NCBI RefSeq assembly: GCF_001194135.2
Contig: NC_068997.1
Location: forward strand, 50,457,484 to 50,521,149
Reading direction: 5' to 3'
Source: Octopus bimaculoides
Lineage: Eukaryota
DNA length: 63,666 nt
Shown here piece after piece: positions 1 to 63,666 of the stretch (positions within the stretch are counted from its first letter, which is position 1; every line of letters begins with the position of its first letter). The notes under the pieces were generated by a model that had not been told where the DNA came from, did not search any database, and worked only from the letters and a program-made list of their open reading frames with translations. Position numbers and translations under genes: made by a program.

Positions 1-226
1 GAATCAAAACCGTTTAATTCCAAGATTTATGTTTAACAACTGAATGAATTTAATAAAGGCATCTAAATATGAAACATCATGAAAATTGTTCAAAACAAGT
101 CCTTCTTGAGCGACACATTTTTCCATTCAGAATTACAGATTTTATTCATGGCATTTTGATTTACTGTCGGGTGACTTTTGGCCAACCCTGTATGCACATA
201 TATATATATACACACTCACATATATA

Positions 227-444
227 CATGGTTGGCCAAAAATCACCCGGCAGTGAATCAAAACCGTTTAATTCCAAGATTTATGTTTAACAACTGAATG
301 AATTTAATAAAGGCATCTAAATATGAAACATCATGAAAATTGTTCAAAACAAGTCCTTCTTGAGCGACACATTTTTCCATTCAGAATTACAGATTTTATT
401 CATGGCATTTTGATTTACTGTCGGGTGACTTTTGGCCAACCCTG
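227..444. mobile_element. Tc1/mariner-like MITE (218 bp), with a second truncated copy at 1-190
   Basis: About 35-bp TIRs (catggttggccaaaaatcacccggcagt... / ...actgtcgggtgacttttggccaaccctg) flanked by TA, inserted in a TA microsatellite. Confidence 0.75.
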
Positions 445-1109
445 TATGCACATATATATATATACATACATACACAAATGCCCATACATGCATATACTCA
501 CACACACACACATATATATAGATATATATGAGTGTGTGTGTATATACAGATATATATCTACACATACATACCTATACATGAATACGTACATACCTGTGCA
601 TATACACACACACTCATTTGGAAGAGAGTAGATTCCATTTCTCAGGTTGCAGGTCTTTAGGAGTGTTGGCCACATTCTATGCAATATCTTTAAACAATGG
701 CAAGTGGGGGCATGAAGGTGGAGGGCAAACCGAGAGAGGGGCTAACAGCCATTGACATCTGCGCTTGGTGTGGAACTGTCTGATGTCACTAACACCACTG
801 ATGGAAACAAAACAGAAGTGGCAAAAACTCAATGCTACATGATGGTAAGGGATTCTGTGGATCCCCCCTTATGCATATGGAGCAGCCAATATTGCTGGTA
901 GAAAGGAAAATGGAAAGTGAGAGATGCTTACGGAGGTGGCAGGGTCTGTCCTGGAAATGAAAGATGCAGATAGGTTCAGAGCAGAACACACAGATGGGAC
1001 TGGAATATGTGGGAAACAAATGAGTATCCACCAGAATAGAAGGAGCAGAAAGAGTATCATAGCCAGAGAGAAGCTTATATGACTAAATCACTGGTGTTTG
1101 GAAGCTGAC

Positions 1110-1146
<37 letters not shown>

Positions 1147-3058
1147 CTGACTAGAGGAATCTATTTTTGGCGATACTGTGGAGAATAGAGCCAGCTGCGC
1201 TGTGGTTCCTTCTAAGATGACTGTCTGATGTGCTCCCATCCTTGGCCAATCTTCAAACAGTGGAGGTTGTAGTGATGCCATTAACTGCCATCTGTATGGA
1301 GATTAAGAGACTAAACAGCATTGAGACATTTTCTGGCGGAATGCAATTCATCTCTTGTAGGATATTCTTTGTGGCATAACCAAGTCTTGAACTTGGTTTG
1401 CTAATGTGCCAAAGAATCATCATCATCGCTGTCAGGGCAATCGACACTGAGCTGTACCCTCTGTTTATACACAAAGCAAGTGGAAGTGTAACAAAAGAAA
1501 AGCCAAATTGTCTGAATGGTGCTAATGAGTGGAAGATAAAGCGGGATTTGGAAGAGGTGTTCATATGCCTAGGCCATGTTATGGCAATAACAAAACAATG
1601 CCCCACCAACCTTATTATTTGGTCCATCTTAACCAAAGGAATTCTCAATTTTGAGTTAATTGTACCATTGGAAGTCAATAGGGAGTGAGTACACACACGT
1701 GTGCGTGTGTGTATCTATCTACATCTACACACACATATATATATATATATATATACACACACATATATATATGTGTATATATGTATATAGTCTTATACTA
1801 GTTTTAATCATTGGACTGTGGCCATGCTGGAACACCACCTTCAAGGGCATAGTTGAGATTACATTGACTATTATAATGACCTTGAGAGGATGGAGGGTAA
1901 AGCAGACCTAGGTGGGATTTGAACTCAGAATGTAAAGGTACATAACTGAATACCACGAGTCATTTTCACCGATGCTCTACTGATTCTGTTATATATCTTT
2001 ATTTTATGACAAGAGAAATTCCTCTCCTTCAGTTTGAGGAGCGACGGATCTGGTGATAGAAACAGAGGCATCCATGAATCTTGAGACCAAAATGGGTTTA
2101 CACAAGGCACGGTGGCTCATCCTCCGTCTCCCTTGCTCCTCAGCTGAAAAATTGGGGCCCAGAACATCCTGGACCCAGAATGCAGCTTAAGAAGAAGATT
2201 GTTTCTTTATGCAAACTGAGTTGCTATTAGTTCATCAGGACCAAACATTATAAAAGGTCCCCGCCGTTTCCCACCAGCGTGGCCCACTTTCTTGTTGTTA
2301 ACAAGAACCTCCATTGAGTTTGTATTTACTAGTCAAACATAGTCCAGCTCATTTGGGACATAACCCAGTGATCAGCTGCTTGTATCATGTACACAGTGAT
2401 CTTAGATATGTGTTCCTACAAATGGTCAGTCCTGTGAGCATGCTTAGCCAGCATAGTGAATAGTGAGCACAGTTTCACCACTCCACTATTGGAAGATAAA
2501 GCTTCGGTTAGGCTGATATGATCTGCAACCCTACTAAGTACCATCTCAATTATTCAACACGATGACCCTAAAGTATTGATACTAATCAATCAATCTATAA
2601 TTTAGGCATGTCCACAGAGGCACAACATTCTACCAAGAAGCCCATATTTTTACAGTTCTTTCTTAATTCCTTGCAAAAAATCGATGCAAAGGATTGATTG
2701 TTAATGACTTTTGAAAAACATTTGGACTTGGGGAAGTGAAGTTGCTACCTGTAGGTTGGTAGGTTGCTTTCAGGAGCAGTTGGAAGACTTTCACCGACTT
2801 CGTAATGATGTCAAATTTATCAACCTCTAACACAGTTGTTACCTCAATATCCTAAAGGACCTTTGAACATACAATCCAGATGTTGAACTCTGACACCAAA
2901 ATGTATAACCTCGTTGGGTTCACACATGAAAAGATCATGCGTATGAGTCAAATTGGACCAACGCTGCAGAAAATACTATTTAACAATGTATGGACAAACA
3001 CATCCATGCAGACAGACATATAAACACCTTACACATCTCTCTACCCTTTTCTCTCTCT

Positions 3059-3092
<34 letters not shown>

Positions 3093-3118
3093 GAAGAAAG
3101 ATTTTTTTTAATCAAAAA

Positions 3119-3124
3119 TTTATT
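3119..3124 (-). promoter_or_regulatory. Candidate distal polyadenylation signal AATAAA
   Basis: tttatt on plus, at the end of the repeat-poor stretch after the stop. Confidence 0.35.
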
Positions 3125-4132
3125 AATTATACAAAAAAAAAACTTAAAATAGCAAAATGGTAAGAACCTTTTGGAAGGTTCATGCCATTCTGGATTTTCT
3201 TTAAAGATTTTTATGTAATTAATAATTTTTAATTTAAGCAAATCTTGCTTCAAATATTGTGACTGTATGAAGAATTCTTCGCAAATCCTTTTATAAAATG
3301 TGTGTGTGTATAAGTGTGTGTGTGTGTGTGTGTATTTAGATACACAGATGGTGGATCTGATTTTGTAAAAGACCACACCATTAATAGCTGACAACCAGCA
3401 ACATCCCTTTACAAAATTGCACATAAGCCATGAACCATCAAAATTCAAAATAATGCTGCCACAACAGCACAAAAGACGCCATTTTACTACAAGGGCCAAT
3501 ACATTTGTGCCTGCAGATGGCCTCTTGACACCTGATGCCAAGACCCACACTTTGGACAGGAACTTTCTCTGCACTCAACAACAGAATTGGAGTAAATTCT
3601 AAGCTGGTGAGATACAGGCTTTCAAAAGCCAAGTGTAGACACCTCAAGTCATTCTTGCTGTTGGAATTGAACCAGGGACTGGTTCCTTAGAAACCTACTG
3701 ACTAGCAATGCTATTGTTCTCAAATGTACAATATGTATATATATAAAGGGGAAGAAAAAAAAAACATTTATCAACAGCAAGAGTGAAGGAGAAGGAGGAG
3801 GAGGAGTGAAGAAGAAGAAGAAGAAAAAGAAGAAGTCTAAGGTGAAGATAAAAAGAAAAAATGAGTAAAAAAAAAAGAAGGGCCGTACAGAGGGAGAAAG
3901 GAGAACCAGGAGGTCAACTGGTTGGAAAGATGTAAAATTGAAGTCATCTTTCTGGAACCAAATAAGAAATTCTAGTCAAAGAGCAAGAAACCTTGGAATC
4001 GGTTCCTTCGTCCAGCTTGCTCTCTTAAAAAAAAAAAAAAAAAAAAAGAAAAAGAAGAGAAAGATGAAGATATTTTTCAGTTTGTAAAATGTCCACTTCA
4101 AATCCATTTTTTAAAAAAACTCTACATTTTTG

Positions 4133-4138
4133 TTTATT
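4133..4138 (-). promoter_or_regulatory. Candidate proximal polyadenylation signal AATAAA
   Basis: tttatt on plus, about 200 nt after the stop; T-rich tract downstream on the minus strand (about 4027-4075). Confidence 0.45.
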
Positions 4139-4334
4139 TAAAACTTTCCATTCTCAGCAGCCGAAGCCTCTGAACAAAACAGCTCTTGGTACAATCGTCA
4201 CTACTAGCTGTAACTCATGCTCGTACAGTTGTCTGAACTAGCTGTGACTCGTGTTGTTGTTGTTGTTTGTAGGTAACAACAGTTGTCACAGCGAGTCCGT
4301 GACTCGTGTTGTTGTTTGGTTGCATTTGTCACTA

Positions 4335-4463
4335 CTAACTGCGACTCATGTTCGTACCAGCCCCCGGAGAACTCCAGTCTGAAATCAGGGTATCCGTATG
4401 GTACATTCTCGAAGCAGTCGTGTTGTAAACAGGCAGAAGTTCATTCGCTTCACTTGGAAACAA
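4335..4463 (-). CDS. PDK: PDK terminal coding exon 12 (coding part 129 bp including stop)
   Basis: aatttcattttag|TTG TTT CCA... encodes LFPSEANELLPVYNTTASRMYHTDTLISDWSSPGAGTNMSRS*, with ELLPVYN and the C-terminal DW motif. Confidence 0.95.
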   Translation of the reverse strand: MFPSEANELLPVYNTTASRMYHTDTLISDWSSPGAGTNMSRS

Positions 4464-5769
4464 CTAAAATGAAATTCAGAAAAAACAACAAAGTTATTTC
4501 ACACTTCTGCTTTTTGGGGACTTTTTTTTTTGTTTAAAAAATAAAAATACTGTTAAGGAAAAGAAAAGGGAAAATAACAAAAACTTCTAACAATGCAAAA
4601 TATTCCACAAAGACCTTTATATTTCACTAATATAAAAAAAAAAAAAAACTATTGATAGTTCAGTTTTAGTGGTGAAAATGTTGGACTTGACAAGAATCGA
4701 AAGATGAAACCATTCGGCCAGTGTTGTTCTGATGTCTCGCAGAGCAAGGGAGGTAACTCTACTAGCTCCATTTGCATCAGCTATCGACTAGCATCTTTTA
4801 CTCCAACAGCACCAAACGGCATTGGTGTTACTTGGGATAATCGGAGTTCTTTTTTCGCCTACATTACAGAATGTTTTTCTCCTTCTACAATCCATTCAAT
4901 TACCACACGAAAATGGATGCTGCTGTAACTCCTCCAACAAAGAATTATTTTGTTCATTTACCGTGGGTTCCCTCTTCACAGCCCAGGTTGGAACCCAGCC
5001 ATAATAAATAAATTCTCTCTTCATCTTTAGTCTTTCTCCCAAATCCATGACAAAGCATTTTCCACTTCCTTCTCCAATTCACAAATCACTGTTCTATTTT
5101 CCTTCCTAACAGGCCATATAGGACATAATGGATCTAGATACGAATACACAAGATCCCACCTTTACTGGAACGACTGTACACAGCAATCCTCATACATAAC
5201 ACAATTCCTTAAGTCCTTCGTAGCCTCTTCCTTTCATCAATTCAACCCATATTGCCATCCCGAGATATCATAAGCTCAACCACCTGGATTTTTTTCTTTT
5301 CTCAAGCCAGACCATAACTTAAGTGCAGGCCACTGCTTTGTAATTGTCAGTTGGTAATTATTCACACCTGTTACAAATAATCAACAGGTATGTGTGCTTG
5401 TTGGTTATTTGAAACATAGTTAACAATGTTCAAACATTACCACTGCTACTTTCCTCAAAGTTGCTAAAGTATATAATCACTGTGGTGACAAGAAGGCCAT
5501 CAGGCTGTAGAAAATCTGCCTCAACAAGTTATGTTTGACCCATGCAAGTATGGAAAAAGGGATGTTAAAACACAATAACTATACCCACTTAACAGAATAC
5601 AAAAAACCTCAGTAATCCTTAAGTTGATGTCAGTGTTCGGACATTAAATGATGATGATGATGAAACTAGATGATGGATAAATCTTCCCCTGGACAGGAAG
5701 CCAGTCTATCTCAGGGAACACCCTCTAAATTATTTAGTATCTTCTGATAACATCTCTAACTCAAAGTGA

Positions 5770-6005
5770 ACTATCTTCTGAGTATTTCATTACCAGACCA
5801 TCTTAGTTGGAAGTACAATACCATATTCAATTGGCATTAGGTGACTAGGTTTCCACAGAACATCATAGCATGTTCTAAGGAACTAAACCATTGGCTTCTC
5901 TTCAAGAATACATAACTTCTTACTATATATGGAGCTATACCATAACTGTTGCACATAAACATTCAACTGGAGGAACAGTGGAGATAGTCCATTGATGGAA
6001 AGAAA
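5770..6005 (+). mobile_element. Old CR1/L2-like LINE remnant next to the exon 11 donor
   Basis: LSISLPDHLSWKYN resembles the 'LGVxIxxxLSWxxHI' post-RT motif. Confidence 0.4.
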
Positions 6006-6033
6006 AGGGTTTTATTTAAAACGTTCAACTGAC

Positions 6034-6147
6034 CTTTAGATAGATAAATGCATCGGTTCCAAAGCCTTCAACAGAGCTAAGGATCAAATCTCCATGGAAG
6101 TAACGAGCGTAGAGACGAGACAATGGTAAGCCGTAACCATAACCAGC
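6034..6147 (-). CDS. PDK: PDK coding exon 11 (114 bp)
   Basis: ttctctccaatag|GCT GGT TAT...CTA AAG|gtcagt encodes [38 protein letters not shown] (G2 box of the GHKL ATP-binding fold). Confidence 0.98.
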
Positions 6148-6408
6148 CTATTGGAGAGAAAAATGGGAAGAAAACAATGGAGATGTAGAGATGAATCATC
6201 AATATGCATTATTACACACTAGGGTGTTACACATCATACGAAATGTAACTTTGGAAGTATACTTTTGCCACCCTGGGTAATATAAAGAAATATAGCATAC
6301 ATACAATAATCATAATTCAACTTTTATCAAATTTCTTAGTGTTCATACAAAATGGTGAAATGGATGCCACTTTTCAAAAGAAAAATATTTATTACCTTAA
6401 ATAGCATG

Positions 6409-6579
6409 ATCAGGATAAATTATCCATATAATGCAGAAAAATACGTTACCGGCCAGCCATGAGACTCGAACTCACATCCCTGTGATTACATGTCAAGTGT
6501 TTTCACAGAGATGTAAGTTCGAATCTCATGGCTGGCCAGTAACGTATTTTTCTGCATTATATAGATAATTTATCCTGAT
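6409..6579. repeat. Foldback inverted repeat, 77-bp arms, 17-nt loop
   Basis: 6409-6485 versus the reverse complement of 6503-6579: 72/77 identical, no indels. Confidence 0.97.
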
Positions 6580-6786
6580 ATAGCATTATCACATGTTTGA
6601 GAAATAAATTTATTTCTGTATCTTACAATACATGTCAATGCTTCTAAAGACAAACTTCGTTTACTTTCATCGTAAAGTTGAATTTATTACCTTAAAATTA
6701 AATGAAATTAAACAAATTTCTCGTTTGTATATTTGCCCTCACAGAGAACATTCAAAGATTATGAAATATGAACTCTTGGTGGACGC

Positions 6787-7190
6787 AAGTGTGATTGTGT
6801 GGTTAAGAAGATTACTTCCCATACATGTGCTCTTGGGTTCAGTCCCACTGTGTGGTACCTTGGGCAAGTGTCTTCTGTTATAGCTCCATACCGATCAATG
6901 CATTGCATAGGGATTTGGTAAACAGAAACGAAACAAGCCCGTCATGTATGTTTGTGTGTGTACCCAAGTCTTGACATCACGTGACAATTGTAAATGAGCA
7001 TCAGCATCATACAAGTGATGTTGTGTGTTCCCATTCCTCCATAACAAACATGTCTGGCCACGGAGAACTATCACTTTGCTTTGAAACAGGTGGGGGTTGG
7101 TGACAGGAAGAGCATCCGGTCACAGAAAATCTGCCTCAACAAATTCCATCTGACCCACACAAACATGAAAAAGTGGACGTTAAAACGAAG
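6787..7190 (+). mobile_element. SINE with family A head and RTE-like tail; related pieces at about 9140-9671(-), 11992-12320(+), 13395-13590(+), 22160-22430(+), 57310-57560(+)
   Basis: Family A head followed by ...gaagggcatccggccgtagaaaatctgcc...gcatggaaaagtggacgttaaa, similar to the RTE 3' end. Confidence 0.75.
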
Positions 7191-8094
7191 TTAATCGTAG
7201 AGAAGCTGTTAGAAAAAATAAATAAATAAATAAAGAGTTGTCCACCCTTGCCTTGACTAAAGATGGTGAAGATGACGATAACAAGAAATCTGTAGATGAT
7301 TATTTAGCGTTGCTGATTCGAGTTGTTTGGCCCAAGATCAGCGTTGACAGGATAAAAGGCATTCAAGCCGTGATAGCCTATGTATTTATTTATTTTACAG
7401 GAGTTGACTACCTCAGAATGAATTACCCAATGTGTCTCTTTTTAAGACGGTAAGACGAAGTTTTATGGGAGATTTTGGATACTATTTTCAGCAGGTCAGG
7501 TGATCACTGGAGCAGGTATAGCTGTGTGGTTAAGAATCTCGCTTCCTAACCACATGGTTTCAGCTTCAGTCCCACATCGTCAAGTGTCTTGTATCATAGC
7601 TTCTGTCTAACCAAAAGGCTGCGTGTGGATTTCGTGAAACAGAAACTGAAAACAGGCCATCGTAGATGTGTGTGTGTGTATAACTCTATATCATAAAATC
7701 CACATAGTTGAGATCCGACAGACTATTAGAAAACCTCTTGAGGGCAGGTTGTTCGTGTCATGTCACTGGAACTTGGCTATGTCCATCCCTGGACGAGATA
7801 TTTTTATTACACTCAATCGTCAGATAACCAATGAAAAAGTGTGCAGTTATCTCCCTTACAAGAGTAGAGTTTAAAGTTTTGTGCGTGCATCTTTTATTTT
7901 TTACTTGTTTCAGTCATTAGACTGCGGCCATGCTGGGGCACCGCCTCGAGGAATTTTAGTCTGTTGTGGCACGGTTTTTATGGCTGGATGCGCTTCCTAA
8001 CGCCAACCACTTTACAGAGGGTGCTGGGTGCATTTTACTTGCCACCAGTATGGGTGCATTTATGCAACAGCAGCACAGGTACCATCCGAGTCTG

Positions 8095-8500
8095 ATTCTT
8101 GCCAGGGTTGCTGATTGGCTCCAGTGCCGGTGGCATGTAAAAAGCACCATTCAAGCGTGATCGTTGCCAGCATTGCCTTACTGGCACATGTGCCGGTGGC
8201 ACGTGAAAAACAACATTAGAGCATGGCCGTTGCCAGTGCCGCCGGACTGGCTCCTGTGCAGGTAGCACGTAAAAAACACCTTTTGAGCATGGTCGTTGCC
8301 AGAACTGCCTGACTGGCCCTCGTGCCGGTGGCACGTAAAACCACCCACTACACTTTTGGAGTGGTTGGCATTAGGAAGGGCATCCAGCTGTAGAAACTTT
8401 GCCAGATCAGATTGGAGCCTGGGGCAGCCTTCTGGCTCACCAGTCCTCAGTCAAACCGTCCAACCCATACCAGCATGGAAAGCGGACGTTAAATGATGAT
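8095..8500 (+). mobile_element. RTE 3'-UTR-only copy; others at about 18293-18486(+), 32650-32866(+), 10770-10985(-), 33490-33762(-), 52225-52424(-)
   Basis: Matches the 39360-39661 tail (ttggcgttaggaagggcatccagctgtagaaac...gcatggaaagcggacgttaaa(gat)n), with internal gtgccggtggcacgtaaaa subrepeats. Confidence 0.85.
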
Positions 8501-8851
8501 GATAAGAATTGTATAAAAAAATCTTATATGGACCCCACCCCCACCCAAGGGTCACATGGACACTTGTTGAGAACCACTGCTATACATAGTGATTTAATCT
8601 GTTAGAAATAGCAGCCAAATCTCCCACAAATCACACTCTATTGGTCTTAATGAAAACAGATGCATACATTGTATAATATAGTCCTAGATACTCCTAAAAA
8701 TATAAGCTGGCCCTGGCTGGAATGTCTCTGATCACAGTTCTACTTAATCAGGGATGACCTATGGCTAAACAACAAGAAATTCCTTGTCTCAAAACGAAAC
8801 AACAATAAATGTCCATGAGAACAGAGAAAGGAGGAGGAGAGGAAGACTTAC

Positions 8852-8962
8852 CAGTGGTGCTGATCCATTCTCTGATCGCATTGGTTGTGGTGCAGTGGAA
8901 TACATGTAATGGAACAACAAGTCAGACTTACTCCGAGGAATGCCGCCTCCTTGGTCACTCAT
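8852..8962 (-). CDS. PDK: PDK coding exon 10 (111 bp)
   Basis: tgtttcttgtag|ATG AGT GAC...CCA CTG|gtaagt encodes MSDQGGGIPRSKSDLLFHYMYSTAPQPMRSENGSAPL (G1 box DxGGG). Confidence 0.98.
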
Positions 8963-9835
8963 CTACAAGAAACAGAAGGAACATCTTGCATCAGTGTCAA
9001 TGATACATAATGTTTTATAACAATTCTTGTAAGAATAGCCAAAAAAAACACCGCATTAAATTGGTCATCGAATGGTTCATCAATGCAAACAGTAACAGCA
9101 CAATAATTGGTTGGTAATAAAAGACGAGAAACATACAGGAGAGAGGAATGGTCATTGTAAATGTTTTAAATGGCTGTTCTTTCCATGTTTGCATGGATCA
9201 GATGGAATTCATTGAGGCAGATTTTCTACCTCCAGATGCCTTTCCTCCTGTCACCAACCCACACCTGTTTCCAAGCAAGGTAATAATTCTCCATGGCTGG
9301 ACTAGTTTTCATGAAAGATTGCAAATGAAGGACACTGCTTGTATGACGGTGACACTTGTTTACAATCATCATGTGATGGATGGCAAGAAAAGACGCACAC
9401 TCATATATACATACATGCCTCTCTCTCTCTCTCTCTTTATATATATATATATATATATATATAGATATATATATATATACACACATACATATACATACAT
9501 ACATACTCTCTCTCACACACATACACACACACAAGCCTCTTTCAGTTTCTGTTTACCAAATCCATACATAACACTTTGGAGCCAGGGTTATAGTAGAAGA
9601 CATTTGCCCAGGTGTCACACAATGGGACTGAACCCAAGATCACATGACTGAGAGGCAAACTCCTTAACCACAGTTTTTGTAGCTACAGACTGAATAATGA
9701 TGAAGTGAATCATCAGTTTTTTTCCAAAGAATTTAAACTCTGCTTCATATATTGAATAATCTTTCTCTCAATTATAACCCCAAATATAGTGTGTATGTGT
9801 GTGTGTGTGTGTGTCTGTGTATGCATATGGATGGG

Positions 9836-9870
<35 letters not shown>

Positions 9871-9881
9871 CTATACTAAAC

Positions 9882-9980
9882 CTTTATAGTCACATCTTCA
9901 TCTCCTTTGGTGATGCCGACATTTAACTTTGGCAGTTCCATGTCTTCGGGGTGATACTCAACAACAGCTCTCATGGCATT
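9882..9980 (-). CDS. PDK: PDK coding exon 9 (99 bp)
   Basis: gtcatttgtag|AAT GCC...ATA AAG|gtttag encodes NAMRAVVEYHPEDMELPKLNVGITKGDEDVTIK. Confidence 0.97.
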
Positions 9981-11186
9981 CTACAAATGACAGCAAGAAT
10001 ATTCTCTTTAGCATTATATAAGTTTAATGGAAAGATTTGTCAAAGAATAACATACACACATATATACACATACTATATATCAACATAAATCGATGTATTT
10101 GATGGTATATAAGATGCACATTTAAAACATTCAAGAAATTACTTCAGGTACAAAGTTGCATAAATATTACCTGCTTTAAGGCACTAAAAACTGAGTATGC
10201 ACTACCAAAACCAGGGTATGCTCGTGCTCGGGCCCCGAAAGAGAAGGTACATGAGCACCCTGCTTGCAGCTGTCCCTGCTGGTTGCTTGCTACGAACCTA
10301 CAGCAAGGCTTCACAACATGGCCAACCTTTGCACGCTCTCTTCTATCATAGTTTGGATCATGAGAGACATTCTAAAAACTGGGGACAGTAGAATACATTT
10401 AACAGTGAATTGTCATAGCAAATGAACAGATCAAACTGTTGTCTGCTCAATAATATTGTGACTGAAAACATGAGACAGACAAATGAAATGATAATACTGT
10501 GACTCAAAGAAAAGAAACAGACAGATACAAAATACTCCATCAAACCAAAAACTACCGTCCTTTTAAGATGGTAATGTGTAGTTTGAGGGGGTATTTGGCT
10601 AATATTTCTAGCAAACCGAGTTATTATGTAGTGGCTCTCTTGTTTGTATCAATATGTTTTACTACTTTGCTGTTGCTATACGTTGGATCCAGCTATTTCA
10701 AGGCCAACACTTTTCCAGACTGATTCCATGTCTTACACCAAAATTGTCGTTGTCATTGCTACCGCCACCATCATGATCATCTTCATTTAACATGCATGTT
10801 CCATGCTGGAATCCAATGGGCCCAAGCACTGTGCTCCAGTGTTTGTTTGGCATGGTTTCTATGGTTGGATGCCCTTCCTAATGCCAACCACTTTACTTCA
10901 TGTACTGGGTGCTATTTTCATGCCTCCAGCACTAGTGAAGTTGCCAGGCAACTAGCAAGACTATAAGCCTTTAGGGAAGTGGGGACGACTTCATGCTAGG
11001 AGGATAAAGAATGGAGAATGGTAAGATATGAGAGAAATGGCCAGAGCAGAATAGGTTTCTTGTTGTAGAAGAGCTACATTGACAACTCACTTTTAGAAGA
11101 GGGGGAGATGATTTCTTAATTGATTAAGTTGATAATTACTGAAAATAAATAAATGAATAATAATAATAAAAACAGAAATGACTTAC

Positions 11187-11263
11187 TTTGAAGAGTTCAA
11201 ACAATATATGATATAAATGTGATGGTACATAGACCATACGAATGTCTTCTTTTTGGTCTGGCA
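11187..11263 (-). CDS. PDK: PDK coding exon 8 (77 bp)
   Basis: cttttctctag|TG CCA...TTC AAA|gtaagt encodes (V)PDQKEDIRMVYVPSHLYHILFELFK (N-box start). Confidence 0.98.
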
Positions 11264-12325
11264 CTAGAGAAAAGAGAAGGAATAAACACAGGTGATATCA
11301 TGTGACCTGACACAAAAGAGTTTGATGAGAAAGGGTACATTTTAAAGTTCTTTTACAAAGTGTGGCAGAAAAACCTCCCAAATTCTGCACAGTGATTGGT
11401 GTGGCGCTAGTGAAGTTAGTCAGGTGATGATGGTGTCTTCCTGTAGCTAATATCTTACTATTTTTTTCGCATTATGATCATAATTTGGAGCAGTGTGTTT
11501 GATGTTGAAGTGTTTATTAACAAAGGTGAATCTGAGATTAATTTTTGCTGCACCTTGTATCCAGGAGTATTCAACTGGAGGAGTCAACAGAGTGTTGGCC
11601 AACTAGCTGAAGGTTCAATGGATCGTCTCTAGTCATGACAGAGACTACAGAATTTGTTTTACTTATGTTTTTCCATGCCAGCATAGGTTAGATAAATATA
11701 TTGCTGAAGTTTTGTTTTACAGCTGGGTGCCCTCCTTGTCACAAACCCGTATTTGTTTTTCAAGAATGGGATCTCTTATTCCACAAGTCTTCAAAGGAGT
11801 AAAGCCAGTAGAAGAATTGCTGACAAAAGAAATGAAAACAACACCAGTTGCAGCTCAATGNNNNNNNNNNNNNNNNNNNNNNNNNNNNNNNNNNNNNNNN
11901 NNNNNNNNNNNNNNGGGGGGTAAATGTAAACATGTAAACAGACAGGCACATACATGTACATACACACACACACACACTCGCACATATGCATGTGTGCAGA
12001 TGTGGGTATGTGGTTAAGAAGCTTGCTTCCCAACCATATGGTTTCGGTTTCAGTTCCACAGTGTGACACTTTAAACAAGTATCTTCTACTATAGCCCTGG
12101 GTTTCCCAAAGCCTTGTGGGTGGATTTGGTAGATGGAAACTGAAAGAAGCCTGTCACATATGCATGAATGTATACATATGTATGCGAGTGTTACTGTATC
12201 CTTGCTTTAACATTGTGTGATAGCTGTAAATGAGAGTCACTGTCATAAAAGTGATGTCCTTCATTCCTAATCTTGTGTGGAAACAGGTGCAAGCTGGTTA
12301 CCAGCTGGAAGGGCATCCAGAACAC

Positions 12326-12356
<31 letters not shown>

Positions 12357-12363
12357 AACTTAC

Positions 12364-12447
12364 CTGTGGCATTATGTGTCTTGATTTCCACTTCTGGAGC
12401 ATTGAGATAATACTGGTCACAGAGGAACTTGGCATTCTCGTAGGAAT
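12364..12447 (-). CDS. PDK: PDK coding exon 7 (84 bp)
   Basis: ttttctcttgtag|AT TCC TAC...ACA G|gtaagt encodes (D)SYENAKFLCDQYYLNAPEVEIKTHNAT. Confidence 0.97.
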
Positions 12448-12881
12448 CTACAAGAGAAAAAAATTGGGGGAAAAAAAAAAAAGAATTATACATACTGGTT
12501 TCAAATTTTAGCACAAGGCCAGGAGGTTTGGGGGAGGGGCTGAGTCAATTACATTAACCCCAGTTTTCAACTGGTACTTATTTTATTGACCCCTGAAAGG
12601 ATGAAAGGCAAAGTCGACTTTGGTGGAATTTGAACTCAGAATGTAAAGATAGGCCAAAAGTCACAAAGAAATTCCAATTAACTGGAATTGTTAGAGAGTA
12701 TCGAAGATTGCTTATATATAGTGTGTCCTTCTCTTCTTTTAAGATAGCAGAGTGTGACTGCAAGGAGATTTAGCTGGTATTTTGAGTAAGTATGCAGACA
12801 AACCATTGTGGAGTGACGAAAGGTGATGATGATGATGATGATATTGAAAATGAGACAGAAGGAAGAGCAATGTTAACTTAC

Positions 12882-12968
12882 CTTTGACAACATCTAAAAC
12901 TGCACAGTTGGGGTCAATGCAACCAATGTGACGATTATTCTGGGCAAGCTGAGAGCCAAACAGGAGAG
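12882..12968 (-). CDS. PDK: PDK coding exon 6 (87 bp)
   Basis: ttttactttcag|CT CTC CTG...AAA G|gtaagt encodes (T)LLFGSQLAQNNRHIGCIDPNCAVLDVVK. Confidence 0.97.
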
Positions 12969-13754
12969 CTGAAAGTAAAACAGATGTTTTGAAGGAACAT
13001 ATATACATATGTGTGTGTGTGTGTACATGTGTGCATGCATGCATGTATGTGTGTGTGTGTGCGTGTGCGTACATGTGTATGTATGTATATAAATCATTAG
13101 TCTGATATGGCATCTAATGAACAAAAGTTTAGGAAAACTAATTTACAGAAGGAAAAAAAGAAAAATGAGGGAAAACACACACACACACACACATAAATGC
13201 AAACACAGATATACACACATATAAACCTATACATACACATAATATATACATACACTTTTGCATGATTGTACACATACACACACACATGTATAAATAAATA
13301 TACATTGTCAAACACATATCCACATGTTTGTGTGCATGTGTGTATATGTGCATGTCTGTGTGTATGTGTGCATGCGTGTGTATGTATATTTGTAAACAAA
13401 GGCGACTGTCATACAAGCAGTGTCCTTTGTTTCCAGTCTCTTGACGAAAACATGTCTGGCCATGGAGAAATACTACCTTGCCTGGAAACAGGTGAGGGTT
13501 GGTGACAGAAAGGGCATCCAGCCATAGAAAATCTGCTCCAATGAATCTTGTGTGACCCATTCAAGCATGGAAAGGTCAATGTGAAAATGGTGATAAGAGA
13601 GAGAGAGAAAGAAAGAGAGAGTGTGTGTATGGATGCATGCAAGAGTGTATATAAATGGATGTGCACACATGGGTGAGAAAGAGAGGGAAGAGAAGAAGAG
13701 AGAGAGAGAAAGTGTATGCATGTAACGACCAAGAGGTGCCTGGGGTTTACTCAC

Positions 13755-13875
13755 TGTGTTGGTTGATAAGCATTCTTATACTGATTCTGCTCATGTAGAA
13801 CCGGTCCAAGAAGTACTGGATGCGAGTCTCAGTGTTGCTGTCGATGCCATGGGAGTCCTTCAGTTCTATGACACC
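13755..13875 (-). CDS. PDK: PDK coding exon 5 (121 bp)
   Basis: tttccatttcag|GGT GTC...CAC A|gtgagt encodes [40 protein letters not shown], containing the hallmark PDK motif. Confidence 0.98.
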
Positions 13876-14245
13876 CTGAAATGGAAACAATTGCTACCCT
13901 GAATTCATACCCCATAGTCGGAAGGATATGGAGAAGGAGAAGGGAGTAGGGGGGTGGGAGTTTACAAAATAACTGGAGAAAGAAAGAGGAGGAGGTGAGC
14001 GAGGTTGGGTGGGGGTGGGGACAATATGTCAGAATTAATCCTAAGAATAGAGGTAAATACTATTAAGAAACCCCAATAATGACCCCCCACTCCTCTACCT
14101 AAATAACTAAGGAATTAGTTGAGAGAAGAAAGAGAGGAAAGATAAAAGAGAAAGGAAGTATGGGAGAAGAATGTAAAGGAAATAAACAATTGGTCAGGTT
14201 TTGGTGCACACTTTACCTCCTGTTAAGGTACTTTAAACCCTAATT

Positions 14246-14472
14246 CAGTGATTCTCAACCGGGGCCCCATATAATGTTTTGTTGTTAAAGTTTACATGTA
14301 ATAAATCGGTCCTATTTTGAAAATACACAAATTATTTTCACAATTTCTTAAATACAATTCCTTATAATATTTAACTATAAAAATATAAAAGAATTTTTTT
14401 AAACATGGAGGTCCAGTAGGGGAAAATAAGAATGAAAGGGGTCCCTGAGCAAAAAATGGTTGAGGACCAGTG
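14246..14472. mobile_element. hAT MITE (227 bp)
   Basis: TIRs cagtgattctcaacc / ggttgaggaccagtg; perfect 8-bp TSD ccctaatt (14238-14245 and 14473-14480). Confidence 0.9.
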
Positions 14473-14504
14473 CCCTAATTGATTCATTACCGAAACCTGA
14501 TCAA

Positions 14505-14640
14505 TCAGGAGGTAAACTTCTTTGAGTACCTCACTGGAAGGTAAGCTATTTTAGAGTACCTTGTCAGGAGGTAAACTTTAGAATATTTCAAAGGGAGTGT
14601 TTAGAGTACCTTAAAGGGAGGCAAACTGTTAGAAACTAGG
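14505..14640. repeat. Degenerate ~25-30-bp tandem repeat
   Basis: Recurring ggaggtaaac..ttagagtacc. Confidence 0.6.
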
Positions 14641-15039
14641 CTAATTTCTGCTAAAGCCAGGGATTAGTGGAGTGGAGAGGGTCAGTATTATGGGGAATGC
14701 ATTGGAATAGATCTGTGAAATTCTATCAAGAACAGACATATAGGTATTGAACAAATCTAATAAGAATTAGTAAAGAGAAAGGAGGGTAATGTTATCTAAT
14801 CAATTTGACTACCTGTACAGACAGGTAAAACAATTCTGGCAACAAACAATTGTTCATAGATACTGCTTTCTCCCTCTCTCTCACTCATGATACATGCATG
14901 CACACACACACACGCGCGCGTGCACCTGAGAATTACATTAAGGGTACACGTGGGTGTGGAATGCTTCGGTCACGGACACGTTACTTCAGGAGCAAGTAAA
15001 TCAGTTAATTAAATAACTTACTCCCCGTCATTGAATGAT

Positions 15040-15420
15040 GGAGGCTCACCACCATCATACCCCACCTCCCATCTGCTGCAAATTCTTACGTCAGTGCTTC
15101 ATAGGGGTACAACAGGGGGCAATGGTTGTTCAATAGCTATAGTAGCAGGAGTGTATGCCTGGCAGGTCCAAATGAGCTACAAAGATACCAGACAACTGAC
15201 CCTTGAAGAGGACTGCCTCACTGAACCAAGCACAGAGTCTGTTTGCTCTAAGTTGGAAGCCAGCTGAACAAAAGAGATGAAAAAGGGCCTGTCAATCAAG
15301 CCAGTGGGGTGGAGTCACCTTAAAAGCGAAAACAATGTGAGGAAATGGGATCAACAGTGTATAACAGCATGTGATGGTCTGGTTGATACCAGGATACGGT
15401 GTCAGTCGCCATATTCCATT
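15040..15420 (-). mobile_element. Old LINE RT remnant (CR1/L2-like)
   Basis: Decayed 'GSPLQGSVV' (compare GVPQGSVL), preceded by an 'FRFxGDST'-like segment. Confidence 0.3.
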
Positions 15421-15533
15421 GCATAACAGTGAACTCCAATTGTCTGTTGTGGCAAGTTTTCTATGGCTGGATGCCCTTCCTAATGTCAACCACTTAACAG
15501 AGTGTATTGGGTGCTTTTCACATGCCATTGATA

Positions 15534-15585
<52 letters not shown>

Positions 15586-16005
15586 NNNNNNNNNNNNNNN
15601 NNNNNNNNNNNNNNNNNNNNNNNNNNNNNNNNNNNNNNNNNNNNNNNNNNNNNNNNNNNNNNNNNNNNNNNNNNNNNNNNNNNNNNNNNNNNNNNNNNNN
15701 NNNNNNNNNNNNNNNNNNNNNNNNNNNNNNNNNNNNNNNNNNNNNNNNNNNNNNNNNNNNNNNNNNNNNNNNNNNNNNNNNNNNNNNNNNNNNNNNNNNN
15801 NNNNNNNNNNNNNNNNNNNNNNTCCATGGCCCTTATTTGAAACAACCAATCAGACGAATCCATGTGTTTTAAATTTAAAATTTTATATTACTTTCGATTG
15901 CATCGTTATCCTTCCTCCATTTCTAACAAAACTGTCCGATGAACGGGAACGTGAAACTCAGAGTAACGGTTTTTTTGTTATATTTCTGCTGCTTTTAAAT
16001 AAAGC

Positions 16006-16041
<36 letters not shown>

Positions 16042-17544
16042 ATGTGTGTGTGTGTGTGTATATATATATATCTATTAGTTTTGTGTGCTCATTGGAATTT
16101 CAAAGGCAGTCTCTCTGTTCTGGAGGAACTTAATACAAGTGTTCCAAAGTAACCTTTAACACTGATGAGATACCAGTGTGGTGAAGAATTCAATCCCAGA
16201 ATGCAAAGAACCAGAATTGATACTCCAAAACATTTCATATCAGAACGCCCTAACAATCCTGCCACTCTGTCATCATTGGTACTTTTACTTATTTATTGAC
16301 CTTGAAAGAATGAAATGAGAGTTGAACTTGCCACAGGGCATTCTAACCAATATTTGTAAGGACTACCAATTCACTGCTTTTCTTATACACACACACATTT
16401 TTTACTGTATAATTACAAAAACACAGTTGGTGCTTGACAACAACTCAAGTTTCCTGTTCAAGCAACAAACAGTATTTCAATTATTTTTGGATAAAACCAA
16501 AGCCTAATTTCGTTGTTTAATCATCAGGCTGTGTTGGTGAATATCGCAGAATATTCTAGCCATAACTAATCCATCTTTCCATGCAGTTTGTCTTACACTG
16601 CATTATCCAATGTTCCCATCCTTTAAAAATATGGTATGCTAGATGTAATTTGAAACATGACTGCTATTTATAGCAGGTCAAGACAAAGCAAATTCTCTCA
16701 CTGATTCCAATTACAGTCTATCTTTTATTACATTTATATGGCCCACCTACCTACTGAGACACTTTGTGTAACATCAAGTGATTATATAATGATGTGTGTA
16801 TAGAGTTATTCGTTCATGAAAGTCACTCATCAGTATAGGGTTACTCTCAACAATCAGCTTGTCCTTAATGTCATGGTAGAAGTAACTTGAATACATGCCA
16901 TTGTAGATAAACACATTAGGTGCAAGCATAGCTGTGTGGCTAACATACTTAAGATGCGACCATGGGTTCTAGGCTTCAGCCCCAATGTGTGGTTCCTTGG
17001 GCATGTGTCTTCCACTATAGCCCAACTAAAGCCTTGTGAGTGGGTTTGGTAGACGCAAAATGGATGGAGACTGTCTATGTGTGTGTGCTTGTGCGTGCGT
17101 GTGTCCCCTCTCCCGCTGCGTGATAACTGTTGTTGATATTTGTTTATGCTCCTTTAACTTAGAAGCTTAGCAAAAAAGACTAACAGAATCAGCATCAGAC
17201 TTTTAAAAATAAGTGCCTGGGTTGATTTGTTTGACTAAATCTTTCAAGGTGGTGGCCTAATATAGCTGAAAGAAGTGAGATATATAAATGTTAATAGGTC
17301 TGCATTGGTATCTAACAGCAGTTGAGAGAAGGACTAGCAAACCAAATCAAGATGATAAAGCAACAATGGGAAGTTTTTTTGGTTTTTTTCCACTGTAAAG
17401 TACATCTGATCAGATTTATCTACCACTGAGTTTATCAAACTGCCCACAAAGCATCTACAAAAAGAACCAAATCCACATTGATAAGTTAATCCATCTTAGA
17501 GTCACCTTATCTTTTCAAATGTTAATCCTTCAACAATTCACAAG

Positions 17545-17582
<38 letters not shown>

Positions 17583-17604
17583 AACACATATATGTGTATA
17601 TATA

Positions 17605-17651
<47 letters not shown>

Positions 17652-17713
17652 ACATGTATATACACATACACATGTATATACACATATATATATATACACA
17701 TATATACTTATAC

Positions 17714-17745
<32 letters not shown>

Positions 17746-17809
17746 GCATACATACATACATATACAAAAACATATATACATATACACATATTTATACATA
17801 CACACACAC

Positions 17810-17848
<39 letters not shown>

Positions 17849-17953
17849 CACATACATACATACATAACAAATGAAAGACAGAAGATGGAATAGACGAGAA
17901 TACATTATTAATCACGACAATTGTTTTGACACATCTTGCATCATTCCTCTTGG

Positions 17954-17997
<44 letters not shown>

Positions 17998-19448
17998 NNN
18001 NNNNNNNNNNNNNNNNNNNNNNNNNNNNNNNNNNNNNNNNNNNNNNNNNNNNNNNNNNNNNNNNNNNNNNNNNNNNNNNNNNNNNNNNNNNNNNNNNNNN
18101 NNNNNNNNNNNNNNNNNNNAATCCCACCCACACACTCACCCACAAAACATATTTAAAGAGACTGGTCCCTATTTTACATTTGATGCACTAGACAAGTTAA
18201 TGCTCCCACAAACTACAAGAATATATGGGTGGCGGATGTGGCGGTGGATTCAATGACTAATTCTAGGTTCCATAGTTTTAAATAGACAAGTGCAGGTGGC
18301 ACGTAAAAGCACCCACTACACTCTCAGAGTGGTTGGCGTTAGGAAGGGCATCCAGCTGTAGAAACTTTGCCAGATCAGATTGGAGCCTGGTGTAGCCATC
18401 TGGTTTCACCAGCCCTCAGTCAAATCATCCAACCCATGCTAGCATGGAAAGCGGACGTTAAACGACAATAATGATGATGATGATGAAGTGGTAGATATCT
18501 GAAGTGGGATATGTTGCTAGGCTACTTCAGTGAACTTTCTTCCAACAGTTTGATATATTTCATCAAGTCATTTCACAGCCAAATAAATCGAGACAAATTA
18601 CAATAAATCGAGACAAATTACAATAAATCTTCAAAGATTCAAATAAAAAGCATATGTAAAACAAAACAAAACATTATCGTTCAGATTAAAAAGATAAATG
18701 AACAAACAGATTGGCTGAGCAGATAAACTTCTAACTGGACTGGGACCGTAAGTCTATGTTTATCTAGGAAAAAGAAGTTTCTAGAGAACAGCTTGGCTGG
18801 TACTTATTTCTGACAGCTTTGTGAAACTGAGGCAACGTAAAATTACTTTTAATGAATCATAGAAAAAAAAACAAAATAATAATAATAACAACAACAGCAA
18901 GAACAACAGCAGCTAACTTTGGCAAAAAGATCTCGAAATAGACTGAAATGAAGAGGAATGACCTTAATTTCAGCATGAGTAAAACCAAAAGCTGCTTCAG
19001 ATAACCTTCAAATGTTGCTGCTGTCCTGTGAAGGGGGTTGTAGGTAAGGGTTAGTGATGGTGGGGGAGGTTTGAGAGAAATATTGATCTTGGTCGATAGC
19101 CATCTTGTATTGATTAAACTACACACACACACACACAACAACAACAACAACAACAGGTAGACCTTGTTTTAAAATAGATAAATAATCTGACATGAATCGC
19201 AGAAATGCAATAAAAACTTTTTCATTAGAAACACCTTTTGAATCTAACATTTCCTCCACCGGACTAACCGTAAGTGCTGAGAAGATAACCACTGCGCGTG
19301 TGTGTGTGTGCGTGTGTTTGTGTGTGTGTGTGTGGATTGAGATGAATGGCATCGTGCCAGACGAAATGCATTTACAATGTTTATTTGTGTCCCACATCTC
19401 TGGTTCAAAATCCAGCAGTGCATGTGTCCTTCCTATTTCTTTTTTTGG

Positions 19449-19847
19449 CGGCTGTGTGGTAAGTAGCTTGCTTACCAACCACATGGTCCTGGGTTCAGTC
19501 CCACTGCGTGGCACCTTGGGCAAGTGTCTTCTACTATAGCCTCGGGCCGACCAAAGCCTTGTGAGTGGATTTGGTAGACGGAAACTGAAAGAAGCCTGTT
19601 GTATATATGTATATATATATATATATGTATGTATGTGTGTTTGTGTGTCTGTGTTTGTCCTCCCCACCATCATTTGACAACCGATGCTGGTGTGTTTACG
19701 TCTCCGTAACTTAGCAGTTCGGCAAAAAGAGACCGATAGAACAAGTACTAGGCTTACAAAGAATAAGTCCTGGGGTCGATTTTCTCGACTAAAGGCGGTG
19801 CTCCAGCATGGCCGCAGTCAAATGACTGAAACAAGTAAAAGAGTAAA
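19449..19847 (+). mobile_element. tRNA-derived SINE family A, full length
   Basis: A/B-box head gctgtgtggtaag...gggttcagtccc, CORE-like gcaccttgggcaagtgtctt, internal (TA/TG)n, tail ...gactgaaacaagtaaaag. Confidence 0.9.
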
Positions 19848-19913
19848 GACAATAGGAGGTGTTTTGAGGTAAATTTGGTTGTTGCTTCTAGCAGATCAAA
19901 TGACTGCTGAGAG

Positions 19914-20091
19914 CAGGCCTGACCAACTTGGATTACATTGTGGGCCACTTTAATCACAGAAAGTTCTTTATTTTGAGACAAATGTTTCACACAAACAATT
20001 TTATTTTGAAATTAACAATACTTCAAGAAAGTATCAAGCAGGCTGCAAGATAAAAGTCTGCGGGCTGCAGGCCTCAGGTTGGTCAGCCCTG
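19914..20091. mobile_element. hAT MITE (178 bp)
   Basis: TIRs caggcctgaccaac / gttggtcagccctg; 8-bp TSD gctgagag / gcttagag. Confidence 0.85.
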
Positions 20092-20099
20092 GCTTAGAG

Positions 20100-20755
20100 C
20101 ATTGGTTCTCAACAGGGGTCAATATAGGATTTTGTTGTTAAAGTTCATGTGCAATAAATTGGCTACACTTCTGACAATACACAAAATTTTTTAACAATTT
20201 TTCGTACAATTTGTAATAATATTTAATATATACTCTTTTTACTCTTTTACTTGTTTCAGTCATTTGACTGCGGCCATGCTGAAGCACCGCCTTTAGTCAA
20301 GAAAATCGACCCCAGGACTTATTCTTTGTAAGCCTAGTACTTATTCTATTGGTCTCTTTTTGCCGAATTGCTAAGTTACGGGGACGTAAACACACCAGCA
20401 TCGGTTGTCAAGCGATGGTGAGGGGACAAACACAGACACACAAACACACATACATATATATGCTGAGCATCTTTCAGTTTCCGTCTACCAAATCCACTCA
20501 CAAGGCTTTGGTTGGCCTGAGGCTAAAGTAGAAGACACTTGCCCAAGGTGCCATGCAGTGGGACTGAACCCAGAACCATGTAGTTGGTAAGCAAGCTACT
20601 TACCACACAGCCACTTGTATTGATTAAACTACACATACACACACATATAAAAATGTAATGGGAATTTTTTAAACATTGAATAGCTATGAGGGTCCGCCCA
20701 AGTAAAATAGGAATCAAAAAGGAGACCATAGTCAAAAAATGGTTGCGAACCACTA
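20100..20755. mobile_element. hAT MITE of the 14246 family, split by a SINE insertion
   Basis: Starts cattggttctcaac and ends ggttgcgaaccacta; internal sequence matches 14246-14472 on both sides of the SINE. Confidence 0.75.
20232..20613 (-). mobile_element. SINE family A, full length, inverted relative to 19449-19847
   Basis: Reverse complement of the family A sequence over its whole length. Confidence 0.9.
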
Positions 20756-21204
20756 GCTTTGGAGTTCCCAGGGGTGACAGAAATAGTGTTGTGTTAGATG
20801 AAATGTATTTGCAATGTTTATTTATGTCTCACAACACCTCTGGTTCAAAGTCCTGCAGTGCCGTGTACTTCACTTCCTCCTTTATATTTTGTCAAAGACA
20901 GTAGGAGGTGATTCAAAACAAATTTGGCTGTTATTTCTAGCATACCAAATGACTACATAGAGGCTCCCTATTTTGGCTTGAGGTCAGCAAAGTTTTAGTA
21001 TTTGGTTCATGAGAGAGAGAAAAAAATCAATACGAATAGAACTAGTTTTGATAAATCATGGAAACAAACAGTGAAAGCCAACTGTTATTTCCCTAAAAGT
21101 AAACAAGTCGTTATCAGAACGAAGAGATTTATTTCACAAGTTGTAAGCAGAAAACCTGATTCAACAATGCATTTTAGTTTTATAAAGACTGTTAACCGGT
21201 TTGT

Positions 21205-21680
21205 TACAATGCTTCTGCTGAAATACACTGCTTTTGTTTCAATTAATTTTGAAAATTTATTGAAATATTTTTGTCGTTATTAACCTGGTATTTAGAACAT
21301 AAATTAGCATGGAATTTGATGGAAGCTTTTAATTCAGATCAAGTCTATCTCAAATCTTTTGTTACTATATTCTATTGAAATACACTGGCTTTCTTTCAGC
21401 TAATTTCAAAAATAACAAAGAATTTATTGAAATAACTCTATAGCAATTAAGCTGATATTTGAAACATAAATTAACCTGGAATTTGGAAGGAAGTTTTTTA
21501 ATGTAGATCACTTTAGCTCTTTTGTTACTATATCTATAATAAAATACACTACTTTTTTCTTTCAATTAATTTTGAAAATAATGAAGAATTTACCGAAATA
21601 ACTTTGTCCTTATTAACCTGGTGTTTAGAACATAAATTAATATGAAACTTTGATGAAAGATATTAATTTACATCGCTTGG
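21205..21680. repeat. AT-rich ~160-bp unit, three tandem copies; related units at about 55585-55935
   Basis: Recurring gaaatacactg...attaattttgaaaat...gaacataaatta..atggaatttgatggaag...tagatcac. Confidence 0.75.
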
Positions 21681-21894
21681 TTATCCAGTATAAAGTGATT
21701 TAAATGAAAATGTGATGAAGCCTGTTATAGCTCATGGCTGTGTGGTTTGAGAAGCTTGGTTTGCAACCACAAGGCTTCAGGTTCAGTCCCACTGTGCAGT
21801 ACCTTGGGCAAGTGTTTTTCTACTTTATTTTAGCCCTAGGCTGACCAATGTCTTGTGAGTGATTTGATACATGGAAATTCTATAGAAACCCTTT

Positions 21895-21929
<35 letters not shown>

Positions 21930-22423
21930 CTATTTGTACTTGTTCCCTCCCCCCACACCACCACTTGACAACAGGTGCTGGACCAAATTGAATAAGAACC
22001 AGACTTTAAGAAAATAAGTACTGGAGTTGATTTGTCTGACTAAAACTCTTCAGGGTGGGGGTCCCAGAAAGGCTGCAGTCCAATGACTGAAACAAGTAAA
22101 AAATAAAAATATGTATGTGCATGTGCGGGTGCTTACGTGAGTGAGTTTACATTCTCCATGCCCTCCCCCTATCCTCGTGTGTGTTCACTGACTGTAAACA
22201 GCTTCACTGTCGGCACAGGCGATGTTCTCTGCATACAGTGAACAGCAAAAACATGTCTGGGGTCTTTTTGACATGTTATGTAGTCTTTGTAAACAAAAGG
22301 CTCGATGGTTTGCTTCCAGTTTACTGGACTGTTTGTTGTTTGATAGAAGAGCATCCAGCAATAGATAAACCTGCCTCAATGAATTTCATCTGACCCATAC
22401 AGGCATGGAAAAGTAGATGTTAA

Positions 22424-22454
<31 letters not shown>

Positions 22455-23437
22455 CGGCGGTGGCAATGATAATAATGATGATGATGATGATGATGATGAT
22501 GACGATGAGGATAATGATGATAAGCATGGAAAAGTGGAATTTCACCTGAAGATTGCAGTCGCATGAAACTCGAGCCACAAGGCTCTCAGCTTCAGTCTAA
22601 AAAAAAAAACTTCGCAGACACACGCACACAAACACACACCAGACTTCTTTCGATTTAAATAATGATAGAGATGATGAAGACTTCATTATATAAGTACATT
22701 ATAGTTCATTATATAATTATTATGTCATTAAACAATATTTTATAATTATCACATTATATAACATAATATAATAATTACATTCACAGAACATTATTAGTTC
22801 AGTAGCAATAAACCCTAAGCTAATTAATGTGGTCTAATTAGTTCATATAACGATGAATCATATATTAGTGTAGTTCTAATTAACCATTAATTAAAAAAAG
22901 ATGTTAGTTTTACAAGAGATTAGCAGCAGTGCTTCATTCATTGTTACACCCTAACATACCCCGGTGGATGTATATTGCCATCTGTTTAAAGACTACCCCT
23001 GTAACTCTGTAGAAGGTGTTTAACCCTAGGTCTGTTTGGATCTAGCAAACCTGTTGTCAAAGACATTCCGGCCATGACTAACCTGTGTTATTTTTCCCAA
23101 CATAAAGCATCTTGGGCTACATCGTTTAATGTATGTTTCCATGTTCCTTGACTCTGTATCCATTTCAATTTGTACTCTTATATACTTTTTGCCCACATCC
23201 AAGCAAAAACAGGCTAAATTATTAGGGGAAAGAATCGCATAAAATCAGAATAAACATAAAACTAAAAACTGATATTTGCAATGCATTCAATATGCATGTT
23301 TCAAATAGTTATGCCTGATAACACTTACATAGTACTATCTTCTTCAGGTAGTATTATGCAAGGGTAGCTACAAGAAACATGTACATTAAATACATTCAAA
23401 ATACCAACCTTTGGTTTTGTATTTATTGTGAGATATC

Positions 23438-23469
<32 letters not shown>

Positions 23470-23490
23470 ATGTATAAATATATATATATA

Positions 23491-23947
23491 NNNNNNNNNN
23501 NNNNNNNNNNNNNNNNNNNNNNNNNNNNNNNNNNNNNNNNNNNNNNNNNNNNNNNNNNNNNNNNNNNNNNNNNNNNNNNNNNNNNNNNNNNNNNNNNNNN
23601 NNNNNNNNNNNNNNNNNNNNNNNNNNNNNNNNNNNNNNNNNNNNNNNNNNNNNNNNNNNNNNNNNNNNNNNNNNNNNNNNNNNNNNNNNNNNNNNNNNNN
23701 NNNNNNNNNNNNNNNNNNNNNNNNNNNNNNNNNNNNNNNNNNNNNNNNNNNNNNNNNNNNNNNNNNNNNNNNNNNNNNNNNNNNNNNNNNNNNNNNNNNN
23801 NNNNNNNNNNNNNNNNNNNNNNNNNNNNNNNNNNNNNNNNNNNNNNNNNNNNNNNNNNNNNNNNNNNNNNNNNNNNNNNNNNNNNNNNNNNNNNNNNNNN
23901 NNNNNNNNNNNNNNNNNNNNNNNNNNNNNNNNNNNNNNNNNNNNNNN
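23491..23947. other. Assembly gap containing the 3' part of PDK exon 4. Other gaps: 11861-11914, 15586-15822, 17998-18119, 37884-37893, 39214-39350, 41833-42254, 47247-47718, 50046-50361, 52503-52834
   Basis: Runs of N, mostly abutting (TA)n or (TG)n tracts. Confidence 0.95.
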
Positions 23948-23969
23948 CTTCACCAATCTTTCGGTAAAA
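23948..23969 (-). CDS. PDK: PDK coding exon 4, 5' 22 bp only; remainder lies in the N-gap 23491-23947
   Basis: ttttatattttccag|T TTT ACC GAA AGA TTG GTG AAG then Ns = (N)FTERLVK, matching the PDK segment FTDxLVxIRNRH; phase 2 fits exon 3. Confidence 0.85.
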
Positions 23970-26759
23970 CTGGAAAATATAAAACTACGTCGCTAAAACC
24001 AACAGTGCAGAGAACATGTCTTCGCACTTTCACCATCATATTTGCAATATATTTTTTTTTTTTACTGAAGTCATTTTTTTTGCTTCTTTTCATATAAATA
24101 TGTACATATATATATATATATATATATACAAATATATATATCATATACATAGGCATATATATACACATATATGTGTTTGTGTGTGTATGCATGTGTGTGT
24201 ATGCATGTGTGTATATATATATATATATATATACACATACATGCATATATAAATATATATATATACATATATGCGAACACATTCATATGTTTCACTTTTG
24301 AATTTGTTAAGCTTCAGAAGATACAACTCAATTCATCTAAAAATGAGATATGCGATATATATATTTGTCACTGAAAGTACTCAATACAGCATTAAAAATC
24401 AAACAGAGCCATAACAACAATGTCTGTGTGAAAGAAAATAGAACAGAGCAGAAGATTCTTTAATATATATCATACGATACAGATAAACAGATATATATAT
24501 AAAGACACATACGTATACATATATATGTGTATATATATTTATGTGTGTATACATATATGTGTGTTTTTGTTTTTGGCATTTTTTAGTAAAGAGTTTGTTT
24601 TTTTAGTATTTTTGTCATTAATTTATTTGTTTGTTTTGTGTATAAATTTATAGTAAATATATAGGTTAGTGTGTTGAAGAGCAGAGATTACAATAGATAC
24701 ATATGTTTCTTCATGTCAGAGTTTGTGTGGCTGTGTACAGGTAAATATATTGGTGAATGAAATTCAAAGTCTGATTTTCATGTTATATTTTTGTGTTTTT
24801 TACAATATTACAATACTACATATTATGAAAATACAAGTACTTTCATGCCTTCTGTAATCTTCAGGTTGGTTTATATAGTAGCAGTATTAATCAACAGTTA
24901 ATAACAATAATGAAATGACTGCATTATCATTTAAATACCTTCCAATAGACTCCAGGGGGCTGAATCCTTTGAACTATATTTCAAACAATCAGCATGCAGT
25001 TTAGACACCACAGTTTGGTGATCATGCCAACCCAATTAACATGGACAGAGTCTTATCCTTAGAATGATTTCAACCAATCAGCATGCAGCTTAGGCATCAC
25101 TGCCTGATGAAGCTTGTTAGAAGGTATTTAAAGAATAAATTCAGTTGTTTCACTACAGATGTCAATTGTGAAGCAGAACAGTCAGTGTATATATATATAA
25201 TTAATTATATGTATGCAAACATGGTTTCTTTTTACTGAAAAGAGACAAAATATACACCATTGTTTTCTTCACATAAACTATAACAAAATGAGAGAGAGAG
25301 AGAAAGAGAAAAGAAAGAAAGGAAAAGGAAAATCAAGATGAGGTGTTTCTGTATTTATGTATTTGTGAATGAACGAAGAGATGTCTGGGGGTGAGGGTGG
25401 GGGGTTTCAAAGGAATGCGAAAGATCTTCAATAGAAAAGAAACTATGATGAAAATTATGCAAAAGTGCCGTAAATCCAAAACTTTGCTTTTTCAGAAAAC
25501 GATAAAATAGTTTCACCGTTCCATAGCGAAACTGTTGTACAACACTTTGACAATTTTTTTGATATCTTGGCATCGGAAGCAGCTGAAGATACGATAGTTT
25601 AACCAAAAGAACCCGCTATTGCAAGCAAACATAAATATTGAAAAAAAATGCATTTGGGCATACAACAGTTTAACATAATAGCAATGATACACACACACAC
25701 ACAGTCTACTGTCTTATGATGAGTGGGATCAACAAAAAAATGCATTCCAGCCAGTAAAAGTTATCCTTTAAAAAGCACAATGAAATGTGAGCTATTAGAA
25801 GTTTCATGCTCTGATAGTACAATAGTCAGATAAACTTGTCAGCCAGAATGATTGCATGATTGTACATCCTGTAATTATTAAATTTTACACACACATATAC
25901 ATACATCTATGCATACACACACACACACACACACATATATTCAGACACACACATATAGATACAAATATATATGTACACACACACACATATATATATATAT
26001 ATATGTACACATATATGTATATGTCCATATATATATATGTGCATCTGTATGTATATATGGGTGTGTGTATATATACATACATATACATATATATACACAT
26101 ACATATATATACATATACATGTATGTATATATAGCTACATCCCTGGCAAGGCCTCTGCCAGGGATGTAGCCAGCCCACTTATGTGTAACATTCCTTCATT
26201 GGACACTAAACTCTGCTTGCAATTAATGAGATTGTAAATAGCAATGAAAGAGCCCTGATGTACGGGGGCCAGTCAGGGGATTCTGGTATCGGCCACGTTT
26301 GGCTGGTGCTTTTTATGTGCCACCGGCATGAGAGCCAGACAGTGGGTACTGAGATCGGCCACAATGATAATCCTGTATTTTCTTTTATCAAAACCCATGA
26401 ATTTTTCAGCACTACCGTGTGTGTGTGTGTGTTATTTTACTTATATGTTATCTTATTGCATATCTTTTAATTGCTTCACTCCTTTGACTGTAGAATTGCT
26501 GTAGCAACTGCAACAAAGTTGTAATTAGTGTAAATATCATTCAGATGTCATCTTCCTATCGAAATAATCATTTCACCAAGATGCAGGTCTGAAGAAGTGC
26601 CACTCTAATGTTTAAAACCTAAATATTCCCTTGGAATTTTTAGCATGAACTGGCATTGAAAGCAGATTTGGTACAGAAACAATTGACTGATTGTTGAAGA
26701 TGTGTTAAAGTCACTTTTTGTCTTCTTGTTTGGATTATTTTTTACAATTTCCTAAACCT

Positions 26760-27159
26760 GCTGTTGTTGTTGTTGTTGGCACTCTGTCGCTTACGACGTC
26801 GAGGGTTCCAGTTGATCCAATCAACAGAAAAGTCTGCTCATGAAATTAACGTGCAAGTGGCTGAGCACTCCACAGACACGTGTACCCTTAACGTAGTTCT
26901 TGGGGATATTCAGCATGACACAGTGTGACAAGGCTGACCCTTTGAATTACAAGCACAACAGAAACAGGATGTAAGAGTGAGAGAAAGTTGTGGTGAAAGA
27001 GTACAGCAGGGTTCGCCACCATCCCCTGCCGGAGCCTCGTGGAGCTTTGGGTGTTTTTGCTCAATAAACACTCACAACGCCCGGTCTGGGAATCGAAACC
27101 GCGATCCTATGATTGCGAGTCCACTGCCCTAACCACTGGGCCATTCATTGCGCCTCCAC
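26760..27159 (-). mobile_element. tRNA-derived SINE family B, full length
   Basis: Head ggaggcgcaatg..gcccagtggttagggcag...tttcgattccc; (aac)n tail; 11-bp TSD ttcctaaacct (26749-26759 and 27160-27170). Confidence 0.92.
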
Positions 27160-27944
27160 TTCCTAAACCTATACAATAGTCTTACTGTTGTTATATCTGG
27201 ATTTTCTAAACCTGAAGAATTTTGATATAACATAAGATGTTACAATATCTTTGAACCAGTTACAATGGCCATAGATATTTCTATAAAAAGCTATGTTCTA
27301 AACATAATTTGTGTTGTTTCTGAATAAATTCAAAAGATAGAAAATTTACCCAAATAACTTCAAGTTTAATTGTGTCAGCTGTCATTCATTTTATTGTTTT
27401 ACACACGTACACAGATATATCAATATCATCGTTTAACATTCGTGTTCCACACACACAATAATGAAAAAGATGGTGTATAAAGAAAATGAAAATGAAATTT
27501 TATATATAGAGCTCAGAGTTTGTAAAATTGTGTATAGATAGATAAATATTGCAGTCAATCAAATTCCGGCATGCGAAAATCAGACGTTGTTAGAATGTCA
27601 CACGCGCGCATGCACACACACAGACACACACACACACAAAAGAAAAAAAATTGCTGCCACCATATTGGGCTGGAATAAATATAGAATCTATAAATATCAC
27701 AAAGAAATATATCTTGTCTGCGAAATTAATTAAATGAAATGAGATGGTCGCCCTGCAAAATGAACCAATTATTATTATCAGCTGAAATTGTTAGAATTGG
27801 TGGAATATCACTTGGATTAGCAGAATCGGTAGATCATCAGAGAAAATGCCGAGTGGCATTTTCAGATGGATTGGTAGAATACCAGGAAGAATACCTAGTG
27901 GTATTCAGTTCCATCCTTTTACAAGCCTGCTTGAATTAAAATCC

Positions 27945-28790
27945 CTCTGGGTAGGTTCCCTGCACAGTTAAAGATCAGCACTTCTTTACACACCTGTCCT
28001 CGTCCATATGCATCACATTCCAGCACAGTCATCTCTCTTGCACACCACATCTGATGCCTCTTATGCCTAACTTTTCTCTCAAGATGCTTACACTTTGTCG
28101 AACATGCACACTGACACTGTACATCCAGCGAAGATACTGGCTTCATTTCTTCCAAGCCTATGCATGTCCTCAGCTGCTACAGCCCATGTTTCACTGCCAT
28201 GCAGCATAGCTGTTCACACACAGGCATCAAACAATCTGCTTTTCACCCTGAGAGAGAGCCCCTTTGTTACCAGTAGGAACTTTGCCCAGCCTAATCTTAT
28301 TCTCACAGCTATGCTCTCGGAGCATCCACCTCTACTACTAACTTGGTCACCTAGATAACAGAAGCTATCTACTACCTCTCGCTTGCCCCCATGGCAGTTA
28401 ATGGAACTTATTTTCTGCCCACTTTCAGTGTTTATTGTACCTGTGCATCTTCCACATACAAAAGCTAGTTTCCCCGTTAACCTTCCTCTGATATTACTGC
28501 ACCTTTTATGTGTCCAAAGCTTACACTGGGTGCATGTTATGGAGTTTCTACCTACATCTTTTCCACAGATTGAGCAGGGCCACCTACCTGAAGGGATTTG
28601 TGATTTGTCTGCCTTCCTACTTACTAAGACTGGTTTTTGCTAGGTTAAATCTAAGGCCCTTTGATTCATGACCTTGCTTCCATTCCTGGAACTTCTCTAG
28701 TTCAGATAGTGATTCGGCTATTAGAGCAAGATCTTCAGCATAGAGGAGCTCCCAGGGGCAGCCTGTCTTGAATTCTTCTGTTATTAGGGT
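27945..28790 (-). mobile_element. Degraded RTE LINE reverse-transcriptase fragment
   Basis: Minus frame TEEFKTGCPWELLYAEDLALIAESLSELEKF..WKQG.ESKGLRFNLAKT (YADD box decayed to YAED); stops and frameshifts downstream. Confidence 0.85.
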
Positions 28791-30259
28791 GCGATGGGTA
28801 AATTGTCGCCATTTTATATTTTTAATTTCGCGCATGCACATTGTTTGTTTCTGATTTTGTGGACTACACAGTATAGTAGGGTCAGTTGGGCACTGTCTGT
28901 AAGAAAAACAGCACCATGACACAAAACCTCTTTTCTTTTGCTGATGAAAATGTTAAGGTCTTTGTGTCCCCACTGAAGCGGAAAGTGAATATGTAGTTTT
29001 GATGAGTTTTGCCTTTCATTCTTTCGGGGTTGATAAAATAAGTACCAGTTGAGTACGGGGGTTCATTATTGCTCACCCCCAAAATTGTTGGCCATGTGCC
29101 AAAATTCGAAACCAATATTATAATAATATTAATAGGGTCTGCTTTCAAAGAGGGGTTAAAAAAGAAAGTTTCTTTGTTTTTTGCTTTTTTATTAATTAAT
29201 TTTTTTCATGGTTTTTGATTCCAGTTCTTTGATGATATTTCAATAACAACTACAAGATTTTCAACATTTTTGGCATTTAACATAAAAAAAAAAAGAATGT
29301 GGCTATCAGTATTTCTTGCCAAAATATTTTCAACACACTTAATAGAATCTATGAGTTATTGTTTAACTATGAAAAAATAACATGCAACTAGACAGGGAAA
29401 TATTTCACTAGTTACCTATAAATAAAAACATGGAACTAGACAGGAAAGCTATTTTGTTGGCTAAACTAGCCGAAAGGAACGGAACTAAACAAGCTTCTGA
29501 AGTCATGACTGGACGAAATTCCTAAGTTTTGCTCTGCTTTTTATAGCATTTTACATCCATTTCTTTCTTTCTTTTTTTCCTTTTGTTGAAGCAGTTATAT
29601 TTACATAAATTAAACAAAAATGATCGAAGAGAAACAGCTAAGATTGGCCAGGGGTATATGTCCATTTGAACAACAAATCTAGGTATAGCAAATACCATAC
29701 AAGATAAATTATTGATTTATTAAAATTATCTCCATCTGTTGAGGATGTATCGTAATTGGCACAGAGAGAGAAGAGAAACAGGTGTGTTGATGATGTAAAG
29801 GAGATACTAGAGGAAAAACGAGAGAAGAAGAGAGAGCGATCAAGAATGAGAGCAGATACATGGCTAGCCATGTATCCACATATCTAAACACACACTCACA
29901 CTGCAACACAAAGTTTGTTATAAGTGGTGCATAGTAATTAGTGTATATATTTGCTATTCGTTGTTGCCTTGGCAGCAAAGTTTATGCTTTTAATAAATAT
30001 AAAACTACCTTGAGCAGTGAAATAAGAAGTAATTCAGAAATAAATGGACAAAACTATAAACACACCAGTGAGGGATGGGGTGAGGGAAGAAAGAAATGAA
30101 AGAAATATGAAACGGTCTGAGAAAGATTTTCTCAAATAGAAGAAAGTGAGAATGAACTGAATTATAAGAGAGAAGCAGGAGAGAGGGAAATCAGATGTAT
30201 ATTGGGTGTATGTACTTGCATAGCAAGTGACCTGATCTGAGATCGTGTGCTAGAACGAA

Positions 30260-30486
30260 AACAATTGCAGCGTGGAAGGTGTTTATAAGCCATTTAAAAT
30301 AACACACAAAAACCATTAGTTTCACTTCAACATTTAAATTTAATTTTCCTGGAATTTTGTCAGTAAACAGGTTGCAGTCTCAAAGCGCCGAAAATATTTT
30401 GGAAAATTAAATTTAAATGTTGAAGTGAAACTAATGGTTTTTGTGTGTTTTTAAATGGCTTATAAACACTTTCCATGCTGCAATTG

Positions 30487-30488
<2 letters not shown>
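30260..30488. repeat. Foldback inverted repeat, 90/88-bp arms, 51-nt loop
   Basis: 30260-30349 versus the reverse complement of 30401-30488: 2 substitutions and one 2-nt indel. Confidence 0.97.
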
Positions 30489-30563
<75 letters not shown>

Positions 30564-30898
30564 TATATACATATGTGTGGGTGTGTATGTATGTTACATG
30601 GATGTATATAAATAAATGCATGCAGGTGTATGAGTGTGTAAAAGAGAGAAGGAGAGAGAAGACTGAATGGTGTAAAGGAGGAGTTGGTTGTGAAGGGAGG
30701 GAGTAATTTTAATGCGGAAACAATGAGACATGGGAATGTGTGTGTGTGTGTGTGTGTGTGTATGTGATGTGTGAATATCTGTGCATGTGAGTGTATGTGT
30801 GATATCTATGTTTATACATGTATGTATGGATGTGTGTGTGGGGGTGTAGGTGTGTGTGTGTATGTTCAATGTTAATTAAAACCAAACGTCACACTTAC

Positions 30899-30970
30899 TT
30901 TTCAAGCATTTCATTATCGTCAGGGTCAGCATTTTCATATGTAAGGATCTCTTTGAAACTCAGCTGATAC
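30899..30970 (-). CDS. PDK: PDK coding exon 3 (72 bp)
   Basis: tttgtctttgtgtag|G TAT CAG...GAA AA|gtaagt encodes (W)YQLSFKEILTYENADPDDNEMLE(N); completes the TG|G Trp codon from exon 2. Confidence 0.93.
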
Positions 30971-31026
30971 CTACACAAAGACAAAGAAAACACATATTCA
31001 TTATAGTCAGTCACATAGTTTTACAT

Positions 31027-31081
<55 letters not shown>

Positions 31082-32881
31082 GGCGCAGGAGTGGCTGTGT
31101 GGTAAGTAGCTTGCTTGCCAACCACATGGTTCCGGGTTCAGTCCCACTGCGTGGCACCTTGGGCAATAGGAATAACCAATTATATCAATCCAATAATTAG
31201 ACTGCTATATCATTTTTATTAACTCCACAATGAAAGGCAAACTCGACCTCATGCAGTATTTCAACTCTGAGTTGTTAAGAAGTTAAAAGAAACGCCTCTA
31301 AGTATTTTGTCAGACATTCACTAACAACTCTGCCAGCTGACCACCTTTAATGGCCTCAATTTTGGCACAAAGACAACAATTTTAGGGGCAGGGTTTAGAT
31401 GTTTACATCAATCCCAGTACTTGGCTGGTATACTATTTTATGGACTCCGGAAGGATGAGAGGTAAAGTTGACCTCAGTGGAATTTGAACTCAGGAATGTA
31501 AAGAGCCTTTTGGCGGATGCAGTAATGTTTTTGCCAACTTGCTGCCTTAATAATGATTTCAGATTTTGGCACAAGGCCAGCAAGCTCGGGGCAGGGAAAA
31601 GTTGATTACATTAACCCCAGTGCTCAACTGGTACTTATTTTATCAACCCCAAAAGGATGAAAGAGGCAAGGTTGACTTTGGTAGTATTTGAACTCAGAGG
31701 AAATGCTGCTGAGCATTTTATCCGGCATACTAACAATTCTGCCAGCTTACCCTCAAAATTACTGGCCTTCAACCCTGCAACAAAACCAGCATCCCATCCA
31801 GGGGAAATGTTGTGATCACTTTTATGCCAAAGAAACCAGGTAAACCGGCCTTTTCGTTCCTAGGGTTTGAGAATTAAAGAATGATAAAAGATATTTTGCT
31901 CAATACAGCTCCTGGAGAACCTCCTTTAATCTGTTTGGTGGGTGGGAGAGTCTTTAAGTAGCATTAGTAAAGACAAGCAGAAAAAAGACAAAAAAAAATG
32001 AACTAATAAAAAAGAAAAGATAACATTTTCTGGACTGATTCTTGTGAATAAAAACCATTGAAACTATCTCTCACAGTATGAATTCGAGCCCTCATAAAAA
32101 CCAACCCCCCATGATGCACAGCTAATAGGGGTTAACTAGGTCAGGATAAAGATATTTTATCAGTAAAATGTCAAGTGGTGATGGTGATGGTGGTGGTGGT
32201 GGGGGTTGTGTCTGTGGTGGTGGACTGTGATGATAATAGCAGTGGTGTTTGTGGTGGTATTTGTGGTGGTAGAGGTGTTGGTGGTTGTGGTAGTGGTGGT
32301 GGTGGTGGTATTGGTAGTGGTAGTGGATGGAGGTTGGAGGTGAAAATATCAAAGAGAAAGTTGTCATTTATCATCTTAGATAGGAATTGATTTAATGTAA
32401 AACAAATGACTGGTAGCAGGTGGGAATGGGGGGAGGGGTAAATCAGTTTAGTGGGAGCAGAAGGGGGTGTTAAGGGAGTATCTAAATCTCATCTCTGTAA
32501 CTCTTTAACTAGGATCAGCTCCAGAACTACGGCCATGCTGGAGCATTGTTGTCATCTGTTTATTTTTCAGTCCTCCTCCTCCCCCCGTCACCACCACCAT
32601 GACCATCACCATCCAGAATATAAATTGCAGTCGTGGCAGATATTGGTGTCACGCAACAGGCACTCATGCTGGTGGCACATAAAAGCACCCCCTACACTCT
32701 CAGAGTGGTCGGCGTTAGGGAGGGCATCCAGCCGTAGAAACGAGGCAAAACCAAACTCAAGTCTGGTGCAACCCCTCAGCTTACCAGCCCAGTCAAACCG
32801 TCCAACCCATGCCAGCATGAACAACAAGCATTAAATGACGATGATGATGATGACGATGACGATATGTTATGATGTTATACA

Positions 32882-33113
32882 TTAGCACTTTAGCATTTAA
32901 TCCAGCCACATCGGGGCCCAAATATTCTACCTGTTTTATGTTAAAATGGACCAGATCCAACCTCTCACACCTACCCTACAATGTCATTCTAAAAATACAC
33001 AAAGAAGACATCACTGAAATCTTGAAGCTACCAGAAAATGCATCATTAATTGAAAGCAATGTAACTAAATACGCATTACTTTTGACAGATTAATTTGGAT
33101 GCCAAAGAGTTAA
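32882..33113. mobile_element. piggyBac-like MITE (degraded); related pieces at about 44497-44655, 55933-55990 and 56685-56850
   Basis: Ends resemble TTAA-ccctttagca ... tgccaaagag-TTAA; the copy at 55933 starts exactly ttaaccctttagca. Confidence 0.5.
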
Positions 33114-33774
33114 TGCACGATTAGTTAATGATTGGATAACTGGCAACAGAATAATTTCAAATCTCATTATTGTCATTGCATTGTTTCTATGAATAGCTGA
33201 TCTGAAACAGGCATGTTCTAATGAGGGAGCCTTTATGCTTGTGGTTCTCATACCTTTGGTAGCTCAGTGAATGGAGTTTAACAAATGTCCTCACCCTTTT
33301 GTTTTGTACTTCCCTGCCACTCTTGCTGATTAATTAAACAGAAGCTAATTTCGTACAGAGGTTTATATTATCTGTATGTCTTTGTAATGCTTTACATTAC
33401 CCAATCCAGTAGATGCTTCTTTTCAGGCACTCTATGTGGTCTCTTGAACGACAATAAGAAATAACAGCTAACTCTTTATCTTTCTCAAATCATCATCATC
33501 GTCATTTAGTGTCTATTTACCATGCTGGCATGGGTTGGATGGTTTGAGAAGAGCTGGCAAGCTCGACAGGCTGCACTTGGCTCCATTTCTCTGTTTTGGC
33601 ATGGTTTCTTTGGCTGGATGCCCTTCCTAATGCCAACCAGTTTGCAGAGTATACTGGATGCTTTTAATGTGGTGCCAGCATGGGCACTTTATATGTAGTG
33701 CTGGCACAGGTGCTCTTTTACATGGCGCCAGCGTGGGTGTTTTTTAAGTGGTGCCAAACATGCCAGATAATGAT

Positions 33775-34154
33775 GTTGGCACTCCATCGCTTACGATGTC
33801 GAGGGTTCCAGTCGATCCGATCAATGGAACAGCCTGCTTGTGAAATTAACGTGCAAGTGGCTGAGCACTCCACAGACACGTGTACCCTTAACGTAGTTCT
33901 CTGGAATATTCAGTGTGACAGAGTATGACAAGGCTGACCCTTTGAATTACAGGCACAACAGAAACAGGAAGTAAGAGCGAGAGAAAGTTGTGGTGAAAGA
34001 GTACAGCAGGGTTCGCCATCATCCCCTGCCGGAGCCTCGTGGAGCTTTAGGTGTTTTCGCTCAATAAAAACTCACAACGCCCGGTCTGGGAATCGAAATT
34101 GCGATCCTATGACCGCGAGTCCGCTGCCCTAACCACTGGGCCATTGCGCCTCCA
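33775..34154 (-). mobile_element. SINE family B, full length
   Basis: Near-identical to 26760-27159; 12-bp TSD ccagataatgat (33763-33774 and 34155-34166). Confidence 0.92.
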
Positions 34155-35799
34155 CCAGATAATGATAGTCTGAGATAAACTATGTATGAGTAAATGATGG
34201 AACGGTTATGTATGGAATAACTTCAACTAAAGACAGCTGAATGTAGATACAAGCAACAACACAAACAGCACACATCGAACGTGTAGTAATCCTTCCAATG
34301 CTGGAAGACTAATAAGCCAGCATTAATGAACTCGGGGGAAAATCCCTTCTTACAAATATAGATAGGGGTTGCACTTCTGTATAGTATGGTCCTAGATGTA
34401 CTATGTCCATGGGAGATGTGGAGGAGAAAAAAGGCCATCACTTGAGAATCTTTTGATCAAAATGTCTGCTGGATCAGGGCTGATCTTGGCAGCAAACAAC
34501 AATAACGGATCATTGTTGATGATGAGCATGACAATGATGATGATGATGATACATCAGCTCTTCTTGAATGAATGTATGTGTATTATTTGTTAATGTCTAT
34601 TTGTATTTTAAGTATATGTTTGGGTTTTTTCTGTTACACACACACACAGAGTAAATGATTGACAATTCCCATTTACCAACGCAATAATGGTATGCTTGCT
34701 CTCTCGCTCTCTCTCACTCACACACACACACCATCACAAATATACTATACATGGTGACTGGCAATCACATATACAAGCATATGTTCTCTCTCTCTCTTCT
34801 TCTTCTTCTTCTTCCCCTCATTCTTCCTCTCTTTCTCCTTACTCTTCCTTTCTCTCTCTCTCTCTCTCTCTTTCTTCATTCTTCTTGTCTCACTCCTTCC
34901 CCTCATTCTTCCTCTCTTTCTTCCCCACCCCTCACCTCTCTCTCTCACACACAAACACACTAACAACTGTCAATGCTATCAAATAACACAAGAATGAAAC
35001 CCAAGACTTCTCTGCTCTGCTCCTGTCCATCCTGTCCAAAACACTCTCAGCAAAAAAAAAAAAAAAATTATTCCACTTGACAAACTTTTTCCAGCACACA
35101 ATCACACACACACACACGTACAGACACAGATATACATGCACACACAATACTCAGTGGCCCCTTATATAATAACATGGCACACAAACTAGGTTATTTACTA
35201 AGACTCACACAATGGCTGATCAAGTCACACACCTTAACAAATAACACACAAACACTCACATGAACAGACACATACACACATATAGATAAAAAAAGCACAC
35301 ATGTACACACACATAGATACACACACACACACACACACATATATATACATGCATATATATACACACATATATACATATATATATACATGCATATATATAC
35401 ATACATACACATTTCCACTCACATAAAAATAGGCACAAATACACACACACAAATATAAACGTACACACACAGATATAAACACACACACATATGCAGACGT
35501 ACACATAGACACACACACAATGGCTATAAGACCATTACAGAGCAAAGTCAGGAGGCTTGGGAGGGGGAGGGGTGTTATTGTCCTCTATCACATGACAATG
35601 GGACAGCAGCCAGATTCAACATGTGACAAGATATAAAGACACATTGGGGGGATAATCTGTCCAAGCTATACTTAATTATTTCATTAAAACACTGGGGTTT
35701 TTTTCTTTCTTAATTGGTCTGTCCTAGATTAATAGATTTATGCAAATGAGTCAAGATGGCGCAGATTTGAAAATGCTTCCTGCATCAAGAAAACTGTTG

Positions 35800-36155
35800 C
35801 CTAAAGGTCAGTCCTGTTTGATATGACCTCTGACCAGCAGTCAGTTTTGATTAAGTTGACCTTTGACCAAAGGTCAACCCTGATCAAGTTAGTCTTTGGC
35901 CTAAAGGTCAGTCCTGATTGAGTTGACTTATGACCAAAGGTCAGTTTTGATTAAGTAGCCCTATCACCAAAGTTGACCTATGGCCAGAGGTCAGTCTTCA
36001 ATGGGTTGACATGAGACCCAAAATCAACCATGACTGTCCAGGCCTATTTTCAAAAGTCAGCTCTAATTAAGCTGACTTATGTCCAAAGGTCAACCCTGAT
36101 CAAGTTGACTTTTGACCAGATGTCAACACTGACTGAGATGACAATTGACCAAAGG
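35800..36155. repeat. Degenerate 33-bp minisatellite of internally palindromic units
   Basis: Consensus about caaaggtcaac-N9-gttgacctttg-ac, roughly 10 units. Confidence 0.85.
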
Positions 36156-37103
36156 CATTCTAGTGATGACCAACCTGCAATAGTTACACGGATGGAATCT
36201 CTAAAACTATCATATCAAATATCTATTTCCTTGCTTTTTCAAGGCATAGTGTACCCTAGACTACATTAGCCATTGTGACCTTTATATGTTAGTAGAGTCA
36301 ATAATGATGATGATGATCATCATCGTTATTTACAACCATCATGTGATGGCAAGATGAGAAAGCACAAACACACACTAATATACACTCACTCTTATCAACA
36401 CACACACACACGATGCTATTTTAGTATCCTGATACCTGCACCCATCAACTCATCATCTACACACACATATATACATATGTGTTCAGGGACACACACATAT
36501 ATATATATATATATGTGATAATTCCATAATATTAAGGAACAGATTATAAAAAAATGTTAGTGCAACTGTTTCTGGTCAAGGGTATGATAAAAGCCCCTAG
36601 TTACAGGACTATTTCAAGATCAGTTATTTCAGTTGAAGGGTCACCCAGGTATTGAAGAATGAACTTAGTCAGAATGTGATCAGAGGCGGCAAAATAAAAA
36701 TACACCTGCTATTTCCATCAGGTACAAGAGGAAATAGGAAACCCAGAGCATAAACAAAGAGAGGAAAACATATGGTGGATTGTTTTAGAGGCGCGTATTG
36801 TAAACATTGTTCAGAGTTTATTGTCTTTTGTTTGCTGGTGTATTTAGTTTCAATATTTATAGAGATCCTAATTGGTAGAGCTGGTAGAATTAGTAGCATG
36901 CTGAACAAAATGCACAGTGACATTTCATCCGTCTTTATGAACTGGGTTCAAATACCAAGTTCAGCTTTATCCTTCATCCTTTTTTTTTTTTGGTGGGCGG
37001 TGGGTGGGGTCGATAAAATAAGAATCAGTTGAACGTTGGAGACAGTGTAATTGACTTACCCTCTCTCTCGAAATTGCTGGCCTTGTGCCAAAATTTGAGT
37101 GTT

Positions 37104-37243
37104 CGGCCTCACAGAGGCAAGGTGGCTGAGTTCCTTTTGAATGGGCCTCATAGAGACGAGGTGACTGAGTTCCTTTCGAGCTGTGGGCCTCATGGAGGCA
37201 AGTGGCCAAGCTCCTTTCGAGTGTTGGGCCTCATGGAGGCAAT
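37104..37243. repeat. ~40-bp minisatellite (about 3.5 units)
   Basis: Recurring gggcctcatggaggcaaggtggctgagttcctttcgag. Confidence 0.8.
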
Positions 37244-37745
37244 AACCAAGACCTGTGGCATTATATCGTGCTTGAGAAGACCCATCAAGCCAAGCAAAAT
37301 TGCAGTCGTGGAAAATACCAGTGCCATGCTAATGGCACCCATAAGCACCCATTACATCATGTTAAGTGGTTGGCATTAGGAAGGGCATCCAGCTGTAGAG
37401 ACCATGCCAAAGCAGACACAGAATCTGACAGAAACCTCTGGCTTGCCCAACACATCTGAGACCATCTCTACTCTGTCGACATGGTTCAGAGACAAGCCAA
37501 GATATCTAGTGCCAATGTGGATCATAGGTTCAGGAATGTGAGAGTGCCAGGATTTCAAGTGTAAGCAAAAGATCCCCAAAATGTCCAATGCCATTTCCTG
37601 CATATCTGAATATCTGGTTTTTATATCAGTAGACCTTCTCCAAGAGACATGCTAGCTACCTCTCTCTCTCTCTCTCTCTCTGTCAATATATATATATATA
37701 TATATACAGAGAGAGAGAGAGAGATACACACACAAACCCACACAT

Positions 37746-37791
<46 letters not shown>

Positions 37792-37993
37792 ACACACACA
37801 CACACACACACATGTTTGTTTCCTGTGTCTCTTTTAATCATAAGATAGTGAAGTGTCTAGAATACTGCCTCAGTCTTTGATCANNNNNNNNNNGTGTCTA
37901 GAATACTGCCTCAGTCTTTGATCACCTGATGTCTGATTGAGTCAGAGTGACTGTTGTGAATAATCCATAATGGCATCTTTCACTACAAACACA

Positions 37994-38043
<50 letters not shown>

Positions 38044-38925
38044 GTGTGTGTGTATGTGTGTGCGTGTGTGTGTGTATGTGTGTAGTTGTCATGTAGTAAT
38101 TTTGGGTGCAGTGTGTGCAATCTGGCAAACACACACACTGCAGTGACTCATAGAACCAACACACGAGACATGTCAACCTACAATACTGAGGTCAAGGACT
38201 GCATCACATTTTGCAATTTCAAGTGTTGTTGTTGCTGTTGCTGAGGTCATACCATTTCTGACAAAGCAGACCTGAGATCAAAGATGCTCTACACATGACC
38301 ATCCTGTCTTTTACTAAGACAAAAGGAGATTGTCACTAGTGATTTCATGGTGTCTTGTCGATGCTGCAGTGGTCACTGGTTGACCTAATGAATGAAAAAA
38401 ATGCTTCCTGGGCTGCATGAAGTGGCAACTGAATAAACCCCTCAAACAGTTAACAGAAGAATGTATTGTCATACATTAAAACAATCCATGTTGGTCATTT
38501 ACAGTTGGCAACAGCAACATGTGGTTTGCCGAACACATCTGAAAACAACTGAGCTATCTTCAATGGTGACAGAGGTTCTTGGTCATCTATCTGTGTTTAT
38601 TTCAGATATTCTCATTTTAAAATTCATCTCTGGCTAATCGTTGGGAGGACATTGGTGTTGCCTTGGCAAAGGCTCGCGTTCTCTGAGTGCTCTTGTTTAT
38701 CATGCTTTAAGGCAGTAAGCTGGCAAACTCGATACCGCACTGGGCAAAATGCTTAATGGTATTTCATCTGTCTTTATGTTCTAAGCTCAAATTTTACCAA
38801 GGTCGACTTCACCTTTTATCCTTTCAGGGTCAATAAATTAAGTACCAGTGACACAATAGGGTCCAAGTAATCAACTAGTTCCCTCCCCAAAAATTTCAAA
38901 CCTTGTGCTTTTAGTAGAAAGGATT

Positions 38926-39661
38926 ACTTCTGCTGGCGACAAAGGGACTCTCACTCAGGGTAAAAGGCAGACTGTATGACGCATGTGTACGAACAGCCAT
39001 GCTACATGGCAGTGAAACATGGGCTGTGACTGCTGAGGACATGCGTAAGCTCGCAAGGAATGAAGCCAGTATGCTCCGCTGGATGTGTAATGTAAATGTG
39101 CATACCCGTCAGAGTGTAAGTATCTTGAGAGAAAAGCTGAACATAAGAAGCGTCAGTAGTGGTGTGCAAGAGAGACGATTGCGCTGGTTTGGACATGTGG
39201 TGAGAATGAATGANNNNNNNNNNNNNNNNNNNNNNNNNNNNNNNNNNNNNNNNNNNNNNNNNNNNNNNNNNNNNNNNNNNNNNNNNNNNNNNNNNNNNNN
39301 NNNNNNNNNNNNNNNNNNNNNNNNNNNNNNNNNNNNNNNNNNNNNNNNNNTGGAAATGTGCTGTGCGTGAGAAGACCCGGCAAGCCAAGTGAGATCGTTG
39401 CCAGTGCCCCTGGACTGGCTCTTGTGCGGGTGGCACATAAAAGACACCATTTCGAGCGTGGCCGTTTTCGTGCGGGTGACACGTAAAAGCACCCACTACA
39501 CTCTGAGTGGTTGGCGTTAGGAAGGGCATCCAGCTGTAGAAACTCTGCCAAATTAGATTGGAGCCTGGTGTAGCCATCTGGTTGCACCAGTCCTCAGTCA
39601 AATCGTCCAACCCATGCTAGCATGGAAAGCGGACGTTAAACGATGATGATGATGATGATGA
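38926..39661 (+). mobile_element. RTE-clade LINE 3' fragment (ORF2 C-terminus, 3' UTR and (GAT)n tail), with an internal N-gap
   Basis: Reads LLATKGLSLRVKGRLYDACVRTAMLHGSETWAVTAEDMRKLARNEASMLRWMC...RRLRWFGHVVRM, typical of the RTE post-RT region; ends in (gat)n. Confidence 0.9.
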
Positions 39662-39959
39662 TTAATATTATGATGATAATGTTTTGATTGGCACACACTG
39701 TATCTGTATCATAAATTACTGTCATGCTGACAGGTTTTATTGGTCAGTTCATTGGTGGCTTTGTTTCCATTGGTCAGCTGTATCCGTTACTCTAAACTGT
39801 TTTCCAGCTGGCATCAGTTCATTGGTTGTTTTGTTCACCATTGGTCAATTCCTTATTTTGTTCGACCTATCTGGTGTCGCTAACCAATGTTATTCTGCTA
39901 CTGTACATTTTTTTACAATGAGTTTGATCTACTGGCATTTTACCAGCTCATAATGTATC

Positions 39960-40520
39960 CTGTTTCTTCAAATTGTAATTGATTGTTTTCATGTCCCTCC
40001 TCCTCCTCCTTCTTCTTCAACCAGCTACAACCAAGAGGCATCTCACAATACTGTGTCAGGAATATCTGAATAACTGTCTACCCATTAGCATTGGTAGATC
40101 CTCAATTCCTTGTCTCGTATGTCTCTGACAATAACATCAATTAGTTTAGTGGTCTTTATTCCCTGATACAATCTCCAGAATACAATATCTGACACCCCCT
40201 GTTGTTCAGTATGATAGCATTGACCAGCAAAGCCTACCCTTCATTTACCAACAGTAATAAAGATGGGTAAAATGTATCCATAAATCTTTGCCTTGACATT
40301 TTGCTCACACTGGGAGATGTTTCGAGCCCCCTTTGTGATGAGCCTGGCTTACATATCACCAAGGCAATCTTGAAACTCCTTCTTCATAATTTGAGTTTCG
40401 GCTGCATAGAGAAGAATGCTCTCTACATGTTCTATCTGATGTCACAAAATGTCCTGTTCCTCCTTCCGTTGATTGTTATTATAGAGAGCGAATATAGCAT
40501 TTTCTAAGAGTTCCTAAATT
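39960..40520 (-). mobile_element. Old LINE (RTE-like) remnant
   Basis: Minus frame ESILLYAAET resembles the RTE 'ESILLYGSETW' motif; heavily degraded. Confidence 0.45.
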
Positions 40521-41781
40521 GGTTTAAAAGAACAAGGTCTCAGATCAAACAAGTGTAACCCCCATATATCATCATCATCATCATCATCATCATCACCACT
40601 ACCTCCTTCTGTCGGTTGTTGTTATATTTCTCTAAACTATATGTAACTACCTCCTGATGTTACTAAATACTATTATCATTGCATTTTCTTTCCCACTGAT
40701 TGATCTATTGGTTATTTTATCAGTTCAATGTTGTATCTGATTTGTGTGTCTTATCAGAAATTTATCCTGTTTTTAATTCAAACCAGTTGTCATTGTTGTC
40801 ATTGTCTCAGTCTCGGGGGCTTTTAGTGTTGTGAATTACAAGGCAACCTTACTAGTGCTGGTACCACAGACACAAAGCACTCAGTACACTCTGCCTAGTA
40901 GTTGGTGTTTGGAAGGGCACCCAGCTGTTGAAACCATGCCAAAAGCACACTTCTAACTCATTGGATCCTATAGAAACATCTAACACATGCCAGCAGGGAT
41001 GATAGATATGAAATGATTTTATGTCCACCTACCAAACTGGCATGGGTTGGACAGATTGTCATGATCTCAATCAGTTCTTATTTGGAATTGCTACCCTCCT
41101 AGATGAGTCAGATGACCACATATCCATCTTATGTCTCATTTTTGGCACTATTTCTTCAATGAGATGCATGTTATCATAGCACCAGCACTAGATGGGGTCA
41201 TGTTCTCGGCAAGATTAAAGATTGATCACAGAGAGAGAAGCAGAGCATGATGGGAGAAAGAGACAGATATGCAGCTAAATATGGGTTGCTGGTAAGGATT
41301 CTGAATAGAAAAACCATATAAAGAGTGAGATGGGGGATAAAGGGGTTATAGGAAGGGATAGGGTCATAGATGTAAGGAAAGTGATGCTGTATTAGTAAAG
41401 GTGTATCATACTAAATATTGACCAGGGAAACATTGCTATTTGTATTTTGGTAAACTGTTTGCAGCTTCTCAGTTTGTTTCATCATAAAATGGATTTCTTG
41501 TTTTGTATCTACCTCACCAATTGCAATATAAAACTTTATTTTTATCAGTATTTTCAAGACTGGATATACATGTTGATGCAAAAACATATCAGGCAATGAA
41601 CCAGTAATTCATTGGATATCACTGTCCCTAATGAGGCTATTTTCACCTCTAAATGAAAGTATGTATATATATATAAGGATGCGTTATAATACTGTTCCAC
41701 ATATACAAGAACAGCCATACCAACAATTCAACATACATCCATCATCAGCTGCCCCACGGATATCATTACGATTTGTATGTA

Positions 41782-41832
<51 letters not shown>

Positions 41833-42713
41833 NNNNNNNNNNNNNNNNNNNNNNNNNNNNNNNNNNNNNNNNNNNNNNNNNNNNNNNNNNNNNNNNNNNN
41901 NNNNNNNNNNNNNNNNNNNNNNNNNNNNNNNNNNNNNNNNNNNNNNNNNNNNNNNNNNNNNNNNNNNNNNNNNNNNNNNNNNNNNNNNNNNNNNNNNNNN
42001 NNNNNNNNNNNNNNNNNNNNNNNNNNNNNNNNNNNNNNNNNNNNNNNNNNNNNNNNNNNNNNNNNNNNNNNNNNNNNNNNNNNNNNNNNNNNNNNNNNNN
42101 NNNNNNNNNNNNNNNNNNNNNNNNNNNNNNNNNNNNNNNNNNNNNNNNNNNNNNNNNNNNNNNNNNNNNNNNNNNNNNNNNNNNNNNNNNNNNNNNNNNN
42201 NNNNNNNNNNNNNNNNNNNNNNNNNNNNNNNNNNNNNNNNNNNNNNNNNNNNNNAATATATGTGTGTGTGTGTGTGCGTGCGTGCATGTATTTATAGGAC
42301 TATATATACATATATAATTATATATACATACATGATTACACAAATACACACACACACACACACACAGAAACAGAGAGATGTGTGTATACACAACAAACCA
42401 TCATGCAGAATCTTTTAGAAAGAAAACAGAAAAAGATAATGAATGTGTGATGGTATATTAGGGAGCTGGTGGCAGCAACAGTGGTAGTAGTGGTGGTGGT
42501 GGGTGTGGTGGTTGTGGGTGTGGTGGTTGTGAGGGTGGTGGTGGCAGTGGTGATGTTGGTGGCAATGGTGGTTGTAATTGACACACCCATAAGCAATATT
42601 AACAAAACATCTCCAATTACCTCTCGAACAGATAGCAGGAACTGACCTGCCTACATTATTGTTACCATTATAACGATAATCAGGTTATTAGCTAGAAGGA
42701 ATGCTTTCTTCAG

Positions 42714-42749
<36 letters not shown>

Positions 42750-43016
42750 AATGTGCACGTATATGGTTACATAAAAACATATGCACAGCTAACATACACA
42801 TGGCCACGAAGACACTAATACAAACATATACAGTTAGACAGCTACATAGACAATTACACATATGCACGCATACAACCATATATACAACCCCCCCCACACA
42901 CACACACACATACACAGATCTGCACATATATACATACACATACACACATTTATATTGATTGACAGCTTTGTTCCAGCTACTTGTTGCCTCTGAGATTTCT
43001 ATTTGGGGGGAAGAAA

Positions 43017-43480
43017 AAAGAAATCTAATTCACTCCTAAGGAGGACACAAGAAGAAGAAGGAGGAGAAAGAGAAGGAGGAGAAGAAGAAGAAGAATTGGA
43101 AGAAGAAGAAGAAGAAGAAGGAAGAAGAAGAAGAAGAAGAAGGAAGAAGAAGGAAGAAGAAGAAGGAAGAAGATCTAATTCACTCCTAAGGAGGACACAG
43201 CAAGAAGAAAAGAAGGAGGAGGAAGAGGAGGTGGAGGAGAAGAAGAAATCTAATTCACTCCTAAGGAGGACACAGGAGGAGGAGGAGAAGAAGAAGGAGG
43301 AGGAGGAGGAGAAGAAGAAGAAGGAGAAGCAGAAATCTAATTCACTTCTAAGGAGGACAAGAGAAGAAGAAAAAGAAGGAGGAGGAGGAGAAGGAAAAGA
43401 AGGAGGAGGAGAAGAAGAAGAAGAAGAAGAAGAAGAAGAAGAAGAAGAAGAAGAAGAGCAACAACAACAACAACAATAAT
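43017..43480. repeat. Compound GAA/GAG purine tract with four 28-bp anchors
   Basis: aaatctaattcactcctaaggaggacac at about 43021, 43171, 43247 and 43334, separated by trinucleotide runs. Confidence 0.9.
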
Positions 43481-43960
43481 ACCAGCAATGATTTCATTTC
43501 AAAGTAACAGAGATGTTATGGAACAGAATGAAGAATGGAGAAAAAGGATAGAAGAAGAGCAAGGAAGAATGAAATGCAGGAAAGAATGAGAGCAGAGAAG
43601 GAGAACAAAGAAGGAAAGTGAAGAAGGAGAATAAGAAGAAGAAGAACAGAAACAAAATCAAACCATTTGTAAGAACTGGCTTAAGAAATGAAGATGGTAG
43701 CATCATATGTGCAACGTGTGTAGGCGTAAGTGTGCACACACATTCATTCGTACATATACACATATACATACATGTAGTATAGAAATCAATGAATAAAAAC
43801 TAATTACTATATATGAAATTTAATAATACAGAAAACATTAAAGAAGACTGGTGCCAGATGTGTGTGTGTGTGTGTGCGTGCGTGTGTGTTTTCACTCATT
43901 GTCTTTCTTTCACTATGATACGTGTGAATGTATGTATGTGCATTTCTCCCCATCTATGTG

Positions 43961-44010
<50 letters not shown>

Positions 44011-45110
44011 TGTGTTGAGTATGTGTCTTGTGGCCTTGTTGGTTTGTGTGTGTGTGTGACAATAATTTCTTGTGTCCAGGTATGGTGGAAAGTAGCAGTT
44101 ACTAACAAGACGAAGACAGAATGGTGGACACACAGACAGACATACATAGCTTTATGCGTACACATCTACATACATAGATACATGCAATGACACGCACCTA
44201 TTTACATATATGAACGATTACATCATGGAAGAATCCTACAAGCCGAGCAAAAACACGCAAAAACTGTTCAATTCACTTTTCGTTCATTTATTAATCATAC
44301 TTTCTTCTATGAAGTCTTGGAAAGTTTCATCGCACTTCGACAACCTGATCCCTTACACAGTTGACCACATGCCTGGCATGGAGTGAAAGTGTGTCGACAA
44401 TCAGGTTATAGACATCTGAGGAAACCTTTTGGCACTTCATGATAGACAGAAATCTTAAGACAAAGGTATAGAAAGTTATTGTAGCAGTTTCTAGGAGTTT
44501 AGCCCCTTAGCATCCAGATTATTCTGTCAAATGCAATGCATATTTATTCACACTTGTTTTAAATTAATCTTAGAGCCTTGAGATTTTTAAAATGACATTG
44601 TAGGATTGGTGTGAAAAGCCAGGCCTGGTTGCTTTAAACACTAAAGGTTTAAATGGTTACTTCATGGATGGAATTGCTTATGATGCTGGTGCCACATTAA
44701 AAGCATACAGTACACTCTGTAATATGTCAACAAGAGAGCCTCTGTGTAATAGGCCACTTCACTAAAAATAGCAGCCAAATGACCCTCAAATCACACTACC
44801 ATCTTGGTACTGTCTAAGAAAATAATAAGTTGGATACTGTGGTTGGTCCTGGTTTTTTTTGAATTATTAGCATTCAGGGGAAAACAGGATGGTCATGGGG
44901 GGAAAGCCTTTAATCGTTAAAACTGCTTAATCAGGACTGGGCTAAGCAACAACAGCAACAACAACATACATCTTCACTAACAAAGTCAACAATTCTTCAA
45001 ATTCTTGAATTCCCATTGCTTTTAAGGTAGTCCCCCCCCCCTGCAGGACCTGTCATAATGTTTATTGTGACTGAACAAAGTACAGTTGATCAAATACAAA
45101 GAATGAAGTA

Positions 45111-45424
45111 ACGATAAACGTCGCCCTTTCAAAGCCTAGCCAGGCTCATGGGCCCGGTTTCCCGGTTTCTATGGCGTATGTGTTCCCCCCAGCTGGACGG
45201 GATGCCAGTACATCGCAGCGTTACTCAAGAAACAGGAAGAAAAAGTGAGAGAAAGTTGGGGCGAAAGAGTACAACAGCGGTCGCCACCACCCCCTGCCGG
45301 AGCCTCGTGGAGCTTAGGTGTTTTCGCTCAATAAACACTCACAACGCCCGGTCTGGGAATCGAAACTGCGATCTTCCGACCGCGAGTCCACTGCTCTAAC
45401 CACTGGGCCATTGCGCCTCCACAG
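45111..45424 (-). mobile_element. SINE with family B head and a different tail
   Basis: 11-bp TSD agaatgaagta (45100-45110 and 45425-45435); 3' third differs from the other family B copies. Confidence 0.85.
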
Positions 45425-46253
45425 AGAATGAAGTACAGAGGACAAAACACAGGGGACAAAGTACAGAGGACCTAGCACAGTGGACAGAACCATGTGGTTG
45501 GGAAGCAAGCTTCTTACCACACTATAAAAATATAACAGGATTTCTTGAACATCAAATGGTTATTAGGGTCCTGTTGAGTAAAATAAAAACCAAAGGGGTC
45601 TATAGGTGAAATATGGTCGAGAAATACTATTGTAGAGGAATAGTGCATTATGCTGATAGCAATAGGGTCATGTAACTGGTTTAAGGAATTTTTCCACCCA
45701 CCACTCCCTGCAATGGAAAGTCCTGAAAAGGGTCAAGGGCACTGTATTTCGTTCCTGACTAAGCAGTAATAAAACGAAACTCTATTTGACTGAAGATCTT
45801 GTAATGATAATAAAGTTGGGTTTTTTTCTTTATGTGTATTATTATTATGTTTTGTAGTAGTTATATTTTTTTTGGTGGAGAATTTAATTGTATTTTATTT
45901 ATTTTTTGAAATTGACCTAGAATATCTCATAAACTGAGCAAACTAATATTGATTTGGGAGGAAAATAAAACATTTTGAATGTCAAATCAAATCTATTTCT
46001 GTTCGTTTATAATAATTTAAACAGAAAGATGTATTTTAGCATTTTAGATGTGTGTGTGTGTAAGTAGGAATATGTGAAAAGATGGGGATGTGTGTGCATG
46101 TAAGTGTATGAGAATGTATGTCTGTGAGAAGATGTATGTCTATGTGTGGTGAGGCATATATATGTCAGTGTTCATCATCATAATATGTATGTGTGTGTGT
46201 GTGCATGTGTGTGTTTTGGCACAGATATAGCTGTATGGTAAGAAGCTTGTTAC

Positions 46254-46480
46254 AGGCGGCGAGCTGGCAGAATCGTTTGCACGCAGGGCGAAATGCTTAG
46301 CGGTATTTTGTCTGCCGCTATGTTCTGAGTTCAAACACCGCCAAGGTCGACTTTGCCTTTCATCCTTTTGGGGTAGATTAAATAAGTACCAGTTACACAC
46401 TGGGGTCGATATAATCGACTTAATCCCTTTGTCTGTCCTTGTTTGTCCCCTCTATGTGTAGCCCCTTGTGGGCAGTAAAG
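46254..46480 (+). mobile_element. tRNA-derived SINE family C, nested in a family A head; others at about 12515-12665(-), 16150-16340(-), 28985-29115(+), 31215-31750(-, several partial copies), 36868-37100(+), 38718-38925(+), 58925-59137(-), 62455-62600(+)
   Basis: Head gagctggcagaatcg...gagttcaaa, central gtcgactttgcctttcatcct...aagtaccag box (resembles the MetaSINE-type core from memory); 14-bp TSD aagaagcttgttac. Confidence 0.85.
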
Positions 46481-46616
46481 AAGAAGCTTGTTACTCAGCC
46501 ACATGGTTCTGGGTTCAGTCCCACATAGTGGCATCTTGGGCAAGTGTCTTCTACGATGGCCCCAAACCAACCAAAACCTTGTGAATGAAGTTGGTTGACA
46601 GAAAGAAGCCTATTGT

Positions 46617-46659
<43 letters not shown>

Positions 46660-47799
46660 TCCTGCTACTGCTTCACAACTGGTGTTGGTGTGTTTATGTC
46701 CCTGTAACTTAGTGGTCTGGCAAAAGTGACTGATAGAATAAGTACAAGGATTTTTAAAAAATTAAGTACTGGAATTGATTTAATTGACTAAAAATTTTTC
46801 AAGGAAGTACTCCAGCATGGCCACATTCTAATGACTGAAACAAGTAAACGATAAAAGATAAACACAGACACAAAGATATACACACAAATATATATTTGTG
46901 TGTATGTCTTTGTGTCTGTGTTCGTTCACCGTTTCGTTTTCCTGCCTTGTTTTCCGTCCGTCACTATCCTCCACGAAAATGATTTAATTTGTGTTCGTAG
47001 GAAGAACCCTTTCAACGATGCGTACTGCCTTAATTCTTCGAAATGCCGGTGTTTTAATGGTGGCAGCTGATGAAGGAGATGTTTCTATGTGGCTTGCTTG
47101 TTTGTTGTACCTTGTTTATCATTTTGTCCATGTTCTTTTGCCACGTCATGTACCCAGTTATGTATCTATGTGTACATGTGGATGAAGGTATATACATACA
47201 TGTACATATATATGCATATACTCATATATTGTATATATATATATTANNNNNNNNNNNNNNNNNNNNNNNNNNNNNNNNNNNNNNNNNNNNNNNNNNNNNN
47301 NNNNNNNNNNNNNNNNNNNNNNNNNNNNNNNNNNNNNNNNNNNNNNNNNNNNNNNNNNNNNNNNNNNNNNNNNNNNNNNNNNNNNNNNNNNNNNNNNNNN
47401 NNNNNNNNNNNNNNNNNNNNNNNNNNNNNNNNNNNNNNNNNNNNNNNNNNNNNNNNNNNNNNNNNNNNNNNNNNNNNNNNNNNNNNNNNNNNNNNNNNNN
47501 NNNNNNNNNNNNNNNNNNNNNNNNNNNNNNNNNNNNNNNNNNNNNNNNNNNNNNNNNNNNNNNNNNNNNNNNNNNNNNNNNNNNNNNNNNNNNNNNNNNN
47601 NNNNNNNNNNNNNNNNNNNNNNNNNNNNNNNNNNNNNNNNNNNNNNNNNNNNNNNNNNNNNNNNNNNNNNNNNNNNNNNNNNNNNNNNNNNNNNNNNNNN
47701 NNNNNNNNNNNNNNNNNNCTGGCATCTCGTCAGTTATTAAGACAATCAAAAATGCTATCTGATATTGAGGTCTCATTCATTCTTTTGTTGTCATACCAT

Positions 47800-47836
<37 letters not shown>

Positions 47837-48932
47837 TATAACACTAACTTTAACTATGTTCTTCAAGACGATAGCAGCTCTAAATTATTCACTCTAAAAC
47901 AGTTTGCATAATTGCTTAACCGCGCACAGTTCCAATTACACTGAACAAGACCCAGATAGGTCAAAATAACCATTCTTATTCTCTTGTTGTCAAAGTGCCA
48001 TATGTTCCCTCTCTCTCCCCAGGGGACTTTACACTCACTCACACACACACGCACACATGCTATTAATAATTCAAAGGGCAAGATAACCAATTAACTATAA
48101 ATTAACTATTTTAATACGATGGTTGTTTAAAAACTTAAGGAATAATAAATAGGCCTGACATCAAGAGGTTTTAATAGACTGTGTGTGCCTAAGTGCTTTG
48201 CCTAATATTGACTAAACAGACACGAAACTGAAAACCTGTTATGAGCACCAAACAAAAAGTGTTAGATTATTCTGCCAGAGGAATTCTTCACTCATCTTAC
48301 TTACCGAATTATCCAAGATGAATAAAAGAAATATGACTAAAAATAGTTGTTTCTTCCATTAGTTCCCCCCACCCCCCGCTCCTCCTCTTCTTCGTCCTCC
48401 TCCTCTTCCTCCAAACTAGTATTACTAATGTATCACCTGATGGAAATGTAAGTTGTTGCTTGTATCTGTAGTAAGTTACTTTTTGTTGGTAGACTGCCAG
48501 TCACAACAAAGCCTCTACGTATGCACACATGAACACACATACATACAGGCATACTTATATGCAGATACATTTATACATGCATTCACACACATATGGACAT
48601 GCATGTACACACACACATGAATGCATGCATGCATACACACAAGCAAACAAACACAGGTACATACATAAATACATGAATGTAGAGAGGCACATACATACAT
48701 GCATGCAAACATACATTCATTAATACATACATAAGTATGCAGCCCTCTCTCACATGCAAATTCCTCATGATGCTCACATGCAGTCACATGTGCACAGGTA
48801 TGCATGAATAAACAGACACACATGTACAGTAATAGTTACACACACACTCTCAATCAATTTTATTTGACTGCTAATTAATTATTATTAGATGCTTGGAAAG
48901 CAGTTTAAAAGTGAGCTGTGCTATGTTACTTC

Positions 48933-49222
48933 AAGATGGGATAACAAGATGAAAGGAGGTATTGCCGTGAGATGGGCAAACAAACTGAGAGTGTTACCCC
49001 ATGAGGTCAGAGGTTGTTACCCCAAGATTGGATAACCAGATGTTAGGGTTTACCCCAATATGGACTAACTAGATGAGAGGGTATTACTCCAAGATGGGTG
49101 AACTTGACATGAGGGTTTGATTTCAAGATGGGATAACTAAGTGAAAGAGGGTTGCCTTGAGATGGGTAAACAAAATGAGAGAATGTCAATGCATGATGGG
49201 ATAACTAGACGTAAGGGTGTTC
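48933..49222. repeat. Degenerate ~32-bp minisatellite (about 9 units)
   Basis: Recurring aagatgggataactagatgagagggt..tacc. Confidence 0.75.
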
Positions 49223-51094
49223 TGGAGTATAACACTTCATTTTACATTGCTCCCGTCCACAATTTGTAAATGAGAAACCCCACAATAGACTGGTGTCCTG
49301 TTCAAAGGTAGTATTGTGATCGTGGTCACTCATACACCATTGAAACTAAATGACCAACCCTATGAGTCTTGGGACTTGAGACTGTAATGTCTAGAAGTTG
49401 ATGATGATGATGATGACGATGAAGTTTCAGAGAAGGACCACACACGAATTTAACTGCTCCACATGTGATTACCTTATCATAATCCTCATATTTCATTGTT
49501 TGTGATAATATTAACAGCATTAACATTGAAGAGTACAATAGTTGTATGTAATTACGTTTACTATTTCTTATCAAGCTGAATCCAGCATTAACTGGGTGAC
49601 TGACTTAATATCAAAAGCTTGCAAACAACATGATGTTGTGAGGAGCGAGAGGGGACACCCCGTTTCTCACTAAACAAACTGTAGTCAGATATTGACAAAA
49701 AAACAGACAAGGGTGACTATGAGTTTGCATCTCTTAATGAAATTAAATATATCGCTTAATAAAATGCCAGTCAGCAGAATATTTTGTTGCATTATGTATT
49801 TCCCGATTGTCTCAGTCATTGCGCTGTGGCCATGCTGGGGCACCACCTCGACGGGTTTGGCATAACACATGAACCCCACTACTTATTGTTTTTTGAAGTC
49901 AAGTAATTATTCTATTGGGCTGTGTTTGCAAACTGCTAAATCCTGCAGACATAAACAAACCAATACTTGTCAAGCAGTGGTAGGGGACAAACACAACACA
50001 AAGATACACACACACAGATATACACACACATTCATATATATATANNNNNNNNNNNNNNNNNNNNNNNNNNNNNNNNNNNNNNNNNNNNNNNNNNNNNNNN
50101 NNNNNNNNNNNNNNNNNNNNNNNNNNNNNNNNNNNNNNNNNNNNNNNNNNNNNNNNNNNNNNNNNNNNNNNNNNNNNNNNNNNNNNNNNNNNNNNNNNNN
50201 NNNNNNNNNNNNNNNNNNNNNNNNNNNNNNNNNNNNNNNNNNNNNNNNNNNNNNNNNNNNNNNNNNNNNNNNNNNNNNNNNNNNNNNNNNNNNNNNNNNN
50301 NNNNNNNNNNNNNNNNNNNNNNNNNNNNNNNNNNNNNNNNNNNNNNNNNNNNNNNNNNNNNATATATATTACAGAGTGTGCTGGGTACTTTTTATGTGCA
50401 TTTACATAGCACTGGCACAAGTGCATTTTATGTGGCACTGACACAAGTGCATTTTATGTGACACCAGCACCTGCAAGACAAAGACCTCTCAGCTGGGAGT
50501 GGGAATGGGGGGGGGGGTATGGCCACAACAGATATGCCTGTATTCATGGATGGCTGCAAGGATTTCTCCTTGGAGGCATGTGGCTTAGTGGTTAGGGTGT
50601 TAGACTCATGATCCTAAGATTGTTGTTTCAATTCCTGGACTGGGTGATATGTTTTGTTCTTGAGCAAAACACTTCATTCCACATTGCTCCTGTTCATTCA
50701 TTTGGCAAAAATGAGTAATCCTGCAATGGATCGACATCCTGTCCAGGTGGGGAATTTATACGCCATGAAACTGTGAAACTGGCCTTTATGAACCAGTGTG
50801 ACTCAAAAAGGAAATTTTACCGTTCTTTTCTTTTTCCTAGGTAAAAAATGGTTGAGAACCACTGTGCAAAAGGGTTAAATGACTGAGATTATAAACCCCA
50901 ACCGCTGAACAGGATGTTAGTCCCTTACCTGGGGCTGGAAAAAAAAATCTACCACCACCACCACCAAGAAAATCTTGCATGTAGTGAATTTGAACCTAGG
51001 ACCTGTGTGGTCAGTCACTGCAGCACCTTATTCCTTCAGTCATGTGACACACCACAAAAAAAGAAGGAAGACAAAAAGGGATGGAATCACTCAC

Positions 51095-51236
51095 CAGCTC
51101 TGTACCATGGCCACTGAAGGCATTTGTAGAAGATTGTCTGGCAGAAGGTTGATTTCCTTCATTATATTGGCAAGCCTAACAGGCAATTCTTTACGCAGAA
51201 ATTCAAATGAAGTCCTTTCACAAGCATTCTGACTAC
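51095..51236 (-). CDS. PDK: Pyruvate dehydrogenase kinase, coding exon 2 (142 bp)
   Basis: Minus strand ...ccattgacag|GT AGT CAG...AGC TG|gtgagt encodes (G)[46 protein letters not shown](W), the PDK '[12 protein letters not shown]' motif; phase 1 in, phase 2 out. Confidence 0.97.
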
Positions 51237-51294
51237 CTGTCAATGGAAAAATAAAATGGAAACAAATTAGATTCTAACAATCAAAATATAATGC

Positions 51295-51356
<62 letters not shown>

Positions 51357-54300
51357 CAAGAATTGGCAACAGGTTGGTTGCAGCTCACAAATGGGTCAGT
51401 GACCTTTTCAACAAAAAGAATTAAAAAAAAATTTAATGTATTCATGAGCCATTGGATAGGTAATGGCTTCTAAATAGTCTTTTGTGACAGAATTGGTTTA
51501 ATGTATGTTTATATAAGTATTGAACAGTGATGGAAATGGGCGGTGGGGTATGCGAGGATATTTTTACATAAAGAGGTTATATAACTCTGTGTTACAAAAT
51601 TAAAATTTTTTTGTCTTTGGTCAGCAAGTGTTATTTCCTATTTGCTTCTATCTAGAAACTAAAGGAAATTACTACTAATCATTCCCTTCAAACTTTGCTT
51701 TTGCAACCTGGGTATCAATGTTTTGAAACTGGCCTGTTTTCCATTACAGATTCATCACTGAGTTGCTGAAGCAGAAATATCGTTATAGCAAATATTCTGC
51801 ACTATATCACAGACCATTAGCTTTAGTCAACCTGGGACTATAATAGAAAAATCTTGCCCAAGGTGTCATACAGTGGGACTGAACCTGAAACCATGTGGTT
51901 GGGAAGCATATTTCGGAACTACACAGCTAAGCTTGCACCTATCCCATGCCTTCATATATCACACACACATAAATACTATACATTTCCTTATCCTACATAC
52001 TAGTCAGATAAACTAAGTCAATCACCTGATTTTCCAAGATAAACACGGCTGCATATTTCATGCTTTTCTCAAGGATATCAATGCGACCAAACCACATCAA
52101 CAGCAATTAAAATCTGGGTCAAAGTGATTTCTAATGCAGTTTATTTATGATTGAAGTAAATCATGATGATACTTGAAACTTTTGTGTGGTTGCATAGCCC
52201 TTTGTCAGTGTATATATATATGTATCATCATCATCATCATCATCATCATCGTTTAACGTCCGCTTTCCATGCTAGCATGGGTTGGACGATTTGACTGAGG
52301 ACCGGTGAAACAGGATGGCAACACCAGGCTCCAGTCTGATTTGGCAGAGTTTCTACAGCTGGATGCCCTTCCTAACGCCAACCACTCAGAGAGTGTAGTG
52401 GGTGCTTTTACGTGTCACCCGCACGTTTCAGTCATTTGACTGGGGCCATGCTGGAGCACCACCTTTAGTCGAACAAATCGAACCCAGAACGTATTCTTTG
52501 TANNNNNNNNNNNNNNNNNNNNNNNNNNNNNNNNNNNNNNNNNNNNNNNNNNNNNNNNNNNNNNNNNNNNNNNNNNNNNNNNNNNNNNNNNNNNNNNNNN
52601 NNNNNNNNNNNNNNNNNNNNNNNNNNNNNNNNNNNNNNNNNNNNNNNNNNNNNNNNNNNNNNNNNNNNNNNNNNNNNNNNNNNNNNNNNNNNNNNNNNNN
52701 NNNNNNNNNNNNNNNNNNNNNNNNNNNNNNNNNNNNNNNNNNNNNNNNNNNNNNNNNNNNNNNNNNNNNNNNNNNNNNNNNNNNNNNNNNNNNNNNNNNN
52801 NNNNNNNNNNNNNNNNNNNNNNNNNNNNNNNNNNAGAGAGGCACAAGCACATACACAGACATATACACACACAGCAGTAACTTCCACCTACCAAATTCAA
52901 TCACAAGGCTTCGCTCAGCCCGGGGTTATAGCAGAAGACACTTGCCCAAGGTGCCATGCGGTGGGACTGAACCCAAAACCATGTAGCTGGGAAGCAAGCT
53001 TCCTAACCACACAGCCATGCCCGCGCCTATATATATATATATATATACGAGTTTCAAGTCAAGGATTTAATATAAGTCCAAACAGCAAGATTCATGTGGA
53101 AGCAAATACCAGCCTGAGCGATACCCAGGCTACAGTGGAGAAGGCAAGCCAATGGATTTTACTAAAAAGAGACAATGAACAATGGCTAGAAGAATATTGA
53201 GTGAAGGCTAGTAACTAGTTGATCTAGCAAGTGGGGCCTCATTTCAATGGGGTGGGGGTGGCAGTGAGCAATAATGTTGTTGAGAGGAAGGCCCTGGTGA
53301 CCCCTATAAGCTAGTTACTGTCTGGTATGCAGAGCTTTTAACTGGTAGCACTTGCATCTGCAAGTTGTTTGCAAATAATAAACATAGGCAGAAGTGTGGC
53401 TGTGAGATAAGAAGTTCGCTCCCAAACAACAAGGTTCCAAGTTCAGTCTCACTGGTTGGCGCATTAGGCAAGTGTTTTCTACTAAAGCCTCAGGCCAACC
53501 AAAGCCTTGTGGTTCGGTTTGGTAGACGGAAACTGAAAGAAGCCCATCATGTGTGTGTGTGTGTTTGTGTTTGTCCCCTCTTGACAACCAGTGTTAGTTT
53601 GTCCCTGTAACTTTAGCAATTCCGCAAAAGAGACCCTTAGAATAAGCGTAAAAAAAACAAAAAAGTATTGGGGTCCAATTCATTCAACTAAAAACTCTTC
53701 AGGGCTGTGCCCTAGTCAGTCATTCAGTCAGTCTGCATGCCTGTCTGTCTGCAGTAGACCACATATTAAAGAATCACTCACTGTTTCTTATCATTGTTAG
53801 AAATATCTGTGTACAGACATGTAATTACATTTTGCCAATAATAAACTTCCTCATAATTGTTATTTGTGCAATACTGATTTGTTATATGTTGCTATTGTTA
53901 ACGTCAATGTATGCATTGTTTGTTGTTGGGTTTTTATTTTGTTGTTTTGAGTTGTTTGAAACATGTTTGGTCACAATCTAGTTTTTTATGTATTGTGTAT
54001 GTACCCAGCTGAACAGCGACATATATAAATAGAAACTAGAAGACATTGCCATTGGAAGGCAGCAGACTTGAAATGTTAACTTAACTTTCAACAATGTTCC
54101 TTGTTTCAAAGTTGTTATTTTTATTCAGCTGCACCTTCAAAGAAACATGAAAATAGGAGTGGGGAATGCAAGATGAGGATGGATCTTCTGAAAGGTCACT
54201 TGACCCATTTCCAAGAAAAAGAATTCTTTATTTTTACAGCTTAGCAACAGAAGAAAATACATCATCATCATCATCACCATTTTTTCCATGCTTTGAATCA

Positions 54301-55067
54301 GTCAGATGAAATTTGTTGAAGCAGATTTTTACAGGCAGTGGACGTTTTTTCTTACTGAAGTATGATAAATTGAAAAGAGTTCTTTATATTTCATGGTAGG
54401 CAAATCAGGGTTGCCAGGTATACAAATGAGAATTCAAGAGTTAAGGAATGGCTCATATCTACTCCATTCCTTAATTCTTATAAATATATATATATATATA
54501 TATAAATGGAACAAAAACACAATAGAGGACAGTAAAATATTCAGACAGATAGACGATACAAAGGCGGACAGGAGAAGCAATAATTAGAAGGACAAGGGAA
54601 AAAAAGAGGGGTCATTTGTGGCCTTCTTTCCTCAGTCAAGTTACCAGATGTCCTTACTGTTTCGGGCAATTACATCATATATCTATCTATCTATCAATAT
54701 ATATATATATATATATATGATGGTCTTCTTTCAGTTTCCATCTACCAAATCCACTAACAAGGCTTTAATTGGCCCAGGACCATAGTAGAAGACACTTGCC
54801 CAAAGTACCATGCAGTGGGACTGAACTCCAAAACATACGATTGAGAAGTCAGCTTCGTAACTACACAGCAATGCCTGTGTTGGACTAAAAATCTAAAAAG
54901 TTCACCATCTTATGACCTGCTAGAATAAAAATAAACAATCTCCCTCAAATCACAATCTCACTAGACAAGGTAACCCTAAAAAAATACAAAACATCATTGT
55001 ACATAGGCCTATTCAATCAGGGCTAACTTGATGCTATTTATGATCACAGGGAAACTTCAATATAGTC

Positions 55068-55482
55068 GTATAGGCGTAGGAGTGACTGTGTGGTAAGTAG
55101 CTTGCTTACCAACCACATGGTTCCGGGTTCAGTCCCATTGCGTGGCACCTTGGGCAAGTGTCTTCTACTATAGCCTTGGGCCGACCAAAGCCTTGTGAGT
55201 GGATTTGGTAGATGGAAATTGAAAGAAGCCCGTCATATATATGTATGTGTGTGTGCATATGTTTATGTGTCTATGTTTGTACCCCACCCCCCAACATCGC
55301 TTGACAACCGATGCTGGTGTGTTTACGTCCCCATAACTTAACAGTTCGGCAAAAAGAGGCCGATAGAATAAGTACTAGGCTTACAAAGAATAAGTCCTGG
55401 GGTCGATTTGCTCGACTAAAGGCGGTGCTCCAGCATGGCCGCAGTCAAATGACTGAAACAAGTAAAAGAGAAAGTAAAAGAG
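55068..55482 (+). mobile_element. SINE family A, young full-length copy; others at about 16921-17280(+), 21728-22110(+), 46218-46860(+), 49805-50040(-), 52424-53027(-), 53385-53715(+), 56050-56490(+), 59170-59525(-)
   Basis: Same head and tail; 7-bp TSD tatagtc (55061-55067 and 55483-55489). Confidence 0.9.
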
Positions 55483-58284
55483 TATAGTCTGTTGGTTACT
55501 CAACCAATTATATAATTAAATAAACCTCCCAAAGCACCAGTTCTTTTTGAGGTTACACCCTACTGTCTTTTAATCCTTTTGTTACCATATTTCTATTGAA
55601 ATATGTTGCCCTTGCTTCAATTAACTTTGAAAATAATGGAGAAATTAGTAACTTTCACATTATTAACTCTTTTGTTGCTATATTTCTGTTGAAATATGCA
55701 GCCATTGTTTTAATTAATTTTGAAAATAATGAAAAATTGAGTCAAATAATTTTGCCATTATTACGCTGGTCTTTGGAACTTAAATTAACATATTATGATG
55801 GACGATTTTGAATTAGATCACTTCAAAACAGGAAGTTTGTTTCATAGAACCAGGAGCAGTCTCCAGAGGGTTGGCATCAAAAGGATTTGGAAGAAAATTT
55901 AACATAGAATTTTGATGGAAATTTAGATCACTTTAACCCTTTAGCAATCAGATTATACAGTCAAAAGTAATGCTTATCTCTTTATGTTGTTTCACAACCA
56001 TCTCACAACTGCGTTTGTGGACATAGTTGTTACCTGTGAACAGTTTTATAGGTGCAGGAGTGGCTATGTGGTAAGTAGCTTGCTTACCAACCACATGGTT
56101 CAGGGTTCAGCCCCACTGCATGGCACCTTGGGCAAGTGTCTTCTACTATAGCCTCGGGCCGACCAAAGCCTTGTGAGTGGATTTGGTAGACAGAAACTGA
56201 AAGAAGCTAGTTGTATATTTGTATATATATATGTGTATGTGTGTGTATATATATATATGTATGTATGTATGTGTGTGTATATGTTTGTGTGTCTGTGTTT
56301 GTCCCCCCAACATCGCTTGACAACCAATGCTGGTGTGTTTATGTTCCCGTCACTTAGCGGTTCTGCAAAAGAGACCGATAAAATAAGTACTAGGCTTACA
56401 AAGAATAAGTCCTGGGGTCGATTTGCTCGACTAAAGGCAGTGCTCCAGCATGGCCCCAGTCAAATGACTGAAACAAGTAAAAGCGTTTTAAGTAGGAACT
56501 GGTAAAAGAAGAATGAACACACAATGCACATGTGCACACTGAGGTTGGTAAAAAGAGGAGAATAAAAACACAATGCGCATGTCAAAATAAAATGGAAGAG
56601 AAGTATAAAAATGCAACATCAAACAAGTTGTTTGATGGCCTGCATTCCACGTCTGACAACACTGTCATGCAGCTTTGCCACAATTCTCTTGTTTTGAATT
56701 AATCATACATTATCCAATACCTTTGAGATTTTGATGAGGTAACTGTGAATTTTTAGAATGATAGTTTAGGATTGGTGTGAGAGGTCAGATCTGGCCAGTT
56801 TGAACATAAAACAGGTAGAGTATTTTGGTCGGACAGGGCTGGTTTAAAACAGGGGATTTGTACCATTGTACCAGGGGCAGCCGTTTCAGGCTGGTTGTTG
56901 GCAAAAGAGTTAAAACAGAATGTTAGATAATATAGACTATGGCGATGTTTGCTGGTCCTCTCTATTTTACACCGTGTCTTTGTGATTGCAGTAGCAGTGG
57001 TGCTGATGGTATTGGTGGTGGTGGTGGTGGTTGGGGGAGTAGCAGAGTGGTAGTTTTAAATACTCAAAAACAAAGCAAAGCAAAAAAAAAAACAAAAACA
57101 TGACTAGATTTCAAATCACTGTTGTTTGGCTATTGTTGTGTCTATTTACATACATAGACAAGATTTGGTGTGTAAAGATAACAAGGGAGTGGAGAAGGGC
57201 GACCTCATGACAAATTGGGTTGTCATAGAGACAGGATGACTCTGACTGATGCCCCACCCTCCACCGCTGACACCCAACTTGTTCACAAATGGAACAAATG
57301 TATAAACGCCTGTGTGTGTGTCTCCTTGTCTTCACATCACATGATAGTTGTAAATGAGTGCCACTGTCATACAAGCAGGGTTGTTCATTTCTATTATTTT
57401 GTGAAAACATGCCTGGTCACCAAGGGGGGAAATATCACCTGGTCTGGAAACAGGTGAGGGTTGGCGACAGGAAAAGCATGTGGTCGTAGAAAATTCTGCC
57501 TCAATAAACTCTGCCCCAGCTAGAGAAAGCATGGACAAATGGATGCTAAAACAATAATGATGATGCTGGTGATATACGAAAACTCAGTGTAACCCTTTAT
57601 TAGAAGAGGGTCTTTGTTATAGTGAGGTGAAGAAAAGTTAGCAAGGAGGCTGGGAATGACATTCAGAATTTGGTCCAGGAATCTGTGTCACAGATAACCT
57701 CCATTTGCCAAGCAGTTCATCCCCACCCACCGCCATCATACATAGGGCTCCCACGATACGTAGTACTCCCTCTTCTACCCCACATTACGCTGTTGTCGTT
57801 CTCCCACCCTCTTTAAAAGCCTAGTCTCTTTCTTCCACTCCCTCCTCTCTGACGCCCCTCCCCCCACTACCACATACTTATAGTTAAAACACACACACAC
57901 ATGTGAATATAATCATTAATAGCTGCTGTAATTAATTAATTAAACGAGAAAAGCAACAGGTGACACTGACAGGACCAGATTGCTGGTGGTTGTCATGGTG
58001 ATGGTGACAGTGAAGCACAAGGGTCTTGATTAACTTTGGCCTGTAGTAGTAGTAGTAGTAGTAGTAGTAGTAAAGGCAAAAAAGGAACAGCACTGTTAAT
58101 AGTAACATGGACAAGAGTTATACCCTCCCATTACCACCACCACTACTACCATCGCCACAACTATCACCAGCACCACCACAACGATGACGACGACGACGAC
58201 CACCACCACTGCACCACCGCATGGTCCTTGCAAACATTTAGGCCAAGTTTTACTGAGAATAACTTCCTTCCTGCCATCGAAGAT

Positions 58285-58575
58285 TCATGGCCCAGTGGTT
58301 AGAGCGTCAGGTTTATAATCATGACGTAGTGAATTCGATTCCTGGACCGCGCTGTGTGTTCTGATCTCAAGCAAGACACTTTATTTCACGTTGCTCCAGT
58401 TCACTCATCTGTAGAAATGAGTTGTGACGTCACTGGTGCCAAGCTGTATCGGCCCCTTTGCCTTTCCTTTGGATAACATCGGTGGCATGGAGATTGGAGG
58501 CTGATACGCAAGGGCGACTGCTGGTCTTCCATTAACAACCTTGCCCAGACATATGCCTGAGAGGGTAAATTGGAA
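58285..58575 (+). mobile_element. tRNA-derived SINE family D; related copies at about 50575-50820 and 63205-63345
   Basis: Head catggcccagtggttagagcg...ttcgattcctggac followed by gcaagacactttatttcacgttgctccagttcactc. Confidence 0.7.
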
Positions 58576-58596
58576 CTGTCCCTCCTTTCACTAAGC

Positions 58597-58771
58597 CAGT
58601 AGTTCCCAACCCTTTTATTTAAATAAGTTTTTCCCACTGACCCCTTTTAATATGCTTATCCTTATACACACACACATATATATTTATGAAAATTTGAATT
58701 TAGTTCATGGATCCCCAATACTACCTTAGCGAACCAACAGGGATCCGCGGACCCCAGGTTGGGAACCACTG
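58597..58771. mobile_element. hAT MITE (175 bp)
   Basis: TIRs cagtagttcccaacc / ggttgggaaccactg; TSD cactaagc / ccctaagc. Confidence 0.85.
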
Positions 58772-61206
58772 CCCTAAGCCATAATGTTATGTATAGGATG
58801 CAAACCAGTTCTGCTTTTTAACCCAGTGGTTCTCAACCATTTTTCACCCACGGATCTCCTTTTGTTTCCTATTTTATTTCACTTAACCATTTGATGCTTT
58901 TAAAAAATCCTATTATATTTCTGTAATTAAATATTGATTTCAAATTTTGCCACAAAGCCAGAAATTTCGGAGGACAGGGGTAAGTCGATTATATCAACTG
59001 ATACTTATTTTATCGACCTCGATAGGATGAATGGCAAAGTTCACATAGGAAAATTTTGACCTCAGAACGTAAAAGCTGACGAAATGCAGCTAAGAATTTT
59101 GCTAGGTGTGCTAACGATTCTGCCAGCACGCCGCTTTTTTTGTAATCAAATATTATTAAGAATTCTTTTATTTATTTCAATCATCTAATTGCGGCCATGT
59201 TGGAGCACCACCTTTAGTCGAACAAATCGACCCCAGGACTCATTCTTTGTAAGCCTAGTACTGATTCTATTGTTCTCTTTTGCCGAACCGTTAAGTTACG
59301 GGAACGTAAACATACCAGCATCGGTTGTCAAGCAATGGTGGAGGGACAAACATAGACACACACACACATATATATTCAGTTTCCATCTACCAAATCCACT
59401 CACAAGGTTTTGGTTATCCCCAAGCTATAGAAGACTCTTGCTCAAGGTGCCAGGCAGTGGGACTAAACCCGGAACCATGTAGTTGGTAAGCAAGCTACTT
59501 ACTACACAGCCACTACTCCTGCGCCTTGTTTTAAACAATTTTTTAAATATTTTGTGTATTGCAGAAATATAACCAATTTATTGAAGATAGACTTGTGGTT
59601 ATTTAGAAAAAAAATGTTTGTGGGGTACAGACACACACACACGTTCGCGAACGAATATGTGAGGGGCTGGTCCTCGTTGACTGCAGGGGCGCTTGTGGTT
59701 GACAAGGCCAATGCGCTGAAACATCATATATATACAGATGCGCACATATTTGTGCTTATAGATGTGTTTATGTGAATGCATATGTGCATGTGGGTATGCA
59801 CAACCATATTTACAAAAGGACATACGCACACATAGCTTATATATCATACACGCACAGATACATAAAACACACATACACATATATATATCAACACACAGAT
59901 TGTGTTACCATCTCTTATACAGGTTCCAATTATGCCGAGAACATTCCTATGAGCACACACACACACACACACACACTCACTTACGCACATATATATATAT
60001 ATATACACATCCAAACTTACACACACACACACGCATACATATAGATACATCACAAACATACACACACTTAAATAGCACTGTTATGCTAACACACACAACC
60101 ACGTACAGATATATAGATACATACTTACAGGCTTAAACACACACATGTAGTCACATCGCAACTGTAACATGTATCTCTCTCTACATCACAAACACACACA
60201 CATTTAAACAGCACTGTTGTACTAACCCACACATACATACATTTAAGTAAATATATACACACTAGCATGAAGGGAAAGTAATAAATACATGCAGACAATA
60301 AGATGTGCCCGCAGGCATATGCACACGACACCGGCACACACACACAAACGTATATATACACGCACACATACATACATGTGTACATCAGCCGCATAGGTAT
60401 TAGCGTATACTCACAGAGCACGCACATAAATAAATGTACTAACATATACACACAAGCACATGCGCGCGCGAGCGAGCACATACATACATACGCACGCGCA
60501 CAAACACACAAAGTTATTTAAATGCAAGCTTCAGGGTTCAGTAAAGACGTTTAAACTATAAGAGAATAGAATATAAGAGAGGAGAGAATGAGAGACAAAA
60601 AGTGAGGGAGGGAGATAGAAAGACAGGGAGATTGAGAAATAAAGAGAAAAAAAGAGAGAGAGATAGGAAAGAAAAAAGAGATACAGAGGAGGTAGGAAAA
60701 AGATACAAAGAAGAGGAAGGAGAGACGTAGAGAGAGGTGGGGAAAGGAGAGTGTCAGTGTGAAGGAGAGAGAGGAAGGTGTATACGCCAGTGCGTGCGTC
60801 TTTTGTGTATGTATCGAACAGGAGGTGTGACGGTGGTAAGAGAGGGGGAGGTAAAGAGCTGATCGACTTTAACATAGTAACTCACATAATGGCTTCATGA
60901 AACAAGCTCCTCGGATCTAGAACGGAAACTGTTATCATATATACCATATATTCCTTGTAGAAATTATATGTTTTGTGTGCATTAAAATCCGTACAGACCC
61001 ACAAACTACACCACACATTCGCACACAGATGCTTACGGGTATTATATATATATATATACACACACACATACTGCTCTGTTATAGTCGCAATCCAATGCCT
61101 GGAACAAATAAAATATTTTATATCTTATATACAGACACTCCCGTCGAAGACGACGTATGAGTGTTTAGCTTTTGCAGAACGACCTGTACAAATGATTTAT
61201 TTATAG

Positions 61207-61589
61207 CAGGGGTGGAGAAACCTCCGCCCGCGAGCCTATTTTATTGCTCTCGCGGGCTGGTATACTTGTATGTACAAAATATAGTAAATTTTTCAATTAT
61301 AAAATTTATACAATATTCGTATGTGACTTAAAACGGTTTGACTCAGACATAAAATCGTCCGGTAATAAAACACATTTTGCTAAGTTTGCGCCACTCCCGT
61401 GAGACCCAACTTACTTCATAAGTAATATAAACGTCTTAAATTCAGTGGTGACGTTAATGAAAATGTTACGCGTTAATTTAATGCCTTAAACTAATCTCTT
61501 TTCATGTGTCTCGAATTATATAGATAGAAGTGTTAGAACTTGTGATCCGCCCGCGGACCTTGTTTTGGGGAAATTTTCCCCCGCTCCTG
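61207..61589. mobile_element. hAT MITE (383 bp)
   Basis: Imperfect TIRs caggggtggagaaa / ttttcccccgctcctg; TSD atttatag / gtttatag. Confidence 0.7.
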
Positions 61590-63508
61590 GTTTATAGTGA
61601 TCAAATATTCGTGCTGCACATTAGCTCACTCTCTCGATCAAATCGACGTTGTCTGAACACGTGCATTGTGTACCACGCATCATGTGGTTTTGAATGTATT
61701 TTTGCTTCTTTGGGCTTTTTTTTTTTTTTGCATGCTGGTAACGAAAATCGTATTCATCCCCCCCCCCCCGCCTAGAAATTAATAGTAAGTTACAAGCATT
61801 TAAAATTATGTAACTTTTACCAATCGGCAGCCTCCATTGTCAGATATACCGGACGCCGTGACTGTCATCTTTGGGAATAGCAAGCACACAAGGAACCTTT
61901 ACGTCGACCACCGACCTACTAGAAATAGCAGCTAAATCTTCCTTAAACTACACAATACCGTCTCAAAAAAGGACAAAACTGTGTCATAGCCCCGTTTATT
62001 TCCTCACTTGTGGAAGGTCCAAGCGCTTTCCACTTACGTGTTAATAATTTCTAAATGAAAGTCAATTTATTGAACTCACGACTCTTAACTAGGCTCCACA
62101 GACTGATATAAAATGTATTTTCTCTTCTGTTATGTTAAAACTGTCTTTCAAGGATTGGTAGTGGAGAAAGAACAGCATCATCATCAACAGTACACTTCAT
62201 ACGATAACAAAATGTCTTTCAAACTCAACTTAAAACCTCTCTGTTTGAAAACATTGCAAGTATTGCATCATTTGGGGGAGTGTAAAAAAAGGTCAGCATA
62301 GTTATTAACATGCTAGCTAATTTTTATTAACACATACGATGATGCAATACTTGCAATATAACAGTTCCAAACAGGTAGGAAAAAAAGAACGAAAAAAAAT
62401 CACCAATTACTTATGTTGCCCCAATGCATCTAACCAATTCTTTCTCTACCCCTGCCACCGAGCTCAAATTCCGCCACAAGGGACTTTTGCCTTTCGACCT
62501 TTCCGGGACGATAAAATAAACACCAGTTGAACACTGGGGTTGATATAATCGACTTATCCCACCCCGAGATTGCTGGCCTTGTACCAAAATTCGAAACATA
62601 TATAATATATATTAGATGGGGTTGTCACAACTGGAAATGCCTTTGATCAATAAGCCTGGGCTTAACAACAACAGCCACTAACCAGACCATCTTTTATATT
62701 AAAAGATCGTCTGCTTAGTGGCTGTTAGTGAAATCTTATGAGGAGGTGGGAGAGAAAAGACGTTTGTGGTTAAGGGATGAGGGAGGGTAGAAGAGGAATG
62801 CCAGAATATTAAGATATTGCAAGAAAGAAGTGTCTGGCCTCTTATCTCCAGGATAATAAGCTGTACTTTTCCTCAACCCTCTGCTATCGCTGCTGAATTC
62901 TCGAATCTTGAGATGATCTTTCTTACTGATATGGAGCTGATTAACTGCTATTTAGTGATGACACATCCTCTAGAAGCGGATTTTAATAAATCAAGAATTT
63001 ATATTGTACGGCGTTTGATATACCTGTAATCATAGTTATTTCTCTTGGCTCATGTTTGTTTATATTATGTCTCAACCAACACAAGCAGAAAGTCTCTACG
63101 TAGTCAATCACTCGACACGTTAGAAACAGTAGCCAAGACAAGAGCACATCTGATAATGTAGTCAAGATATACACTAAGCTGAAGTCCCGAGCCTACATGT
63201 GTCTTAGAAGTTAGACTGGCTTGGCTCACCGTCATAATGTCGTAGGTTCAATTCCTGGACAGGGCGGTACGTTGTGCCCTTCAACAAAGCACTTTATTTC
63301 ACGTTGATCCAAATTTACTCAACGAAAAATGAGTGGTGGTACAGCTCCCGCTCTCTCTCTCTCCCTCTTTCAAGTAGTCACATCCTAGATGAGCTGCTGA
63401 AACAAAGGGCAGGGGAGGCAAGTGAGTGTCTAGGCCTGCTCGCAACTATACCTTGAACAATTAGCGAAAACATCGTACAGGCTCCCAGCTCATACTCATA
63501 CGGCTGAC

Positions 63509-63555
<47 letters not shown>

Positions 63556-63666
63556 TCGAGTTGACCAAAGCCTTGTGAGTGGATATCGCAGACGGAAACT
63601 GAAAGAAACCCGCCGAGTATGTGTGTGTGTGCTTGTTCCATCCCCTCCACCGCTTCACAACCGCTG

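What the first reader, a model, noticed from the sequence alone, without database searches (positions are those of the whole stretch)
6409..6579. 77-bp intronic hairpin whose five mismatches are all G-U pairs in the PDK pre-mRNA
Seen: arms 6409-6485 and 6503-6579 differ at exactly five positions, and every one is C (left) opposite A (right) on the plus strand. On the transcribed minus strand each becomes G-U, so the pre-mRNA can form an uninterrupted 77-bp duplex while the antisense fold has five C-A mismatches. Only one of the five is at a CpG. The hairpin lies 261 nt upstream of exon 11, which encodes the G2 box of the ATP site. Established: ADARs need long dsRNA, nearby intronic duplexes can act as editing inducers, and coleoids recode heavily. 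Inference: either selection for a sense-strand duplex or genomically fixed A>G changes. Five same-direction transitions are suggestive (about 1 in 16 if direction is random), not conclusive.
Basis: partly seen in the sequence, partly recalled or inferred. Interest (0 to 1): 0.7.

Follow-up and report, generated by a model that had tools for sequence, protein, structure and literature searches.

The report
Young foldback transposon in octopus PDK intron
The 77-bp hairpin is real, but it is best read as a recently inserted miniature foldback transposon in an intron of an octopus pyruvate dehydrogenase kinase gene, and its one-sided G-U pattern is about as lopsided as other inverted repeats in the same gene, so nothing here shows selection or RNA editing.

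Summary
Arms 6409-6485 and 6503-6579 differ at five positions, and each is C (left) against A (right) on the plus strand. The minus-strand RNA therefore folds into an unbroken 77-bp stem (-137.3 kcal/mol), against -122.0 for the plus strand. The hairpin lies in intron 10 of a minus-strand PDK gene, 261 nt upstream of the G2-box exon. The encoded protein is identical to Octopus vulgaris/sinensis PDK, so the host is a coleoid.

The 171-bp palindrome is flanked by a 7/8-matching direct repeat, ATAGCATG and ATAGCATT (chance about 0.002). It has no coding capacity and carries a B-box-like motif in each arm. This is the anatomy of a MITE-like foldback insertion.

The polarity is weak evidence. Nineteen other inverted-repeat pairs in the gene give 155 sense against 143 antisense G-U mismatches, and they are over-dispersed. 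With that spread, 5 of 5 has a two-sided probability of about 0.10. One pair shows 0:5 the other way.

The Argonauta orthologous intron is 741 nt and has no long hairpin. Internal clues favour C>T decay of one arm over A>G changes.

The element is probably a generic ADAR substrate. No special function is indicated.

The parts
6401..6408 (.). Left copy of the putative target-site duplication, ATAGCATG
   Evidence: It abuts the palindrome directly and matches 6580-6587 at 7 of 8 positions. The empirical chance of a match of at least 7/8 at this spacing in this window is 0.002.
6409..6485 (.). Left arm of the foldback. It is the 3' arm of the sense (minus-strand) RNA and carries the five G of the G-U pairs (plus-strand C at 6425, 6450, 6465, 6473, 6479).
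6486..6502 (.). 17-nt central spacer or loop (TTACATGTCAAGTGTTT), with a 3-bp mini-stem in the fold
6503..6579 (.). Right arm of the foldback. It is the 5' arm of the sense RNA and carries the five U (plus-strand A at 6509, 6515, 6523, 6538, 6563).
6580..6587 (.). Right copy of the putative target-site duplication, ATAGCATT
6460..6471 (-). B-box / T-arm-like motif GTTCGAGTCTCA in the left arm. The stem GTGAG/CTCAT is complementary in this arm's version.
   Evidence: 3 matches in the window against 0.44 expected; two of them are the two arms. It is not recognised as a tRNA by ARAGORN or by Rfam.
6517..6528 (+). The same motif in the right arm, GTTCGAATCTCA. Here the stem is GTAAG/CTCAT, with an A-C mismatch.
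6148..8851 (-). PDK intron 10, which hosts the element
   Evidence: It is bounded by exon 10 (8962-8852, donor GTAAGT) and exon 11 (acceptor ...CCAATAG).
6034..6147 (-). PDK exon 11, encoding [38 protein letters not shown] (G2 box of the GHKL ATP site)
   Evidence: It is 100% identical to Octopus PDK P0121.

Best explanation
The feature is a 171-bp, non-coding, almost fully palindromic MITE-like foldback transposon. It has two 77-82-nt terminal inverted repeats around a 7-17-nt spacer. It inserted into intron 10 of an Octopus PDK gene and duplicated an 8-bp target, ATAGCAT(G/T). Its two arms have since drifted apart by five transitions, or they inherited some of those differences from the source copy. 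Because all five put C in one arm against T in the other, the sense pre-mRNA sees G-U wobbles and the antisense strand sees C-A mismatches. I read that polarity as a neutral outcome, most simply C>T decay on the sense strand of the right arm, and not as a product of selection. When the gene is transcribed the element should fold on its own into a 77-bp duplex. Like other young inverted repeats in animal introns, it is then expected to be a promiscuous ADAR (hyper-editing) substrate. The anatomy, location, target duplication, fold energies and background polarity are shown here. Transposon origin, age, direction of the changes and ADAR binding are inferred.
For: The palindrome and the five C/A mismatches are. 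The 7/8 direct repeat directly abuts both ends and has a chance of 0.002. The only ORF inside the element is 45 aa and has no relative among 5.8 billion proteins. The element folds autonomously within 751 nt of pre-mRNA context. There is no general sense-strand G-U bias in 19 other non-overlapping inverted-repeat pairs of the same transcription unit (155 against 143, p = 0.52). Those pairs are over-dispersed (chi2 = 38, df 18, p = 0.004), which gives P(5/5) of about 0.05 one-sided and 0.10 two-sided. Pair 10839/37344 shows 0:5 in the opposite direction and pair 52425/56397 shows 4:0. The Argonauta hians orthologous intron is 741 nt, has no inverted repeat longer than 18 nt, and has no alignable intron sequence, so this is not an old conserved structure. 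Arm divergence of 5/77 = 6.5% is about 3% per arm. On the calibration quoted in PMC13282606 (JC 0.09 for about 25 My) that is roughly 9 My, within the period of TIR-element activity reported for Octopus. Three clues favour ancestral C: the single CpG site is CCGG in the left arm against CCAG in the right; the split of 1 outer to 4 inner changes fits the distribution of C (P = 0.35) better than that of T (P = 0.12); and the T-arm-like stem is complementary only in the left-arm version. Young repeats forming dsRNA are the main ADAR targets across metazoans, including O. bimaculoides (PMC9989829).
Against: No second copy of the element was found: none in the 63.7-kb window and none in the metagenome, prokaryote-genome or viral collections. 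Those collections do not hold octopus genomes, so membership of a multi-copy family is unproven. The termini (ATCAGG...) do not match a transposon superfamily consensus that I can name. All five mismatches belong to the same one of four possible transition classes. That has probability of about 0.004 under a symmetric independent-site model, which is more lopsided than pure chance predicts comfortably and hints at some directional process or a shared history.
Confidence: 0.72

Rival explanations
1. A strand-biased mutational process caused the pattern. Transcription-associated cytosine deamination on the non-template (sense) strand, or deamination of one arm while it was single-stranded, produced five C>T changes on the sense strand. 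The polarity is then mutational but not random.
For: All five changes can be written as C>T on the minus strand of the right arm. That strand of that arm holds 19 of the 32 sense-strand cytosines, so P(all five there | sense C>T only) is about 0.07-0.11. The same-class probability of about 0.004 under a symmetric model favours some directional process. The sense strand of the window is T-rich relative to A (19576 against 17996).
Against: Other inverted repeats in the same transcription unit show no net sense bias (155:143). The sense strand has C>G (12068 against 11466), the opposite of what sustained sense-strand C>T loss predicts. Only one of the five sites is a CpG.
Confidence: 0.12
2. Selection keeps the sense-strand duplex intact because the dsRNA is functional, for example as an editing inducer element that recruits ADAR to the G2-box exon, or as a hairpin-RNA or small-RNA precursor. 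Only wobble-preserving changes were tolerated.
For: The sense RNA has an unbroken 77-bp stem and is about 15 kcal/mol more stable than the antisense fold. The hairpin is 261 nt from an exon, and editing inducer elements work at such distances, upstream or downstream (PMC5654063, PMC3479170). [quoted passage not shown]
Against: The polarity is not significant once background scatter and multiple inverted repeats are considered. Selection for pairing predicts G-U in either arm orientation and also predicts compensatory double changes. Instead all five are U in the 5' arm and G in the 3' arm, with no compensatory pair. The element looks like a recent insertion with a target duplication and is absent from Argonauta, whereas described inducer elements are conserved. 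No exon 11 / complementary-sequence duplex appears in the predicted fold. No paper in the searched library links PDK to cephalopod editing.
Confidence: 0.06
3. The five G on the sense strand are fixed footprints of ADAR. Either a hyper-edited hairpin RNA of the element was reverse-transcribed and inserted, so that inosine was read as G, or edited A sites were later replaced by genomic G.
For: Strand-coordinated, clustered transitions of one class are the signature of hyper-editing (PMC4365171, listed). Editing an A-U pair gives exactly a G-U-like pair on the transcript strand. Each arm carries a Pol III B-box-like motif.
Against: The element has no 3' tail and is palindromic to its very ends with a short fixed-length target duplication, which fits cut-and-paste insertion better than retroposition. 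It is not recognised as tRNA-like by ARAGORN or Rfam. The position distribution and the CpG site favour ancestral C, meaning C>T and not A>G. One of the five sites would have a 5' G neighbour, which is disfavoured by ADAR (own knowledge of ADAR neighbour preference; contexts). There is no obvious selective reason to hard-wire edits in an intron.
Confidence: 0.03
4. The feature is not a mobile element. It is a local inverted duplication, arising from template switching or foldback repair, that happens to be flanked by a short repeat.
For: No other copy was found in the window or elsewhere. A 15-nt exact direct repeat, ATTTATTACCTTAAA, at 6387 and 6682 hints at local rearrangement.
Against: The 7/8 direct repeat sits exactly at both palindrome ends (P about 0.002). 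The searched collections lack octopus genomes, so the missing copies are uninformative.
Confidence: 0.05

Closest known systems
Palindromic MITEs such as human Made1 (source of the hsa-mir-548 family; PMC1784062)
   Same: Both are short, non-coding, almost fully palindromic elements made of two terminal inverted repeats around a few central bases. Both are flanked by a target duplication, are often intronic, and fold into a near-perfect hairpin when read through by the host transcript.
   Different: Made1 is 80 bp with a TA duplication (mariner type). This element is 171 bp with a 7-8-bp duplication, which in my own knowledge is the length typical of hAT, P or Merlin-type elements. No family, copy number or small-RNA product is known for it. 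Rfam miRNA hits are all far below their gathering scores.
Editing inducer elements (Gabra-3 149-nt intronic hairpin; GluA2 45-bp intronic stem; PMC3479170, PMC5654063)
   Same: Each is a long intronic stem within a few hundred nucleotides of a coding exon, and such stems can act upstream or downstream of the exon.
   Different: The described elements are evolutionarily conserved and sit next to a shorter exon/complementary-sequence duplex that holds a known edited site. Here there is no known edited site, no predicted exon duplex and no conservation in Argonauta.
Inverted young repeats as promiscuous ADAR substrates (inverted Alu pairs in primates; young repeats across metazoans, PMC9989829)
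   Same: All involve intramolecular dsRNA formed by low-divergence repeat arms inside a pre-mRNA. This is the class most heavily edited in animals, including O. bimaculoides.
   Different: This is a single self-complementary element rather than two separate insertions. Editing was not measured here.
tRNA-derived SINEs of octopus (OR1/OR2/OK families; own recollection, not checked here)
   Same: Each arm carries a B-box / T-arm-like motif, GTTCGA(G/A)TCTCA followed by GGCTGGCC.
   Different: There is no A box, no tRNA fold, no 3' tail and a palindromic layout. At most, a fragment of a tRNA-related sequence was captured.

Membership tests
MITE / foldback DNA transposon | Terminal inverted repeats reaching the element ends | tested here: met
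   Arms of 77-82 nt are 91-94% complementary from the first to the last base of the element.
MITE / foldback DNA transposon | Target-site duplication directly flanking the repeats | tested here: met
   ATAGCATG and ATAGCATT match at 7 of 8 positions, with empirical P = 0.002.
MITE / foldback DNA transposon | Small size and no coding capacity | tested here: met
   The element is 171 bp. Its only internal ORF is 45 aa and has no homologue.
MITE / foldback DNA transposon | Multiple dispersed copies with different flanks | not testable with these tools
   The window holds one copy. No octopus genome can be searched by DNA here, and scans of the metagenome, prokaryote and viral collections found nothing real.
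MITE / foldback DNA transposon | Empty site in a related genome | not testable with these tools
   The O. vulgaris orthologous gene spans 135 kb, so no DNA was returned. Argonauta introns are not alignable.
Editing inducer element | Long, stable intronic stem near a coding exon | tested here: met
   The stem is 77 bp at -137.3 kcal/mol and lies 261 nt upstream of exon 11.
Editing inducer element | Adjacent shorter duplex (exon plus complementary sequence) holding a site-selectively edited adenosine | tested here: inconclusive
   The 751-nt fold shows only short local pairings over exon 11 and no extended exon-intron duplex. No editing data are available, and no PDK editing is reported in the searched papers.
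Editing inducer element | Evolutionary conservation of the stem | tested here: not met
   The Argonauta hians orthologous intron is 741 nt and its longest inverted repeat is 18 nt. The element also bears the marks of a recent insertion.
Editing inducer element | Deletion lowers editing at the nearby site | not testable with these tools
   This needs a minigene or genome-editing experiment.
tRNA-derived SINE | tRNA-related head with A and B boxes or a tRNA-like fold | tested here: not met
   Only a B-box-like 12-mer is present. ARAGORN finds no tRNA, and Rfam gives no tRNA hit at E up to 10.
tRNA-derived SINE | 3' tail (poly-A or simple repeat) and variable-length target duplication | tested here: not met
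   The element ends in the inverted repeat itself, with no tail.
microRNA precursor | Match to a curated family, or a pre-miRNA-sized imperfect stem | tested here: not met
   The best Rfam hits score 57.7 bits (MIR537) against a gathering score of 100, and 37.2 (mir-249) against 70. These hits reflect hairpin shape only, and the stem is much longer and more perfect than a typical precursor.

The most novel reading that the evidence does not exclude
The strand-coordinated, single-class mismatches are not neutral. Either the sense-strand duplex is maintained because the transposon-derived hairpin has been co-opted as an ADAR-recruiting element for the PDK ATP-site exon, or the five G are inherited footprints of ADAR hyper-editing of the element's own RNA. 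That would be a record of RNA editing written back into a cephalopod genome.
Probability: 0.05. Interest if true: 0.65.

Novelty: new member of a known kind. Interest (0 to 1): 0.2.

Why it matters
If the ordinary reading is right, this is one more young foldback repeat in an octopus intron. Its value is as a worked example. G-U against C-A asymmetry in a single hairpin is weak evidence for strand-specific selection unless it is calibrated against other inverted repeats in the same transcript, and here those repeats scatter widely in both directions. If the polarity did track host-gene strand across the whole family, that would be a cheap genome-only signal of selection on intronic dsRNA, or of editing-linked mutation, in the animal group with the heaviest recoding. 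The family-wide test is therefore worth running on the Octopus assemblies.

Tried and rejected
1. Other copies in the window: blastn with word size 7 found only the element itself.

2. Family copies in public DNA. Two metagenome scans gave nothing, or two chance hits in high-GC bacterial-looking contigs. One prokaryote-genome scan and one viral scan gave nothing. None of these collections holds octopus genomes.

3. Copies through translated ORFs. The 45-aa ORF inside the element has no exact record and no homologue. Exact look-ups of the exon 10 read-through ORF and of the 83-aa ORF next to the hairpin found nothing.

4. Orthologous locus. The O. vulgaris gene is on record, but its range of 135 kb is too long for DNA to be returned. 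The Argonauta locus was fetched, but its introns do not align. The weak blast hit inside its intron 10 has E = 0.4-0.56 and is chance.

5. tRNA or SINE identity was rejected. miRNA identity was rejected because all hits are below threshold.

6. General transcription-linked bias was rejected as a strong effect for this gene (155:143).

7. The first protein search, with three exons only, returned only short and distant fragments. A longer query was needed to identify the host as Octopus.

8. A literature search linking PDK with cephalopod editing found no paper.

Full report
**1. Observation**

The inverted repeat is real. The repeat finder reports arms 6409-6490 / 6498-6579 (82 nt, 91% complementary).

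- 6425/6563
- 6450/6538
- 6465/6523
- 6473/6515
- 6479/6509

Each is C in the left arm against A in the right arm on the plus strand. Only 6450 lies in a CpG. Two T/T mismatches next to the loop end the stem.

Folded as RNA, the minus strand gives an uninterrupted 77-bp helix at -137.3 kcal/mol. The plus strand gives the same helix broken by five 1x1 loops, at -122.0 kcal/mol. Both are about 22-23 sd beyond shuffled controls, as any palindrome would be.

**2. Gene context and host**

Translating the minus strand downstream of the hairpin gives [38 protein letters not shown]. This is the G2 box region of a pyruvate dehydrogenase kinase.

- tblastn with a PDK sequence, and later with Octopus PDK P0121, places the exons on the minus strand at 51237, 30969, 23986, 13878, 12966, 12448, about 11264, 9980, 8962-8852, 6147-6034 and 4463-4338. 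All have canonical AG acceptors and GT donors.
- The first 49 residues are encoded outside the window. The G2-box exon is therefore coding exon 11 of 12 if those residues form one exon.
- The whole window upstream of about 4338 lies inside this minus-strand transcription unit.
- The hairpin lies in intron 10 (6148-8851), with 261 nt between it and exon 11.
- The encoded protein is identical over all aligned exon residues to PDK of Octopus vulgaris / O. sinensis. It is 83% identical to Argonauta hians and 78% to Acanthosepion pharaonis in gapped alignments that include the residues I left out.

**3. What the element is**

The palindrome is flanked directly by ATAGCATG (6401-6408) and ATAGCATT (6580-6587). 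A match of at least 7/8 at this spacing occurs in 0.2% of random placements in this window. The element is 171 bp and consists almost wholly of its two inverted repeats. Its only internal ORF is 45 aa and has no relative in the protein collection.

This is the anatomy of a miniature inverted-repeat (foldback) transposon with a 7-8-bp target-site duplication. From my own knowledge, that duplication length is typical of hAT, P or Merlin-type elements. The termini do not let me assign a superfamily.

Each arm carries a B-box / T-arm-like motif, GTTCGA(G/A)TCTCA. ARAGORN finds no tRNA. Rfam gives only sub-threshold matches to unrelated miRNA hairpin families. The tRNA resemblance is therefore a lead and not an identification.

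The arms differ by 5/77 = 6.5%. With the Octopus calibration quoted in PMC13282606 (JC 0.09 for about 25 My), this suggests an insertion roughly 9 My ago if the arms were identical at insertion. That falls in a period when TIR elements were active in Octopus.

**4. Is the polarity more than chance?**

Any C>T or A>G change on a strand turns a Watson-Crick pair into G-U on that strand and into C-A on the other.

I calibrated this inside the same transcription unit. Nineteen non-overlapping inverted-repeat pairs give 155 sense-G-U against 143 antisense-G-U mismatches (p = 0.52), so there is no general sense bias.

The pairs are over-dispersed (chi2 = 38, df 18, p = 0.004). Examples are 21:6, 24:13 and 5:15. 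One pair is 0:5 with polarity opposite to the target (10839/37344), and another is 4:0.

A symmetric beta-binomial fitted to this background gives P(5 of 5 sense) = 0.05, or 0.10 two-sided. The naive binomial gives 1/32 and 1/16. With a score of inverted repeats in the window to choose from, the strand polarity alone is unremarkable.

All five mismatches belong to the same one of the four possible transition classes: U always in the 5' arm of the sense RNA and G always in the 3' arm. Under a symmetric independent-site model this has a probability of about 0.004. Selection for pairing does not predict it, because G-U in either orientation would serve equally well. It is what one expects if one arm took all the hits of one mutational class, or if the difference was inherited as a block from the source copy.

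**5. Direction of the changes**

No outgroup was available, so only internal clues can be used. They agree with each other but are weak.

- The single CpG site reads CCGG in the left arm and CCAG in the right arm, which is the usual direction of CpG decay.
- One change lies in the AT-rich outer 41 nt and four lie in the GC-rich inner 36 nt. This fits the distribution of C (6:13, P = 0.35) better than that of T (12:10 after reversion, P = 0.12).
- The T-arm-like stem GTGAG/CTCAT is complementary in the left-arm version but carries an A-C mismatch in the right-arm version.

All three favour ancestral C:G pairs with C>T on the sense strand of the right arm. They do not favour A>G in the left arm, and so lean against the 'genomically fixed editing' reading.

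**6. Function**

In 751 nt of pre-mRNA context the hairpin folds on its own. Exon 11 shows only short local pairings and no extended duplex with an intronic complementary sequence.

Editing inducer elements, as defined experimentally, are conserved long intronic stems next to a shorter duplex that holds the edited site (PMC3479170, PMC5654063). Here the long stem is present. The second duplex is not evident. Conservation fails at the octopod level: the Argonauta hians orthologous intron is 741 nt, its longest inverted repeat is 18 nt, and only the exons align. No paper in the searched library connects PDK with cephalopod editing.

What can be said from established knowledge is generic. Young, low-divergence repeats that form intramolecular dsRNA are the primary ADAR targets across metazoans, O. 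bimaculoides included (PMC9989829). This 77-bp duplex is therefore very likely to be hyper-edited when the intron is transcribed in ADAR-rich tissue. That does not distinguish it from the many other inverted repeats in this gene.

**7. What could not be done**

It needs a DNA search of Octopus assemblies, and none is available here.

- Pattern scans of the metagenome, prokaryote and viral collections found nothing real.
- ORF-based look-ups failed.
- The O. vulgaris orthologue is on record, but the gene is too long (135 kb) for its DNA to be returned.

**8. Verdict**

The most likely explanation is an ordinary one: a young palindromic MITE-like insertion in an intron, with neutral and probably C>T-driven divergence of its arms, which happens to leave the sense-strand duplex intact. 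The selection and editing-footprint readings remain possible at a few per cent each and can be tested cheaply on existing Octopus genomes and RNA-seq.

Noticed in passing
window 7057-7171 and 9180-9297: An inverted-repeat pair (118 nt, 82% identity) brackets PDK exon 10 (8962-8852). Its transition mismatches are 12 sense-G-U against 2 antisense-G-U. The predicted duplex is -181.9 kcal/mol on the sense strand against -148.1 on the antisense strand. Exon-flanking inverted repeats are the usual geometry for back-splicing or exon skipping.
   Followed up: partly
window 6387-6401 and 6682-6696: An exact 15-nt direct repeat, ATTTATTACCTTAAA, is present only twice in the window and encloses the foldback plus about 100 nt of downstream sequence. 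It could be the target duplication of an older insertion into which the foldback later landed, or it could be chance.
   Followed up: partly
window 10839-10913 / 37344-37419 and 52425-52502 / 56397-56474: Other inverted-repeat pairs in the same gene have fully one-sided transition polarity: 0:5 antisense and 4:0 sense. Across 19 pairs the polarity is over-dispersed (chi2 = 38, df 18, p = 0.004), which suggests that arm age and composition effects commonly skew such counts.
   Followed up: yes
window 19450-19847 / 20238-20612: A large foldback in intron 4 has arms of about 400 nt at about 90% identity, separated by about 390 nt. Its polarity is balanced (7 sense to 9 antisense). It is a stronger dsRNA former than the reported hairpin.
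   Followed up: partly
window 6796-6961: This is a copy of an abundant repeat with at least 15 hits in both orientations across the window (for example 19453, 20444, 53013, 54713, 55082, 56067). It starts about 220 nt from the foldback and is probably one of the octopus SINE families.
   Followed up: no
window 23948-23986 and N run 23491-23947: PDK exon 4 (...[13 protein letters not shown]) abuts an assembly gap, so part of that exon is missing from the window. The window contains ten N runs totalling 2560 bases.
   Followed up: no
window 17545-17864: A roughly 320-bp stretch is self-complementary in many registers with almost only C-A type mismatches, which looks like a microsatellite. I excluded it from the polarity statistics.
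   Followed up: no
L003 65284-66024 (Argonauta hians): The orthologous intron 10 is only 741 nt against 2704 nt in the window. The Octopus intron has been expanded about 3.6-fold, apparently by repeats.
   Followed up: partly
window 6600-6617: There is a perfect 18-nt palindrome, GAAATAAATTTATTTC-type, 21 nt beyond the right end of the foldback.
   Followed up: no
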